From NCBI RefSeq assembly GCF_006345805.1, contig NC_043003.1:104594001-104658000 (forward strand): 64,000 nt of DNA. Reading direction: 5' to 3'. Source of the stretch: Octopus sinensis (Eukaryota). The notes under the pieces are model-generated. The model was given only the letters and a program-made list of their open reading frames with translations. It was not told where the DNA came from and did no database searches. The position numbers and the translations under genes were made by a program. Numbering within the stretch: position 1 is the stretch's first letter; each line of letters starts with the position of its first letter. Shown here piece after piece: positions 1 to 64,000 of this stretch.

Positions 1-890
1 TTTTCCCGTGCCAGTAAGGCAATGCTGGTAACGATCACGCTCGAATGGTGCTTTTTATGTGCCACCGGCACAGAAGCCAGTTGCTCTGGCAACAATCACG
101 CTTGTATGGTACTCTTAGTGCTTCACCAGCATGGATGTCAGTTATCGAATTTGATTTCGATTTCACTTGCCTCAACGGGTCTTTGCAAGCAGAGTTTAGT
201 GTCCAATGAAAGAAAGGTACGCATAAGTGGGCTGGTTACACCCCTGGCATAGGCCACAAGGTTATGGTCTCACTTGGCTTGCTGGGTCTTCTCAAGCACA
301 GCATATTTCCAGAGGTCCCGGTCACTAGTCATTGCCTCGGTGAGGCCTAATGTTCGAAGGTCATGCTTCACCACTTCATCCCAGGTCTTCCTGGGTCTAC
401 CTCTTCCACAGGTTCCCTCAACCACTGGGGTGTGGAACTTTTTCACACAGCTATCCTCATCCATTCTCACCACATGACCATACCAGCACAGTCGTCTCTC
501 TTGCACACCACATCTGATGCTTCTTAGGTCCAACATTTCTCTCAAGATACTTACACTCTGTCGAGTATGCACACTGACATTACATATCCATTGGATCATA
601 CTGGATTCATTCTTTGTGAGCTTACGCATGTCCTCAGCAGTCTCGGCCCATGTTTCACTGCCATGTAGCATGGCTGTTCGTACACTTGCGTCATACATTC
701 TACCTTTTACTCTGAACAAGTGGCCCTTTGTCACTAGCAGAGGTAAGAGCTCTCTGAACTTTGCCCAGACAATGAAAATTTTGGAAGGGAAAATATAAGT
801 AATGAGTGGAAATCGAACTGGTGTGTTAGATAATAAGGCATTAAAACAAGATGATTCTCCCCAGACGATATATATATATGCACACACACA
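1..890 (-). mobile_element. RTE-clade LINE, 3' part (ORF end plus 3' UTR)
   Basis: ORF 270-887 reads WAKFRELLPLL..LHGSETWA..RRLCWYGHV..GRGRPRKTW; the 3' UTR with hairpin units runs to the window edge. Confidence 0.9.
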
Positions 891-2439
891 CTTGGTGAAT
901 GAGTAATTAATATTTAGAAGGGCATCATCATCACCATTTTACATCCATTTCATCATACTTGCACCGGTTTGATGGCTTTTCCTTGCAACTGTCTCCACTT
1001 GTCATAATCATTCGGCATCTTTGTGAGATTCAATATCGGCAGATCATCTTTCACCACTCCTACCTTGTCCTTGACCCAAGTGTCTGCTACCATATGTCGT
1101 ACATGCTCGTACTTTCAAGTCTCTTCTCTTGTACACCATATCTGATTCTTTTTTAAACTCAGTTTTCTGCATTTTCTCTCGTTTGTGCCTTGTTGTTCAT
1201 GCACACTAATGTTACCGGAAGTTGTGTCTTCCCTTTATCTCCATCTTTTGCACAACTTTCAATGACTGTGTTTTGCCACAACATCCTACCTCATTATGTC
1301 ATATACTCTTCACTTTGAAAGAGAATCTGTTTCCAGTGGCAGCAACATAACATCTCCCTAAACTTCTCACTCTGTTCATTATGCTTTTGGCACACCCAAC
1401 TCAAAGAAGCTATCATCTACTTCTATGGAGACTTCCTAACAGCCCAAAGACCTTATTTCACCAGTGATCTCACTGTTTATTGCTCCTTGCATCTGCTACA
1501 TACTTAGTTTTCCTTCTCAATCAGCTTGCTTATAATTCCACTACGCCTTTGGAATTCCTACCTGCTCTTTTACTTCATATTGTAGCGTGTAGCCATTTTC
1601 AAATGGTAGTGCCAATTTGTGGTCGCTGGCAATATGACGTAATCTCGTATTGCCGAAGAAATATGATTGTCGTTTTTCCATTGGTTAATATAACTGCTCA
1701 TATAGAAATTCTAAGAATTAGTAAAGAATATTTGTATGGGATTTCGATTCTTTTAAGTCAAGTTGAGCAGTTAAAAAAACCCTGGATTTTAGGAAAAACT
1801 TTAGTGTTTGTTGGATGTAACTAAACTCCATGACACTCACTCCTTTGAGACATTGGTGATTTTTTTATGCCATGTCCATGAAAAATCCAACAAGACTTGT
1901 TTGAATTGTTGAGATTTATAATAGCTAGAATGAGGAATTAGATAGCTAAAATATCAAGTCGTAATTCTCTACGACAAAAATTACTTTTCTTCAAAATGTA
2001 TATAAATATTAAAAATGCTATATGTATATAATAAAATAATGTAGAAATTATTTTCTCTTTCTTTAACTTATTAATGAATGTATTTCTGTAATTATGAAAC
2101 TGTATTTTTTTATAGTGGTTAAAAGAACACAAAATTATATTTAACATACATGCACGATTAATGTCCATTAGCGTTCCAGAAAATATATTTCTCGCTATGG
2201 CTTTTTTGTAGCTGGAGTCAGGACTTACGTATAATGATAACACTTATAAATAAGTTATAAGTGATGGTTTTATCATTATATATCCCTACTTAAAAAGCTA
2301 AATATATTTATCCATTTCCAAATAGGAAACATAATAAAGTAGCGTTACTTTAACAGTAAAGAAACCAACCAGAAAATATTCGCTATATAATATAAGAAAA
2401 ACTTGGCAGTCCGCTATAATGTCAATCATGACTGTTTCT

Positions 2440-3440
2440 CTGATGGTAGTGTTCTGTCTTCTTTCCTGCTAATTAAAATTTTTGACCTTTCCAGATTTTC
2501 TTTGAGGTTCCTCAGTTCTTGTTCTTGCTTCAGTAGACAGAAGTTCCGATTGGCAGCCACTTTTAAACTCCTCTCTTAAGTCCTGGAGAACTATGAGAAA
2601 TAACAGGGGTACAAAGTCTCACCAGCAATCTAAATTCCTCATTGAATTTATTTCCAACCGTTTCCTTGCTGACAATACCTCCTCTGTACATGGTTCTCAC
2701 AAGCCATTTATCTATATCTAGTTTACTTAGTGGCCCCCAGACTACAGTCCCTATTACCCCCTCAAGGATCTTCTCCAGATTGATATATGCTAAGAATAAT
2801 TGTTTACATATTGCTAAAATCTTGTTGCATAGTTGTCTTACTAGGAAGAGAGTATCAGTGTTACTCCATCCTGTTACAAATCTGAACTCAACTGAGCCTA
2901 TTTAAGCTAATTCTCTTCCTAATCAGTTGTACTAAAACTCATTCTCTTAGTTTCATAACTTGGTCTGTTATAATAGCTCTGTAGTTACTTCTAACATCTC
3001 TGTCCTTGTAGCAACTGAAAATGATACTGCCACGCCAGTCACTGAGTGTGGCACATCCCTGTATAACCTTGTCGACTATCTTGAGTGCCATTTCACCAGA
3101 TATTTTCAGTGTCTCACCAACAACTGTCCATGACACTCCAGTTGTTTTCCATACTTTCTTGTCCTTAATTACACTTTCAGTCAAAGCGCTTTCAAATCCA
3201 GAGACTATCCTTCTTTTGAGTCTACATGGGGAAGTGTTTCTGTCTTCCACACATTCATTATGTTCAGGAACTTTGGTGGACGCGTCTGAAAGGATTGGAG
3301 ACAAACACTTTCCTCTCTGGTCAATCTCTCATCAACTTTTTCAAGTATTACTTGAAAAGGAAAGTGAGAGTAGAGAGGCAAGTTTTGTCTAGCGAATGTT
3401 TCAAAAAAAGATGGGTGAATGTAGCAAGGATGGCACGTAT
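2440..3440 (-). mobile_element. Degraded RTE RT fragment
   Basis: Frameshifted matches DWRGSIIFSCYK..NYRAII..DQVMK and LQDLREEFKSGC..KILISRK to the RTE RT. Confidence 0.7.
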
Positions 3441-6400
3441 GAATGATGAAGCCACCTTGAGCATAATCCTATGAACCCAGAAAATTTAAAACAGAGAGTT
3501 ACCTACTTGCAAACAAATGACTGAAGTTACCATGGTCTTTTCCGTCGGCTTTTCTTCCCATGGATAAACCTTATCTGCTTCCCCCTTTACACCATGACAC
3601 TGTGATACATGATCCCTTTTGATCGTTTTTTTTTTCCTTTCTTTTTTCTTCTTTCCCTTTTGATCGAAAACCTAACCCACCTTTTTTTTTCTCCCCCCCC
3701 CCAAAGAAAAGCTCTACTTTGTAATCTGTCCCGTCTGTGTGGCTAATAAAGAAACATATCTACCTACCTATCTATCTACCTATCTGTCTATCTATCCATC
3801 TATCTGTCTGTCTATCTATCTATCTGTCTATATTTATATATCTATCCATCCAGCTATCTATCTATCCATTCATTCATCCATAACATAAATCAACAAACAA
3901 ATAAAAAGGGGACATTGTAAGTAGTATATTCCTGTTTTGTCTTCAGTGTCTACACAGACACATAGAGACAATAGTGTTTATGAAATTCTACTGCTATATT
4001 AAGTGACTTGCCTTGCATGATTCTCTTCCTCTCAGCATTAATGGAAGGACAAAACGGTAAGTAATGGCCATGGTCATTTCATGTTTGATGCATAAGCTCA
4101 ATGTTCTTTTCTTTCTCTCTTTACCTTATTTTTTACCATTCTTCCTATATTGTACCAATGATTCGTTAACCTTTCCCTGCTTGCTTCCATGTTTGTTTCA
4201 CCTCCAGTCACTCCCAATTCAGTAGTCCACACCCTCCAGTACCTGCTTAACCTAGTTTTTAATGTTTAATTTGTCAATGTAAATGATTTATTTTACTTTT
4301 TTTTGTGAAAATCTACTTAACTGAGATCGATTGTTGCTGTTTCATCTCGTCTATAATTATTATAGCATCAATTACTGCTTAAGATTGATGATATCTGCTA
4401 TGTCTCCCTTGACACCCTATGAAATAGGCCTTGAGTCTGATCAAAAGAACTTGTTTATTGTAATTGTTGCTCCTCCTAACACTGAGTCACACCAAAGTTA
4501 TAAAGTTCATAGAAATGGGAATGGCTGTATACACGGAGGAAGAGCATTTCCATAAAAAGACTTTTCAATTTTGGAAATGCTTTGTAAGATCTTAACCATA
4601 TTTTTCTCTTTGTCTAAGTTTACTTACCACAGAAATTCTATTGGTTTAATAAAATGTTCCAACATTTGTGATCATAATGAGAGGTTCACTGACCACAATT
4701 GTGACATCTTGTCTTTAACCCGTTAATTCAAGTTCTGTAATGTTAAATGTTTTCAAAGGTTGGATAATACTTCCTCTGGACATACAGAAGTGAATATGAA
4801 TGAAGAATAAGGCAGGCATGGCTGTGAGATTAAGAATTCTACTTCCCAAACTTGTGATCTTGGGTTCAGTTTCTGTGTGCAGCACCTTGGGAAAGTGCTG
4901 CCCTCTGTAGCCTCAAGCTAAACAACACTTTGTGAGTGAATCTGGTTGAGAGAAACTGAAAGAAGCCAGTCATGTGTGTGCATGTACCCTGCCTTACCTG
5001 GGTAGTCTGGGTTGGTTGTAAATGAGCATCACTGTCATGCAAGTGGTGTTGTTTATTTCCAGTCTCCTGTGAGAAACATGTTTGGCCATGGGGCAATATT
5101 ACTTTGCTTGGAAATTGGTAAGAGTTGGTTAGAGGAAGGACATCCAATTGTAGAAAATTTGCTTCAACAAATACCATCTGACTCGTGCAAGTATGGAAAA
5201 GGGAATATTAAAATGATGATGAACCCAGTACTGCCTACCTGCAGTCTGCAGTGCTCTTACAGCTTGTAACAGCAAGGATAAGCTGTGATTAGTTTGAATA
5301 GTGGTTTTCTCACAAGATGGTGTCTTGTTTCTTTTCATTTGAAGGAAGCTATCCAGACCAATAAGCTGACATTTTTATTCTTTTTAATTCTTCTACAAAC
5401 TGTCACTCACTGATGTGACCAATACTTCCAGGAAAAGTATAAACGTAATGGCTTCACATTTTTCTTCCTATGTATATCTAAGAAATCAATTTAAAACATC
5501 CCAAACCACTGCTCCTTATATTGGGCAGTTGAATGGTGAATGGTCAGCAGTTTATGTTTTTATGGACTGGGTTCCAATTTAAGATGGAATCAGATTTTCC
5601 TTTGATTCTTCCAGAATCAAGAAAATAAATAGATTGATGGGCAAATTGACCCTACTGTTCCCACCAAAGTTGTACAAGCTGGTAGAATTTTTTGTGCATT
5701 TGACAAAATGTCTAGTGGCATTTCTTCTGGTTTTACATTCTGAGTTCAAATTCTGCAATGGTAAGCTTTGTCTTTCATCCTTTTGGGATTGATAAAATAA
5801 GTACCAACTGAGCTTTAGGGTCATGTAATTGAGTAGCTAACCTCCCCCCCCCCAAAGATTTTAGGCCTTGTGCCTATAGTAGAAAGAATTATTGTCATTT
5901 AGGTAGCTGTCTGGCAGAATCATTAGTGTACTGGACAATGCATTCCTTCTGGATTATCACATTTTGAGTTCAGTTTCTGTCCTCATCAACTCTGCTTTTC
6001 ATCCTTTCAGAGTCAATAAAATTAAGTACCAGTCAAGTATTTGGGCTGATGTAATCAAGTGGCCCCTTCCCCTTATACCAATATAAAATTTTTTATTATT
6101 GGTTTCTAAGTTCAAATCCTTTGGTCAACTTTGTCTCTCTTTGGTCAGTAAACCAGATGGAGCAGTAATGTCTAGTTGATTCCTCTACAAATATATCATC
6201 ATGATTGTTTTAGACACCAGATTATGACTTAGTACATAGAATACAAGGCTAGGCACTTTGCTTGCCGTACCTTTGGGGGTCATTATATTCTCTTTCTACG
6301 AAAGGTTTTTTGAGCCTTGGTTAAAATATAAAAACTTTTAAAGATTTATGATTCAATCAGCATGTTTTGTTGTTGTTGCTGTTGTTTTTTGTTGTCATTG

Positions 6401-6879
6401 ATGTTGTTGTTAAGGTATTTGGCTGGTAGAATTGTTAGTATTGGACACAATGATGGCTTGTGGTGAAAGGCAAAGACATTTCAACTCATAGCAGTTCAGT
6501 TACATTGTTTTGGTAACATGTCTTTTTGTAAGTGATCAAAGGCATGCAAACCATGACCTTCCTACCAGAAACAGTGTTACCCAGGAACTTAATTATCTTA
6601 TGTGTCCTTGAAAACTGGTTGGGTGTAATCTGAGCAAGATTTACCTGCTACTTGTGACTACAAAAGGACCCTTTGAAGTAGATATAGCAAATGGTACAAC
6701 TTCTTTCTGGAAGTAGCAGGAACACTATGTAAATGAGGATTGTTTTAGTAGTTGATGGTACTGAATCCAAATCCTCTTGAGTTTAATCTTGTGATGGGAA
6801 GGTTCACTTACCCTAGATATACCAACATGTCTTTCAAGTGTTTATGTGTGTTGCTGTTGTTGAGATATATCCCCTACAA

Positions 6880-7000
6880 GCAACACACCACATCACAAGC
6901 AGCTTCGGTGGCCTTAACACCTCGATTAAATCCAAAAAGCAAATGGTGTCGGAAATGCTCAGTTTTGTCCACTTGACATTTCATTTTAATGATCTGAAAA
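6880..7000 (-). mobile_element. Mariner transposase N-terminal remnant
   Basis: The minus strand reads MKCQVDKTEHFRHHLLFGFNRGVKATEAA, a mariner HTH start. Confidence 0.7.
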
Positions 7001-7145
7001 TAGACAAAAATCAATAAAATTTACAACTCAAAATACACTAGCTTGTAGAGCAAAGAATTCTCTTTTGAATAACAAAAAACATTTTGCCAGTGTGTTTTAT
7101 TTCTGTGCATTTTTAAATTTGAATAAAATGGTCATGAATTATTCC

Positions 7146-7610
7146 TCAACCCAATACGTGCTTGCTTGCTGCTGCTTCATGCTCTTGCTTGATGGGGCTG
7201 GGGTCATCCCAGGTTAGTGGTCCCAGAGATGTCATCATGTGTAGAGCCAACCAGGTCCACCAGTGCTTTCCATCACTGGCAGTCTCATGCCGGCCATCTG
7301 GTGTGGGGCTTGCCATGATGCCTCTTTCAGCCAGCAGCTGCTGCTGCAACAGGTGGCTATGAGGGGGGAGACCGCAGGCTGTTGCATGCAGTTCTTTGTT
7401 GGAAACCTGATGGCACCATCTAATGTTGTTGATGGTTCTCAGGGTTCTACTATCAAATCTGTCAATACCCTTTGCCAGGGTCTTCAAGAGGGGCCATATT
7501 TGTGCTCTATAGAGGCGAATGGAGAGGACCGATGCATTGCAAATGTGGAGCTTCATCTTCCAGGAGAGGGAGCTGTGGCACCAGGGGCGTTCATAGGGAG
7601 TACATGACCC
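7146..7610 (-). mobile_element. RTE-like LINE (second family), 3' remnant
   Basis: LSWKMKLHICNASVLSIRLYRAQIWPL..FDSRTLRTINNIRW..VSNKEL is the RTE post-RT motif. Confidence 0.7.
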
Positions 7611-8155
7611 TGGTGGCCAGACCACATCTGTGGTTCATCTCCATTGCTGGTGATTGTAGGACCCAAGTAGATGTATGTATGTATCTTTGTGTCTCTTTGC
7701 TTGACAACTGGTGTTGGTTTGATTGCGTCCCTTGTAACTTAACAGTTTGGCAAAAAGTAACTGATGAAATAAGTAATAGGACTGATCCAGTTGACTAAGC
7801 TTCCTCCAGATGATGCCCCAGGATGGCTGCAATCCAATGACTAAATCAAGTAAAGGAGTAAAATGTGTGTGTGTGTACAAGGGAACTAATTTATGTGTTT
7901 GTGTTAATTATTCTATAATGTTTACATTCTGCAAACGTTCAAATAATTATCGTTTAATGGTCAACTGATTCAACTATACCATCTCTTTTGGCTATTTTAT
8001 ACTACTTTTTAGTCCTTGATTATCAAATTAAAACAAATTAAATGTCTTTAATAAGTGTTCATAAATATTTTTATACCCATAAAATCTTTGTCCTGTTTTA
8101 TTTATTGTTTCCTTTTTGTTTATGTGTTGTATTGTTTTTCCTTCCCCTTTTACAG

Positions 8156-8294
8156 TCTGCCCAGCAAAGACTTGTTACCTGCATGTATTATGCAGATGAT
8201 CATGGGAACTGGACCGTTTGTGAAGTACAGTACCAACAATAAGATCTCCCGACTTGGTAAGGCGGCTGGATCAGCCACTACAGCTCCTTTTGGT
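8156..8294 (+). CDS. UQCRC2: UQCRC2 internal exon (first of 5 visible; join 8156-8294, 9001-9081, 11159-11235, 11707-11860, 12451-12540)
   Basis: Acceptor cccttttacAG and donor GTaagt; phase 2 start, phase 0 end. Encodes LPSKDLLPACIMQMIMGTGPFVKYSTNNKISRLGKAAGSATTAPFG, matching the core-2 region (human ..FSVLQHVLGAGPHVKRGSN..ATQQPFD). Confidence 0.93.
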
Positions 8295-9000
8295 GTAAGT
8301 ACCATTTAGAATCATCATCACCATAAGAAAGAGAGTGTGCCAATATAAATATTTATGGTATTTAGTCTCAACTGTTTATGCTCTGAGTTTAAATTTGTGG
8401 CCTGCAACTAAAATCCCAAATCATAATTATTACATCTGTTTTTGCATTCTGAGGGCAAATCCTACTCTGCTTCATTTTACCTTTCATTATTCTAATTGTC
8501 AATAAACTGTGTCTAGCATTGGGATCAATACATTAAACTGCTTCCTCCACTGTAAATTCCTGGTTGTAGATTGGTGATAACAGTAGAATACTAGACTGCA
8601 TAGTAAATAGATATTTGGTTACATTATTACATCACTTTGTGCTGAATTCAGTTTGGCCTTTCATCTTTCTGTTATTGAGTTGGTTTAATCACACACACAC
8701 ACATGCTTTATGAGAGTCCCTTTTAAAAAAACAGCATTTAACCACTGTTTTTTTAATTTTATGTATACATTTATATTTAGAGTTGGCCTTACAAAGAATT
8801 CTTTCATTGTCCATCAGAAAATATTCCATGCAGAAAGTAGTATTTAATATTTATTAAACAGAAAATACATCTGTGATTTCAGACTTTTACCAGATTATCA
8901 AATAGTTATCAAGCTTCAAAGCCACAGTCATATTTTCTGTTATGCGTACACACACACACGTTCTTTAAATATTTTTCTCTCCCTCTCTTATATTTTCCAG

Positions 9001-9081
9001 ATCTCATGTATCAGCGGTGCCTACTCTGATGGAGGTATATTTGGTTTTGCTGCAACTGCAGACAAATCAGATATCGGAAAG
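9001..9081 (+). CDS. UQCRC2: UQCRC2 exon
   Basis: Acceptor tattttccAG, donor GTcagt, 81 nt, phase 0/0. Encodes ISCISGAYSDGGIFGFAATADKSDIGK (cf. ASYSDSGLFGIY). Confidence 0.93.
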
Positions 9082-9372
9082 GTCAGTTTACATTTGAAGT
9101 CAACAGTTCCAGCTTGTTAGTTGGCTTTCTATTTCCCTTCTCTCCTTTCCTCAATGAAGATTGCATACTAAGAGACTTTGATATTAAGTTTCAGAGCTCT
9201 CAAAATTGGTTTTGTTGTTCAAATTCTTCACTTCCTGTCATTTTATGATTTTGTACATATTTGATATTCAGCTATATAAATAGGTCAGAGTCTAACCCAT
9301 GGCAGCATGGATATTAAATGATGATGATGATGATGATGATATATATACATATAATAATAATAATAATAATAT

Positions 9373-9590
9373 TAGGGAGTATAACTCCAAACTTACAGGG
9401 AAAAATTTAATTTAGTATTAAATCAAATTTCACACTATATAAATATAAAATATGAATTAGAGATAAATAAAAATATATATATTATATTAATTATATATAT
9501 TATTTGTTATTTATGTATTGGTTTATGTCTATCACTATTTGAGTTGCTTAATAGTGGTTTTATCTCTAATTCTTATTTTATATATATTAA
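9373..9590 (+). mobile_element. Internally deleted copy of the AT-rich fold-back element
   Basis: Same start (tagggagtataactccaaacttac) as 13237, followed by a short left arm and an ~85-bp right arm that is inverted relative to the left. Confidence 0.75.
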
Positions 9591-11158
9591 TATTTTATTT
9601 GGTCTTTGCCTGTTGTAGAGCTGAATATACATATGCTTCTGTATGAAGTGTTAGTCAGGTACAGAGTGGTAGTAAGCAATTGAGATGGCAAAGGAATAAA
9701 TAATCATCCTATGATCCTCAGGCACTTAACTATGAGTCCATTGTATCTTAGAGCAGAAACAGCTGTAGACAAATAAAGTTCATAAGATAATTGTTTATTC
9801 CTTCCTCACTCACACTTCCTCTATTTCCACCAATCTTTCTATACCTTCTGCCATACTTCATTTTTAACACCTCTATCTTCTATCATTCTCAATACCCTTT
9901 CATATCTAACATCACACCCCACTTACTATAACTCTACTACCCACTACTCTTATATCTTGCACATCATTCTGCTACTTTCTGATCTTTTCTCTTTCCTGAG
10001 CGACTCCTATATCTCTCTCCTTACCCCTAACTGGACCTCCACCCTTGTTCATTATTGCTCCGTTTACCGCCAACACTAACCATCTATTACTATCCCCTCA
10101 CACTTTTATGAAACTTTCCCCACTCCACATCCGCTAATCCACCATCTGCATCTTCTCTTATACCCACCATCTCTATCTTCTTTCTAAATACTCCCACCCA
10201 CTCTTATATAATGCAGGGTATTCTTGTATCTCCTCTTGACCAGAACACCTGGGCTTGTCTTCTGTCATTCTTTATTGCCTTACCATTTCCAAGTAGTAAT
10301 ATTTCCCCATGGCTAGTACAACAATGACACTCGCTTACAACAATCATGCAACACTCCCACACATATGTATATTCAACAGGCTTCTTTCAGTTTCCATTTA
10401 CCAAATCCACTCACATGGCTTTCATTGGTCTGGGGCTATAATAAGCACCTGCCCAAGGTGCCACTCAGCAGAACTGAAGCCACAACCAAGCTTCTTACCA
10501 ATCTAATCTCAGTTAATTTTTGCTGTATTTCTAAATACTAGATATATAAACATTGTAAGGTGAACGTTTTACGTCTAATGAATTAACAGTAATATTATAC
10601 TAGTGTATTTTAGTGCGATATGAGATAGCAGGATGGTGGATGACACATTTGGTAGAAAATCAGACAAAAAGATTTATAGCATTTAGTTAGATCTTGAGTT
10701 TTAATTCCAACTGGTTTTGAGTTCTCTTTCAGCCAGTCAGGGTCAATAAGGAGTTAAATCAGTCAATAATACCTTTACTTTTGTATGCTGATGTAGTTTA
10801 AAATTCAAATGTACAGTTTGTGTGTTTGACATCAATCCAACAAGGGAACATGTTTTTATATGTATCTAAATATTCTCCATCAAACTGACTGGTAACAATG
10901 CTTATTTGTATAAAATATTGTTCTGACAGGGAACATGCAGTGTTTGTGTAATGTATTGCTCCACATGAAAGCAACAGGGAATGTATCTGTGTAATATATT
11001 GTCTTGCACCAAACTGACAATGACCAGTGATCGTGTAACATTAAACCAACAGAGTGTGTTGTTTATAATATATCACTCTAATTTAAAGCGACAGGAAACA
11101 TTTTAATTTCTTTTGTTTCCACAGACTACTTTCATGTTTTTTTTCCTTCAATTCTAAG

Positions 11159-11235
11159 GTTCTGAAAGCTGCCTTTGGGGAGTTTGCTAGTATCACCAAA
11201 TCTGGATTTAGTGAAGAGGAGATCTCCCGGGCTAA
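11159..11235 (+). CDS. UQCRC2: UQCRC2 exon
   Basis: Acceptor ttctaAG, donor GTaaag, phase 0/2. Encodes VLKAAFGEFASITKSGFSEEEISRAK (cf. [26 protein letters not shown]). Confidence 0.9.
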
Positions 11236-11270
11236 GTAAAGACATTTTTTTACCTTTTTATATTATAACC

Positions 11271-11356
11271 GTATGACTATTTTACGATCTATATACCACA
11301 GTGGCTAACTAATATCTTAAAATTTACGTACGTTTAATAATTATATACTAATAATT
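11271..11356 (+). repeat. Internal (loop) fragment of the same AT-rich element
   Basis: Near-identical to 13848-13929 (3 substitutions and 1 indel by eye). Confidence 0.8.
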
Positions 11357-11706
11357 ATATTATGGTTTAACTAACTTTAACCTGATTTGGCATTGCAGCT
11401 GTTTGCTCTGTCATACAATGTTTGGTTGTGTAAGTGAGGTAGTCAAGATATTTAGAATCTTCCTGGATGTCCCACTGTTTTAATATGGTTGTGTTAAGGA
11501 TGCAATCCTGGGATGTAGCTTCAAAAGAAAATCTGTTGTATTCTGGCTGCTACATTGAGCGGGTCACGTAAGAAGTGTCATGCAGTGGTTGAGTATTTAG
11601 TTGATTTGTTGCTGAGACTAGCAAGGTAGAGTGAAAGAAGGTAGAATGTTAGTTTTGCCTACAAGAGAACTTTATAACATTGGTTGAATGTTTACTTTCT
11701 ATACAG

Positions 11707-11860
11707 GAACCAGCTGAAGGCAGCTGTGTTGATGAATGCTGAAGACAGCAACCTTGTTCTGAAAGAGATGGCTGAGCAGTTACTGATTGCTGGAGGACTG
11801 GCTGACATCACAGACATCTTGGCACAAATTGATGCTATCACCATTAGTGATGTCAACACG
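11707..11860 (+). CDS. UQCRC2: UQCRC2 exon
   Basis: Acceptor ctatacAG, donor GTcagt, phase 2/0. Encodes NQLKAAVLMNAEDSNLVLKEMAEQLLIAGGLADITDILAQIDAITISDVNT (cf. NKLKAGYLMSVES..IDSVANADII). Confidence 0.93.
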
Positions 11861-12450
11861 GTCAGTGGTTCTCTTTTTATTTATTTTTGTCTCTCAGAAG
11901 CAAGAACTGTTTATTGAATTTGATCCTTATACTTTTCTAACCTCAAAAACTCGCCCTAACTACCATTTTAAGTTGGTTGCTTATAATCCTGGTGGCAAAA
12001 ACATTAAACATGTCTTTTATGTTACTTCAAAAGTTTTCCATAGATAATACTTTATCCTCTTAAATAACTCAATGGTTTATATCGCAACAACAACACTAAT
12101 CTAAACCAGCAAACATTGTAGTTACAAGAGAGGGCTTCAATGAGCCAATAAGAAAAAAGGGGCTAAAACTACTAAAGGGTACCCTGTAACACTATATTCT
12201 GGCATATGTAATTAAACTGAGAGGAAAGGAACTTATCAAAGAATCTTCCCTGTAAATAACATGAAGATAAATGTATTAAGAGATGTTAAAATGATTAGTT
12301 GATTGGATAATATAGCAATGCTAAGGCCTCAGAGTGAGTCAATGACTAAGTTTTGATTTTTCACTCTGGTTGCTAATACCTTTGGGAAGTGTATGAAAAT
12401 TAAAACTATTTTGCTCCTCATTCATGTTCACATTTTGTTTCTATCTCCAG

Positions 12451-12540
12451 GTTTCAAAGAAGATCATTAATGGCAAACCTTCGATGGCTGCTGTTGGCAA
12501 CCTCTCACAAACTCCTTACTTGGATGAACTCTACAAATAA
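12451..12540 (+). CDS. UQCRC2: UQCRC2 terminal coding exon
   Basis: Acceptor ctatctccAG. Encodes VSKKIINGKPSMAAVGNLSQTPYLDELYK* (cf. [26 protein letters not shown]). Confidence 0.95.
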   Translation, partial: VSKKIINGKPSMAAVGNLSQTPYLDELYK

Positions 12541-12565
12541 CTATCGTCCATCTTAGTCCTGTAAA

Positions 12566-12707
12566 AATAAAAATCCCTGTTAGAAGTCACCACTAAAGAT
12601 TACTGCAATTATGTTTGGCCAACACATTTCAAGAGATGCCAGTTATTAGTTGTCGCTATCTAATTTACTCTGGTTATTGACTCTGCAGTCTAAAACTGGA
12701 AAATAAA
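12566..12707 (+). terminator. UQCRC2 candidate poly(A) signals
   Basis: AATAAA at 12566-12571 and 12702-12707; the second is followed by a GT-rich tract at about 12721. Confidence 0.55.
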
Positions 12708-13236
12708 AACTTTAAAATATTGTGTGTGTGTCCTTTGTTGTTTAAGCTGACCTCACTGTTAAAGCTTTGTTGGTTTGCTGGGCAAAAAATGGGAGATGAA
12801 GTTGCTTAGCTCCAGATCAGGAGTCTTCCTTTTCAGTGTATCTGTTGATGGATCTCCGTTGTTTGATGAGGATTACCTGCTCCGGAATTATTGTGAATGC
12901 GTATTCTATAGATACATGTACCTATTTCTTTACTACCCACAAGAGGCTAAACACAGAGAGGACAGACAAACGGATTAGGTCGATTACATCGATCCCAGTG
13001 CACATACAAGATCAAACATTTCATTCATTCAAGGTAGCATGTAAAAGCACCCACTACACTCTTGGAGTGGCTGGTATTAGGAAGGGCATCCAACTGTAGA
13101 AACTTTGCCAGATCAGATTGGAGCCTGGTACAGCCTCTGGCTCACCAGTCCTCGGTCAAACTGTCCACTTCATGCCAGCATGGAAAGCAGATGTTAAATG
13201 ATAACAATGATATATATATATATATAATAGTAATAT

Positions 13237-14188
13237 TAGGGAGTATAACTCCAAACTTACATGGAAAAATTCAATTTAGTATTAAATCAAATTTCACAGT
13301 ATAAATATATAAAATATGAATTGGAGATGAAACCTCTATTGTGCAACTCAGTGATAGACATGGACCAATACATGAATGACAAATTATATATGTTTTTGTA
13401 AAACATATAACTTATAACTGGATCTCAAGAGGTGTAGGATGAATGATCAATGTATAGTATAATAAGTAAAAACACTACGTACGTTTTATGGCAACAATTA
13501 AATTTAAATTTAATTGAAATAAATTCGATTTAAAATTATAGTCAGTCTTCAGGTTAATGATAATAGTTAAATAAATAAGCAAATAGAGTTAAACATTATT
13601 TAAGAATTAAATAAAATAATTTTTCTTATAGAAAAAAACTCCATTAACTAAAAGTTTCTAAATTATAATCAACAAATATAGTAATTAAAGATCTAAAATT
13701 TTCTCTATCAATAAATATATAGACATATAACCAAAAATAAATAAATTAGTCCATTATTACTTAAATAAATATTATAAATATCTATAGAATATATTTATGA
13801 AATACAATTTAAAAATTAAAAATGTATAACCTATCTTCAAAAAAAATGTATGACTATTTACGATCTATATACCACAGTGACTAACTAATATCTTAAAATT
13901 TACGTACATTTAATAATTGTATACTAATAATTGATGACATATCTAAATTCAAATTAACAATCAATAGTTATATAGAATACAATAAAATTTCTTAAATAAA
14001 AAAAGTTTACTTAACTCTCGAAAACCATAGTGTTTTTGCTTATTGTATTGATCATTCATTTTGTACTTTTTGAGATCTAGTTGTGGGTTGAATGTTTCGT
14101 AAAGGTATTTGTTATTTGTGTGTTGGTTTATGTCTGTCACTGAGTTGCATAGTGGTGGTTTTGTCTCTGATTTATATTTTATATATAT
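13237..14188 (+). mobile_element. AT-rich element with ~190-bp imperfect inverted arms, class unknown
   Basis: Left arm at about 13305-13480 is the reverse complement of the right arm at about 14025-14188; there is a ~65-bp unpaired 5' extension and a ~540-bp AT-rich loop. Confidence 0.8.
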
Positions 14189-14409
14189 AAGCTTAGCTGT
14201 CACTCACTCGTGAGTATCTTGGTATCCGTGCTTTCACTAGTTATTTTAGATGTCTTTGTAGTAGTTTTGAACAGGCATATACCCTGTATTAGCCCTCACA
14301 TTGTTGACCCAGAGAAGTGTGACAAATTAGGAGGGAAAGAGAGGGTGGTGGTGGCTGGTTCTCATTTTCAGCTGAGGAAACTGGAACAGTATGAAATGAG
14401 GGCCTTGCT

Positions 14410-14710
14410 GGCATGGGCTGGACAGTTTGACTGAGGACTAGCAAGCCAGGAGGCTGTGCCAGGCTCCAATCTGATCTGGCAAGATTTCTACAGCTGGATG
14501 CCCTTTCTAATGCCAACCACTCGGAGAGTATAGTGGGTGCTTTTTACGTGCCACCAGCACAGGAGCCAGAGGGGGCTGGCATCGACCACGTTCAGATAGT
14601 GCTTTTTATGTGCCAACGGCACAGGAGCCAGTTGGGATGAGGGGGCTGTCATCAACCACGTTTGGATGGTGCTTTTTACATGCCACCGGCATGGGGAGCC
14701 AGTTGGTGGT
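14410..14710 (-). mobile_element. RTE 3'-UTR-derived SINE-like element with 3 hairpin units
   Basis: Reverse copy of ggcattaggaagggcatccagctgtagaaa..., plus gtgccaccggcac repeats. Confidence 0.75.
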
Positions 14711-14730
14711 ATATATATATATGTATATAT

Positions 14731-16476
14731 ATACCCAATGACTAGCGTAGCAGCACCTTAGTCAACTGCTACAAGGGTAAAGGTGATGCTCTAGATAGAA
14801 ATAACTACAGGGGTATTAAACTGTTGGATCAGGCGATGAGGGTCATAGCCCATCTCATTAGAGAGAGAGTTTGCTTAAATGAGATGCAGTTTGGTTTTGT
14901 GCCAGGTAGAAGCACCACTGATGCCATATTCCTGGTTCGACAACTGCAGGAGAAATACCTAGCTAAAGATAAACCCCTCTACATAGCTTTCGTGGACTTG
15001 GAGAAAGCCTTTGACAGGGTTCCCCGATCCCTTATCTGGTGGGCGATGTGGAAACTGGAGATTGACGAATGTTTAATAAGGGCTATACAGAGAGGCTGTC
15101 AACAAGATAAGGATTGGCAATGAGTATAGTGAAGAATTCCGGGTAGAAGTAGGGGTCCACCAAGGTTCAGCCCTCAGTCCCCTTTTATTCATCATAGTCC
15201 TCTAGGCAATAACAGAGGAATTCAAGACTGGGAGCTCCTCTATGCTGATGACCTGGCCCTCATAGCAGAATCACTACCGGAACTAGAAAAGAAATTTTGG
15301 GTGTGGAAGCTAGGTTTAGAATCAAAAGGCCTTAGAGTAAATGTGGCAAAGACCAAAGTTATAGTAAGTAGGAAGGCAAACACACCACACACCCCTTCAG
15401 GTAGGTGGCCCTGCTCGATCTGTAGAAAAGGTGGAGGTAGAAACTCCATAAGATGTACCCAGTGTAAGCTATGGACACATAAGAGGTGCAGCACCATCAA
15501 AGGAAAATTAACTGAGAAGATAGCTTTTGTGTGCGGCAGATGCACAGGTGCAATAGACACCATTGATACTCAGAAAACGGGAAGAAACTAGTAGTTGATA
15601 GTTTCCGCTACCTAGGTGACCAAGTAGTAGTGGGGGTGGATGCTCAGAGAGTGTCACCACTAGAATAAGAATAGCCTAGGCTAAGTTCAGAAAGCTACCC
15701 CTACTGGTGACAATGGGTCTCTCACTCAGAGTGAAAAGTAGACTATGATGCATGTGTTCGAACAGCCATGCTTCACGGTAGTGAAGCATGGGCTGTGACT
15801 GCATGATCCGCTGGATGTGTAATGTCAGTGTGCATATGCAGCAGAGTGTAAGTGCCCTGAGAGAAATGCTGGACATAAGAAGCATTGGATGTGGCGTGCA
15901 AGAGAGACGTCCGTGCTGGCATGGTCATGTACTGCGGATGGATGAGGAGAGATGTGTGAAGAAGTGCCACTCCGAAACAGTTGAAGGAGTCCGGGCTAGA
16001 GGTAGACCCAGGAAGACATGGGATGAGGTGGTCACAGAGGCAATGACGGAAGACTGAGACCTCTGGAGATATGCTGTGACTGCGAAGACCCGACAAATAA
16101 TGTGAGTTCATGGCTGTTTCCTGCACCAGCTTCACATAGAAGCCCCAGCCCTTCCAAAGTGCCTTGGATCATAGGGCAACCTGCTGTGCTTGAGGAGACC
16201 TATTGAGTCAGCATAAAAAATCAAATGGAAATTGTGGTTGCGATACCTGTGCTGGTGGTGGCATGTAAAATGCACCATCCGTACGTGGCCAATGCCAGTG
16301 CCGCCTTGACTGGCTTCCATACTGGTGGCACGTAAAAAACACCCACTACACTCACGGAGTGGTTGGCATTAGGAAGGGCATCCAACTATAGAAACACTGC
16401 CAGATCAGACTGGAGCCTGGTGCAGCCTCCTGGCTTCCCAGACCCCAGTCGAACCGTCCAACCCATGGTAGCATGG
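14731..16476 (+). mobile_element. 5'-truncated RTE LINE, subfamily A, pseudogenised
   Basis: RT motifs MQFGF..STTDAIF..DLEKAFDRVP and LLYADDL; CSIC..C..C zinc finger; stops and frameshifts; 3' UTR present. Confidence 0.9.
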
Positions 16477-18675
16477 GTGAGGACCAAAGACTTGAAGTAT
16501 GTTGTGTTGCAAGACAGTGTGTGAGAGAGAATCGTGATGTGGTAGGAGAGAAATGTGTCCGTATGGATGATGGTTCACTTGCACTAAATGAGGCTGCAAT
16601 GAGAGAGGTTTGGAGACACCACTATGAAAGGTTGCTCAATAAAGAGAATGAATGGGAGAAAGAGAGTCTGCTGAATGCCAACCCAACAGAGGGACCAGCC
16701 ATCCGAATTGACAGTACCTTGGTAGTTAAAGCAATCAAGAGTATGAAGGCAGGGAAAGCCCCCCGCCCCATCAGGAGTCACTGCAGAGATGCTCAAAATA
16801 TCTGGCAGTGTCGGCTATAGCCTAGTCACCCATATAGTTAACCAGGTGATACACGAAGGAGTCATACCCAATGACTGGTGTAGCAGCACCATAGTCAACT
16901 GCTATAAAGGTAAAGGTGACGCTTTAGATACAAATAATTACAGAGGTATCAAGTAATGAAGGTCACGGAAAGGGTCATAGCCCAACTAATTAGAGAGAGA
17001 GTCAGTTTAGATGAGATGCAGTTTGGGTTTGTGCCAGGGAAAAGCACCACTATATTCCTGGTAAGACAGCTGCAGGAGAAATACCTAGCCAAAGATACAC
17101 CTCTGTACCTGGCTTTCGTTGATATGGAGAAAGCCTTCGACAGGTCCCCCGATCCCTTATCTGGTTGTCAATGAGGAAACTAGGGATAGATGAATGGTTA
17201 GTGAGAGCTGTGCGAGCCATGTACAGGGACGCTGCTAGTAAGGTGAAGGTTGGCAACGAGTAGACTGAAGAATTCAAGGTAGAGGTTGGGGTCCACCAAG
17301 GTTCAGACCTCAGCCCCCTCCTATTTATCATAGTCCTCCTGGCAATAACAGAGGAATTCAAGATAAGATGCCCCTGGGAGCTCCTCTATGCTGATGACCT
17401 TGCTCTAATTGCTGAGTCGCTATCAGAACTGGAGGAGAAGTTTCAGGTGTGGAAACAAGGATTAGAATCGAAGGGCCTTAGAGTCAACCTAGCCAAAACC
17501 AAAGTCCTAATAAGTAGGAAGGTAGACAAATCACAAACGCCTTCAGGTAGATGGCCCTGCTCGATCTGTAGAAAAGGCATAGGTAGAAACTCTATAAGGT
17601 ATACCAAGTGTAAGCTATAGACTCATAAGAGGTGCAGCAATGTCAAAGGAAGGCTAACTAGGAAGATGGTTTGTGTATGTGGCAGATGCTCAGGAACAAT
17701 AAACACTGAAAATGCTCTGAGACTTTCCAGGGAGAAAAACTAGAAATAGTTGATAGCTTCCGTTACCTAGGTGACCAAGTCAGCAGCGGGGGCGGGTGTG
17801 CTAAAAGTGTAACTGCTAGAGTAAGAATAGCTTGGGCAAAGTTCAGAGAGCTCTTACCTCTGCTGGTGACAAAAGGCCTCTCGCTCAGAGTAAAAGGCAG
17901 ATTGTATGACGCATGTGTACGAACAGCCATGCTACATGGCAGTGAAACATGGGCCGTGACTGCTGAGGATATGTGTTAGCTCGCAAGAAATGAAGCTAGT
18001 ATGCTCCGATGGATGTGTAATGTCAGTGTTCATACCCGACAGTGTAAGTGCCTTGAGAGAAAAGTTGGACCTAAGATGCATCAGATGTGGTGTGCAAGAG
18101 AGACGTATGCGCTGGTATGGTCATGTGACGAGAATGGATGAAGATAGTTGTGTGGAAAAGTGCCACACCCTAGCAGTTGAGGGAACCTGTGGAAGAGGTA
18201 GACCCAGGAAAACATGGGATGAGGTAGTGAAGCACGATTTTCGAACATTAGGTCTCACCGAGGCAATGACTAGTGACCGAGACCTTTGGAAGTATGTTGT
18301 GCGTGAGAAGACCCAGCAGGACAAGTGAGACCATAACCCCTGGCCTCTACCTGGGATGTAGCCAGTCCACTAATGCATACCTTTCCTTCTTGGGACACAA
18401 AACTCCACTTGCGAAGACCTGTTGAGGCAAGTGAAATCGAAATTGATAAAAAAAATCAATGGAAATTGCAGTTGTGATACCAGTGCCGGTGGCACGTAAA
18501 AATCACCCATACACTCACAGAGTGGTTGGCGTTAGGAAGGGCATCCAGCTGTAGAAACACTGCCAGATCAAGACTGGAGCCTGGTGCAGCCTCCTGGCTT
18601 CCCAGACCCCAGTCTAACCGTCCAACCCATGCTAGCATGGAAAATGGATGTTAAACGATGATGATGATGATGATG
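16477..18675 (+). mobile_element. 5'-truncated RTE LINE, subfamily B, with (GAT)n tail
   Basis: Runs from EDQRLEV..RENRDVVGEKC through RT (DMEKAFD, YADDL) to GRGRPRKTW..QDK*, then the 3' UTR and the gatgatgat tail. Confidence 0.92.
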
Positions 18676-19099
18676 AATGTCAATATGGCCCACAGGGCAT
18701 GCTCCTGGATTCTCAGGACTTTACAGTCTAGAAACACTCCTACCATTATCCTTCTCTTCTCTGCCTTCGCCCATCCTCACCTTGAATACTGTTGTGTGCT
18801 GCGCTCTTCCTACCAGAAAAAGTATAGAAATTGAAGCACCCTAGAGATCGATCACAAGGAAAATAGGTTTTGATTATTGGGATCATCTTGAGAAACTCCA
18901 TCTTTATTCCTTCCAATATCACCATGAGTGCTGTTTCATTTGTATGATGTGAAAAATATTCCAGCAGCACAGGAATCCACTTTAAAAATTCACCTCAACT
19001 GGGCTTGCTCTCTTTATCATCATACTAAGACACATCGGAGGAGAAGAAAAATATCCCCTAATATTTAAATGGTTCCTCGATAATTATAATAATATAATA

Positions 19100-19700
19100 A
19101 TAATGAAATTATTGTATACAGTGCACAGGTGCACCACAACTTGTCAGAAAGTGCGTATAGAGTATATGCAGTAATGTACAAATGTCTGGAAAGTGAACAA
19201 TGTATGAGTCAGATACATGCTTGTGTGTGTATGGAGGGGAGAAAATCACGTGTAGTGTTGGCGAATCTCAGAAAGCATGGAAGTTTTGAAGGATGCAGTG
19301 CTCCGACAACTAACAACTGATGCCAGCAGTTTGTTCCATGCTTCAGCAACTCTCAGCATGAAAAATGTTTCCTAAAGTCATGGGAGCTGTACTGTTTTCT
19401 GTCTTTGTAAATATGTCCACAAGTGTTAGATGGGTGGAGTTTGAAAAGGTACTCAGAGTTATTGTTTGTAAGATGGTTGATAATTTTATGGGTGTCTGCC
19501 AAGTCAGCTGCCAGACGTCGGAGTTTCAATGTGTCCATGCCCAGGGAAGTAAGGTGTTCAGAATATGGCAAATGCCTGATGGAGGGTATTCTTTTGGTTG
19601 CACGTTGCTGAACGGCTTCCAGACGATTGATATCCTGGGTAAGATAGGGGTTCCAGACCTGAATCCCAGGATATATTTCTGCAAACAACATCTACTGAAA
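19100..19700 (-). mobile_element. CR1-clade LINE 3' end
   Basis: VWNPYLTQDINRLEAVQQRATKRIP..LGMDTLKLRRLAADL is the CR1 C-terminal signature. Confidence 0.85.
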
Positions 19701-21149
19701 TGAGCTATGACACCCATAGAATGACTGAAACGAAACATCTTTAAATGTCTTTTCTAACTAATGCTATCAAGGTAGACATAGCCTGGGCCAATGCTGGCCA
19801 AAACTTATCCAAGGCAAAATCTATTACCAAGCTCTGTAGCCGTATTGACATGAGAAATATGTATTAATGCATGACTTGCACACACACACATTCAATGTAA
19901 ACAACTTTAAAATACATGCTACACCAGCCCTTCCCCTACCCTCGCCTCATCTCAAATGGATTCCTAAAATGTCAGATAATCTCTGTTAATGTTTTAATAT
20001 CTTGACATTAGTACATAAAACTGGAGAGCTATTTTAGCAAACAATTTTGTCAGTTGGGGTTATCCAAGTAAATAAATAGTCTTTTTTAAAAGGTCTTAAC
20101 TATGTAACTAGAATATTCAAATAAAAACTGATGTAATTTAATGTTAGATCCCTGCAGTAAATTTACATTAATTAGCAACTTGAGTGACACAAGAATAAAA
20201 TATTTCACAGTTGTCTGAAGTTAAAAGTTAACAATTTATGCTAGGCGCCTGAGGAATTCTTTTCATGCAGTGACTATATATCATCGTTGTCATTTAATGT
20301 CCACTTTTCCATGTTTGCAGAAAGAATTTGTTGGGTCAGATTTTCTACAGCTAGATGCCCTTCTTGTTGCCAACTCTCCCTATTTCCAAGCAAGATAGTA
20401 TGGCCAGGCAGGTTTTCCATGGAAGACAGCAGACAAACATTATTTGTATGACAATAATGTATATTTACAAACCAACACTGAATTTGAGACGATATAGTTG
20501 GGAAGCAAGCTTCTTAACCACATATTGCAAACTATGTGCTCCAGCATGGCCACAGTCAAATGACTGAAACAAGTAAAAGAGTAAAAGAGTATGGAGGCGT
20601 TAAAATGATGATGATGCAGCCATGCATATCTAAATATATCTTAGTATATGTATGCTTGCATAGTGTATGTATATGAAATGAGAATGTGCTTTCATAGACT
20701 GTATGTACTTAAGAATAGGTATGAGATATGTAAAAGTGCTAGGCTCTTTCTTCCTTTGGCTTTTTACTGTTTTCTATCTCCTGTTTTCTGTAAGTTGTGT
20801 ATCTGACCACCGTATGCAATAAGCTCATTATTATTAATAATGATTGAAGTTAATTGATTTTACCATTGACATTTAAGGGTAGACTTAATCATCATCATTT
20901 AACGTCCGTTCTCCATGCTAGCATGGGTTGGACGGTTCGACCGGGGTCTGGGAAGCCAGGAGGCTGCACCAGGCTCCAGTCTGATCTGGCAGTGTTTCTA
21001 CAGCTAGATGCCCTTCCTAACGCCAACCACTCCATGAGTGTAGTGGGTGCTTTTTACGTGCCACCTGCACAAAAAAAAAGGTGCAGGTGGCACGTAATCT
21101 AAAACATTACTACGTGGTACACTGGTAAGGTCACCAGTCTTGTGGAACC

Positions 21150-21780
21150 TAAACAGGGTCAAAGTTGCTGCTGTTCCCCCAATGATTTGACCATTAACAC
21201 GGATTCCTTATTATTTCTTCAATACTAAGCACAAAGGTCACACTGTTTATGCTGAGTGCTCCAAGCCATGTAAGTATGAAAATTGTCTGAGGCTCCAGAT
21301 GTGTGCAACTGGGCCACAAAAACCACCATATGGGCTTTGATGGACTGTAAGGCCATTTCAAGCAGATGTGTGCTGTTTTTGATCCCCATTTAATAAACTA
21401 ACTGGTGGAGGAGATGAGCTTAACTGATTTTCCTTAAAATTTAACAGAACAGTGATATGGTGTGAAAGGATGATAACAGAATCTGAACTACTGAAATAAT
21501 GGTCAGCAGTGTAAGGGTCAGTCAGTTAGGACTGGATGGTTTACTCTTCCAAACCTTCCGTAAAACACGACAGGCAGAGTTTGTAAGGTAAATCCTTTCA
21601 TCTTCATTGATATGTAGTATAACTGATAGTAAACTGGGGACATTCTTTCTTGAATAAACTGGTAAGTGAAAGGTATGAGCAACAATGTCTCTAGGGGATG
21701 AAATTGTGGTTCGAAGACATGTAAATAAAATTGTTCTTACTTGAAATTGCAATCAGGTACTGCTGGCAGAGTGATCAGTT
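21150..21780 (-). mobile_element. Degraded CR1-like LINE fragment
   Basis: Frameshifted resemblance to the ..K..PSNYRPI.LT region preceding the RT. Confidence 0.45.
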
Positions 21781-21859
21781 CTTCACTCATGTTGTCACAA
21801 CCACTCTATCTCCATGACTCGTGTCTGTTGCTGTTGAGCAAACGGTCTTCGTCCCAGAG

Positions 21860-22158
21860 CTCGTAAGATGGGAGAAGTCCGAAACGTTGGTCCTTTGCTA
21901 TTCATAAGACCCGCAGAAGAGAAAGCAGGTCAACCCCCGACACCGAGAGCATCGACGGATGGATGAATGCGCATCAAGGTTCAGCGGTTGCATAGGAAGT
22001 CGGGGACCAGAAACAGGAAGAAAGAGTGACAGAAAGTTGGGGCGAAAGAGTACAACAGGGGTCGCCACCACCCCTTGCCGGAGCCTCGTGGAGCTTTAGG
22101 TGTTTTCGCTCAATAAACACACACAACGCCCGGTCTGGGAATCGAAACCGCAATCCTC
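21860..22158 (-). mobile_element. tRNA-headed SINE, head truncated, tail type 3
   Basis: Shares the ttgtgtgtgtttattgagcgaaaacacctaaagctccacgagg body with 39114 and 50102, but has a distinct 3' part. Confidence 0.8.
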
Positions 22159-22377
22159 CATTCGCATTCTCTCCAAGATCTCTTGCATCGTCACTATCAT
22201 CTTCTCTCCCACTTTATTACACCAGTTCTCTCCTTCTGCCTTTTGAGATAGCTACATGCTGTTTGGAGTCATCCTGCAACAGGGTAGTGGCTCACCAACT
22301 ACCCAAACATTGAGAACAGCTCTCATCTATTCATATTCTGTTACAAGTCTGGGATCTCATTTTCTCTGCAAAACACA

Positions 22378-22783
22378 ACTGTTGGATCAGGTGATGAAGG
22401 TCACAGAAAGGGTCATAGCCCATCTCATTAGGGAGAGAGTTTGCTTAGATGAGATGCAGTTTGGTTTTGTGCTGGGTAGAAGCACCACTGATGCCATATT
22501 CCTGGTTCAACAACTGCAGAGAAATACCTAGCTAAAGATAAACCCCTCTACATAGCTTTCATGGACTTGGAGAAAGCCTTTGACAGGGTCCCTCAATCCC
22601 TTATGTGGTGGGCGATGAGGAAACTGGAGATTGACGAATGGTTAATAAGGGTTGTACAGGCCCTATACAGAGAGGCCGTCAGCAAGGTTAGGATTGGCAA
22701 TGAGTATAGTGAAGAATTCCGGGTAGAAGTAGGGGTCCACCAAGGTTCAGCCCTCAGTCCGCTTTTATTCATCATAGTCCTGC
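22378..22783 (+). mobile_element. RTE RT fragment, subfamily A
   Basis: Nucleotide match to 14820-15200; LLDQVMK..DLEKAFDRVP..GVHQGSALSPLLF. Confidence 0.9.
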
Positions 22784-23406
22784 AGCTGTCTTACCAGAAA
22801 TATGGCATCAGTGGTGCTTTTCCCTGGCACGAAACCAAACTGCATCTCATCCAAGTTGACTCTCTCCCTAATCAGTTGGGCTATGATCCTCTCTGTAACC
22901 TTCATTACCTGATCCAACAGCTTGATACCTCTGTAATTATTTGTATCTAGGGTGTCACCTTTACCTTTGTAGCAGTTGACTATTACACTGCTACACCAGT
23001 CATTGGGTATGATTCCTTCGTGTATCACCTGGTTAACTATACAGGTGACTACCAGATATTTTGAGCATCTCTGCAGTAATTCCTGATGGGCCAGGGGCTT
23101 TCCCTGTCTTCATGCTTCTAATTGCCTTAACTACCAAGGAACTGTCAACTTGGATAGCTGGTCCCTCTGTTGGTTCGACATTTGGCAGACTCTCTTTATC
23201 CCATTCATTCTCTTTATTCAGCAACCTTTCATAGTGGCGTCTCCAAACCTCTCTCTTTGCATCCTCATTTAGCGCAAGTGAACCATCATCCATGCGAACA
23301 CATTTCTCTCCTACCACATCACGATTCTCTCTCACACACTGTCTTGCAACACAAAATACCTCAAGTCTTTGGTCCTCACGGTGCAGAACATTGGCAAATT
23401 TTTTCT
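22778..23406 (-). mobile_element. RTE fragment, subfamily B, inverted
   Basis: KKFANVLHREDQRLEV..RENRDVVGEKC..STTDAIFLVRQLQ; matches 16477-17070 and 63530-64000. Confidence 0.9.
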
Positions 23407-23442
23407 AATAATAATAATAATTATTATTATTATTATTATTTC

Positions 23443-24113
23443 TATTAAAGGCACAAGGCCCGAAACTCTGGGGGAGGGGACTAGACAATTACATCAAGCC
23501 CAGGGTTTCACTGGTACTTAATTTATTGATCCCAAAAAGATGAAAGGTAAAGTCGACCTTGGTGGAATATGAATTGAGAATGTGAAGACAGACGAAATAT
23601 TGCTAAGCATTTCACCCGGCATACTAACGATTCTGCCAGCCCATCACCTTAGTAGTAATAGTAGTAGGTAGTAGTAGTAGTAGTAGTAATCCTTTCTACT
23701 ATAGGCACAAGGCCTGGGTTTTGTGGGGAGTCGATCACATCAAACCCAGTGTTCAACTGGTACTTAATTTATTGACCCTGAAAGGATGAAAGGCAAAGGT
23801 GACCTCTGCAGAATTGGAATTGAGAATGTGACAACAGACGACATACCACTAAGTATATTTCCTGGCATGTTAACGGTTCTGCCAGCTGGCCACTTTTAAA
23901 AATAACCCTTTCTACTAAAGGTACAAGGCCTGAAATTTGGGGGAGGGGATAGTCGATCACACTGACTCCAGTACATGACTGGTACTTAATTTATCAACCC
24001 TGAAAGAACAAAAGGCAAAGTCAACCTCGGCAGAATTTGAACTCAGAACATAAAGACGGATGAAATGCTGCTAAGCATTTTGCCCAGTGTGCTAACGATT
24101 CTGCCAGCTTGTC

Positions 24114-24145
<32 letters not shown>

Positions 24146-24835
24146 TGTTTTGTCTTGGTATAAAAGATGGGCTACAGCAAATATTCTGCTCAATACCACA
24201 GATTTGCTTGTCAGTTGTTTGACCATAACCAGTTGAGCATGTCCCTTAGTGGCTGACGATATGTGCATCTCTGATCACGAGCAGAAGTAGTGGGGGAGCA
24301 TCATAGCCATGTGTTGAGAGGGATTCTTTGGGGTTTGAATAGTTCACCTCTGGAAACATGGGTGGTTCTTTCAACATCCTTAAACAACTCTTATTCAGGG
24401 ACCGTTTGAGCAGGATGGGCTACTCAACCTGAAGAAAATTCTAACTGGGCCCCACCTGCAAGATCATGTGCTGTTTATCTTGATATGAGATCACCATGTC
24501 GCGCACATATGGTTGTGATGCATGTGCCTGGTGTACCCTTATCAGACGGGTACTCTTGATGGGTATATTGGGCTTCGTATATTTTACCCCAGTGTCACTT
24601 TGATGGCATGAACTGCTCTCTCACTCAATGATAATAATAATAATAATTTCAAATTTTGGCACAAGGCCAAAAATTTCAGGGAAAGGGAAAAGTTGATTAC
24701 ATTGGTCCCAGTAGTCCATCAACCCTGAATGGATGAAAGGCAAAGTCATCCTCAGTGAAATTAGAACTCAAAACACAAGGATGGACAAAATGCTGCTAAG
24801 CATTTTGCCTGGTGTGCTAACAATTCTGCCAGCTT
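23443..24835 (-). mobile_element. Tandem cluster of 4 related SINEs (about 23443-23650, 23688-23890, 23905-24112, 24645-24835) with a ~500-bp (AAT)n-tailed retroposon 3' end at 24147-24645
   Basis: Repeated gttctgagttcaaattc..gtcgactttgcctttcatcc..aagtaccag body, separated by (AAT)n or (TAG)n tracts. Confidence 0.8.
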
Positions 24836-24946
24836 GCAATAGTAATAGTAGTAGTAGTAGAAATAACAACAACAACAACAACAACAATTAATAAATAAAT
24901 TAACGAGAATTATACATAATTACAAACAAACAGATGCTGCTAATGT

Positions 24947-25158
24947 CTATTCAATATGCTGATGTTCCTGCCAAAGAGTGTGTATTTTATTAATCATGTG
25001 CTGGCCAATGCTGGAAGAATAGAAGGCGTACAAACTGCAGATATTTATAAAAATCCACGCTAGGTACAACAGGCAGTCTGGTTCAGTGGTAGCCATGCTC
25101 GAGAGAGGTCCTATCATGTCCTGTTCACTGACCTCAACAGATGCGTCAGCTTCAAGTC
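24947..25158 (-). CDS. TXNDC15: TXNDC15 terminal coding exon
   Basis: Acceptor ttgtctttttcAG, phase 1. Encodes GLEADASVEVSEQDMIGPLSSMATTEPDCLLYLAWIFINICSLYAF..QEHQHIE*, which aligns with the human TXNDC15 C-terminus GIEAKKNVVVTQADQIGPLPST..DWLLVFSLFF..EQEHVE*. Confidence 0.88.
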
Positions 25159-25200
25159 CTGAAAAAGACAATGATGAGAGATGTACATGAGTGTGTGTGT

Positions 25201-25235
<35 letters not shown>

Positions 25236-25249
<14 letters not shown>

Positions 25250-25400
25250 CTGTGTTGTAAGAAGCTTGATTCCCAATCACATGGTTCCGGGTTCAGTCCC
25301 ACTGCGTGGCACCTTGGGCAAGTGTCATCTACTATACCCTCGGGTCAACCAAAGCCTTGTGAGTGGATTTGGTAGACGGAAACTGAAAGAAGTCTGTCAT
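25236..25400 (+). mobile_element. CORE-like SINE 5' half, next to a (GT)n tract at about 25190-25247
   Basis: tRNA-like head, then ggcaccttgggcaagtg (CORE-like) and ggtagacggaaactgaaagaag. Confidence 0.8.
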
Positions 25401-28400
25401 ATATATATATGTATATGTTTGGGTGTGCCTGTGTTTCTGTCTAAAACAATCAACAAAAGAAAATGCTTATGTGAATTGTCTTACTATTTTACAGAATGAA
25501 ACAAGAAAATTAGCTATGTTTTCTTCCTAGCAGACTAGTTTGGGAGGCTTGGCTATTAAAAAGTCATGGATACAACACTTCTTCTGGCAAGCACTGAAGT
25601 TTTTTAAAAAATATTCTTAGAACCTAATATTGAGGAACTTATTCAGACATTAGCTGAGGAAGAAAAAGCAGGCAAAGTGAATGCACACAGATTATGTAAA
25701 ATTCTGGGTACCTCTAAGAAGAAGAGGCAGGTTCATTTAGGACTATGTAACATACAAAAAGTCATGATTCCTGACACACAAATATATTTGCAGAAGACAT
25801 GTAACGTTGCCCAGATTAGCATAATAATTATTTAGAATAAAATAAATCAGGTATTCAATTACATCATTATTGTTTTAATATCCATCTTTCCATGCTTGCG
25901 CACCGGGACCACTGTTTGCTAGTAGTACCCCCTAAATGTTTGGTGAAACAAGAAATCATCATTTAAATAAAACATTTAATCAATATGTACATCACATATA
26001 GATAAGTGCAGTTACTAAGTACAACTGCATCTCACAATAATTGTACACTAAATGTACAGTGTAGTACTGTAACATTCCCATGGTTTTAATGGTTCCAAAT
26101 TGGTAGAGAACAGAGAAAACAGAGGAGTTAACAGCATTGAAAAATTAATATATTCTCTTTCTTTCTACAACACACACAAGAAGACTCATCTAACTCATTT
26201 GAGGATGGGAAAAGCAAATGGGCGAAGCAATGATGATATTGGTGTGTGTGTGTGTGTGGTGTCCCTCTCAAGGGACTTTTGCTACTGTTGATAAGTATTA
26301 AAGAGAAAACATGGCTAAAGAGACATTCATGGAATCAGCAATATTGATGGGAGGTGTGTCAGGTGGAGGCAGTGTTTTCCTGGTTTAGGATATTAATAAT
26401 TCACTAATGAAAATGTCAGGATAGAAAGAAACGAGGAGATCAAAGAGTGAGAGAGATTAGAGAGAAGAGGATGATGATGCAACAGATACAAACTGTTCAG
26501 TGCTTCTGTCTACGATGAGATAATGTACGAGTGACAGTAGTGGCAGTGATGGGGCAGAGTGCTGGGAGGATAAATGTGGTTGTAAGTGTAGTAGGATAAT
26601 GGTAGAGGTAATGAAGACACACGGGGGTCACTGTTTAAGTTGAGGGCAGCTCTGCTTGTGCAGACCTGATTTAAAGGCATCTCACTTATATGACCATCCC
26701 ATCTTTGGGAGATGAATTACATCTAAAAGAAAATGCTTCTTCTACAGTTACCTTTGGCAGATGTTATTTTGACCAGGAAAAATCCAATGTCATCAGATGG
26801 GATGGTATCCAATGATCACTGGGTGACCCCCAGTCCTGTTGGCAGGTTAGCAGTCGTGTACCTCTGACAATAATACCCAAGGTATCCTTCCTTTTGTTTT
26901 GATTTTTTAGAGTAGGATTTGATTTTAGAAAGATTTGGTTACTGTGTTGAGGACTACATAAGGCTCCCTTGTCAAGATATCTGGCAGTATAGTGGAAGTT
27001 ACTCTTCCCTTTGAGTCTATGACAATTTAAAAGGATAACAGGTAATATTTTGCCACCTCAAACTTAACCAATGATGGCCTCCTTTGACTTTATGAAATTG
27101 CTAAAAAAATTAAATCACATTATTGAATCCTTGTAGCTTTGAAATAATGCAAGATAAAATCTTTCCTGCTTTTATCCAAGTAAAAATATGGTGAAATCTT
27201 TGAGACTTCTTGGTTTTTTTCAGTGTTTGAAGAAAAGTGTATACCTTAGTTTTTAATGATATGACACGAGCAAGTAGCGATTCTGACATTGAAGATTTTA
27301 CTCTTGATGATGTACAAAATATCAACGCAAACAACAGCGATTTGTTTTCGCATGAATCATAATTGACATCTATGAATCTTCATTGGATAACAAAGGTTTT
27401 GATAATGAAAGTTGATAAAAATGAAAGTAATGAAAATGATATTGAAAATATTACAACAACATGGCTGAAGATTACTACATCAACCACAATTCCAGATTTC
27501 ACAGAAAAGACTAGTCCACAATACAGTCTACCTCCCGGTGCTCAACCATTGGACTATCTATTTTCATTTTTACTGAAAAGCTTTTTATTTTTTGAAATTG
27601 CCATAATGGAAACAAATATGCTCAACGCATAATTTCTATTCATGGAAGACCTGATCCACTGTGGCAGCCAACTGATATTGCGGAAATGCAAGCTTTTTTT
27701 TTTTTTACTAGAAACACTGTTTGGTATCAAGCAGCTTCCTCAATTGTGGAACTACTGGAATCCTGATATAAGGTATGGTGATCCATATATCTCCAGCATT
27801 CTGTCTAACTATAGTTAATTCATATACTGTTTATGTAAAAAGACCACAAGGTACCTCTGCCACCAAAGGACTACGACCATTTGAGATTTTGGGTTGACAT
27901 CGCATCTCAGTTACGTGAGGGCTTTTCTTCCAGAAAGCGCAGAACTGAGAGAAAAGCAAGATTAACTGAGGTGGATGTCAACAGAGAAAATATTGACTTC
28001 CATAAAGTGGAAAAAATAAATGGAAGGGAAAAAGTTTGCAGATTGTGTTTCTGCAAAAAAGAAAAACTGCAAAAGAACATCAGGTCGAGACCTCATATAC
28101 GTGTTCATTTGGCAAAGTGCCCTCGTGTAAAGGGTGCTTTGGACAGTTTCATGATAGAAATATGGTATTATAAATAATATCTGAAAGTGAGAAATACATA
28201 TTAATTTCCAATATGTTTGCGCACTTCTATTCACCTTTGCCTCACCTGTTAATTAGCCTTTTTTATTAGTTGCATTCTGTTATGTAAAAGTATTCATTAA
28301 ATTGTATAAGAGTACATAGCTGATGGTATATTGACTAGGAAAAGAGTTTTGTACTTTATTTTCAATGAAAATGTTTGAATGAAATATAGAGAAAGAATAA

Positions 28401-28475
28401 AATCTTGCACCGATTATACATCATCATCATCATCATCTTTGTTTTAATTAATTCAAATTAAGGTACCTCATCTTG

Positions 28476-28728
28476 TGAAAGGTAGGAGAGTCCAGTTTGC
28501 TGGACGTTGTTGTAGAGCTGAAAACGAGGCAATTTCTACTCTTCTCCTCTGGAAGCCATCTACTCGCAATACCAGAGGGCGCACACTCTCCTACCCTGAT
28601 GTAATCTCCAGGGATACAGGCATCCAGCAACGGGACCTCCGTAATGCCATGATGGACCGTGAAGTCTGGCGTAGCATGGTAAATTCCATTGTCTCAACCA
28701 TGGTCAAACAATGATGATTATGATGATG
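28476..28728 (+). mobile_element. 5'-truncated RTE-like LINE inserted in the piggyBac, with an 11-bp TSD
   Basis: RRVQFAGRC..MMDREVWRSMV and a (GAT)n tail; acctcatcttg at 28465-28475 and 28729-28739. Confidence 0.85.
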
Positions 28729-29054
28729 ACCTCATCTTGAAAAGTGGCAAAATTGTTGGCTGTTGACATCTGGGATAATTTAGTAACAAATCAAACAGGT
28801 AAGATGCATTAAAAATTTGAATTTTATTGTTTATCCATAATGTTATTGCTTTTACACCTGTTAATTAAATTTACCTGCCCATAAAAATTAGATTTATTCA
28901 GCAAGATCAGATAAAATTACATAACTATAATCCATTGGCACCCACTGACAAAATTTCAAATCTGTATGTAAAAAATTAACAAAGTTACAAGCAAATACTG
29001 TGGACATCCTTCTTGAACCTGAATGATTCAAAGTAACGTGAACAAATAAGCATT

Positions 29055-29514
29055 ACATTTGACAGATTTATCTGAACACATTTGACAGATTAATCTGAAC
29101 ACATTTGACAGATTAATCTGAACACATTTGACAGATTAATCTGAACACATTTGACAGATTTATCTGAACACATTTGACAGAATTATCTGAACACATTTGA
29201 CAGATTTATCTGAACACATTTGACAGATTTATCTGAACACATTTGATAGATTTATCTGAACACATTTGATAGATTTATCTGAACACATTTGATAGATTTA
29301 TCTGAACACATTTGACAGATTTATCTGAACACATTTGACAGATTTATCTGAACACATTTGACAGATTAATCTGAACACATTTGACAGATTTATCTGAACA
29401 CATTTGATAGATTTATCTGAACACATTTGACAGATTTATCTGAACACATTTGACAGAATTATCTGAACACATTTGACAGATTTATCTGAACACATTTGAC
29501 AGATTTATCTGAAC
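29055..29514 (+). repeat. Minisatellite, 20 x 23 bp (acatttgacagatttatctgaac)
   Basis: 460 bp divides into exactly 20 units, with four single-base variants. Confidence 0.97.
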
Positions 29515-30231
29515 ACTAAAGGGTAAAGTTAAAAAATAACAAAAAGAAACATTCTCAGTAACAGGTTAGGGAACTGAAACCATTAAGAATGTGGTGAGAA
29601 CTCATAGCCAACATACCCAGACATTTAACATCAATATATCTCAGTAATTAACCTAAGTGATTAATTTTTTTAAAATCTGCATGGATTAAGGATAAGAGTC
29701 TATCCATATATAAGTTATTCATAATTTGATAGAAATACGTCAACAATAGCTAGTAAAAGATTAAAAGTATCTTTAATTGCAATTATGTGTGTTCAGTCAA
29801 CAGTAAAACGGAAAATATTGATAGTGTTGATAAGGCTGATGATGATGATGATGATGGGAGGGTATTTGCATAAAAGTGTGCATATGTTATGTACATATTA
29901 ACAAGCACAGCATAAGGATGTTATGTGTGTGTGTGTGTGCACGCGCAATAAATATAGTAATGCATGACACCTTAGGCAAGTGTCTCCCACCATAGCCTTG
30001 GGATGGCCAAAGCTTTGTGAATAGACTTGATAGACAGAAACTGAAAGAAGCCCATCATAGATGTGCCTGTCTTTGTCCCCCACCACTGCTTAATAACAGA
30101 TGTTGGTATGTTTACATCCCTGTAACCTAGTGGTTCAGCAAAGATACTGATAGAGTAAGTGCTAGATTAAAAAAGAAGTAAGCACTGGGGTCATTCAAGA
30201 TGGTGAGTGCCCCAGTATAACCAGTCTAATG

Positions 30232-30480
30232 GTTGAAGAAAGAAAGAAAGAATGGAAGGAAGGAAGAAAGGAAGAAAGAAGGAAGGAAGGAAGGAAGGAA
30301 GGAAAGAGAAGAGAGAGAGAGAGAAAGAAAGAGAAAGAGAGAAAGGGAGAGAGAAAAAGAAAGAAAGAAGGAAGGAAGGAAAGAAAGAAAGAAAAGAGAG
30401 AAAGAGAAAAAGAAAGAGAGAGAGAGGGAGGGAAACTGAGAGAAAGAAAGAGCTAAAGAGAAAGAAAGGAAGAAATTGAT
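30232..30480. repeat. Polypurine (GAAA/GGAA/GA)n tract
   Basis: About 250 bp that is almost entirely A/G on +. Confidence 0.95.
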
Positions 30481-31089
30481 AGATATACAAACATACATGC
30501 CTACAAATACATATACACACACACACACACACACATACTACCACAAAAACCTTGCAATGTAATTAGCATAAGGAGAGTAAAACATCCATCACTAATAAAA
30601 CCAAAAGTGAATGAAAAAAAAATGCATAAAACAAATTCAATAACAGCAACAAAAAGATCTGTAAAAGAACAGAAAATGTAACAAGAAAATGGCTGCTTGA
30701 ATGTCGAGAGAGAGGAGAGTGATGGTGGGAGTGAAGAGAGTGATGGTAGGAGGGAAGAGAAAGGGAGAAGCAGGAACTGGTTTGTCCGGCTTATATAGAT
30801 TGGCTTTTTTATAGCCAATAGAAGTGGCCTGAGGTTTGTCAAAGACAACTTGCATTACAGTGTGGTAATGTCAACACCAGCATCCACTTTACTGTTCCCA
30901 CAAGTGTTCAACCACCCGTTACACCTGCCAAAACACCTGCCTCACAACTAACTTCTATCTTGCTCTCACAACTGTCCTATTGTTAGAGTGGATATGGAAA
31001 ACCTAGCTGAGATAAAAGAGAACACCTAGGGGACTCTTACATTCAATAACACATGGTCGGTGTGGTGATTAGCAATAATTTAATCCTTT

Positions 31090-32794
31090 CTACCAAAGCA
31101 CAAGGCCTGGAATTTTGGGGGAGGGGACCATGGACTTGCCAAGGGATACAATCTCCCCAACCGCTGCCATTTCAAGTTCAAGGCTTTCAAAGTTTGTTTC
31201 AGACACAACCTCAGGCCACAGCTTCTTCCACACAGAGGTCAAAGTTCTCTTTGAAACACCCTGCCAGGTCATATCCATAATTCTGAGGCATATCACGATG
31301 TTATAGCGGTCCTTCCAGAACTCTCGAATGGTTTGTGCTCTCCGTCACCTCAAAGCAGTGGTGCAACAGGTGTTTGGTGAAGAGCTTCTTGAAATTAGAA
31401 ATCACCTACTGGTCCATGGACTGCAGGATAGGGGTGGTGTTGGGTGGAAGGTAGAGAACCTTTATAAACTTGAACTCTTCAAGGATGTCATCTTTCAAGG
31501 TTAGGTGGGTGAGCGGGTGCATTGTCCAGGATGAGAACGGCTTGCAAGGATAGTTATTTTCCTGGAGATATTTTTTAACATTAAGACCAAAGACAAAATT
31601 CACCCACTCCACAAAGAACTACCTGGTGACCCATGCCCTTGGGTTTACCCTCCACATAACCCAGAATCTTATGGGACTTGAAGGCTCTGAGGTTTTCCAA
31701 ATGATAAACAAGCAGTAGTTTAATCTTGCAGTCGCCGCTTGCATTGGCATATAGTGCAAAGGTTAGCCTACCCTTCATAGGTTTGTGGCCTAGCATCCTC
31801 TTCTCCTCTGCTGTTATCTAAGTCTTCCTTGGCATCTTCTTCCAAAAAAAAGTCCTGTCTCATCACAGTTGAAGACTTGCCGGGGGATGTATCCTTTGGC
31901 TGCTATAATTCCAGCAAAAGTTTTGAAGTAATCCTCAGCTGCCTTCATATCCACGCTCGCTGTCTCACCATCCCTGACAGAGAATAAATACTGGTCCTCT
32001 TTTTAAAATTCTCGAATCATCTCCAACTGGCTTTAAATGGCTTGCCCGATGCCTCATCTGGACAAGTGCCTGGGGTCAGCTGCAGCAAACCAGCATAAAT
32101 AGCTTGTGCCTTCTTGCAGATTATAGCCTCCACCATGGTATCTCCTGCAAGCTTTCAATGCCCTTGGCTGGCGGTATAGCCTTTATCGACTCCTCCTACT
32201 TCAGTGTGGTGCAAATTGTAGAAGTGCTAAGCTCATACTGCTTCACCAAGTCAACTACATGCACACCTTGGTCATGATTTTCGATAATTTCTTTCAATGC
32301 ACATCATCCGCTTCTTCTCAGCACTGTCCTTTGCACTCACTTTCTTCAGACCCATGGTTGGAAAAATGAAGTTTTGGAAAATAACTGCAAATACAATTGC
32401 AAGCACAACAACACTGATTGCTTCTGTAGCCTGCAATGACTAAGTAAGCATTTTACTACCCATCTAGCTAACGATCCACTAATGATCCTCTAACGATCTT
32501 CGCACTTGCTAATGTGCATGTCTGTCTAGCTATCAATCTACTAATGGTCTTTGTACTTGCTAACATGCATGTCTATCGAGCTATCGAGTAAGATGTGGGA
32601 TGCTGGGTGGATGTTACAGCATTCACTGTGGTGTTCGCTACACCAACTCGTGGTCGGGTATCTGGTGGGGTATTTGAAGCTGGCTCAGAACCCGAATTTT
32701 AGCTTGCAACTCAAAGCAAAAAAATCAACTGAGAGACAGATTGTACTTCGAAAAAATTCATAGTTGGGACACTCATAAGCCAAGGCAGCACTGT
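31090..32794 (-). mobile_element. Tigger/pogo transposon remnant
   Basis: MGLKKVSAKDSAEKKRMM (ATG at 32355); GHKPMKGRLT..NASGDCKIK; YLPPNTTPILQSMDQ (DDE_1); TA-CAGTGCTGCCTTGG TIR-like end at about 32794. Confidence 0.88.
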
Positions 32795-33258
32795 ACTTAT
32801 TTTCTTTATAAGCCTGGCACTTATTCTATTGGTCACTTTTGCTGAGCTGCTAAGTTATGAGGATATAAACACACCTACACCGGTTGTCAAGCAGTGGTGA
32901 GGGACACGCACACAAATATGTATACACGACAGTCTTCTTACAGTTTTTTATCTTCCAAATCCACTCACAAGGCTTTGGTTGGCCTGAGGCTATAGCAAAA
33001 GACATTTACCGAAGATACCATGCAGCGGGACTGAACCTGGAACCATGTGATTGGAAAGCAAGTTTCCTACAACACAGTCACAACTGCACTTTATATATAT
33101 ATACTTTATTTAAAGCAGCAGAAAATTCAACAAAACGGGAAACTCAGAGTAACAGGTTTTGTTGAATTTTCTGCTGCTTTAAATAAAGCATATTACTCTA
33201 CCACTGGTATTTGAGTACTCTTTTTTCCACCTTGTTTCACATTTATGTGTTTACTCCA

Positions 33259-33309
<51 letters not shown>

Positions 33310-33310
<1 letters not shown>

Positions 33311-33560
33311 TTACTCTGTTATCTCCCCTACTTCTTACCTCTCATGTGTGACCCTTCTGTCTGGCAGTCGCCATGATAGATCATTAGCCACTACACACAT
33401 TTTTTTCTCTCCTTGTTTTTTACTGTGTCCCTTTCTGTAGAAGAGCGTAGGCACGAAACGTAAAAGACTTTTTCTATTCCTGAGCGTTATACTAATACAT
33501 CTGTTTGTTTTGTACACCACCTGTCTTTGTCTTTTGTTTATTTTAGGAAACTCTCCCTAT
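33310..33560 (+). mobile_element. Possible Penelope-like element terminal fragment
   Basis: Contains gaagagcgtaggcacgaaacgt, resembling the hammerhead-like motif of PLE termini; sits next to a (TA)n tract. Confidence 0.4.
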
Positions 33561-34248
33561 ATCTATACATATATACATATACACAAATTTGTATACACAT
33601 ACACAGATATTGGCTTTGATGTTCATCCTGCAGAGATGAATACATCTATCTATATATAAAGGGGGGGGGGTGCAGAGAGTATATCTAAGTTTGTAATAAG
33701 GGGAAAGTTAAATTAGCAACTAAATACCCTAAAGTATTTTTGTCTCTTCTGCAGTTTTAGTTTAAATCACAACTGGCATCAAATGGCTTATTCCTGCAAA
33801 GTCCATAAATTTAATGCTGATGATTCAGTGGACCAACTCCTCAATGAAATATCAACCTTGTGCATAGTGACAAAAACAAAAATCAATAATCTACACAGAA
33901 ACTGACTAAACCATTTGGATAAGTATATGAACAACCACCAATGTGTCATGTGTGTCTATGCATAAATGCATACACACAGTAGTACACACACACACACACA
34001 GCAGATATGACAATAGCATGTTCTCTACTTTCATGATAAGACCAAAACTATCAATTATACAACCACCACCACCACCATCAGGCACCAGTACTAATATTAC
34101 CAAAGCCATCAACCACACCTACAATATGCTACTAATGTAAGAATCTCTATGTAGTTACTCAATCTACTAGAAATAGCAGCCAAAAATATCCTTCAACTCA
34201 CATTCCTACATCCTATCACTGGACAGAACAAATTACATAAATGCAATC

Positions 34249-34288
<40 letters not shown>

Positions 34289-35599
34289 ACACACATACAT
34301 ACATATATATATATACATATAAAACAACAGGAAAGTCATGGCTGGAATGCTACCACCACTACTATTAGAGTCATCACTCACCACCATCACCATCCAGCAT
34401 TAATAAACTACTGAAGCTGCTCACCACAACTAAAAACACCAACCACCATCACCACTGCTGCCAAAGCTAGCAGCCATAAACATCATCATCATCCTCATCA
34501 TCATAAGTTACAACACAGACACAAGTCAAAGGCAAAAATATAAAAACCTCAGATAATATTGATGTTTCTATATTTGTCTGCTTTCCAATTCCAACCTCCA
34601 CATCAACACACTAAGATCCACCACAGTCTCAGTGAAGGACAACTTTAGTCAGTTTTTATCCTCTTCACCGTTTTCTGGTCTATTTATAATTCGATGCACT
34701 TTGCATCTTTTTTTAAAACTGTATCTGGAGCAAGTAATGATAATCTTTGCGCTACATTGATTCAAATAGTCTTTTATTGATTCCAATCATTAGACTACAG
34801 CCCTGATGGGGCACTACTTAAAATATTTTGATCAATAAATCTTAGGACAAATTTTAGTCTTTATCAAGCCTTATTTATCAAACAGCTAAGTTACCATTAT
34901 ATTAGAGGGATGTAACAAGATGCTGTGTTTTTTCATTATTTCTCTCTCTCTCACACACGCATTTATGTTTCTTATAATAAAAATTGACAATCAACTCAAG
35001 TTTCCCCCTTGGCTCATCACAATTGTGAATGAAATGAAATGAGGCCTGTGGTAGTTATAAAACTAATAGGAAGGGTTTGTTTACGTGTGCCTGGGACTCA
35101 GCTAATGCTGGCACTGTCTTGTATCTTTTACTTGTTTCAGTCATTAGACTGCAACTATGCTGGGGCACCAATTCTATTGAACTCTTCTGCCAAACCATTT
35201 AGTCAGAGGGACATAAATACACCAACACTGGTTGTCAAACGGAGGTAGGGTACAAACAAACACAAAGGCATATATGTATAGATATATACGATAGGCTTCT
35301 TTCAGTTTCTGTCTACCAAATCCACTCACAAATCTTTGGTCAGGCTGAGGCTATAGTAGAAGACCCTTGCCCAAGGTGCCACGCAGTGGGACTGATCCTG
35401 GATTCATGTGGTTGAGAAGGAAGCCTCTTACCACAGAGCCATGCCTGTACATATCTACATATAATATACTCTTTTATTTTCAGTTGCTTCAATTGATGGA
35501 CTGTGGCCATGCTTGAGCAGTATCTAATTTTTATTTTTGTTTATTTATTTATTACCCCCCCCCTCCATTTTGTTGAAGTTTTATGATTGGAAGTTGGTC

Positions 35600-36260
35600 T
35601 ATTACTGAGTTACTGATCTTCTTGTGTGTAACCTTGGATAGTTGGCTGGACTGGTATTTTGGTTAGGATTTCCTTGAATGCTTTTCGAATGTTTCAATAA
35701 AAATCTTTGTATGTTTCTGATTTCACTAGGTAGGCAGTTGAACACTAGAGGGCGACTAAATATCAGATTGTTGCAGTAGAGTGTCCTTGCTCGTGATTTT
35801 GAAAGTGGCAGAATCAACCAGTTCTTGCATTAAAGCTTTCTTGAATGTTAAAGTTTGGAAGATGATCTTCCAGGAACTTTTATATATCTCTCCTGGCACT
35901 GTTCAAAAAATGTAGAAACAGGGAAATTTGAGAAGATCCCAGTAATTAAACCTGATCACCAAAGTTACTTTACTAATGAACAATCTCTGTAACGCTTCAA
36001 TTTCTTCTATGAGATCAAGTGTGTTAGAGACCAAAGCTGTGTACAGTAATCTAGTCTAAACAAAATCAAGGTTTTCTCTAGAGTCAGCACAACTACTTGT
36101 TCTATGGTTATTAAGGCTTTTAGGATCCATCCTTTGAGATGTCTGCATTTAGAGATCAAGTTGGTAATGTGTCTGATGTAAGACATGATTACTCCCAAAT
36201 CCCATATTCTATCAGATCTTTGTGCTGTTATCTGGTGTTGAATAATTTATGTTGCACATG
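35600..36260 (-). mobile_element. CR1/L2-like LINE 3' remnant
   Basis: LILFRLDYCTQLWS and VFNCLPSEIRNI motifs. Confidence 0.7.
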
Positions 36261-36344
36261 TCAATTCTGTACTGAAGAACCTGAAATTTTGATGCGTTAA
36301 ATTTCATGTTTTTATCTATTCATTAATAGGTGAGATTTAACTCA

Positions 36345-36359
36345 TTATGTATGTGTGTG

Positions 36360-36404
<45 letters not shown>

Positions 36405-36465
36405 ATATATACATACACATATATATGCAAATATATATATATATATACATAAACATATATGCATA

Positions 36466-36496
<31 letters not shown>

Positions 36497-36730
36497 TCAT
36501 ATACATACATATATATATATGGATACCTATATATATATATATATATATAGATAGATAGATAGATAGATATAGATACCTATACATACATATATACAATATA
36601 TATATACATATATACATACCTATACATACATATACCTATACATACATATACCTATACATACATATGTGTGTATATATATATATATATATACATATACATA
36701 TGTATATATACATATATACATATACATATG

Positions 36731-36768
<38 letters not shown>

Positions 36769-36830
36769 CATACACATATATACATACGTACACACACATA
36801 TATATAGATATATATACATATAAATTTAAA
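36345..36830. repeat. Compound (TA)/(TACA)/(TAGA) microsatellite
   Basis: About 490 bp of low complexity; it explains the IY-rich ORFs. Confidence 0.97.
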
Positions 36831-36849
36831 TTGATTAAGTATCACTAAC

Positions 36850-37320
36850 ATCATCATCATCATTTAACATCTGCTTTCTATGCTGGCATGGATTGGACGG
36901 TTTGACTTAGGACTGGCAAGACAGAAGGCTGCACCAGGCTCCAATCCAATCTGGCAAGGTTTCAACAGCTGGATGCCCTTCTTAACACCAACCACTCTGA
37001 GAGTGTAGCAGGTACTTCTTACGTGCCACCGACACAGCGTCCAGTCAGGCAGTACTGGCATTGACCACGACCACGCTTGAATGGCACTTTTTATGTGCTA
37101 CTGGCACAGGAGCCAGTCAGGCAGAGCTGGTATTGACCACAATCGTATGATGCATTTTATGTGCCACCAGCGCAGGAGCCAGTCCGGAAGGATTGGCATT
37201 GCCCACAATCAAATGGTGCTTTTCATGTGCATCGGACACTGGTGCCAGTTACGCGTTACTGGCATCGGCCACGACAGTAATTTTACTTGACTCCACAGGT
37301 CTTCTAAAGCGTAGTTTATT
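36850..37320 (-). mobile_element. RTE 3'-UTR-derived element with 4 hairpin units
   Basis: (ATC)n tail, ctggatgcccttc.. core and tandem gtgcc-n3-ggcac units. Confidence 0.8.
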
Positions 37321-37334
37321 CAACAAATGTCAAG

Positions 37335-37835
37335 AACCCAGATTCCACAAAAACAGTTCACTGGGAGCTGCATAAAGCCGGATTTCATGGGAGGGCTGCA
37401 ATCAGAAAACCACTACTTTCAAAAGCAAACATTGCAAAGCATTTAGAGTGGAGTAAAAACTTACAGAATTGGTCCCTAGAGCAGTGGAAGAATGTTATTT
37501 ACTCGGACAAGTCATCCTTTACCTCATTTCCAACCACCAGCCGAGTATACGTGTTGAGACGGCCAAAAGAAACATTTGACCCAGACTACCTTCTTCCAGG
37601 TGTTAAACATGGAGAAGGATCTGTGAAAATCTGGGGAGTAGGGGGCTATATCTTGGAAATCTGCTGGCCCAATGGTTTCTCTTCATGGCAGATTTAATAG
37701 TCATGACTATTTAAGCATTTTATCTGATCAAATTCATGCTATGGTTGCAGAACTGCTTCCAGAGAGAAATGCAATCTTTCAGGATGACAATGCACCTATT
37801 CACACAGGTAAAGTTGTTACTGAATGGCATGAGGA
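37335..37835 (+). mobile_element. Tc1 transposase remnant
   Basis: ELHKAGFHGRAAIRKPLL..WKNVIYSDKSSF..VKHG..FQDDNAPIH. Confidence 0.85.
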
Positions 37836-39113
37836 AGAAGGGGAGGCAGAGGTGGAAGGAGGATCGTCTATACATTGGAGGCTTAGAAGTTAACTTCTGA
37901 GCTTTTATTGAAGTATATTAATGAAAAGATTCAAGCAAAGTAAAATGATTATATAATAGCTATTGACTGAACTGTCCTACACTACTTTAATTAATTGGGT
38001 TTTATGAGCATTAATTAACAGGGCAAATGTGGTTAAGAAATACACTTTGCAACCACGTGATTTCAGGTTTGATCCCACTGCATTAACCATGGCACTAACA
38101 GTAGAATTGGGTAGATTGAAATTGCACCTGAGTTTGTTGGATAAGCTCAACCTGTTCTTATTCCATTTAACATCTGATTTAACAGATGTAACTTGGTAGA
38201 GTTCACTGTTACATTCAAACCAGGACTCCTCTATTAAAACAATAACTAGACAACCTGATACACTGTTCTTTTTTTATTATTATTATTTCTTTAGACTGTA
38301 ACAACCCAAAACCCATTCTTGAGTTCTGGGTTGTTACAGAAACTTTGTCCTGAGCCTCAAAGACTTTAACTCATTTACAACACTAAAAGTCACACAATTA
38401 TATTAATTGGAGCTAATTACCAGCTAATGAAATATATTCGATATTACGTAAATATACACTTGTTAATAAGCACATCACCTAGGGCCTACAAACTTATGAT
38501 CAAAGCATTCCAACCATGACCATACCATTTCTTTGCATATCCAGAACTACATTGACCATTTTTATTCTTTTTTAAACCAAAAAAAAAAAGAGATAAGGTA
38601 GTTTGATTTGAGGGAAGCTTGACTGCTATTTCTCACAGGTTAACCATCATGTAGAGGCTCCCTAGTTGTGAAAAATTTTTTTTTTTCTTTTGAAAAAGTT
38701 ATACAAGACACTAATAGCACACACATAAACACACAAATACACAAACATATACGCCTGCCTGTAAAACAGGTACACACAAATGCAAGCAACCATAAACACA
38801 CACAGACTCAAACCAGCACAAACACACACACATGCTTCTGTGCACAACATTTTCAGATGGACACACACACACACACACATCCAGCCAACCCTTCCACACA
38901 GGCACTATTATTGGTTATGCAAACTGAAACAGGCAGTGCTATGAAACTTAATCGGGACATAACAGAATAAGAACAGAACTTGCGACCACCTCATTGTTGA
39001 TTGGATCCTCAATAATACAAACCATACTTTCCAGTTACAAGTCTAAAAAAATGCACCAGTCAACTTGTGTTGCAGACCAAAACACTCACCATGCATACAC
39101 ACATATATGGATA

Positions 39114-39418
39114 TCACGTGATCACGTGACTGACCAGACCATCAGATGTTGTTACACATCGCTGGTCACAATGCGTTCGCATTGTTTTAGCCTTTGAATG
39201 ACGCCACCCCGCTGGCTAAGCGAGCAGGCCAACAGAAGAAAGAGTGGGAAAAAGAGTGGTGAAAGAGTACAGCAGGGATCACTACCCCCTGCCGGAGCCT
39301 CGTGGAGCTTTTAGGTGTTTTCGCTCAATAAACACTCACAACGCCCGGTCTGGGAATCGAAACCGCGATCCTGCGACCGCGAGTCCGCTGCCCTAACCAC
39401 TAGGCCATTGCGCCTCCA
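39114..39418 (-). mobile_element. Young tRNA-headed SINE, tail type 2, with TSD
   Basis: Pol III A box (tggcctagtgg) and B box (gtttcgattcc), CpG-rich; flanked by atatggatat direct repeats. Confidence 0.9.
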
Positions 39419-39924
39419 CATATGGATATACACTCGTTAATATAGACACCTGCACGTACACTAATACACCACCCACAACGTTGTTCTACCCGCCATTATC
39501 TCCCATCTGCAGATCAATCTGTTATTGATTCGCTATATTACATATTAATGAGAGCGGCTCCAGACAGAACATAAGAACAGCCAGAAATAGCAACCACTGG
39601 CATCAGTGCTCTTGTAGACATCTTACATTATGCAGGTGGCTTTTCAGCTGCTTGCCACCAGCACCATCTTAACCAAACTATCCACAATAACCACCACCAC
39701 CAATACCAAACAAGCTGCTTTACAAAAGAGTAGCAAGCGTCCTGCCATGAGTCAATCAACAACGGAGCTTCTATGTAGTTGATTGACCTGCTAGAAATAG
39801 AAGTCAAACCTCTTCTGAAAAAAAGGGACACGTTAACTAATGTAGTTCTAGGTGTCCCACAAGAAAGGCCTTTGAAAACAGGTCTGCTTGCTCATGGTTG
39901 ACCTGGGAGAATACCAAAGGTTCA

Positions 39925-40880
39925 TGGTAATAATTCATGAGATGCATGAAGAAGAGCAAGAATCCAAACAATATCCATTCATTTTTAATAGGTTCTGGCA
40001 GATTCAAATATGAATAACTGATGAGAATACTTCCTCCCTTTAGATGATTTGTGTTCTTAAATGCTGTGCGTGAGAAGACCCGGCAGGACAAGTGAGACCA
40101 TAACCTGTGGCCTCTACCTGAGATATAGCCAGTCCACTTATGCATACCTTTCCTTCTTGGGACACAAAACTCTGCTTGCGAAGACCTGTTGAGGCAATCG
40201 AAATTGATCAAAATTCAATGGAAATTGTAGTTGTGATACCAGTGCCGGTGGCACATAAAAGAACCATCCGAACGTAGCCGTTGCCAGCGCCGCCTTGACT
40301 GGCCTCCGTGCCAGTGGCACGTAAAAAGGAAAACCAACCAATCATGGCCATTGCCAGCCACACCTGGCACGTAAAAAGCACCCACTACACTCACAGAGTG
40401 GTTGGCGTTAGGAAGGGAATCCAGCAGTAGAAACACTGCCAGATCAGACTGGACCTGGTGCAGCCTCCTGGCTTCCCAGACCCCAGTTGAACGGTCCAAC
40501 CCGTGCTAGCATGGAAAGCAGACATTAAATGATGATGATGATGAATGCATATGATTTACAGGTGTAACTTTGAGACACTACAGTGATATAACTTCAAATG
40601 GCTCTTCAGTCAAAGCATCCCCAGACCAATGAATCTAACAAGAATATTGGCTCTTGTTTATAGAAATTAGTAAAAAAAATTTGCTGGTGAGAGCTGATGT
40701 CTACCTAACTGATTATAATTAATGGGGTGCACACAGTACAGCAAGAATCCAAACAATAACATATCCATTCATTTGAAAGACGTTTTGGCAGATTTGTGTG
40801 CAAATATCTGATTACTGCTAATTGTTCGTCATCAGAGAATATCTTCTCCCTTCAGACAATATGAGTTCATAACACATGCG
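39925..40880. repeat. Old degenerate direct repeat (about 39925-40060 and 40712-40880) flanking an RTE 3' end
   Basis: Both copies contain gcaagaatccaaacaat..atatccattcattt..ggcagatt..gagaata..tccct. Confidence 0.55.
40059..40545 (+). mobile_element. RTE 3' end (stop codon, 3' UTR, (GAT)n tail)
   Basis: gagaagacccggcaggacaagtga followed by the UTR, matching 18300-18675. Confidence 0.88.
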
Positions 40881-40951
40881 ATTCCCCAGTATAAGAGAAC
40901 TTTGAGATATCATGGTGTTTGGATCATATTCTGTGTCTCCTCTTGTGAATA

Positions 40952-41176
40952 CCCTTTCGTTACCAACCTGGCTGAAACTGGCTCTGGCTCTTTAGCATAA
41001 ATAAATGTCTTGTTTTCATAAGTTTGGAATTAAAATCTCCCACCAAACCTTAGTCACAATTTATGTTCCTAACACTAGCTTAATGATAACGATGTTATTT
41101 TACTAAATTCTTTGTTATATTTAAAATAATTGGAAGAAACACAGAGCATTTCAAAATAAATACAGTAATGAAAGGG
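40952..41176. mobile_element. piggyBac-type MITE
   Basis: TIRs ccctttcgttac / gtaatgaaaggg, with TTAA on the right. Confidence 0.75.
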
Positions 41177-42339
41177 TTAAGAACATGCATTGTCTAAAGG
41201 GAGGAGGTATTCTCTGATGTGATCAGAACTGCTAGAACATACTAAGAATGGATACATTCAAGTTTCATGTTGCCATGGATATGTCTACAAAAGAACAGTC
41301 TTCTACTGGGGCTCATATATGCTCAATCTCACAATCAATACATGCTGTGATGGCCATGTGAACACAATTGCCAGACTAAGCCCTTTTGTTTTGGGGTAGA
41401 GACATTCTTTAATATCACAAACATTCAGATTATTTTGTGAATTGCAAAACTCCATAAGACTGAGGGTCAATTCCTGTTTCCGTGGATGTGACATAGAGTT
41501 TGGACAATCAAAGTAAGGCAGAACACTAAACAATGTTTAGTTGTCAAGTAGTTTAGTAGTTGTGATTGCAAGTGTGTTGTCAGCTAGAATAAAAACAAAA
41601 TGTTTACATGGCCAAAAGATCCTGGCAACAAAACATCTGATGTCAAGTAAGTCAGCATTGAATCAGGGATGCCAAATAGGCAAGGCCAAATCATCACATA
41701 TCCTCATCTAGCAGAAAGCTACCTTCCTCTCTATTGTAGCCCCACTCAGTTGAAAGAGATTTTAGTCTTGCAAGTTGCATGTTTTCTACATTCACTCTGT
41801 AAAGTAGTTGGTGTCAGGAAAGGCATCCAGCCAAAAACAGATATCCTAAAAAGAGAAGGTATGAAACAAGGTTCTCTGATCCACCTAAGAGAACAGTGAC
41901 TAAGTAAGAACTAATTCAGATTGTAATGACATATTCACCTATGGAAAAAAAAATACATGATGATGATCTCTTCAGTTTCATTCAATAATTAACCCAGCAT
42001 TTATTTAACACATTACATACACTGACCACATCTGGTTTAAATTATAGATTGGAATTTTTCAGATTTTACTATCATTTTAGACAGATCCAAAAGGTTCAGA
42101 GTTTTAGTTACATATATTGATTATACTGATATTATAATCCTTATATTTAAGGTTATTAGAAATATAGGATAATTGAAAATATAAGTCAGTTGATATTTCA
42201 TAACTGAATATCAATAACTAATGACTTATTTTTATGAACCTTTGACATCTTTATTCTGTTCTACAAGCAATCAAAATTTGATGAATTCAAAGAAGCAGTG
42301 GAGTATCAGACTCAATGCACTGATATTAATTATCATTAA

Positions 42340-42760
42340 AGCTATTATATGCTACATTCGTTAGCAGGGATGTTGTCTTAAGGTTTGGTGACAAATTTCC
42401 TCAAACCATAAGAATGTATCTTAAGATTTTTGCAGAATAGGGGATGGAACTTTTCTGCAGGTTAACAATGTGTGTCTCAATTCCAACATCCTTCAGCTTC
42501 TTAGATTTGGGTGCTGTGATAATTGTTACCACAGGAACAATTGTCACCTTTGTTCTCCACAATCTCTTCAACTCTCTGGTTAGGTTCTGATATTTCTCAA
42601 TTTCTTTGGTATCCTCTCTATTATCATACGATATTGCAAAATCTATGATCTTACACTTTTTTTATGTCCTCCATAATCTTATCTGGTCTGCTTGCTTCAA
42701 AAGTATGGTCAATTTATTACCATCTTCATCATTACTCCTATATATTCCTTCTAGAATTGC
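42340..42760 (-). mobile_element. RLE-type (R4/Dong-like) LINE endonuclease remnant
   Basis: RPDK..CKIIDFAISYD..KEIEKYQNL..LKRLW..VTIVPVV is the restriction-like endonuclease motif. Confidence 0.8.
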
Positions 42761-42918
42761 ATCTACAATTATGCTTTGGCAGAATAAAAAAAGAAGTTTC
42801 TTTCCTTCGATAAAATCAGGAGTTAATGCTGCAAGTGAGATGTCAACTACCTTCATGAAACAAACTAAATGAGATAAAAATTAAATAAAATTTAAAAAAT
42901 ATTGCTGAATCATCTTAC

Positions 42919-43049
42919 CTGTCATGTTCTTCACAAAGAGTGCCATGTTCTCAAATGTCTTTTTGGAACTGTTGAAACGCACCACAGACCTAGAGTGGTG
43001 AAAGAACATGATATTTGGAACTGATACCACTCCAAATCTGGCATTGAGG
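42919..43049 (-). CDS. TXNDC15: TXNDC15 penultimate exon
   Basis: Acceptor ttcatttccAG, donor GTaaga, 131 nt, phase 2/1; joins the last exon in frame. Encodes LNARFGVVSVPNIMFFHHSRSVVRFNSSKKTFENMALFVKNMT (cf. human [43 protein letters not shown]). Confidence 0.9.
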
Positions 43050-43581
43050 CTGGAAATGAAAAACAGGAGAAAACAAAGGAGGAAATTAGTAAACTGAATG
43101 TTATTGGAATACTTAATTTTATAAGGGGTAGTGTATGTCACAGAGTCAAGAGTACTGTCCCTAGCACTACTCCTACTTTAAATGACAGAGAACTGCACTG
43201 GGATAGATGTATGTGAAGTGAAAAAGTACCATGCTCCCCTATACTGGTAGATGGAGTGTGCCACCCTTGCTGCAATAGAGAGCTTCACAAATATGTATCC
43301 TGTATAATAATCTTCATCATCATCATCCAGTGTTTGAAATCCAGGTTTTGTCCCCATTAACGGAGGTGACCAGATCGACCTCAATGCCTATGGCAACTGC
43401 TCTCACATCATCTTGCCAGGTTTCAGGCATCCTCCTTTTTCAAACCAACCCTCCCAATCTCCTCCCCCACCTGTCCCTTCCACCTTTTCCTCAATCTACC
43501 TTGCTTTCATGCTCCATTTACCTCAACCATAATCATCCTCATCAGAACATGTTCTTCATCCCTCCTCAACACATGCCCATA

Positions 43582-46094
43582 CCTATTTCTTTACTACCCA
43601 CAAGGGGCTAAACACAGAGGGGACAAACAAGGATAGACACACGGATTAAGTCGATTATATCAACCCCAGTGCGTAACTGGTACTTATTTAATCGACCCCG
43701 AAAGGATGAAAGGCAAAGTCGACCTCGATGGAATTTGAACTCAGAACGTAGCGGCAGATGAAATTCCACTAAGCATTTCGCCCGGCATGCTAACGTTTCT
43801 GCCAGCTCACCGCCTATACCATCTCACTCCATTTGCCCTTGCCAACCATTCCACCTTCGAATTTTAATCTTTGCAGTTTCAAAATAGATAAATATTGACA
43901 GGTGAAAAAAAAAAGGAGGTGGGTTGTTAACATTCGGAGGTGCAATGTGACAGAAAACCATAACAGATATTTCTTTATTGCCCACAAGGGGCTAAACATA
44001 GACGGGACAGACAAGGACAGACAAAAGGATTAAGTCAATTACATCAACCCCAGTACGTAACTGGTATTTATTTAATCGACCCCGAAAGGATGAAAGGTAA
44101 AGTCGACCGTGGCAGAATCTGAACTCAGAATGTAGCGGCAGACGAAATACCGCTAAGCATTTTGCCCGGCACACTAAAGTTTCTGCCAGCTCACCGCCTT
44201 AAAACCATAACAGAATTGAGATGGTTGACTGGTTAAAGAATTGAATTAACTACTTGTGACTCTGAAGTTGAAATCTGCTACTATCACTTTAGCGTTTCTA
44301 GGCCAAAACTGTAATACTGGGATAAAATTGGGGTAAAAATGATTTTTAAAAAATACCCATATTCTAAAAGACCTGTAACTTAGTTTTCACTTTCCAGCTT
44401 CCCTAACTTACCGGAGCAAGGGATGCTAAGTGAGTAACTAATGGTAAATGGATATGAAGGCAATAATGGAAGGCTTGGAGGAGAGGTAAGTGTATTCTAA
44501 GGCTGGAAAGAAATGAAGAGAGCATGTTTCAATGAATGTTTATGTAGTGTTATAGTGAATGAGCAAAGTACAAATGACCTAAAAAAGAACCAATTTATAT
44601 TACTGTTGTGTAGTTGAGATAAATGCAACAAAAGGACAAGAGAAGTAAGTATGCATGGGATCACAAAGACATCTTTATTGAGTTAATGGAGCAAGGAAAG
44701 CTGGGTGGTAGTCAACGGTAAATAACGATATAAGTAGCAATGGAATATTTCAAGGTGAGGCAAATGTAAAAGATCACAAACCAATGTTTCAAATAGGGAT
44801 TTTCATCAAGGAAATTTCTGGAACATTGGTATGGTGGAAAAGGTAGCTAAGTCATGGTGAGAGGAAGGGGCAGTGGTTGATAAAATATTCTATGGTGGTT
44901 ACCAGGCAAGCTTTTAGGCCAGATAATGAATATCTGATTTTTTTTTTTCTTTGCAAGTTAAATTGATTTCCTTATCTCTTCTCTCTCCCTCTCTCTCTCT
45001 CTCACCTTCCCTAAACTCTATCATCATATATACATACATCAAAACTGACACACACATTCTCTATAGCAACATGAAGAAAAGTAAACACCTATTTCTTTAC
45101 TACCCACAAGGGGCTAAACACAGAGAGGACAATCAAGGACAGACAAACGGATTAAGTCGATTATATCGACCCCAGTGCATAACTGGTACTTAATTTATTG
45201 ACCCCGAAAGGCAAAATCGACCTCGGCGGAATTTGAACTCAGAACGTAATGGCAGACGAAATACGGCTATGCATTTCGCCTGGCGTGCTAACGTTTCTAC
45301 CAGCTTGCCGCCTTTAGAAAAGTACATACCATTCTGAGAATCTGTGTTAGTAGGTGCAATAATATAGCTATACAAACAGCATTTTCTCAGGCATTTCAAT
45401 CAAGCAACTTCAAAATGTTAATTATATTTTCAAACTGAATAAACAGATAGTATCTTACCATCATATAAAACCATACAAGTCTGTGGAGGGCTGGTATCTA
45501 TTTCATCAAAGTAGGGTGCAGGTGGCTGAATAGTTAGGAAGCAACTTACAACTACATATTTTGCTAAAGCACACCTATCAACACCTTCTTCTCAACTTGT
45601 TTCAAGTTTCCCTCCCCTGTTAAAAATCCCTTACCTTCCTAAAATTATGTCTAATCCCACATATATATCTTAAAACTTACCATGCACCCTTCATTATCCT
45701 AGTGTGCACTCCTAACTGCCCCAGTTACCATGCACCCTCCTTACCTCAACTACCATGCATTCCTAGCTGCTCCAGTTACCATGGACCCTAAATTACCTCA
45801 GGTACCATGCACCCCTAGCTGGCCCAGCTACTATGGACATTGAATAATGTTACTCTGTATATATACCTATTTCTTTACTACCCACAAGGGGCTACACACA
45901 GAGAGGACAAACAAGGACAAACGGATTAAGTTGATTATATCGACCCCAGTGCGTAACTGGTACTTATTTAATCGACCCCGAGAGGATGAAAGGCAAAGTC
46001 GACCGTGGCAGAATTTGAACTCAGAACGTAACGGCAGATGAAATACGGCTAAGCATTTCGTCCGGCGTGCTAACGTTTCTGCCAGCTCACCACC
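43582..46094 (-). mobile_element. Four young ~230-bp SINEs (43582-43814, 43968-44200, 45090-45316, 45866-46094); a fifth copy lies at 59675-59905
   Basis: Near-identical bodies with B box gttcaaatt; TSDs aaaaccataacaga (43954/44201) and gaaaagta(a/c)a(c/t)acc (45076/45317). Confidence 0.9.
45676..45836. repeat. Degenerate ~51-bp minisatellite (about 3 units, each with two taccatgcac sub-repeats)
   Basis: ttaccatgcaccct..ctagctgc.ccag is repeated. Confidence 0.75.
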
Positions 46095-47254
46095 GTGTCT
46101 ATATACCTTTATTATTTTAGTGTTCACTTTTCCATACTTACATGGGTCATAAACAATTTGCTGATGCAGATATTCTATAGCTAATTACACCAATCCTCAC
46201 TTATTTCAAAGAAAGTAATAGTTCCCCTAGTTTACTGAATAACCTCTAACATGTTTTTACAAAAGACAGCAAACTAGTGACACCAACAGTACAAATGGGT
46301 GAGGCATTTGTTTACACTCACCATGCACACTCACCATGCACATGTGTGTAAAACTCAGTCGTGCTCACAAATGCACATATCTATATTTTCCCAATATATA
46401 TTATTATCATCATCTAACATCCACTTTTCCATACTCGCACAGGGCAGAAATAATTTGTTGAGGCAGTTTTTGTACAACTGGAGGCCTTTCCAGTCGCCAA
46501 CTGTCACATATTTCCTGGCAAGGTAATATTTCCCCATGACCAGACGGGTATCTTTTTTATAGAAAACCAGAAACTAAGAACATCTCTTGCTCATTTACAA
46601 CCATCATGTAATGTCAAAACAAGCGTGGGCACACACACACACACACACACACACATTGGCCGTTTTTCAGCTCTCATCAACCAAATCCATTCACAAGACT
46701 TTGGTTGGCTCAGACTTATAGTAAAAAACCAATTTCCCAAGGTGTTTATACATATATAGGTACACATACATGGTTGGGGAACAAATTGCCTTTAATATGA
46801 ATATCAATGCTACTGGATTCCATTTCTTTTTTTATTTCTAAGAAGTTGTTTCTTATCAGTAATTATATATTTTTGGGGAGGATTGGGAGAAATAAAGCCA
46901 AGATCTAGTAACTACAACAATATCACACATATTAGGCTCTTCCTACTTCATCACCCCACAGCCTCTCCCCTACTCCATACCCTTCTCCCTTCAAGTGTCA
47001 TCTTAAGGCAATGGCGCACTAGGTAGGTGCACAGAGGCCTCGCCCATCTAGGAGCCCAATTCTAATCTGTGAATGTTGTGGTTTGCTGTCAATAAATAAA
47101 TACTATAGGGCTTAGTGCACTGATCTGCCTGAGGCCCAGAATGCTGCTAAGAGGACACTGCTTCCTCCCCACATCAGCACACAAACTACACACTCCTCCC
47201 CGTACAACACCTTACTCTACACTTTCCCCACCACTTACATGCTCTTCACCAGAG

Positions 47255-47590
47255 ACCCCATTCAGCCATGAATGACCATGGGATTGCACCAAGAAAGTTT
47301 CCCTCCAAGGCGCAAGTCTGGGCAAGGTTGTTTTTATGGAAGACCAGCAGTCGCCCATGCATACCAGCCTCCCCTCTCCATGCCACTGATGTTGTCCAGG
47401 GGAAAGCAAAGGCTGATACAGCTCGGCACCAGTGACGTCACAACTCATTTCTACAGCCGAGTGAACTGGAGCAACATGAGAATAAAGTGTCTTGCTCAAG
47501 ATCACAACACACAGCCCAGTCTGGGAATCAAACTCACTACCTTATGAATGTGAGCCCCAATGCTCTAACCACTGAGCCATGCACCTTCAT
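47255..47590 (-). mobile_element. tRNA-headed SINE, different family
   Basis: Head gaaggtgcatggctcagtggttagagc..gagtttgattcc, then ttgagcaagacactt. Confidence 0.8.
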
Positions 47591-48385
47591 ATGCCCTTCA
47601 CCACATACATACAATTCCTATTACACCCTATACACACCTGCCACATGCACTCCCCACCACACATATACAAACCACACCCTCTACACACAAACCAACAAAG
47701 AATCTTGCATGTGATAACTCAATTTGTTATAAACAGCAACCAAATCACCTTTCAATCATTCATTGCCATCCCAAAAAACACATTCAATAAAGTGGACCTA
47801 GATTACACTATATTTGAAAAGGATAAAGACCATGGCTTCTGAAGAAACAAAACTGACCAATTTGCTAGAAATAGCAGTCAAATCTCCCTCATATAACACT
47901 CTGGATCTGTAAAAGGGGGAAGGACACATCAGATAATGTAGTTCTAAATACTTCTAAAGAAAAACAAGCTGGTCATGGCTGAAATACTTTGGAGTATGGA
48001 TCTGCTTGGTTGACTTGTAGCTAAACACACATACACTAACACACACTCACATTCATGCATACTCACATACAGAAACACACACTCAACCAAACTCACACAG
48101 GAAGTGGAGAAAAGGCAGGAGGGCTTACAATGCTTACTCTGCTTCCTTGTTGGCTGTTTTGTTAATGTTTTCATTAATTGTAGCCCTCATGGCAAATGGA
48201 AACTAATACTACTTGTCATATTTGGGAACAAGATAGTGACTGAATTAACCGATAATTTTGGAAGATGACATTTCCAGAGCAGAAGCCAAATAACAAAACA
48301 GAAACCTTACATATGAAGACTTTAAAATGATGAGGCGGTGGTGGTGGTGGTGGTGGAAGAGGATGGAGTAGAAAGGCAGCGGTGA

Positions 48386-48416
<31 letters not shown>

Positions 48417-50101
48417 GAGGGTGGAAATAACTTCATTTGCAAATGTCAAAAATCCTAGAAGGAAGAGATAATTAACCATTTATCACTGTCATCCTGATTA
48501 TCATTATAGGAGTGTGGCAAGAAACAGCATCAAGTTCTCAAAGCCATTAACACTAGCATCATTATCACCTGGCAGAAAAGTATGTACACTACACAACAAT
48601 GCTTGTTAGTAAAACCAACAGATTTCAGGCATAAGGAGTCTGGGACTCAGGCTTTAGTTACATCTAGGACTGAAATCACACTTGGAATCAGTTTTGCTTT
48701 TCATCTTTGCACGATTCTTAATCACCATCATTCACTTCTCCATATTTGCATGGGTTGGACAGTTTATTGAGACAGATTTTCTATGGCCTGATGCCCTTCT
48801 TGTTGCCAGCCTTCACCTGTTTCTAATTGAAGTAATATTTCTCAAAAGCCAGACATGTTCTCACAGAATATTAGAAACAAATAGCATTGCTTGTATGGCA
48901 GTGTCAATCACTTACAGCTATCACATCATGTCAAGAAAAGGAGGTATAAACACACACACACACACACATGATGGGCTTCATTCAGTTTCTATCTAGCAAA
49001 TGCACATACACACAAAGATTTGGTGGGACAATAGTAGAAGACACTTCCCCAAGGAGCCGTGCAATGGGATTGAACCCAAAACTATGTGGTTACCAGAAAT
49101 ATACAGCTTCCCCTATAAACCTATGTGGACCTCATGATAATGTCAACAATTCTCCTATGTTAAAAGCCATAAAATATCTATCAAAAAGCTTTACAGTATT
49201 TAGTGTTGTTCTTATATAATTGTGAGTTCAAAATTTGCAGGTGGAGGGAATATAATATCCCCTGCCATCACTGTGGGGTTTAGGAGTACCAGTAATTCAT
49301 TTGGATTTGTGGGTGCATCACTACAAGCAACTATACTCCTTTCCATCAGTAACTGGCATAGTGTTTCAGAGTCAAATGACAGATGGTAGCAGGCTTACTA
49401 GAACAATAAACAACATATCTCACTGTTCCGAGTTCAAATACCATTGAGGGTATTACTTTTCAATTTTCTGAAAATCAATAAAATTAGTACTAGTGAAGTA
49501 TTGGAGTCAATCTTATCAACCACCCCTCCCCTCAAATGCTTCTGGCCTTGCATATAAGTTAAATACCAGTGTACAACTTGTATGAAAGAAACAGTCAATT
49601 GCCTGTATTAATAGTACTAACTTATTTTCATACATTTTGCTAATTACTGAGGTCATGATGATTCTATAAACATTCATTCTCTATTAATGTAGTACAGTAT
49701 GTGTCTGACTAATTCTCTCAATTTTTTCTTACACATTCTTCGGCTACTAAGAACAAATATGTTGCATGACTCCACCCTTAGACATAATTGATAAAGACAA
49801 TTGTAACAAAACCAATATTTACTATTACCACTGTGTTGTCCACTTGGCTATGTTATGGATAAATTTCAGTTCCATATAACTGTTGATATGTTTGGCAAAT
49901 AAGCTTTCAAGAGATTAAGTTCCGTTTTTAAAGGACTGATACATCACTTCCAAACAGTTTTCATTGTGCAGAAACAAGGAACCAAATAAAAGACATAGCA
50001 AACAAGCCAAGACATTTCATAAGATCAATGAAATAGAATTGGGTTAGACATGGGTTGAGGCTATATGATGTCTTCTGAGCAAAATGTCATACAGGGTTAT
50101 T

Positions 50102-50484
50102 GTGGAGGCGCAATGGCCCAGTGGTTAGGGCAGCGGACTCGCGGTCGTAGGATCGCGGTTTCGATTCCCAGACCAGGCATTGTGAGTGTTTATTGAGCGA
50201 AAACACCTAAAGCTTCACGAGGTTCCTGCAGGGGGTGGTGGTGAACTCTGCTATACTCTTTCACCACAAACTTTCTCTCACTCTTTCTTCCTGTTTCTGT
50301 TGTACCTGTATTTCAAAGAGCCAGCCTTGTCACACTCTGTGTCACGCTGAATCTCCTCGAGAACTACGTTAAGGGTACACGTGTCTGTGGAGTGCTCAGC
50401 CACTTGCACGTTAATTCCACGAGCAAGCTGTTCCGTTGATCGTATCAGCTGGGACCCTCATCGTCGTAACCGACGGAGTGCTCC
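50102..50484 (+). mobile_element. tRNA-headed SINE, tail type 1
   Basis: A box tggcccagtgg and B box gtttcgattcc; body shared with 39114. Confidence 0.9.
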
Positions 50485-50508
50485 TACAGTGTTATTACAA
50501 TGCTATTA

Positions 50509-50745
50509 CCGGTGGCAAGTTCGAATTCATAAACAAGCCATTCATTGTGTTTTGTCATGGAGAAAATTGCTTGCTGTAGACAAATGGTGTAAATGCACCT
50601 AAATTGGTGCTGCTGTGAGCTGATAAGAGAGACAATCTCTCTTATGCTGATTTAGGTGCATTTACACAATTTGTATACAGCAAGAGATTTTCTCTATGAC
50701 AAAACACAGTGAATAGCTTGTTTATGAGTTCAAACTTGCCACTGG
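50509..50745. mobile_element. Fold-back MITE (~97-bp inverted arms, inner 9-bp hairpin)
   Basis: ccggtggcaagttcgaattcataaacaagc.. pairs with ..gcttgtttatgagttcaaacttgccactgg; the centre is ataagagag-acaat-ctctcttat. Confidence 0.9.
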
Positions 50746-51894
50746 CATCTTGGAACTGGTAATAACAATGTATTTAGACACATCACTGCTTAGTGCTCCC
50801 ACCTCATAAGTTATTATTTATGTCTATATTCTGAGTTCAAATCTCACAAAAGTCAATTTCACCTTTCATCCATCCAGAAACAATAAAATGAGTACCAGGA
50901 AAGTTTATGAGGTTCAATACGTTCAACTACAGACCTCTCCCTCAATTTATGACCTTGAGCTCACTTTAGAAAATCATTACTGACTTTGTTTTACATTGTT
51001 ATTTACTGGTCAGTCAGTAAACGCCAGCAATATACGAGGGTCAATTTAATCCAGTGTGACCATCTTCTACAACTACGTAGTCTTGGTGCAGTTCCTTACT
51101 GATAGAAGTAGATGTTCTGTTGGAGCTATGAAAACCAGCAGTTGTAGTTTAACACCAGATCCGCCCTATTATCAAATTCAATACAGCCATGACCACTCAA
51201 TACTTCTCTTGGGTATTGTGTGTCTAGCACTACGGTATCCATGATGTCCTTCCCGTTCCTACATAGCAACATGTAATTTGAGAAAGACTTCAATGAGTGT
51301 AATTTGAAGGAGATGTGGTTGAGTGACTGCATGCAGAGTCCCTTGAGTTAATGATGATGCTTCAGTGAAGAAGAGGAAGAAGGCGTTGTAGTAGTATTGG
51401 ATTAGCACTTTATCAGCCCCAGAGGGATGAACGGAATAGTTGGCCCCAATAGGAGTTAAACTAAGAGTGCAGGGAGGCAGGACTAACACCATTTTAACAG
51501 GGAGGCATTCTAACAAACATTTTAACAACTCTGCCATTTCACTGCCTTACTCCGTAAGCTTGGGTTAATATGAGAAATCAACATTATTGATTTCTTTTTA
51601 CTTGGAGCAAAGCCTCTCCATCATCCTAGTTTCCATTACCAGAAAGGAGTCAATTGAATTGACTAAACAATTTTTCTTCTTCAAAATCCTCCTCCCCAAG
51701 AAAGACTTATTTCTGGAATTTCCCCTCCCCTACCTTAACCAGTGATCTTCAAAAATTATTCTCAATGCACATTATCTATGTTCCAGTCAAGGAAGGCTTC
51801 ACTCTTCCTACTTGGACTAATTTTGTTTGGTTCTTTTACTTTATTCTATTATAAGCCAACACGGGAATTCTAACACCCACCAAACACTTTATTT

Positions 51895-52302
51895 TACTCT
51901 CTCTTTTACTCTTTTACCTGTTTCAGTCATTTGACTGCGGCCATGCTGGAGCACCGCCTTTTAATCGAGCAACTCGACCCCAGGACTTATTCTTTTGTAA
52001 GCCCAGTACTTATTCTATCGGTCTCTTTTGCCGAACCGCTAAGTGATGGGGACATAAACACACCAGCATCAGTTGTCAAGCAATGCTAGGGGGACAAACA
52101 CAGACACACAAACACACACACATATATATATACATATATACAACGGGCTTCTTTCAGTTTCCGTCTACCAAATCCAATCACAAGGCATTGGTCGGCCCGG
52201 GGCTATAGCAGAAGACACTTGCCCAAGATGCCACGCAGTGGGACTGAACCCGGAACCATGTGGTTGGTTAGCAAGCTACTTACCACACAGCCACTCCTGC
52301 GC
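51895..52302 (-). mobile_element. Full-length CORE-like SINE (related copies at about 32810-33075, 35110-35450, 54195-54440 and 55425-55722 on -, and 60345-60495 on +)
   Basis: tRNA-like head, cttgggcaagtgtcttc core, internal (TA/TG)n and an (AAAGAGT)n tail. Confidence 0.88.
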
Positions 52303-55300
52303 TTATTATTATTATTTATTTATTTATTTATTTATTTTTCCAAAACTGATACAAACCAAGATGTTTCCAAATAGTGATAATGGGAAACAGTAAGACCAGA
52401 AATTGAAGAACAAATTAGAAATTGAAAATAATTAAAAAAAATCTTAATTAGGGTTTTTTTTAAATTTTCTATGTCTGAATCATAAATTGTTAATCTGATT
52501 CCCACTTTTCAATTTTGGTTTTAAGAAATCATGTTTTCCTTATAAGAATTTAGAAACCTCAAGAGAATCAAAGTAAATTATGTATTTACAGTGAAACTCA
52601 AAGTAGATAAAGTTATAAATAATAGCTTGTAGAATATTGAGTTTAAAAAAAACACACGGATAGAAAAAAAGTCGAAAGCTGTCTATGAGACTCGAAACCA
52701 CATCTGTGAACATTACAGATCATCTCATTCCCCTAACATTCAGCCCTCCATCATCCCGCTATCTATGGCAGCTTTAATCACTTGAAGGCAGAATCGACAC
52801 ATATTACTCCCTCATATTGATGTTTTCCATCAACAGCACCACCACCACTATTTCTCATTCACTACATTCTCCTCAACTCACTAACCACCTGTTACTCCCC
52901 ACTCACACTCTTCTGAAATAACCCTACCCACTGATCCACTGCCTGCATTTTCTTATGCTTACCTTCTTGTACTTTGAGAGTTTGCTCCAGCACCCCATTA
53001 CCACCATTTTTATCATCTTCCCAGCAACTCCCATGGGGTAGCCATGTATTTCCTCTATAGTAAGATACTGTTTCTTATTCCTCTATCATACTTTAGCCCT
53101 TCAACACTTGGCACAAAGCCACCTCCTTCTCTTAAACACTTCCCCCACCTAGCTGTAGGGGCTTTATCTTTTTTCCCTGTTCTTTTACTGTCTTACCAAG
53201 TTGCATGGCAACCTCACTAATAGTGGTGGCATGAAAAAAGTAGCAAGTACACACTGTGAAGTGACTGGCATTAGGAATGACATCTAGTCATGGAAACTAT
53301 ACAAAAAGCTGACCCTGGAGTTCAGTGCAGCCCAGCAGCTTGCTGGATCCTGTCAGACAGTCCAACCCATGCTAGCATGGGTTGCACTGATGTCAATGAT
53401 AATGATAATGTTGATGACGATGATGACAAACAGAACCCTTAAACTCAACTAATATAGCCATTATTGTAGACAACTATATTAACAAGAAGCTAAAATACTT
53501 GAGAAATTTTAAAATATATAAAAGCCTTATAACACATGTGTGTGCATGCATGATCCTGAACGTATGAGTATAAGTTTGTACACATACTTGTATGCACACA
53601 ATGGCATGAATATGTGTGTTTATTTGTATTCATATGTGTATGTAGATATATGTGTATAAGCAAATAATCATGACTACATTGTGTAAAATATGTGTAGTCA
53701 TAGTCACACAGTCATGTTTATCTTACAAAACTTGAATGCATGTGTATACATATAAGAAATAATCTTCACTACATACACACAAGCTAATCTTCAATTGTAA
53801 CAGTCACTTCTGGAGCAATAGTTTATAAATGTCAGTTAAAACCTACAGTTGTCTATCTTGTAATGTTTCACATAATGCATTTGCCTTCAAAGCACATTAA
53901 TGCACCACGTGCGCATATCTGTGAAAGTGTGCAGCCATGGGTAAATGGTTAAGTTCACTTCTTAATTATCAGGTTATGGGTTTGAATCCACTGCATTGCA
54001 CCTTAGACAAGTATCTTCATCGAGATCTTGGATCAACCCAAGCATTGTAAATAAAGTTGAATGGAAACGTGTTGCTGCGATATACTCAGCCGCTTGCATA
54101 ATACAAGTCGCTGGTTCCATTGATCAAACAACAGGAACATGAAGCAAAACTGATGGGCACTATTAAATATACAACAATATACACAATTATTACTCTTTAC
54201 TCTTTTACTTGTTTCAGTCATTTGACTGTGACCATGCTGGAGCACCGCCTTTTGTCGAGCAAATTGACCCCAGGACTTATTCTTTGTAAGCCTAGTACTT
54301 ATTCTTTTGCCGAACTGCTAAGTTACGGGGACGTAGACACACCAGCATCGGATGTCAAGTGATGTTGGGGGGACAAACACAGACACACAAACATATACAC
54401 ACACATATATATACATATATATGACGGGCTTCTTTCATATTGTATATTTATATACACAAACATGTGTATATACTCACAGTTCCTATTATTTATACACACT
54501 AATATATGTGTATACACATCATATGTATACACACAAATGTGTACAAACTTTTATTAATTTACACACACTAATATAGACACACATTTATACACACAAAATT
54601 AGGCGAAAACTTTTCTTATTTATTTATGCACACATTAGTCTTAGCATCTATTTCTTTTATCCCTTTTTTATTAGCTTGATCCACAAGAAGAGGGAGTACC
54701 CATGGCCTCCCTTCAAAATCAGTAAGATTTGTGCCATAAACACTCTACTTACACAGTTGCATGTTGACAACTATAGAGGAAAGAAATCCAAACTGGACAA
54801 TGGTAGTTTGTGCATGGCCTGATGAGTGGACATGACATGAATGAGAAAACAGACAAGTGAAACATGAGTGACTGAGTGGAGGTGGCATGAAACCAGTTTC
54901 ACAAGGACTTCCATGAGAGCAGGGCTTGTTGTAGAAGAAAACCCCCAGAAAAAGCACACATGCCCTTTCACTCCACCTGACCAAAGTTTAGATCATGTCA
55001 ATGAACGACTTTACTCCTGTCAATCAAATGGCTTTTCTCTTAAGTTTAGGATGCTTGTGTGCATAACACCACCACCACCACCACCACCATCCCAGTCATG
55101 AGATCAGTACTCCACTGTGAGTTTTACCTGAGTTTTCTAGTGGATCATTAATTGTTGAGAGGCTAAAAGAAGGGCCAGTCTCTGAGACATGGTCTTAGCT
55201 ATGTTTAAGGGTTTATGGGTAAATGTTCACCATGGGATCATCAGTGATAGTAAGGATAAGTATTTGAAGTGATCTCAAGGGCTGGGCTCCAGTTGAATGC

Positions 55301-55719
55301 TGTTCATGCTTAAAGGGAATCAAGTGAGACTTTTGTTGATACGAATAATGTTTGTGTTCTTTCCAGTTTGGAGAACAGAGACAAGATTGCCATGATACAA
55401 TAGAAAGATATTTTCAAGGCATAAGTGCATACTCTTTACTCTTTTACTTGTTTCAGTCATTTGACTGCGGCCATGCTGGAGCACCGGTTGTCAAGCAATG
55501 CTAGGGGGACAAACAGACACACAAACACACACACGCATACATATATATATACATATATACAACAGGCTTCTTTCAGTTTCCGTCTACCAAATTCACTCGG
55601 AAGGCATTGGTTGGCCCGAGGCTATAGCAGAAGACACTTGCCCAAGGTGCCACGCAGTGGGACTGAACCCGGAACCATGTGGTTGGTTAGCAAGCTACTT
55701 ACCACACAGCCACTCCTGC

Positions 55720-57500
55720 GCATGTTTGGTTTGAGGTGTTTATGTTGCATATGGATGATACATAGTTGCAAAGCTGTGTAAGAGTGGTTACTGTTGGAAG
55801 TGATGCCAAGAAAGTCATTGACACATAAGAGGATGAATGTAATGGGGGACAAAACTGAACATTGGGGCACACCAGAATTGATAGAGTGTAGGTCAGACAG
55901 AACTCATCAGCACAGGTTGTAATAGTGTGATCTGAGGAAGCTACCAATCCAAGAGATGCAAGACAGATGAAGGACATAGGTGGGCAGTTTTGAGAGTAGA
56001 ATTGTGTGCTGGACACAGTTTAAGGCTTTGCTAATATGAAGGACAATGACACTAGTTTCATCAAATTTTCCAAGGGAGAGAGCCCCACTGATGTGTGATA
56101 TAGGAGAATAGTCTCCAGCAGCTCTGGTTATATGAAAGCCATACTTGTAGAGACTAAGGTGGGGGAGATATTCAAAGGTATCAGAGAATGTTGGTACTGG
56201 CTTGCTCTTCTTGGAAATAATGAAGAGTTTTGCAAGTATAGGGGCTATCTCTAGGACATACAGTGTTAGGATCAATGTACTTGTTAGTTTGAAGTAACTT
56301 CAATACTTAATGCTTATGTATGATGGTGAGCCTAGTAAAGTGAAAAAATAGGAATTTGGAGGAGATTTATGAGGTAGATGCAATGTAAAGTGGAATGCAA
56401 AGTGAGCGGCAAAGATGACTTTTACTGCAGGAAGGCTATTCACAGAAAGACTGTGGTCAAGCAGAGGAAGAAAGGAGAATTGAGCAAAATTGGTGGAGAT
56501 CCTTTTTTTTTAAGAAGACGTGCCAAAAGTTAGTGAGAAAATCAGGCAAAGACGAATGCAATTATCTGGTCACTGTGTGCGCCACCCTCATGTGGAAGCA
56601 TCCAAATTAGTCTTGTGGAACCCACTTCATGGTGATGTAAGAATAGGAAAACATCATCACACTTACTTAGACAACTTGATTGCAGACACTGGCCTGGAAT
56701 GTATCCAGGACTTTGAGGCAGTGATGATGATAGGCTAAGAAGTGTGGCGGATGGACTTTGTTGCTGTGACTCTGGTTGGAACTTAGCCATAATAATGATG
56801 ATAAGAGACCAAAAGAATTGACTGTAGTTTAAGAGAAAGGAGAGCTTAAGGGTTGTGCAATGCATAGAGATATTGTTCATGGTTTGGTGATCATCTTGCA
56901 AGAGATGTGGTACTGGGTCAATGCTGCTCAGTTTGAAGGATTGGGGTCAGTGGGGGTGCAGGCCCTCTTTTTTAGCCTAAATTGTTGCAACACAGTTACA
57001 AGTGAGCCACTGTGAGTACTTCAGGCAATGAATGAGGGGTGTGGAGGAACAAGTCTAACAAGATGGTTTCATTCATCTGCCAAGCTGTTTCTGATGTATC
57101 AGGGATGAAGTTCAAATGCTGCTGACAGTGATAATTAGCATACAACTTGTTAGGGGCTCTGACTAGTCAACTGACTTGAAGTACCTCCCATAAGAGCCCA
57201 AGGATGAGGACAGACATTGTGTAACCTGTAGATACATATTGGGGAGTAACAATAAGGCAGTGGTCAGACAACCCATCGGTGCAAGATAGTTATGAACTGA
57301 TAGTGGTAGTGGGTTTGGAGGTGAGTAAGAGATTAAGGATGATTAGACACAGAATATACGTCAACAAGAACAATGGCGGAGAAGTTACTGTATTGGATCA
57401 TTGAATTCAGATATTCCTACAAGCTTTGTGCTTTACCTCTGTGAAAAGATAACATTTTGTAACTTCAATTTGTGAAGCTTACAAGTTCCACTGTAACATC
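55720..57500 (-). mobile_element. Degraded CR1-like LINE (EN-RT), interrupted by an RTE-like 3' fragment at about 56515-56800 (+)
   Basis: ILNLLLTSKP..GLSDHCLI; LHISKALNCVQHTILLSKL..WIGSFL; PQCSVLSP..VND. The insert reads RQRRMQLSGHCVRH. Confidence 0.7.
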
Positions 57501-58559
57501 ACAGTTGAGCGGTCAACAGTTGAAATGGTGCTCAGTGTTAAAAACTTACCTAAATATCTAAAACTCAGAGAAACACTTAAAATCTGGTATTTACTTGTAG
57601 ATTTATGCAAATAGGTTACAGCTTATCGTTTACTTAGTAGTATGGAAACTGTATATTCTGTCCAGGTATTTTCTTACAAAAATGAGACAGAATTTCTTTT
57701 CAGATAGAGCGAACAGTTTCATATTATTAAACAGATGAGAGATAATCACCTGCAAAGGATTTATAATTTCAATGCTACTAGATAGAGGTGAGATTCTTTC
57801 GTCTGGGACAGAATTCCATACAAAATCTGGTTCGTGTCTCTCAGGTATGTAGAATTTAGTGTTTAATTCTTTTAGTACCAAACCACCTAAGACTGACCTT
57901 AGTTCAATGAAAAATGCTCCGTTTTAAAGCAAAGCCTTATATCAAAATTTATATTCCAAACATCAACTTAATAATGACAAAGAACAAATACCAACACACA
58001 ACAGATCACTACAGGCTGTAAACAGGTGCTCTACTAATTGTCAACGTTATCATCATTATCACTACCATCCCTATTTCCATGCTGGCATGGGTTGGATGGT
58101 TTAACAAGAACCAACAAGCCAGTGAGCTCTGCCAGGTTCTATGTTTGCCTTGGCATGGTTTCTACAGCTGAATGGCCTTCCTAACACCGACCATTTAACA
58201 GAATGTACTGGCTGCTTTTTGTGTGGCACCAGCACTAGTGAGGTCACCAAGGACCCACAAGATAAGACTACTCAATTGAGTGGGGTACAGACTGGAGAAA
58301 GAAACTATGACAGATAGAAAGGGGTAGGTGTCTTCTTGAAGAGGTGAATACATAGCTTGCACACCTGGAAAGTGAAAAACAGAAAGGCAGAGGAAGAAAG
58401 AGATGTGAGGTCCAGGTACAACATGAATATGAGACAGAATGGGATGTGCTTTGAGTGAAAATAATGTGACAGATGATTAGAGACATGAGTTGGATGTAGA
58501 GGATATCAGTTCAGCAGAGGGGAAAGTGAAGGAAATAAACGATGAGTTGTGGAGGAAGG

Positions 58560-59450
58560 CTCGACAGAGCTTAAATTTTGCTGAGATCAACAGGTCTTCT
58601 CAAGCACAGCATACTGCCATTCATCTCAGTTCCTTGTCATCTCCTCTAAGAGGTTCAACATTGTGAGATCAGTCTTTACCACTTTCTCCCAAACCTTCCT
58701 AGGTCAACCTCTTCCACATTTAGTGATCAGCACTTCTTTATACAGCTGTCTTCATCCACCTGCATCACATGACCATCTCTCCTGCATGCCACACCTGATG
58801 CTTCTTATGCCTATCACATGGTATTTTTACTTACACCCTGTCTACATATGGAAAAGGGTTATTCATCAGAAGGGATTAGTGTTCTGTTTGATCTCCTGCT
58901 AATTAGAACTTTAACCTTTTCTATGTTAACCTTAAGACCCTCTGATTCCAGGTTTTGTTTCCATATTTGGAATTTTAAATCTAATTTTTCTACACTTTCA
59001 TCTATAAGGTCATCGGCATAGAAGAGCTTCCGTGAGCAAGGGGTCTTAAATTCCTTCATTGAATCCAGATGAACACCTACCTGCACACTAAATTCACTTC
59101 TGTACTCATTGTCAACTCTCACTAACCATTCATCTACTCCGAGCTTTCACAGTGACCACCAGATGAGGGATCAAGACACTCTGCCAAAGGTTTTCTCCAG
59201 GTCAACAAATGCCAGGTAAGTACTTCTATAATTACCAAACTACAAAGTGAGCATCAGTAGAGCTTCTCTCTGGCATGAAACCAAACTGCATCTCATCTAG
59301 ATTAACTTGTTTCTTATTAATTGGGTTATGACACTTTCAGTGACATTCATAACCCTAGTCCAGTAATTTGATACCTGTATAATTACTTCTTTTTAAAGCA
59401 TCTCCTTTACTTTTGTAACAGTTGACTATGATGAAGCTACACTAATCATT
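58560..59450 (-). mobile_element. Degraded RTE RT fragment
   Basis: VQVGVH..LFYADDLI..WKQNLESEGLKVNIEKVKVLISR. Confidence 0.8.
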
Positions 59451-60779
59451 GAAAGAAAATTAGTGAAAATGAAAGATTATTTGGAAATATGAAGGTCACA
59501 ATTTGTTGTTATTGGAACAATCTCCATAAACAAACTGATACACCTACAACATCCCTAAACAAAACAGCACAGCTACAATACCCTATAACACCAAGTTAAG
59601 AACACCATCTATCCCACTCAGCTCAGAGAAACATAAAACGTCATATAGACAATGGCAGCAATATCAATAATATCTATTTCTTTACTACCCACAAGGGGCT
59701 AAACACAGAGGAGACAAACAAGGGCAGACAGACAGTTTAAGTCGATTATATCGACCCCAGTGCGTAACTGGTACTTAATTTATCAACCCCGAAAGGATGA
59801 AAGGCAAAGTCGACCTTGGCGGAATTTGAACTCAGAACGTAACAGCAGACGAAATACCACAAAGCATCTCGCCCGGTGTGCCAACGTTTCTGCCAGCTCG
59901 CCGCCTTGTTATCATTTAGCTTCAGACACTGCATTTGGATGCATACCATCAATGATAAATGCACAAGGATATCAAACGTAGCCACTGTAGCCACAGGCAG
60001 AATATATAGGTGTATAGTGAAATGAAAGACAATATGTTTATACTGTTACACGGTACCAACACCATTCATCACTGCATGCTAGAGTGTACAGTATGGTTCA
60101 AGTCAGATAAAGGTATGGTAGATCTGGAACAATACAGCCATGAGAACACCTGCTTGTTCAGCTGACTACTTCCATGCCATAGGTCTGCTCAATGAAAGTT
60201 AACCTGGGACTATACAACTACTAATTACCACTGTTACTACTTCACACCTATCTTATCATCTCTAAATGGTCTTTAGTTAAAAAAATTTTTTTGTCTTTAT
60301 CAATTATGTCTTCAGGTGGGAACTTTTAAAATTTGGTTAGAGATGCAGACATAGCTATGAGGTTATGAAGTTTGCTTTTGAACCACATGGTTTCAGGTTC
60401 AGTCTCAGTGCATAGCACCTTGAGGAAGTATCTTCTATAGCCCCAGGTCAACCAAAACCTTGACAGTGGATTTAATAGACAGAAACTGAAAGGATCCATT
60501 ATATATATATATATATACACACACACAGCTGGGCGTAAGTCCATTAATCGTTAATTAACAAAGTTTGACATTTTTGTTAATGATTTAACTTTTAAGTTAA
60601 CTTTGAAAAGCATCATTGGACTTACTAAGTTCCGTTATATTTAGCATCCACTAACTCAAGTCCATTAACCCAAAAATTTCATAAAAAACAGTAAACGTTT
60701 AAAAGTTTCTATTGTTTTCAGATTGTCTTAGCATATTTAATATTGTATGCATAATTTTTTCAACTCTGATGTAACGCCA

Positions 60780-61734
60780 CTTATTATTATAAGTAACTTG
60801 TTTAGCCCTGCCTGGATTTGAAACCAAATTCACCTGCTTGTTGCTTGCAAAGACATTGGGAAATTTTGTTTGTCCTGTGAAGAAGGAACAGTGATTGATG
60901 TGATTCCACTTGATCTGTGACCTCGCTGAGGTGGATGTCAACAGAGAAAATACTGACTTCCATAAAGTAGAAAAAATAAATGGAAGGAAAAAAGTTGGTA
61001 AATATTTCGGTGTGAATGCAAATATTTCAGTGTGAATGCAAAAAGCTGTTACATGGTAGCAGGGCATGCTAGAAATACCAGTCAAATTTTTCCTTTTCTG
61101 GAAAAGGGAGCTGTTTACACGCAATTTCAATGTCACGTTCGTTGAAAGCATGCAAAATAACCTGTGAAAGAAAGACCCACGAAGCAAAACTCCCTCAGTG
61201 AGAAACTTTGGAAAAATTGGCTAGTGGTAAGTTTTGAGGTCAGATATGTTGAATGCACCCAAAAAAAAAACTATGGAAAGAAATTATTCCACTCTGAGGT
61301 ACAAAATATTTACCGAAAGAATAAAACTCTGATTATACCTGTACTTTAATCAATTCAAATTAATGTACATCATCTTGAAAAGTGGCAAAATTTTTGACAG
61401 TTGCCATCTGGGATAATTTTAGTAACAAATCAAACAGGTGAGATGCATTAAGAATTTGAATTTTAGTGTTTATCCACAATGTTATTGCTTTTACACCTGT
61501 TAATTAAATTTACCTGCCCATAAAAATTAGATTTATTCAGCAAGATCAGATAAAATTACATAACTATAATCCATTGGCACCCACTGACAAAATTTCAAAT
61601 CTGTATGTAAAAAATTAACAAAGTTACAAGCAAATATTGTGGACATCCCTCTTGAACCTGAATGATTCAAAATAACATGAACAAATAAGCATTACATTTG
61701 ACAGATTTATCTGAACACATTTGACAGATTAATC
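60780..61734 (+). mobile_element. Second piggyBac-related copy (C-terminal remnant plus right subterminal region)
   Basis: 60927-61000 matches 27966-28035; 61345-61734 matches 28445-29095 without the LINE insert. Confidence 0.8.
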
Positions 61735-64000
61735 ATCATCATCATCATTTAACGTCTGCTTTCCATGCTAGTATGGGTTGGACGATTTCTACAGCTGGAT
61801 GCCCTTCCTACCGTCAACCACTCCAAGAGTGTAGTGGGTTCTTTTATGTGCCACTGGCATGAGGGCCAGTCAAGCGGTACTGGCAGCGGCCATACTCAAA
61901 TGGTGCTTTTTACGTGCCACCTGCACAGGAGCCAGTCCAGCGGCACTAGTAACAACCTCGCTCAAATGCTTTTTCATGTGCCACCAGCACATGTACCAGT
62001 AAGGTGACACAGGTAATGATCACGCTCGAGTGGTGCTTTTTACGTGCCATCGGTACGGAGGCCAGCTTGTTGCTCTGGCAACGATCACGCTCGTATGGTA
62101 CTCTTAGCGTTCCCCTAGCACGGATGCCAGTCATCGAATTTGATTTCGATTTCACTTACCTCAACAGGTCTTCGCAAGCAGAGTTTAGTGTCCAATGAAG
62201 GAAAGGTATGCATAAGTGGGCTGGTTACACTCCTGGCATAGGCCACAAGGTTATGGTCTCACTTGCCGAGTCTTCTCAAGCACAGCATATCTCCAAAGGT
62301 CCCAGTCACTAGTCATTGCCTCGGTGAGGCCCAAACGTTCGAAGGTCAGGCTTCACCACCTCATCCCAGGTCTTCCTGTTCCACAGGTTCCCTCAATCGC
62401 TAGGGTGTGGCACTTTCTCACACAGCTATCCACATCCATTCTTGCCACATGGCCATACCAGCGTAGACGTCTCTCTTGCACACCACATCTGATGCTTCTT
62501 AGGTCCAACTTTTCTCTCAATATACTTACACTCTATCGAGTATACACACTGACATTACACATCCATCGGAGCATACTGGCTTCATTCCTTGCGAGCATAC
62601 GCATGTCCTCAGCAGTCACGGCCCATGTTTCACTGCCATGTAGCATGGCTGTTCATACACATATGTCATACAGTCCAAGTTTTACTCTGAGCGAGTCCTT
62701 TTGTCACCAGCAGAGGTAAGAGCTCTCTAAACTTTGCCCAGGCTATTCTTATTCTAGCAGTTACACTTTCAGCACACCCGCCCACACTACTGACTTTGTC
62801 ACCTAGGTAACGGAAGCTATCAACTACTTCTAGGTTTTCTCCATGGAATGTGGCGGAAGTTGTTCTCTGCACATTTTCAGTGTTTGTTGCTCCTGAGCAT
62901 CTGCCACATACAAAAACTATCTTCCCATTTAGCCTTCCTTTGATATTGCTGCACCTCTTATGTGTCCATAGGTACATCTTATAGATGTACACTAGATACA
63001 TCTTATAGAGTTTCTACCAATGCCTTTTCTATAGATCAAGCAGGGCAATCTACTTGAAGGGATTTGTGGTTTGCCTGCCTTCCTACTTATTAGGACTTTG
63101 GTTTTAGCTAGGTTGAATCTAAAGCCCTTCAATTCTAATCCTTGTTTCCACACCTGAAACTTCTCCTCTAGTTCTGATAGTGACTCAGCAATTAGAGCAA
63201 GGTCATCAGCATAGAGGAGCTCCCAGGGGCATCCTGTCTTGAATTCCTCCGTAATTGCCTGGAGGACTATGATAAATAGGAGGGGGCTGACGACTGATCC
63301 TTGGTGGACCCCTACCTCTACCTTGAATTCTTCACTGTACTCGTTGCCAACCCTTACCTTACTTACAGCATCCCTGTACATGGCTTGCACAGCTCTCACT
63401 AACCATTCATCTATCCCTTGTTTCCTCATTGACAACCAGATAAGGAATCGGGGGACCCTGTCAAAGGCTTTTTCCATGTCAACGAAAGCCAGGTACAGGG
63501 GCTTATCTTTGGCTAGGTATTTCTCCTGCAATTGTCTTACCAGAAATATAGCATCAATGGTGCTTTTCCCTGGCACAAACCCAAACTGCATCTCATCTAA
63601 ACTGACTCTCTCCCTAATTAGTTGGGCTATGACCCTCTCCGTGACCTTCATTACCTGATCCAACAGCTTGATAACTCTGTAATTATTTGTATCTAAAGCG
63701 TCACCTTTACCTTTGTAGCAGTTGACTATTATGCTGCTACACCAGTCACTGGGAATGACTCCTTCGTGTATCACCTGGTTAACTATACGGGTGACTAGGC
63801 TATAGCCGACACTGCCAGATATTTTGAGCATCTCTGCAGTAATTCCTGATGGGCCAGGGGCTTTCCCTGTCTTCATACTTTTAATTGCTTTATCTACCAA
63901 GGTACTGTCAACTCAGATAGCTTGGTTCCTCTGTTGGGTTGACATTCGGCAGACTCTCTCCCATTCATTTTCTTGATTCGGCAACCTTCCATAGTGGTGT
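61732..64000 (-). mobile_element. RTE LINE subfamily B, least degraded copy, running off the window
   Basis: Uninterrupted 302-aa ORF at 62992-63900 with RT motifs (DMEKAFDRVP, GVHQGS, LLYADDL); frameshifted C-terminus; 3' UTR with 5 hairpin units and an (ATC)n tail. Confidence 0.93.

What the first reader, a model, noticed from the sequence alone, without database searches (positions are those of the whole stretch)
13305..14188. Fold-back element with an ADAR-like A-to-G hyperediting signature fixed in genomic DNA
SEEN: in the outer 80 bp, left arm vs reverse complement of right arm gives 16 differences. Fifteen are transitions and all 15 have the same polarity (G.U-pairable on +). Using the sister copy at 9503-9590 as reference, 14 resolve as A-to-G on the + strand in both arms: left 13323, 13329, 13341, 13362, 13363, 13374, 13378; right 14118, 14122, 14136, 14152, 14154, 14163, 14169. 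Their 5' neighbours are T (12) or A (2), never C or G. The inner arms add about 15 more same-polarity transitions against 1 opposite (e.g. 13429-13438 and 14083-14090). The unpaired 5' extension (vs 9373-9440) and the loop (vs 11271-11356) show no such bias. KNOWN: ADARs convert A to I in long dsRNA, I is read as G, the 5' preference is U>A>C>G, and coleoid cephalopods edit extensively. INFERENCE: a hyperedited hairpin RNA was copied into the genome, either by retrotransposition in trans (RTE RTs are abundant here) or by in-situ write-back. The edited strand is the UQCRC2 sense strand, ~700 bp past the stop codon, so read-through RNA could fold this hairpin. That would be a route from RNA editing to heritable DNA change.
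Basis: partly seen in the sequence, partly recalled or inferred. Interest (0 to 1): 0.9.

Follow-up and report, generated by a model that had tools for sequence, protein, structure and literature searches.

The report
Hairpin repeat with one-strand A-to-G hypermutation
A 0.9-kb hairpin-forming repeat just downstream of an octopus mitochondrial-complex gene has about 30 A-to-G changes, all on one strand and only where its RNA would be double-stranded. This is the mark of RNA editing by ADAR seemingly written into DNA, but how it got there, and whether it is really in the animal's DNA, still has to be shown.

Summary
Observation confirmed. The arms 13302-13477 and 14028-14189 pair at 162 positions. 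Thirty mismatches are G:T (G.U-pairable on the + strand) and none are A:C (p about 1e-9). There are also 5 transversion mismatches and three indels.

No other non-microsatellite inverted pair in the window looks like this. Sixty-five control pairs sum to 684 G:T against 899 A:C, and the SINE pair flanking the hairpin gives 9:8.

A truncated sister copy (9277-9590) polarises the outer arms: 14 A-to-G and 1 C-to-T in the target. The G excess is confined to the arms (G 19%, C 9%), against G 7%, C 11% in the loop. The 5' extension shows 0 A-to-G among 28 A (P = 5e-4). The 5' neighbour is T at 21 of 30 changed sites against 35 of 96 unchanged paired A (p = 0.0016), and G at only 1 of 30.

CpG decay, APOBEC-type C-to-T, a Pol-eta spectrum, regional strand bias and G.U-tolerant selection each fail at least one test. 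An ADAR-type hyperediting footprint of a + strand hairpin RNA is the best reading.

How it became DNA is not shown. I found no target-site duplication or poly(A) tail, and the window holds only two family copies. Orthologous loci and raw reads were out of reach, so RNA-read contamination of the assembly is not excluded. Verdict: partly supported.

The parts
12450..12540 (+). Last coding exon of UQCRC2 (cytochrome b-c1 complex subunit 2), with stop codon TAA at 12538-12540
   Evidence: Sequence read. The spliced last five exons match PDB UQCRC2 chains, residues 288-453, E = 1.5e-32.
13033..13236 (+). SINE-B copy (13033-13211) with its (ATG)n tail, followed by (AT)n/(AAT)-like simple sequence that abuts the element
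   Evidence: Eight to nine copies in the window. Other copies end in (ATG)n only. The target and the sister share the extra (AT)n(AAT)n and what follows.
13237..13301 (+). Unpaired 5' extension of the element (begins TAGGGAGTATAACTCCAAACTTAC)
   Evidence: The 24-mer occurs twice in the window, at 9373 and 13237. It differs from the sister at 4 of 68 positions, with 0 A-to-G among 28 A.
13302..13477 (+). Left arm of the hairpin. 13 inferred A-to-G sites: 13323, 13329, 13341, 13362, 13363, 13374, 13378, 13420, 13429, 13431, 13434, 13437, 13438
13478..14027 (+). A/T-rich loop (G 6.9%, C 10.7%) with no G excess. It contains an 86-nt piece (13848-13932) that is 95% identical to 11271-11356
14028..14189 (+). 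Right arm of the hairpin. 16 inferred A-to-G sites: 14038, 14045, 14063, 14083, 14085, 14086, 14090, 14099, 14105, 14118, 14122, 14136, 14152, 14154, 14163, 14169. One C-to-T at 14173
14403..14563 (-). Inverted SINE-B copy. With 13033-13183 it forms an outer potential stem (85.6% identical) that shows no polarity (9 G:T, 8 A:C)
9277..9590 (+). Sister copy in a UQCRC2 intron: the last ~45 nt of SINE-B, its tail, the 5' extension (9373-9440), the first 27 nt of the left arm, 33 nt of A/T filler and the last 84 nt of the right arm. It carries A at the positions that are G in the target
11265..11365 (+). Insertion of about 100 bp homologous to the loop piece. It is absent from the orthologous contig of another octopod and is flanked by the direct repeat TTATATTAT

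Best explanation
The element is a fold-back repeat whose + strand RNA forms a stem of about 160 bp. At some point a + strand transcript of a near-perfect progenitor hairpin was deaminated by an ADAR-type enzyme at roughly a quarter of its base-paired adenosines. That edited sequence, with I read as G, was then converted into DNA by a reverse-transcribing activity and is now in the genome sequence. SHOWN: about 30 A-to-G replacements on one strand only, in both arms, only where the RNA is double-stranded, with a 5' U/A preference, in a burst far above background divergence. INFERRED: that ADAR did it, and that an RNA-to-DNA step took place. UNRESOLVED: whether that step was insertion of a retro-copy or RNA-templated conversion of the resident locus. 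The layout leans slightly towards a local or in-cis event, because the target holds the complete SINE plus hairpin and an unedited, 5'-truncated derivative lies only 3.7 kb away in the same gene.
For: Polarity is 30 G:T against 0 A:C over 162 pairs, p about 1e-9. It is unique among 65 inverted pairs in the window, which sum to 684:899. In a sensitive short-range scan the only other polar case is a (TA)n/(CA)n microsatellite. Direction: the sister copy has A at the 7 right-arm G sites and at 13323, and T opposite the left-arm G sites. Confinement to dsRNA: the arms have G 65 / C 31, the loop G 38 / C 59, the 5' extension G 8 / C 9. P(0 A-to-G in the 28 A of the 5' extension) = 5e-4, and P(at most 1 in the loop piece) = 1e-3. 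Motif: 5' T at 21/30 changed sites against 35/96 unchanged paired A (Fisher p = 0.0016); 5' G 1/30 against 11/96; 3' G 5/30 against 9/96. This matches the published ADAR preference of G depleted upstream and enriched downstream (PMC4365171). Burst: about 24% of paired A changed, while the same two copies differ by about 5% elsewhere. The control SINE spectrum is dominated by G>A and C>T, with A>G the rarest transition (9 against 18 T>C on the + strand), and ts/tv at A/T sites is 1.3, against 30 A>G: 0 T>C: 5 transversions in the arms. The + strand RNA folds at -251.8 kcal/mol with 32 G.U in a 160-bp stem, against -202.3 for the - strand. Reverse transcriptase genes are present in the window (RVT_1, E = 1.2e-30). 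Precedent for the route: A-to-G hyperediting recorded in proviral DNA of RAV-1, ALV and HTLV-2/STLV-3 (review PMC8586724).
Against: No hallmark of retrotransposition was found: no target-site duplication or poly(A) for the target or the sister, and no shared 3' end with the local RTE. Only one outgroup copy exists, and it covers only the outer 84 bp. Most left-arm sites and all inner-arm sites are polarised by inference from pairing. AATAAA signals at 12566 and 12702 precede the hairpin and about ten lie in the loop, so a full-length read-through hairpin RNA from UQCRC2 may be rare. The flanking inverted SINE pair, itself a potential ADAR substrate in a long read-through RNA, has only 1 A>G in each copy. 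The G bases have not been verified in raw genomic reads. No family consensus could be built, because protein-based and DNA-pattern harvests found nothing.
Confidence: 0.55

Rival explanations
1. Assembly artefact. The animal's DNA has A at these sites, and the G bases come from RNA-derived reads (cDNA contamination, or polishing or gap-filling with transcript data) of a hairpin that is heavily edited in RNA.
For: This would reproduce every feature seen: one strand, arms only, the ADAR motif, and a position just downstream of a highly expressed gene on its sense strand. No independent read-level evidence could be obtained. Window ORFs that span the G sites are not on record in any public assembly indexed here.
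Against: There are no gaps (N) anywhere in the window. The region is unspliced, intergenic and lies behind two poly(A) signals, so RNA coverage should be low. From general knowledge, published octopus assemblies were polished with DNA reads. Consensus polishing would flip only sites edited above 50%, yet the changes are evenly spread, 15 and 15, over the outer and inner stem.
Confidence: 0.15
2. Gradual evolution of a functional RNA hairpin. Purifying selection keeps the stem, tolerates G.U and removes A.C, possibly helped by hard-wiring of edited A into G as described for coleoid coding sites.
For: The + strand stem is almost uninterrupted. In coleoids, edited adenines tend to be replaced by G (PMC7703385).
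Against: Selection can only filter changes; it cannot raise the rate. About 24% of paired A changed, against about 5% total divergence of the same copies elsewhere. If G.U were merely tolerated, C-to-T at G:C pairs should make up about 36% of the G.U-creating changes, but 1 of 15 was seen, p = 0.012. Three indels and five transversion mismatches in the stem were not removed. There is no Rfam match. The region downstream of the stop codon is no better conserved in the other octopod (81%) than the introns are.
Confidence: 0.08
3. A DNA-level, strand-specific mutational process with no RNA intermediate. Candidates are error-prone repair synthesis (Pol-eta-like WA-to-WG), deamination in a hairpin extruded from one DNA strand during replication, CpG decay, or APOBEC-type C-to-T on an element of opposite sense.
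For: 28 of 30 changed A are preceded by T or A, which is also the Pol-eta WA hotspot. Three sites are palindromic TG/TG steps that could formally derive from CG/CG.
Against: The Pol-eta spectrum holds about as many transversions as transitions at A, whereas here there are 30 A>G against at most 5 transversions of any kind, and the loop and 5' extension are untouched. CpG decay gives TG and CA equally, needs an ancestral C, and the sister has TA at those steps. For isolated sites the partner T is followed by A, not G. C-to-T from G:C would imply arms of 36-40% G+C inside an element that is 18-26% elsewhere, and needs two hits per right-arm site. APOBECs prefer single-stranded loops, not stems. 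There is no regional A>G bias: on the + strand A>G 9 against T>C 18 in SINE copies.
Confidence: 0.1

Closest known systems
A-to-G hypermutated proviruses (RAV-1, avian leukosis virus, HTLV-2/STLV-3)
   Same: ADAR-type hyperediting of a structured or double-stranded viral RNA is copied by reverse transcriptase and recorded as clustered A-to-G in DNA (review PMC8586724, citing Felder 1994, Hajjar and Linial 1995, Ko 2012).
   Different: Those are exogenous retroviruses in somatic or cultured cells with their own RT and integrase. Here it is a non-coding host fold-back repeat in a reference genome, with no sign of retroviral structure, and the RNA-to-DNA step is unproven.
Hyper-edited inverted repeats in RNA (Alu pairs in human; massive editing in coleoids)
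   Same: A long intramolecular dsRNA from inverted repeats, a large fraction of A edited on one strand, and G depleted 5' of the site (PMC4365171; PMC5625713 for Metazoa).
   Different: There the G is seen only in RNA reads against an A in the genome. Here the G is in the genome sequence itself.
APOBEC3-edited retroelements fixed in vertebrate genomes (G-to-A clusters in IAP, HERV-K and others)
   Same: The footprint of an editing deaminase on a mobile element is preserved as a heritable cluster of one mismatch type (PMC2873906 for IAP).
   Different: A different enzyme, substrate (single-stranded cDNA) and mismatch type. That footprint is not confined to double-stranded parts.
Replacement of edited adenines by genomic G in coleoids ('hard-wiring')
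   Same: The same clade and the same direction, A-to-G at edited positions (PMC7703385).
   Different: That is described for single coding sites over species divergence and is ascribed to selection. This is about 30 clustered non-coding changes that look like one event.
Deaminase-driven reverse-transcriptase (DRT) 'write-back' model of Steele, Lindley and Franklin
   Same: It proposes that A-to-I edited RNA is copied back into the resident DNA locus by a cellular RT activity (PMC11817618, PMC5704389).
   Different: That is a contested model for somatic hypermutation and cancer signatures. Nothing here shows in-situ conversion rather than insertion of a copy.

Membership tests
ADAR hyperediting footprint | Only A-to-G, all on one strand | tested here: met
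   30 G:T against 0 A:C. The sister copy gives the direction A-to-G for 14 of the 15 outer sites.
ADAR hyperediting footprint | Confined to the double-stranded part of the RNA | tested here: met
   Arms G 19% / C 9%, loop G 7% / C 11%. 0 of 28 A changed in the 5' extension, P = 5e-4.
ADAR hyperediting footprint | Neighbour preference: 5' U/A favoured, 5' G depleted, 3' G enriched | tested here: met
   5' T 21/30 against 35/96, p = 0.0016. 5' G 1/30 against 11/96. 3' G 5/30 against 9/96 goes in the right direction but is not significant.
ADAR hyperediting footprint | Editing observed in RNA and dependent on ADAR | not testable with these tools
   No RNA-seq or genomic reads of this species were reachable.
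LINE-mediated retro-copy | Target-site duplication flanking the insert | tested here: not met
   No direct repeat of 7 nt or more at any plausible pair of boundaries. The only match is low-complexity TATATATATAA.
LINE-mediated retro-copy | 3' tail (poly(A) or microsatellite) or a 3' end shared with a partner LINE | tested here: inconclusive
   Both copies end in a short (TA)n. There is no similarity to the RTE 3' end at 18443.
LINE-mediated retro-copy | 5'-truncated copies of one unit | tested here: inconclusive
   The sister starts inside SINE-B and lacks the inner hairpin. This is compatible with 5' truncation and RT skipping of the stem, but equally with DNA-level duplication and deletion.
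LINE-mediated retro-copy | Empty site in an orthologue | not testable with these tools
   The only orthologous contig (L001) stops matching at window 12922, upstream of the element. Its continuation has no counterpart in the window.
Fold-back / MITE DNA transposon | Terminal inverted repeats with a target-site duplication, many dispersed copies | tested here: inconclusive
   Long inverted arms are present, but the shared unit is asymmetric (65-nt leader plus SINE tail). No TSD was found. There are only two copies in 64 kb and none in 20 kb of O. vulgaris.
Known structured RNA gene (miRNA precursor, hpRNA and others) | Match to a curated RNA family | tested here: not met
   Rfam 15 at E up to 1 gives only a chance snoRNA hit upstream.

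The most novel reading that the evidence does not exclude
The resident hairpin was converted in situ. An ADAR-edited transcript of this very locus served as template for repair of the fragile inverted repeat, so that RNA editing was written back into the germline. The layout does not exclude this: the target keeps the complete SINE plus hairpin, its truncated derivative 3.7 kb away is unedited, and no insertion hallmarks are present.
Probability: 0.15. Interest if true: 0.95.

Novelty: new variant of a known kind. Interest (0 to 1): 0.62.

Why it matters
If the G bases are real germline DNA, this locus is a concrete, PCR-sized case in which the product of RNA editing became heritable sequence, in the animal group with the most extensive editing. 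It would add a mutational route to the selection-based 'hard-wiring' described for coleoids. It would also give a test case for the contested idea that edited RNA can be copied back into DNA. The G:T against A:C polarity of inverted repeats would become a simple genome-wide statistic for finding further cases. If the G bases are an artefact, the case is a warning that RNA-derived reads can imprint editing on reference assemblies.

Tried and rejected
1. I tried to harvest family copies through ORFs translated from the arms. A concatenated six-frame query found no hit. The gene caller behind the collection calls only coding-like ORFs, so non-coding repeats are invisible to it.
2. Exact look-ups of window ORFs that span the G sites, of the last UQCRC2 exon and of two TE ORFs were all not on record.
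3. I looked for an orthologous locus. The UQCRC2 C-terminal query found only one Logan contig from another octopod (L001, about 82% identical). It ends its homology at 12922, before the element.
4. DNA pattern scans of the metagenome and prokaryote genome collections with two motifs found 0 matches, as expected.
5. nhmmer of the element against the window found no third copy.
6. CpG decay, APOBEC-type C-to-T, a Pol-eta spectrum, regional transcription-associated asymmetry and G.U-tolerant selection were considered and set aside, for the reasons given under the rival explanations.
7. I considered subfamily differences between two independent inverted insertions. Diagnostic transitions would fall 50:50 between the two polarities, not 30:0.
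8. A palindromic chimeric-read artefact would not give polar transitions, and the sister copy shows the hairpin is natural.
9. ADAR acting on the DNA strand of an R-loop would not be limited to the arms.
10. Literature searches found no description of a germline-fixed hyperedited hairpin. Hajjar and Linial 1995 and Knisbacher and Levanon 2015 are not held.

Full report
WHAT IS THERE. The window carries the last five coding exons of UQCRC2 on the + strand. The spliced peptide matches residues 288-453 of cytochrome b-c1 complex subunit 2 in the PDB (E = 1.5e-32). The stop codon is TAA at 12538-12540. From 12920 onwards comes a nest of repeats:
- a fragment of one SINE-like repeat (12920-13002);
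- a full copy of a second SINE, 'SINE-B' (13033-13211), with its (ATG)n tail and further (AT)n/(AAT) simple sequence up to 13236;
- a 65-nt unpaired leader (13237-13301);
- a hairpin with a left arm at 13302-13477, a 550-nt A/T-rich loop and a right arm at 14028-14189;
- 213 nt of unique sequence;
- a second SINE-B copy in inverted orientation (14403-14563).
A shortened sister of the unit lies in a UQCRC2 intron at 9277-9590. It holds the last ~45 nt of SINE-B, the same composite tail, the leader, 27 nt of the left arm, A/T filler and 84 nt of the right arm. nhmmer finds no third copy in the window.

CHECK OF THE OBSERVATION. Aligning the left arm to the reverse complement of the right arm gives 162 paired positions: 96 A:T, 31 G:C, 30 G:T and no A:C, plus five transversion-type mismatches and three indels. 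The outer and inner halves each carry 15 G:T in 81 pairs. ViennaRNA folds the + strand RNA into a 160-bp stem with 32 G.U pairs at -251.8 kcal/mol, against -202.3 for the - strand. The polarity has a two-sided binomial p of about 1e-9.

CONTROLS INSIDE THE WINDOW.
1. Sixty-five other inverted pairs found by BLAST sum to 684 G:T against 899 A:C. None approaches 30:0, and the SINE-B pair that brackets the hairpin gives 9:8.
2. A more sensitive scan for inverted repeats within 4 kb adds only one other polar object, a compound (TA)n/(CA)n microsatellite at 36346-36833. That is a low-complexity false-positive class.
3. Eight SINE-B copies compared with their consensus give, on the window's + strand, G>A 37, C>T 26, T>C 18 and A>G 9. 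So there is no regional A-to-G bias. The two copies flanking the hairpin have one A>G each.
4. Per-site rates in that control are 0.088 for C>T|G>A and 0.044 for A>G|T>C, with ts/tv of 1.3 at A/T sites. The arms show 30 A>G, 0 T>C, 1 C>T and 5 transversions.

DIRECTION AND CONFINEMENT. The sister copy has A at all seven right-arm G sites of the outer stem and at 13323. It has T opposite the remaining left-arm G sites. The one exception, 13318:14173, is a C-to-T in the right arm. The two copies otherwise differ by about 5%: 4 of 68 positions in the leader, and 3 substitutions plus one indel in 84 nt of the right arm. A change at about 24% of paired A is therefore a burst, not ordinary divergence.

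The G excess is limited to the arms. The arms hold G 65 / C 31, the loop G 38 / C 59 and the leader G 8 / C 9. At the arm rate, the chance of no A-to-G among the leader's 28 A is 5e-4. The chance of at most one in the 86-nt loop piece that has a reference copy is 1e-3. That loop piece may, however, be a later insertion (see the side observations at the end).

The inner arms have no outgroup. If their G:T pairs came from G:C, the arms would have been 36-40% G+C inside an element that is 18-26% elsewhere.

SEQUENCE CONTEXT. Taking the partner base as the ancestral state, the 30 changed A have 5' neighbours T 21, A 7, C 1, G 1. The 96 unchanged paired A have T 35, A 36, C 14, G 11. The T enrichment has Fisher p = 0.0016. 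3' G is twice as frequent at changed sites (5/30 against 9/96), which is not significant. This is the published ADAR preference, G depleted upstream and enriched downstream (PMC4365171).

WHAT IT MOST LIKELY IS. The combination points to adenosine deamination of a + strand hairpin RNA: one strand, both arms, only the double-stranded part, a U/A 5' preference, about a quarter of the A, and a single burst. The alternatives each fail a test.
- CpG decay yields TG and CA equally and needs an ancestral C. The sister has TA at the three palindromic TG/TG steps, and at isolated sites the partner T is followed by A, not G.
- APOBEC-type C-to-T on an element of opposite sense would hit single-stranded parts, needs two hits per right-arm site and implies implausibly G+C-rich arms.
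- A Pol-eta WA spectrum would bring about as many transversions as transitions, and would not spare the loop.
- Selection for a G.U-tolerant stem cannot raise the A-to-G rate about 15-fold. It also predicts that about 36% of G.U-creating changes be C-to-T, whereas 1 of 15 is seen (p = 0.012).
- Two independent inverted insertions from different subfamilies would split their diagnostic transitions evenly between the two polarities.

WHAT IS NOT SHOWN. The step from edited RNA to DNA rests on the pattern alone.
- I found no target-site duplication and no poly(A) at any plausible pair of boundaries, for the target or the sister.
- The element's 3' end, a short (TA)n, has nothing in common with the 3' end of the local RTE. 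RT genes are, however, present in the window (RVT_1).
- Other SINE-B copies end in (ATG)n only. The target and the sister share the extended tail plus leader, so one composite unit was duplicated rather than inserted twice into SINE tails.
- The sister starts inside the SINE and lacks the inner hairpin. That fits 5' truncation and stem-skipping by an RT, but equally fits a DNA-level duplication with a deletion.
- The target holds the more complete unit, and the unedited derivative lies 3.7 kb away in the same orientation. This layout fits a local event at least as well as an insertion from elsewhere.
- Against write-back from a long UQCRC2 read-through RNA: canonical AATAAA signals at 12566 and 12702 precede the hairpin and about ten lie in the loop. 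The outer SINE-B stem also shows no editing-type changes.
An assembly imprinted by RNA-derived reads would mimic every feature. The window has no gaps, and I know of no octopus assembly polished with RNA, but this stays open.

ATTEMPTS TO BRING IN OTHER SEQUENCES.
- The UQCRC2 C-terminus found one Logan contig of another octopod (L001, SRR11869391). It aligns to window 10855-12922 at 79-84% identity and then diverges. Its continuation has no counterpart in the window, so it says nothing about the element.
- Arm-derived ORFs found nothing. Window ORFs are not on record.
- An RTE ORF showed that O. vulgaris GCA_951406725.2 is in the collection, but the 20-kb locus obtained holds no family copy.
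- Pattern scans of the metagenome and prokaryote collections were empty.
- Rfam has no match.

COMPARISON WITH WHAT IS KNOWN. ADAR hyperediting recorded in DNA is established for retroviruses (RAV-1, ALV, HTLV-2/STLV-3; review PMC8586724). Deaminase footprints fixed in germline repeats are established for APOBEC3 (for example IAP, PMC2873906). In coleoids, edited adenines tend to be replaced by genomic G, which is ascribed to selection at single coding sites (PMC7703385). Copy-back of edited RNA into the resident locus is the contested DRT model (PMC11817618, PMC5704389). In eight full-text searches I found no description of a host fold-back repeat carrying a hyperediting footprint in a reference genome. 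I therefore rate it a new variant of a known kind, conditional on the G bases being genomic.

VERDICT. My confidence is about 0.55 that this is an ADAR-type footprint genuinely fixed in DNA through an RNA-to-DNA step, with the route unresolved. I give about 0.15 to an RNA-read artefact, about 0.1 to an unknown DNA-level strand-specific process, about 0.08 to selection on a structured RNA, and leave the rest open. The decisive tests are cheap: genomic reads or PCR across 13200-14300, the orthologous site in other Octopus genomes, and a genome-wide family consensus.

SIDE OBSERVATIONS.
- The ~100-bp segment 11265-11365, 95% identical to loop positions 13848-13932, is absent from L001 and is flanked by TTATATTAT. 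It is therefore a small mobile insertion.
- Inverted repeat pairs downstream of 14 kb show more A:C than G:T, reflecting G>A exceeding C>T on the + strand.
- The A-to-G changes remove stop codons, which opens an 80-codon ORF across the right arm on the - strand and a 46-codon ORF in the left arm. I see no reason to think these are genes.

Noticed in passing
window 11265-11365 and 13848-13932: A segment of about 100 bp in a UQCRC2 intron is absent from the orthologous contig of another octopod (L001). It is flanked by the direct repeat TTATATTAT, and its core is 95% identical to a piece of the hairpin loop. It looks like a small, recently mobile element. If it entered the loop late, it is not a valid 'unedited loop' reference.
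   Followed up: partly
window 13033-13183 and 14403-14555: Two SINE-B copies in inverted orientation (85.6% identical) bracket the hairpin and could form a second, outer stem in a long transcript. They show no polarity (9 G:T, 8 A:C) and one A>G each against the SINE consensus.
   Followed up: yes
window 14000-64000 (inverted repeat pairs): Across 65 inverted repeat pairs, A:C mismatches outnumber G:T (899 against 684). In SINE-B copies G>A (37) exceeds C>T (26) on the + strand. This is a regional strand asymmetry of C-to-T decay, opposite in direction to the hairpin's signal. It may reflect transcription or replication direction.
   Followed up: no
window 36346-36833: A compound (TA)n/(CA)n microsatellite gives extreme polar scores (for example 9 G:T against 77 A:C) in self-complementary alignments. 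It is a false-positive class for any genome-wide G:T against A:C screen and should be masked.
   Followed up: partly
window 12922 / L001 2009: Homology between the window and the orthologous contig of another octopod stops exactly where the repeat nest begins (12920-12923). The 785 nt that follow in L001 have no counterpart anywhere in the 64-kb window.
   Followed up: partly
window 43579-46087; L003 16585-17923: A SINE-related unit of about 184-190 bp occurs as several copies in the window and as a head-to-tail array in the O. vulgaris locus L003, at 89-94% identity. This is satellite-like amplification of a SINE fragment. A piece of the same repeat sits at 12920-13002.
   Followed up: no
window 13961-14203 (-) and 13261-13401 (+): The A-to-G changes remove TAA/TAG/TGA codons, so unusually long ORFs (80 and 46 codons) run through the otherwise A/T-rich arms. 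The unedited sister has stops in every frame. This is a by-product, not evidence of a gene.
   Followed up: partly
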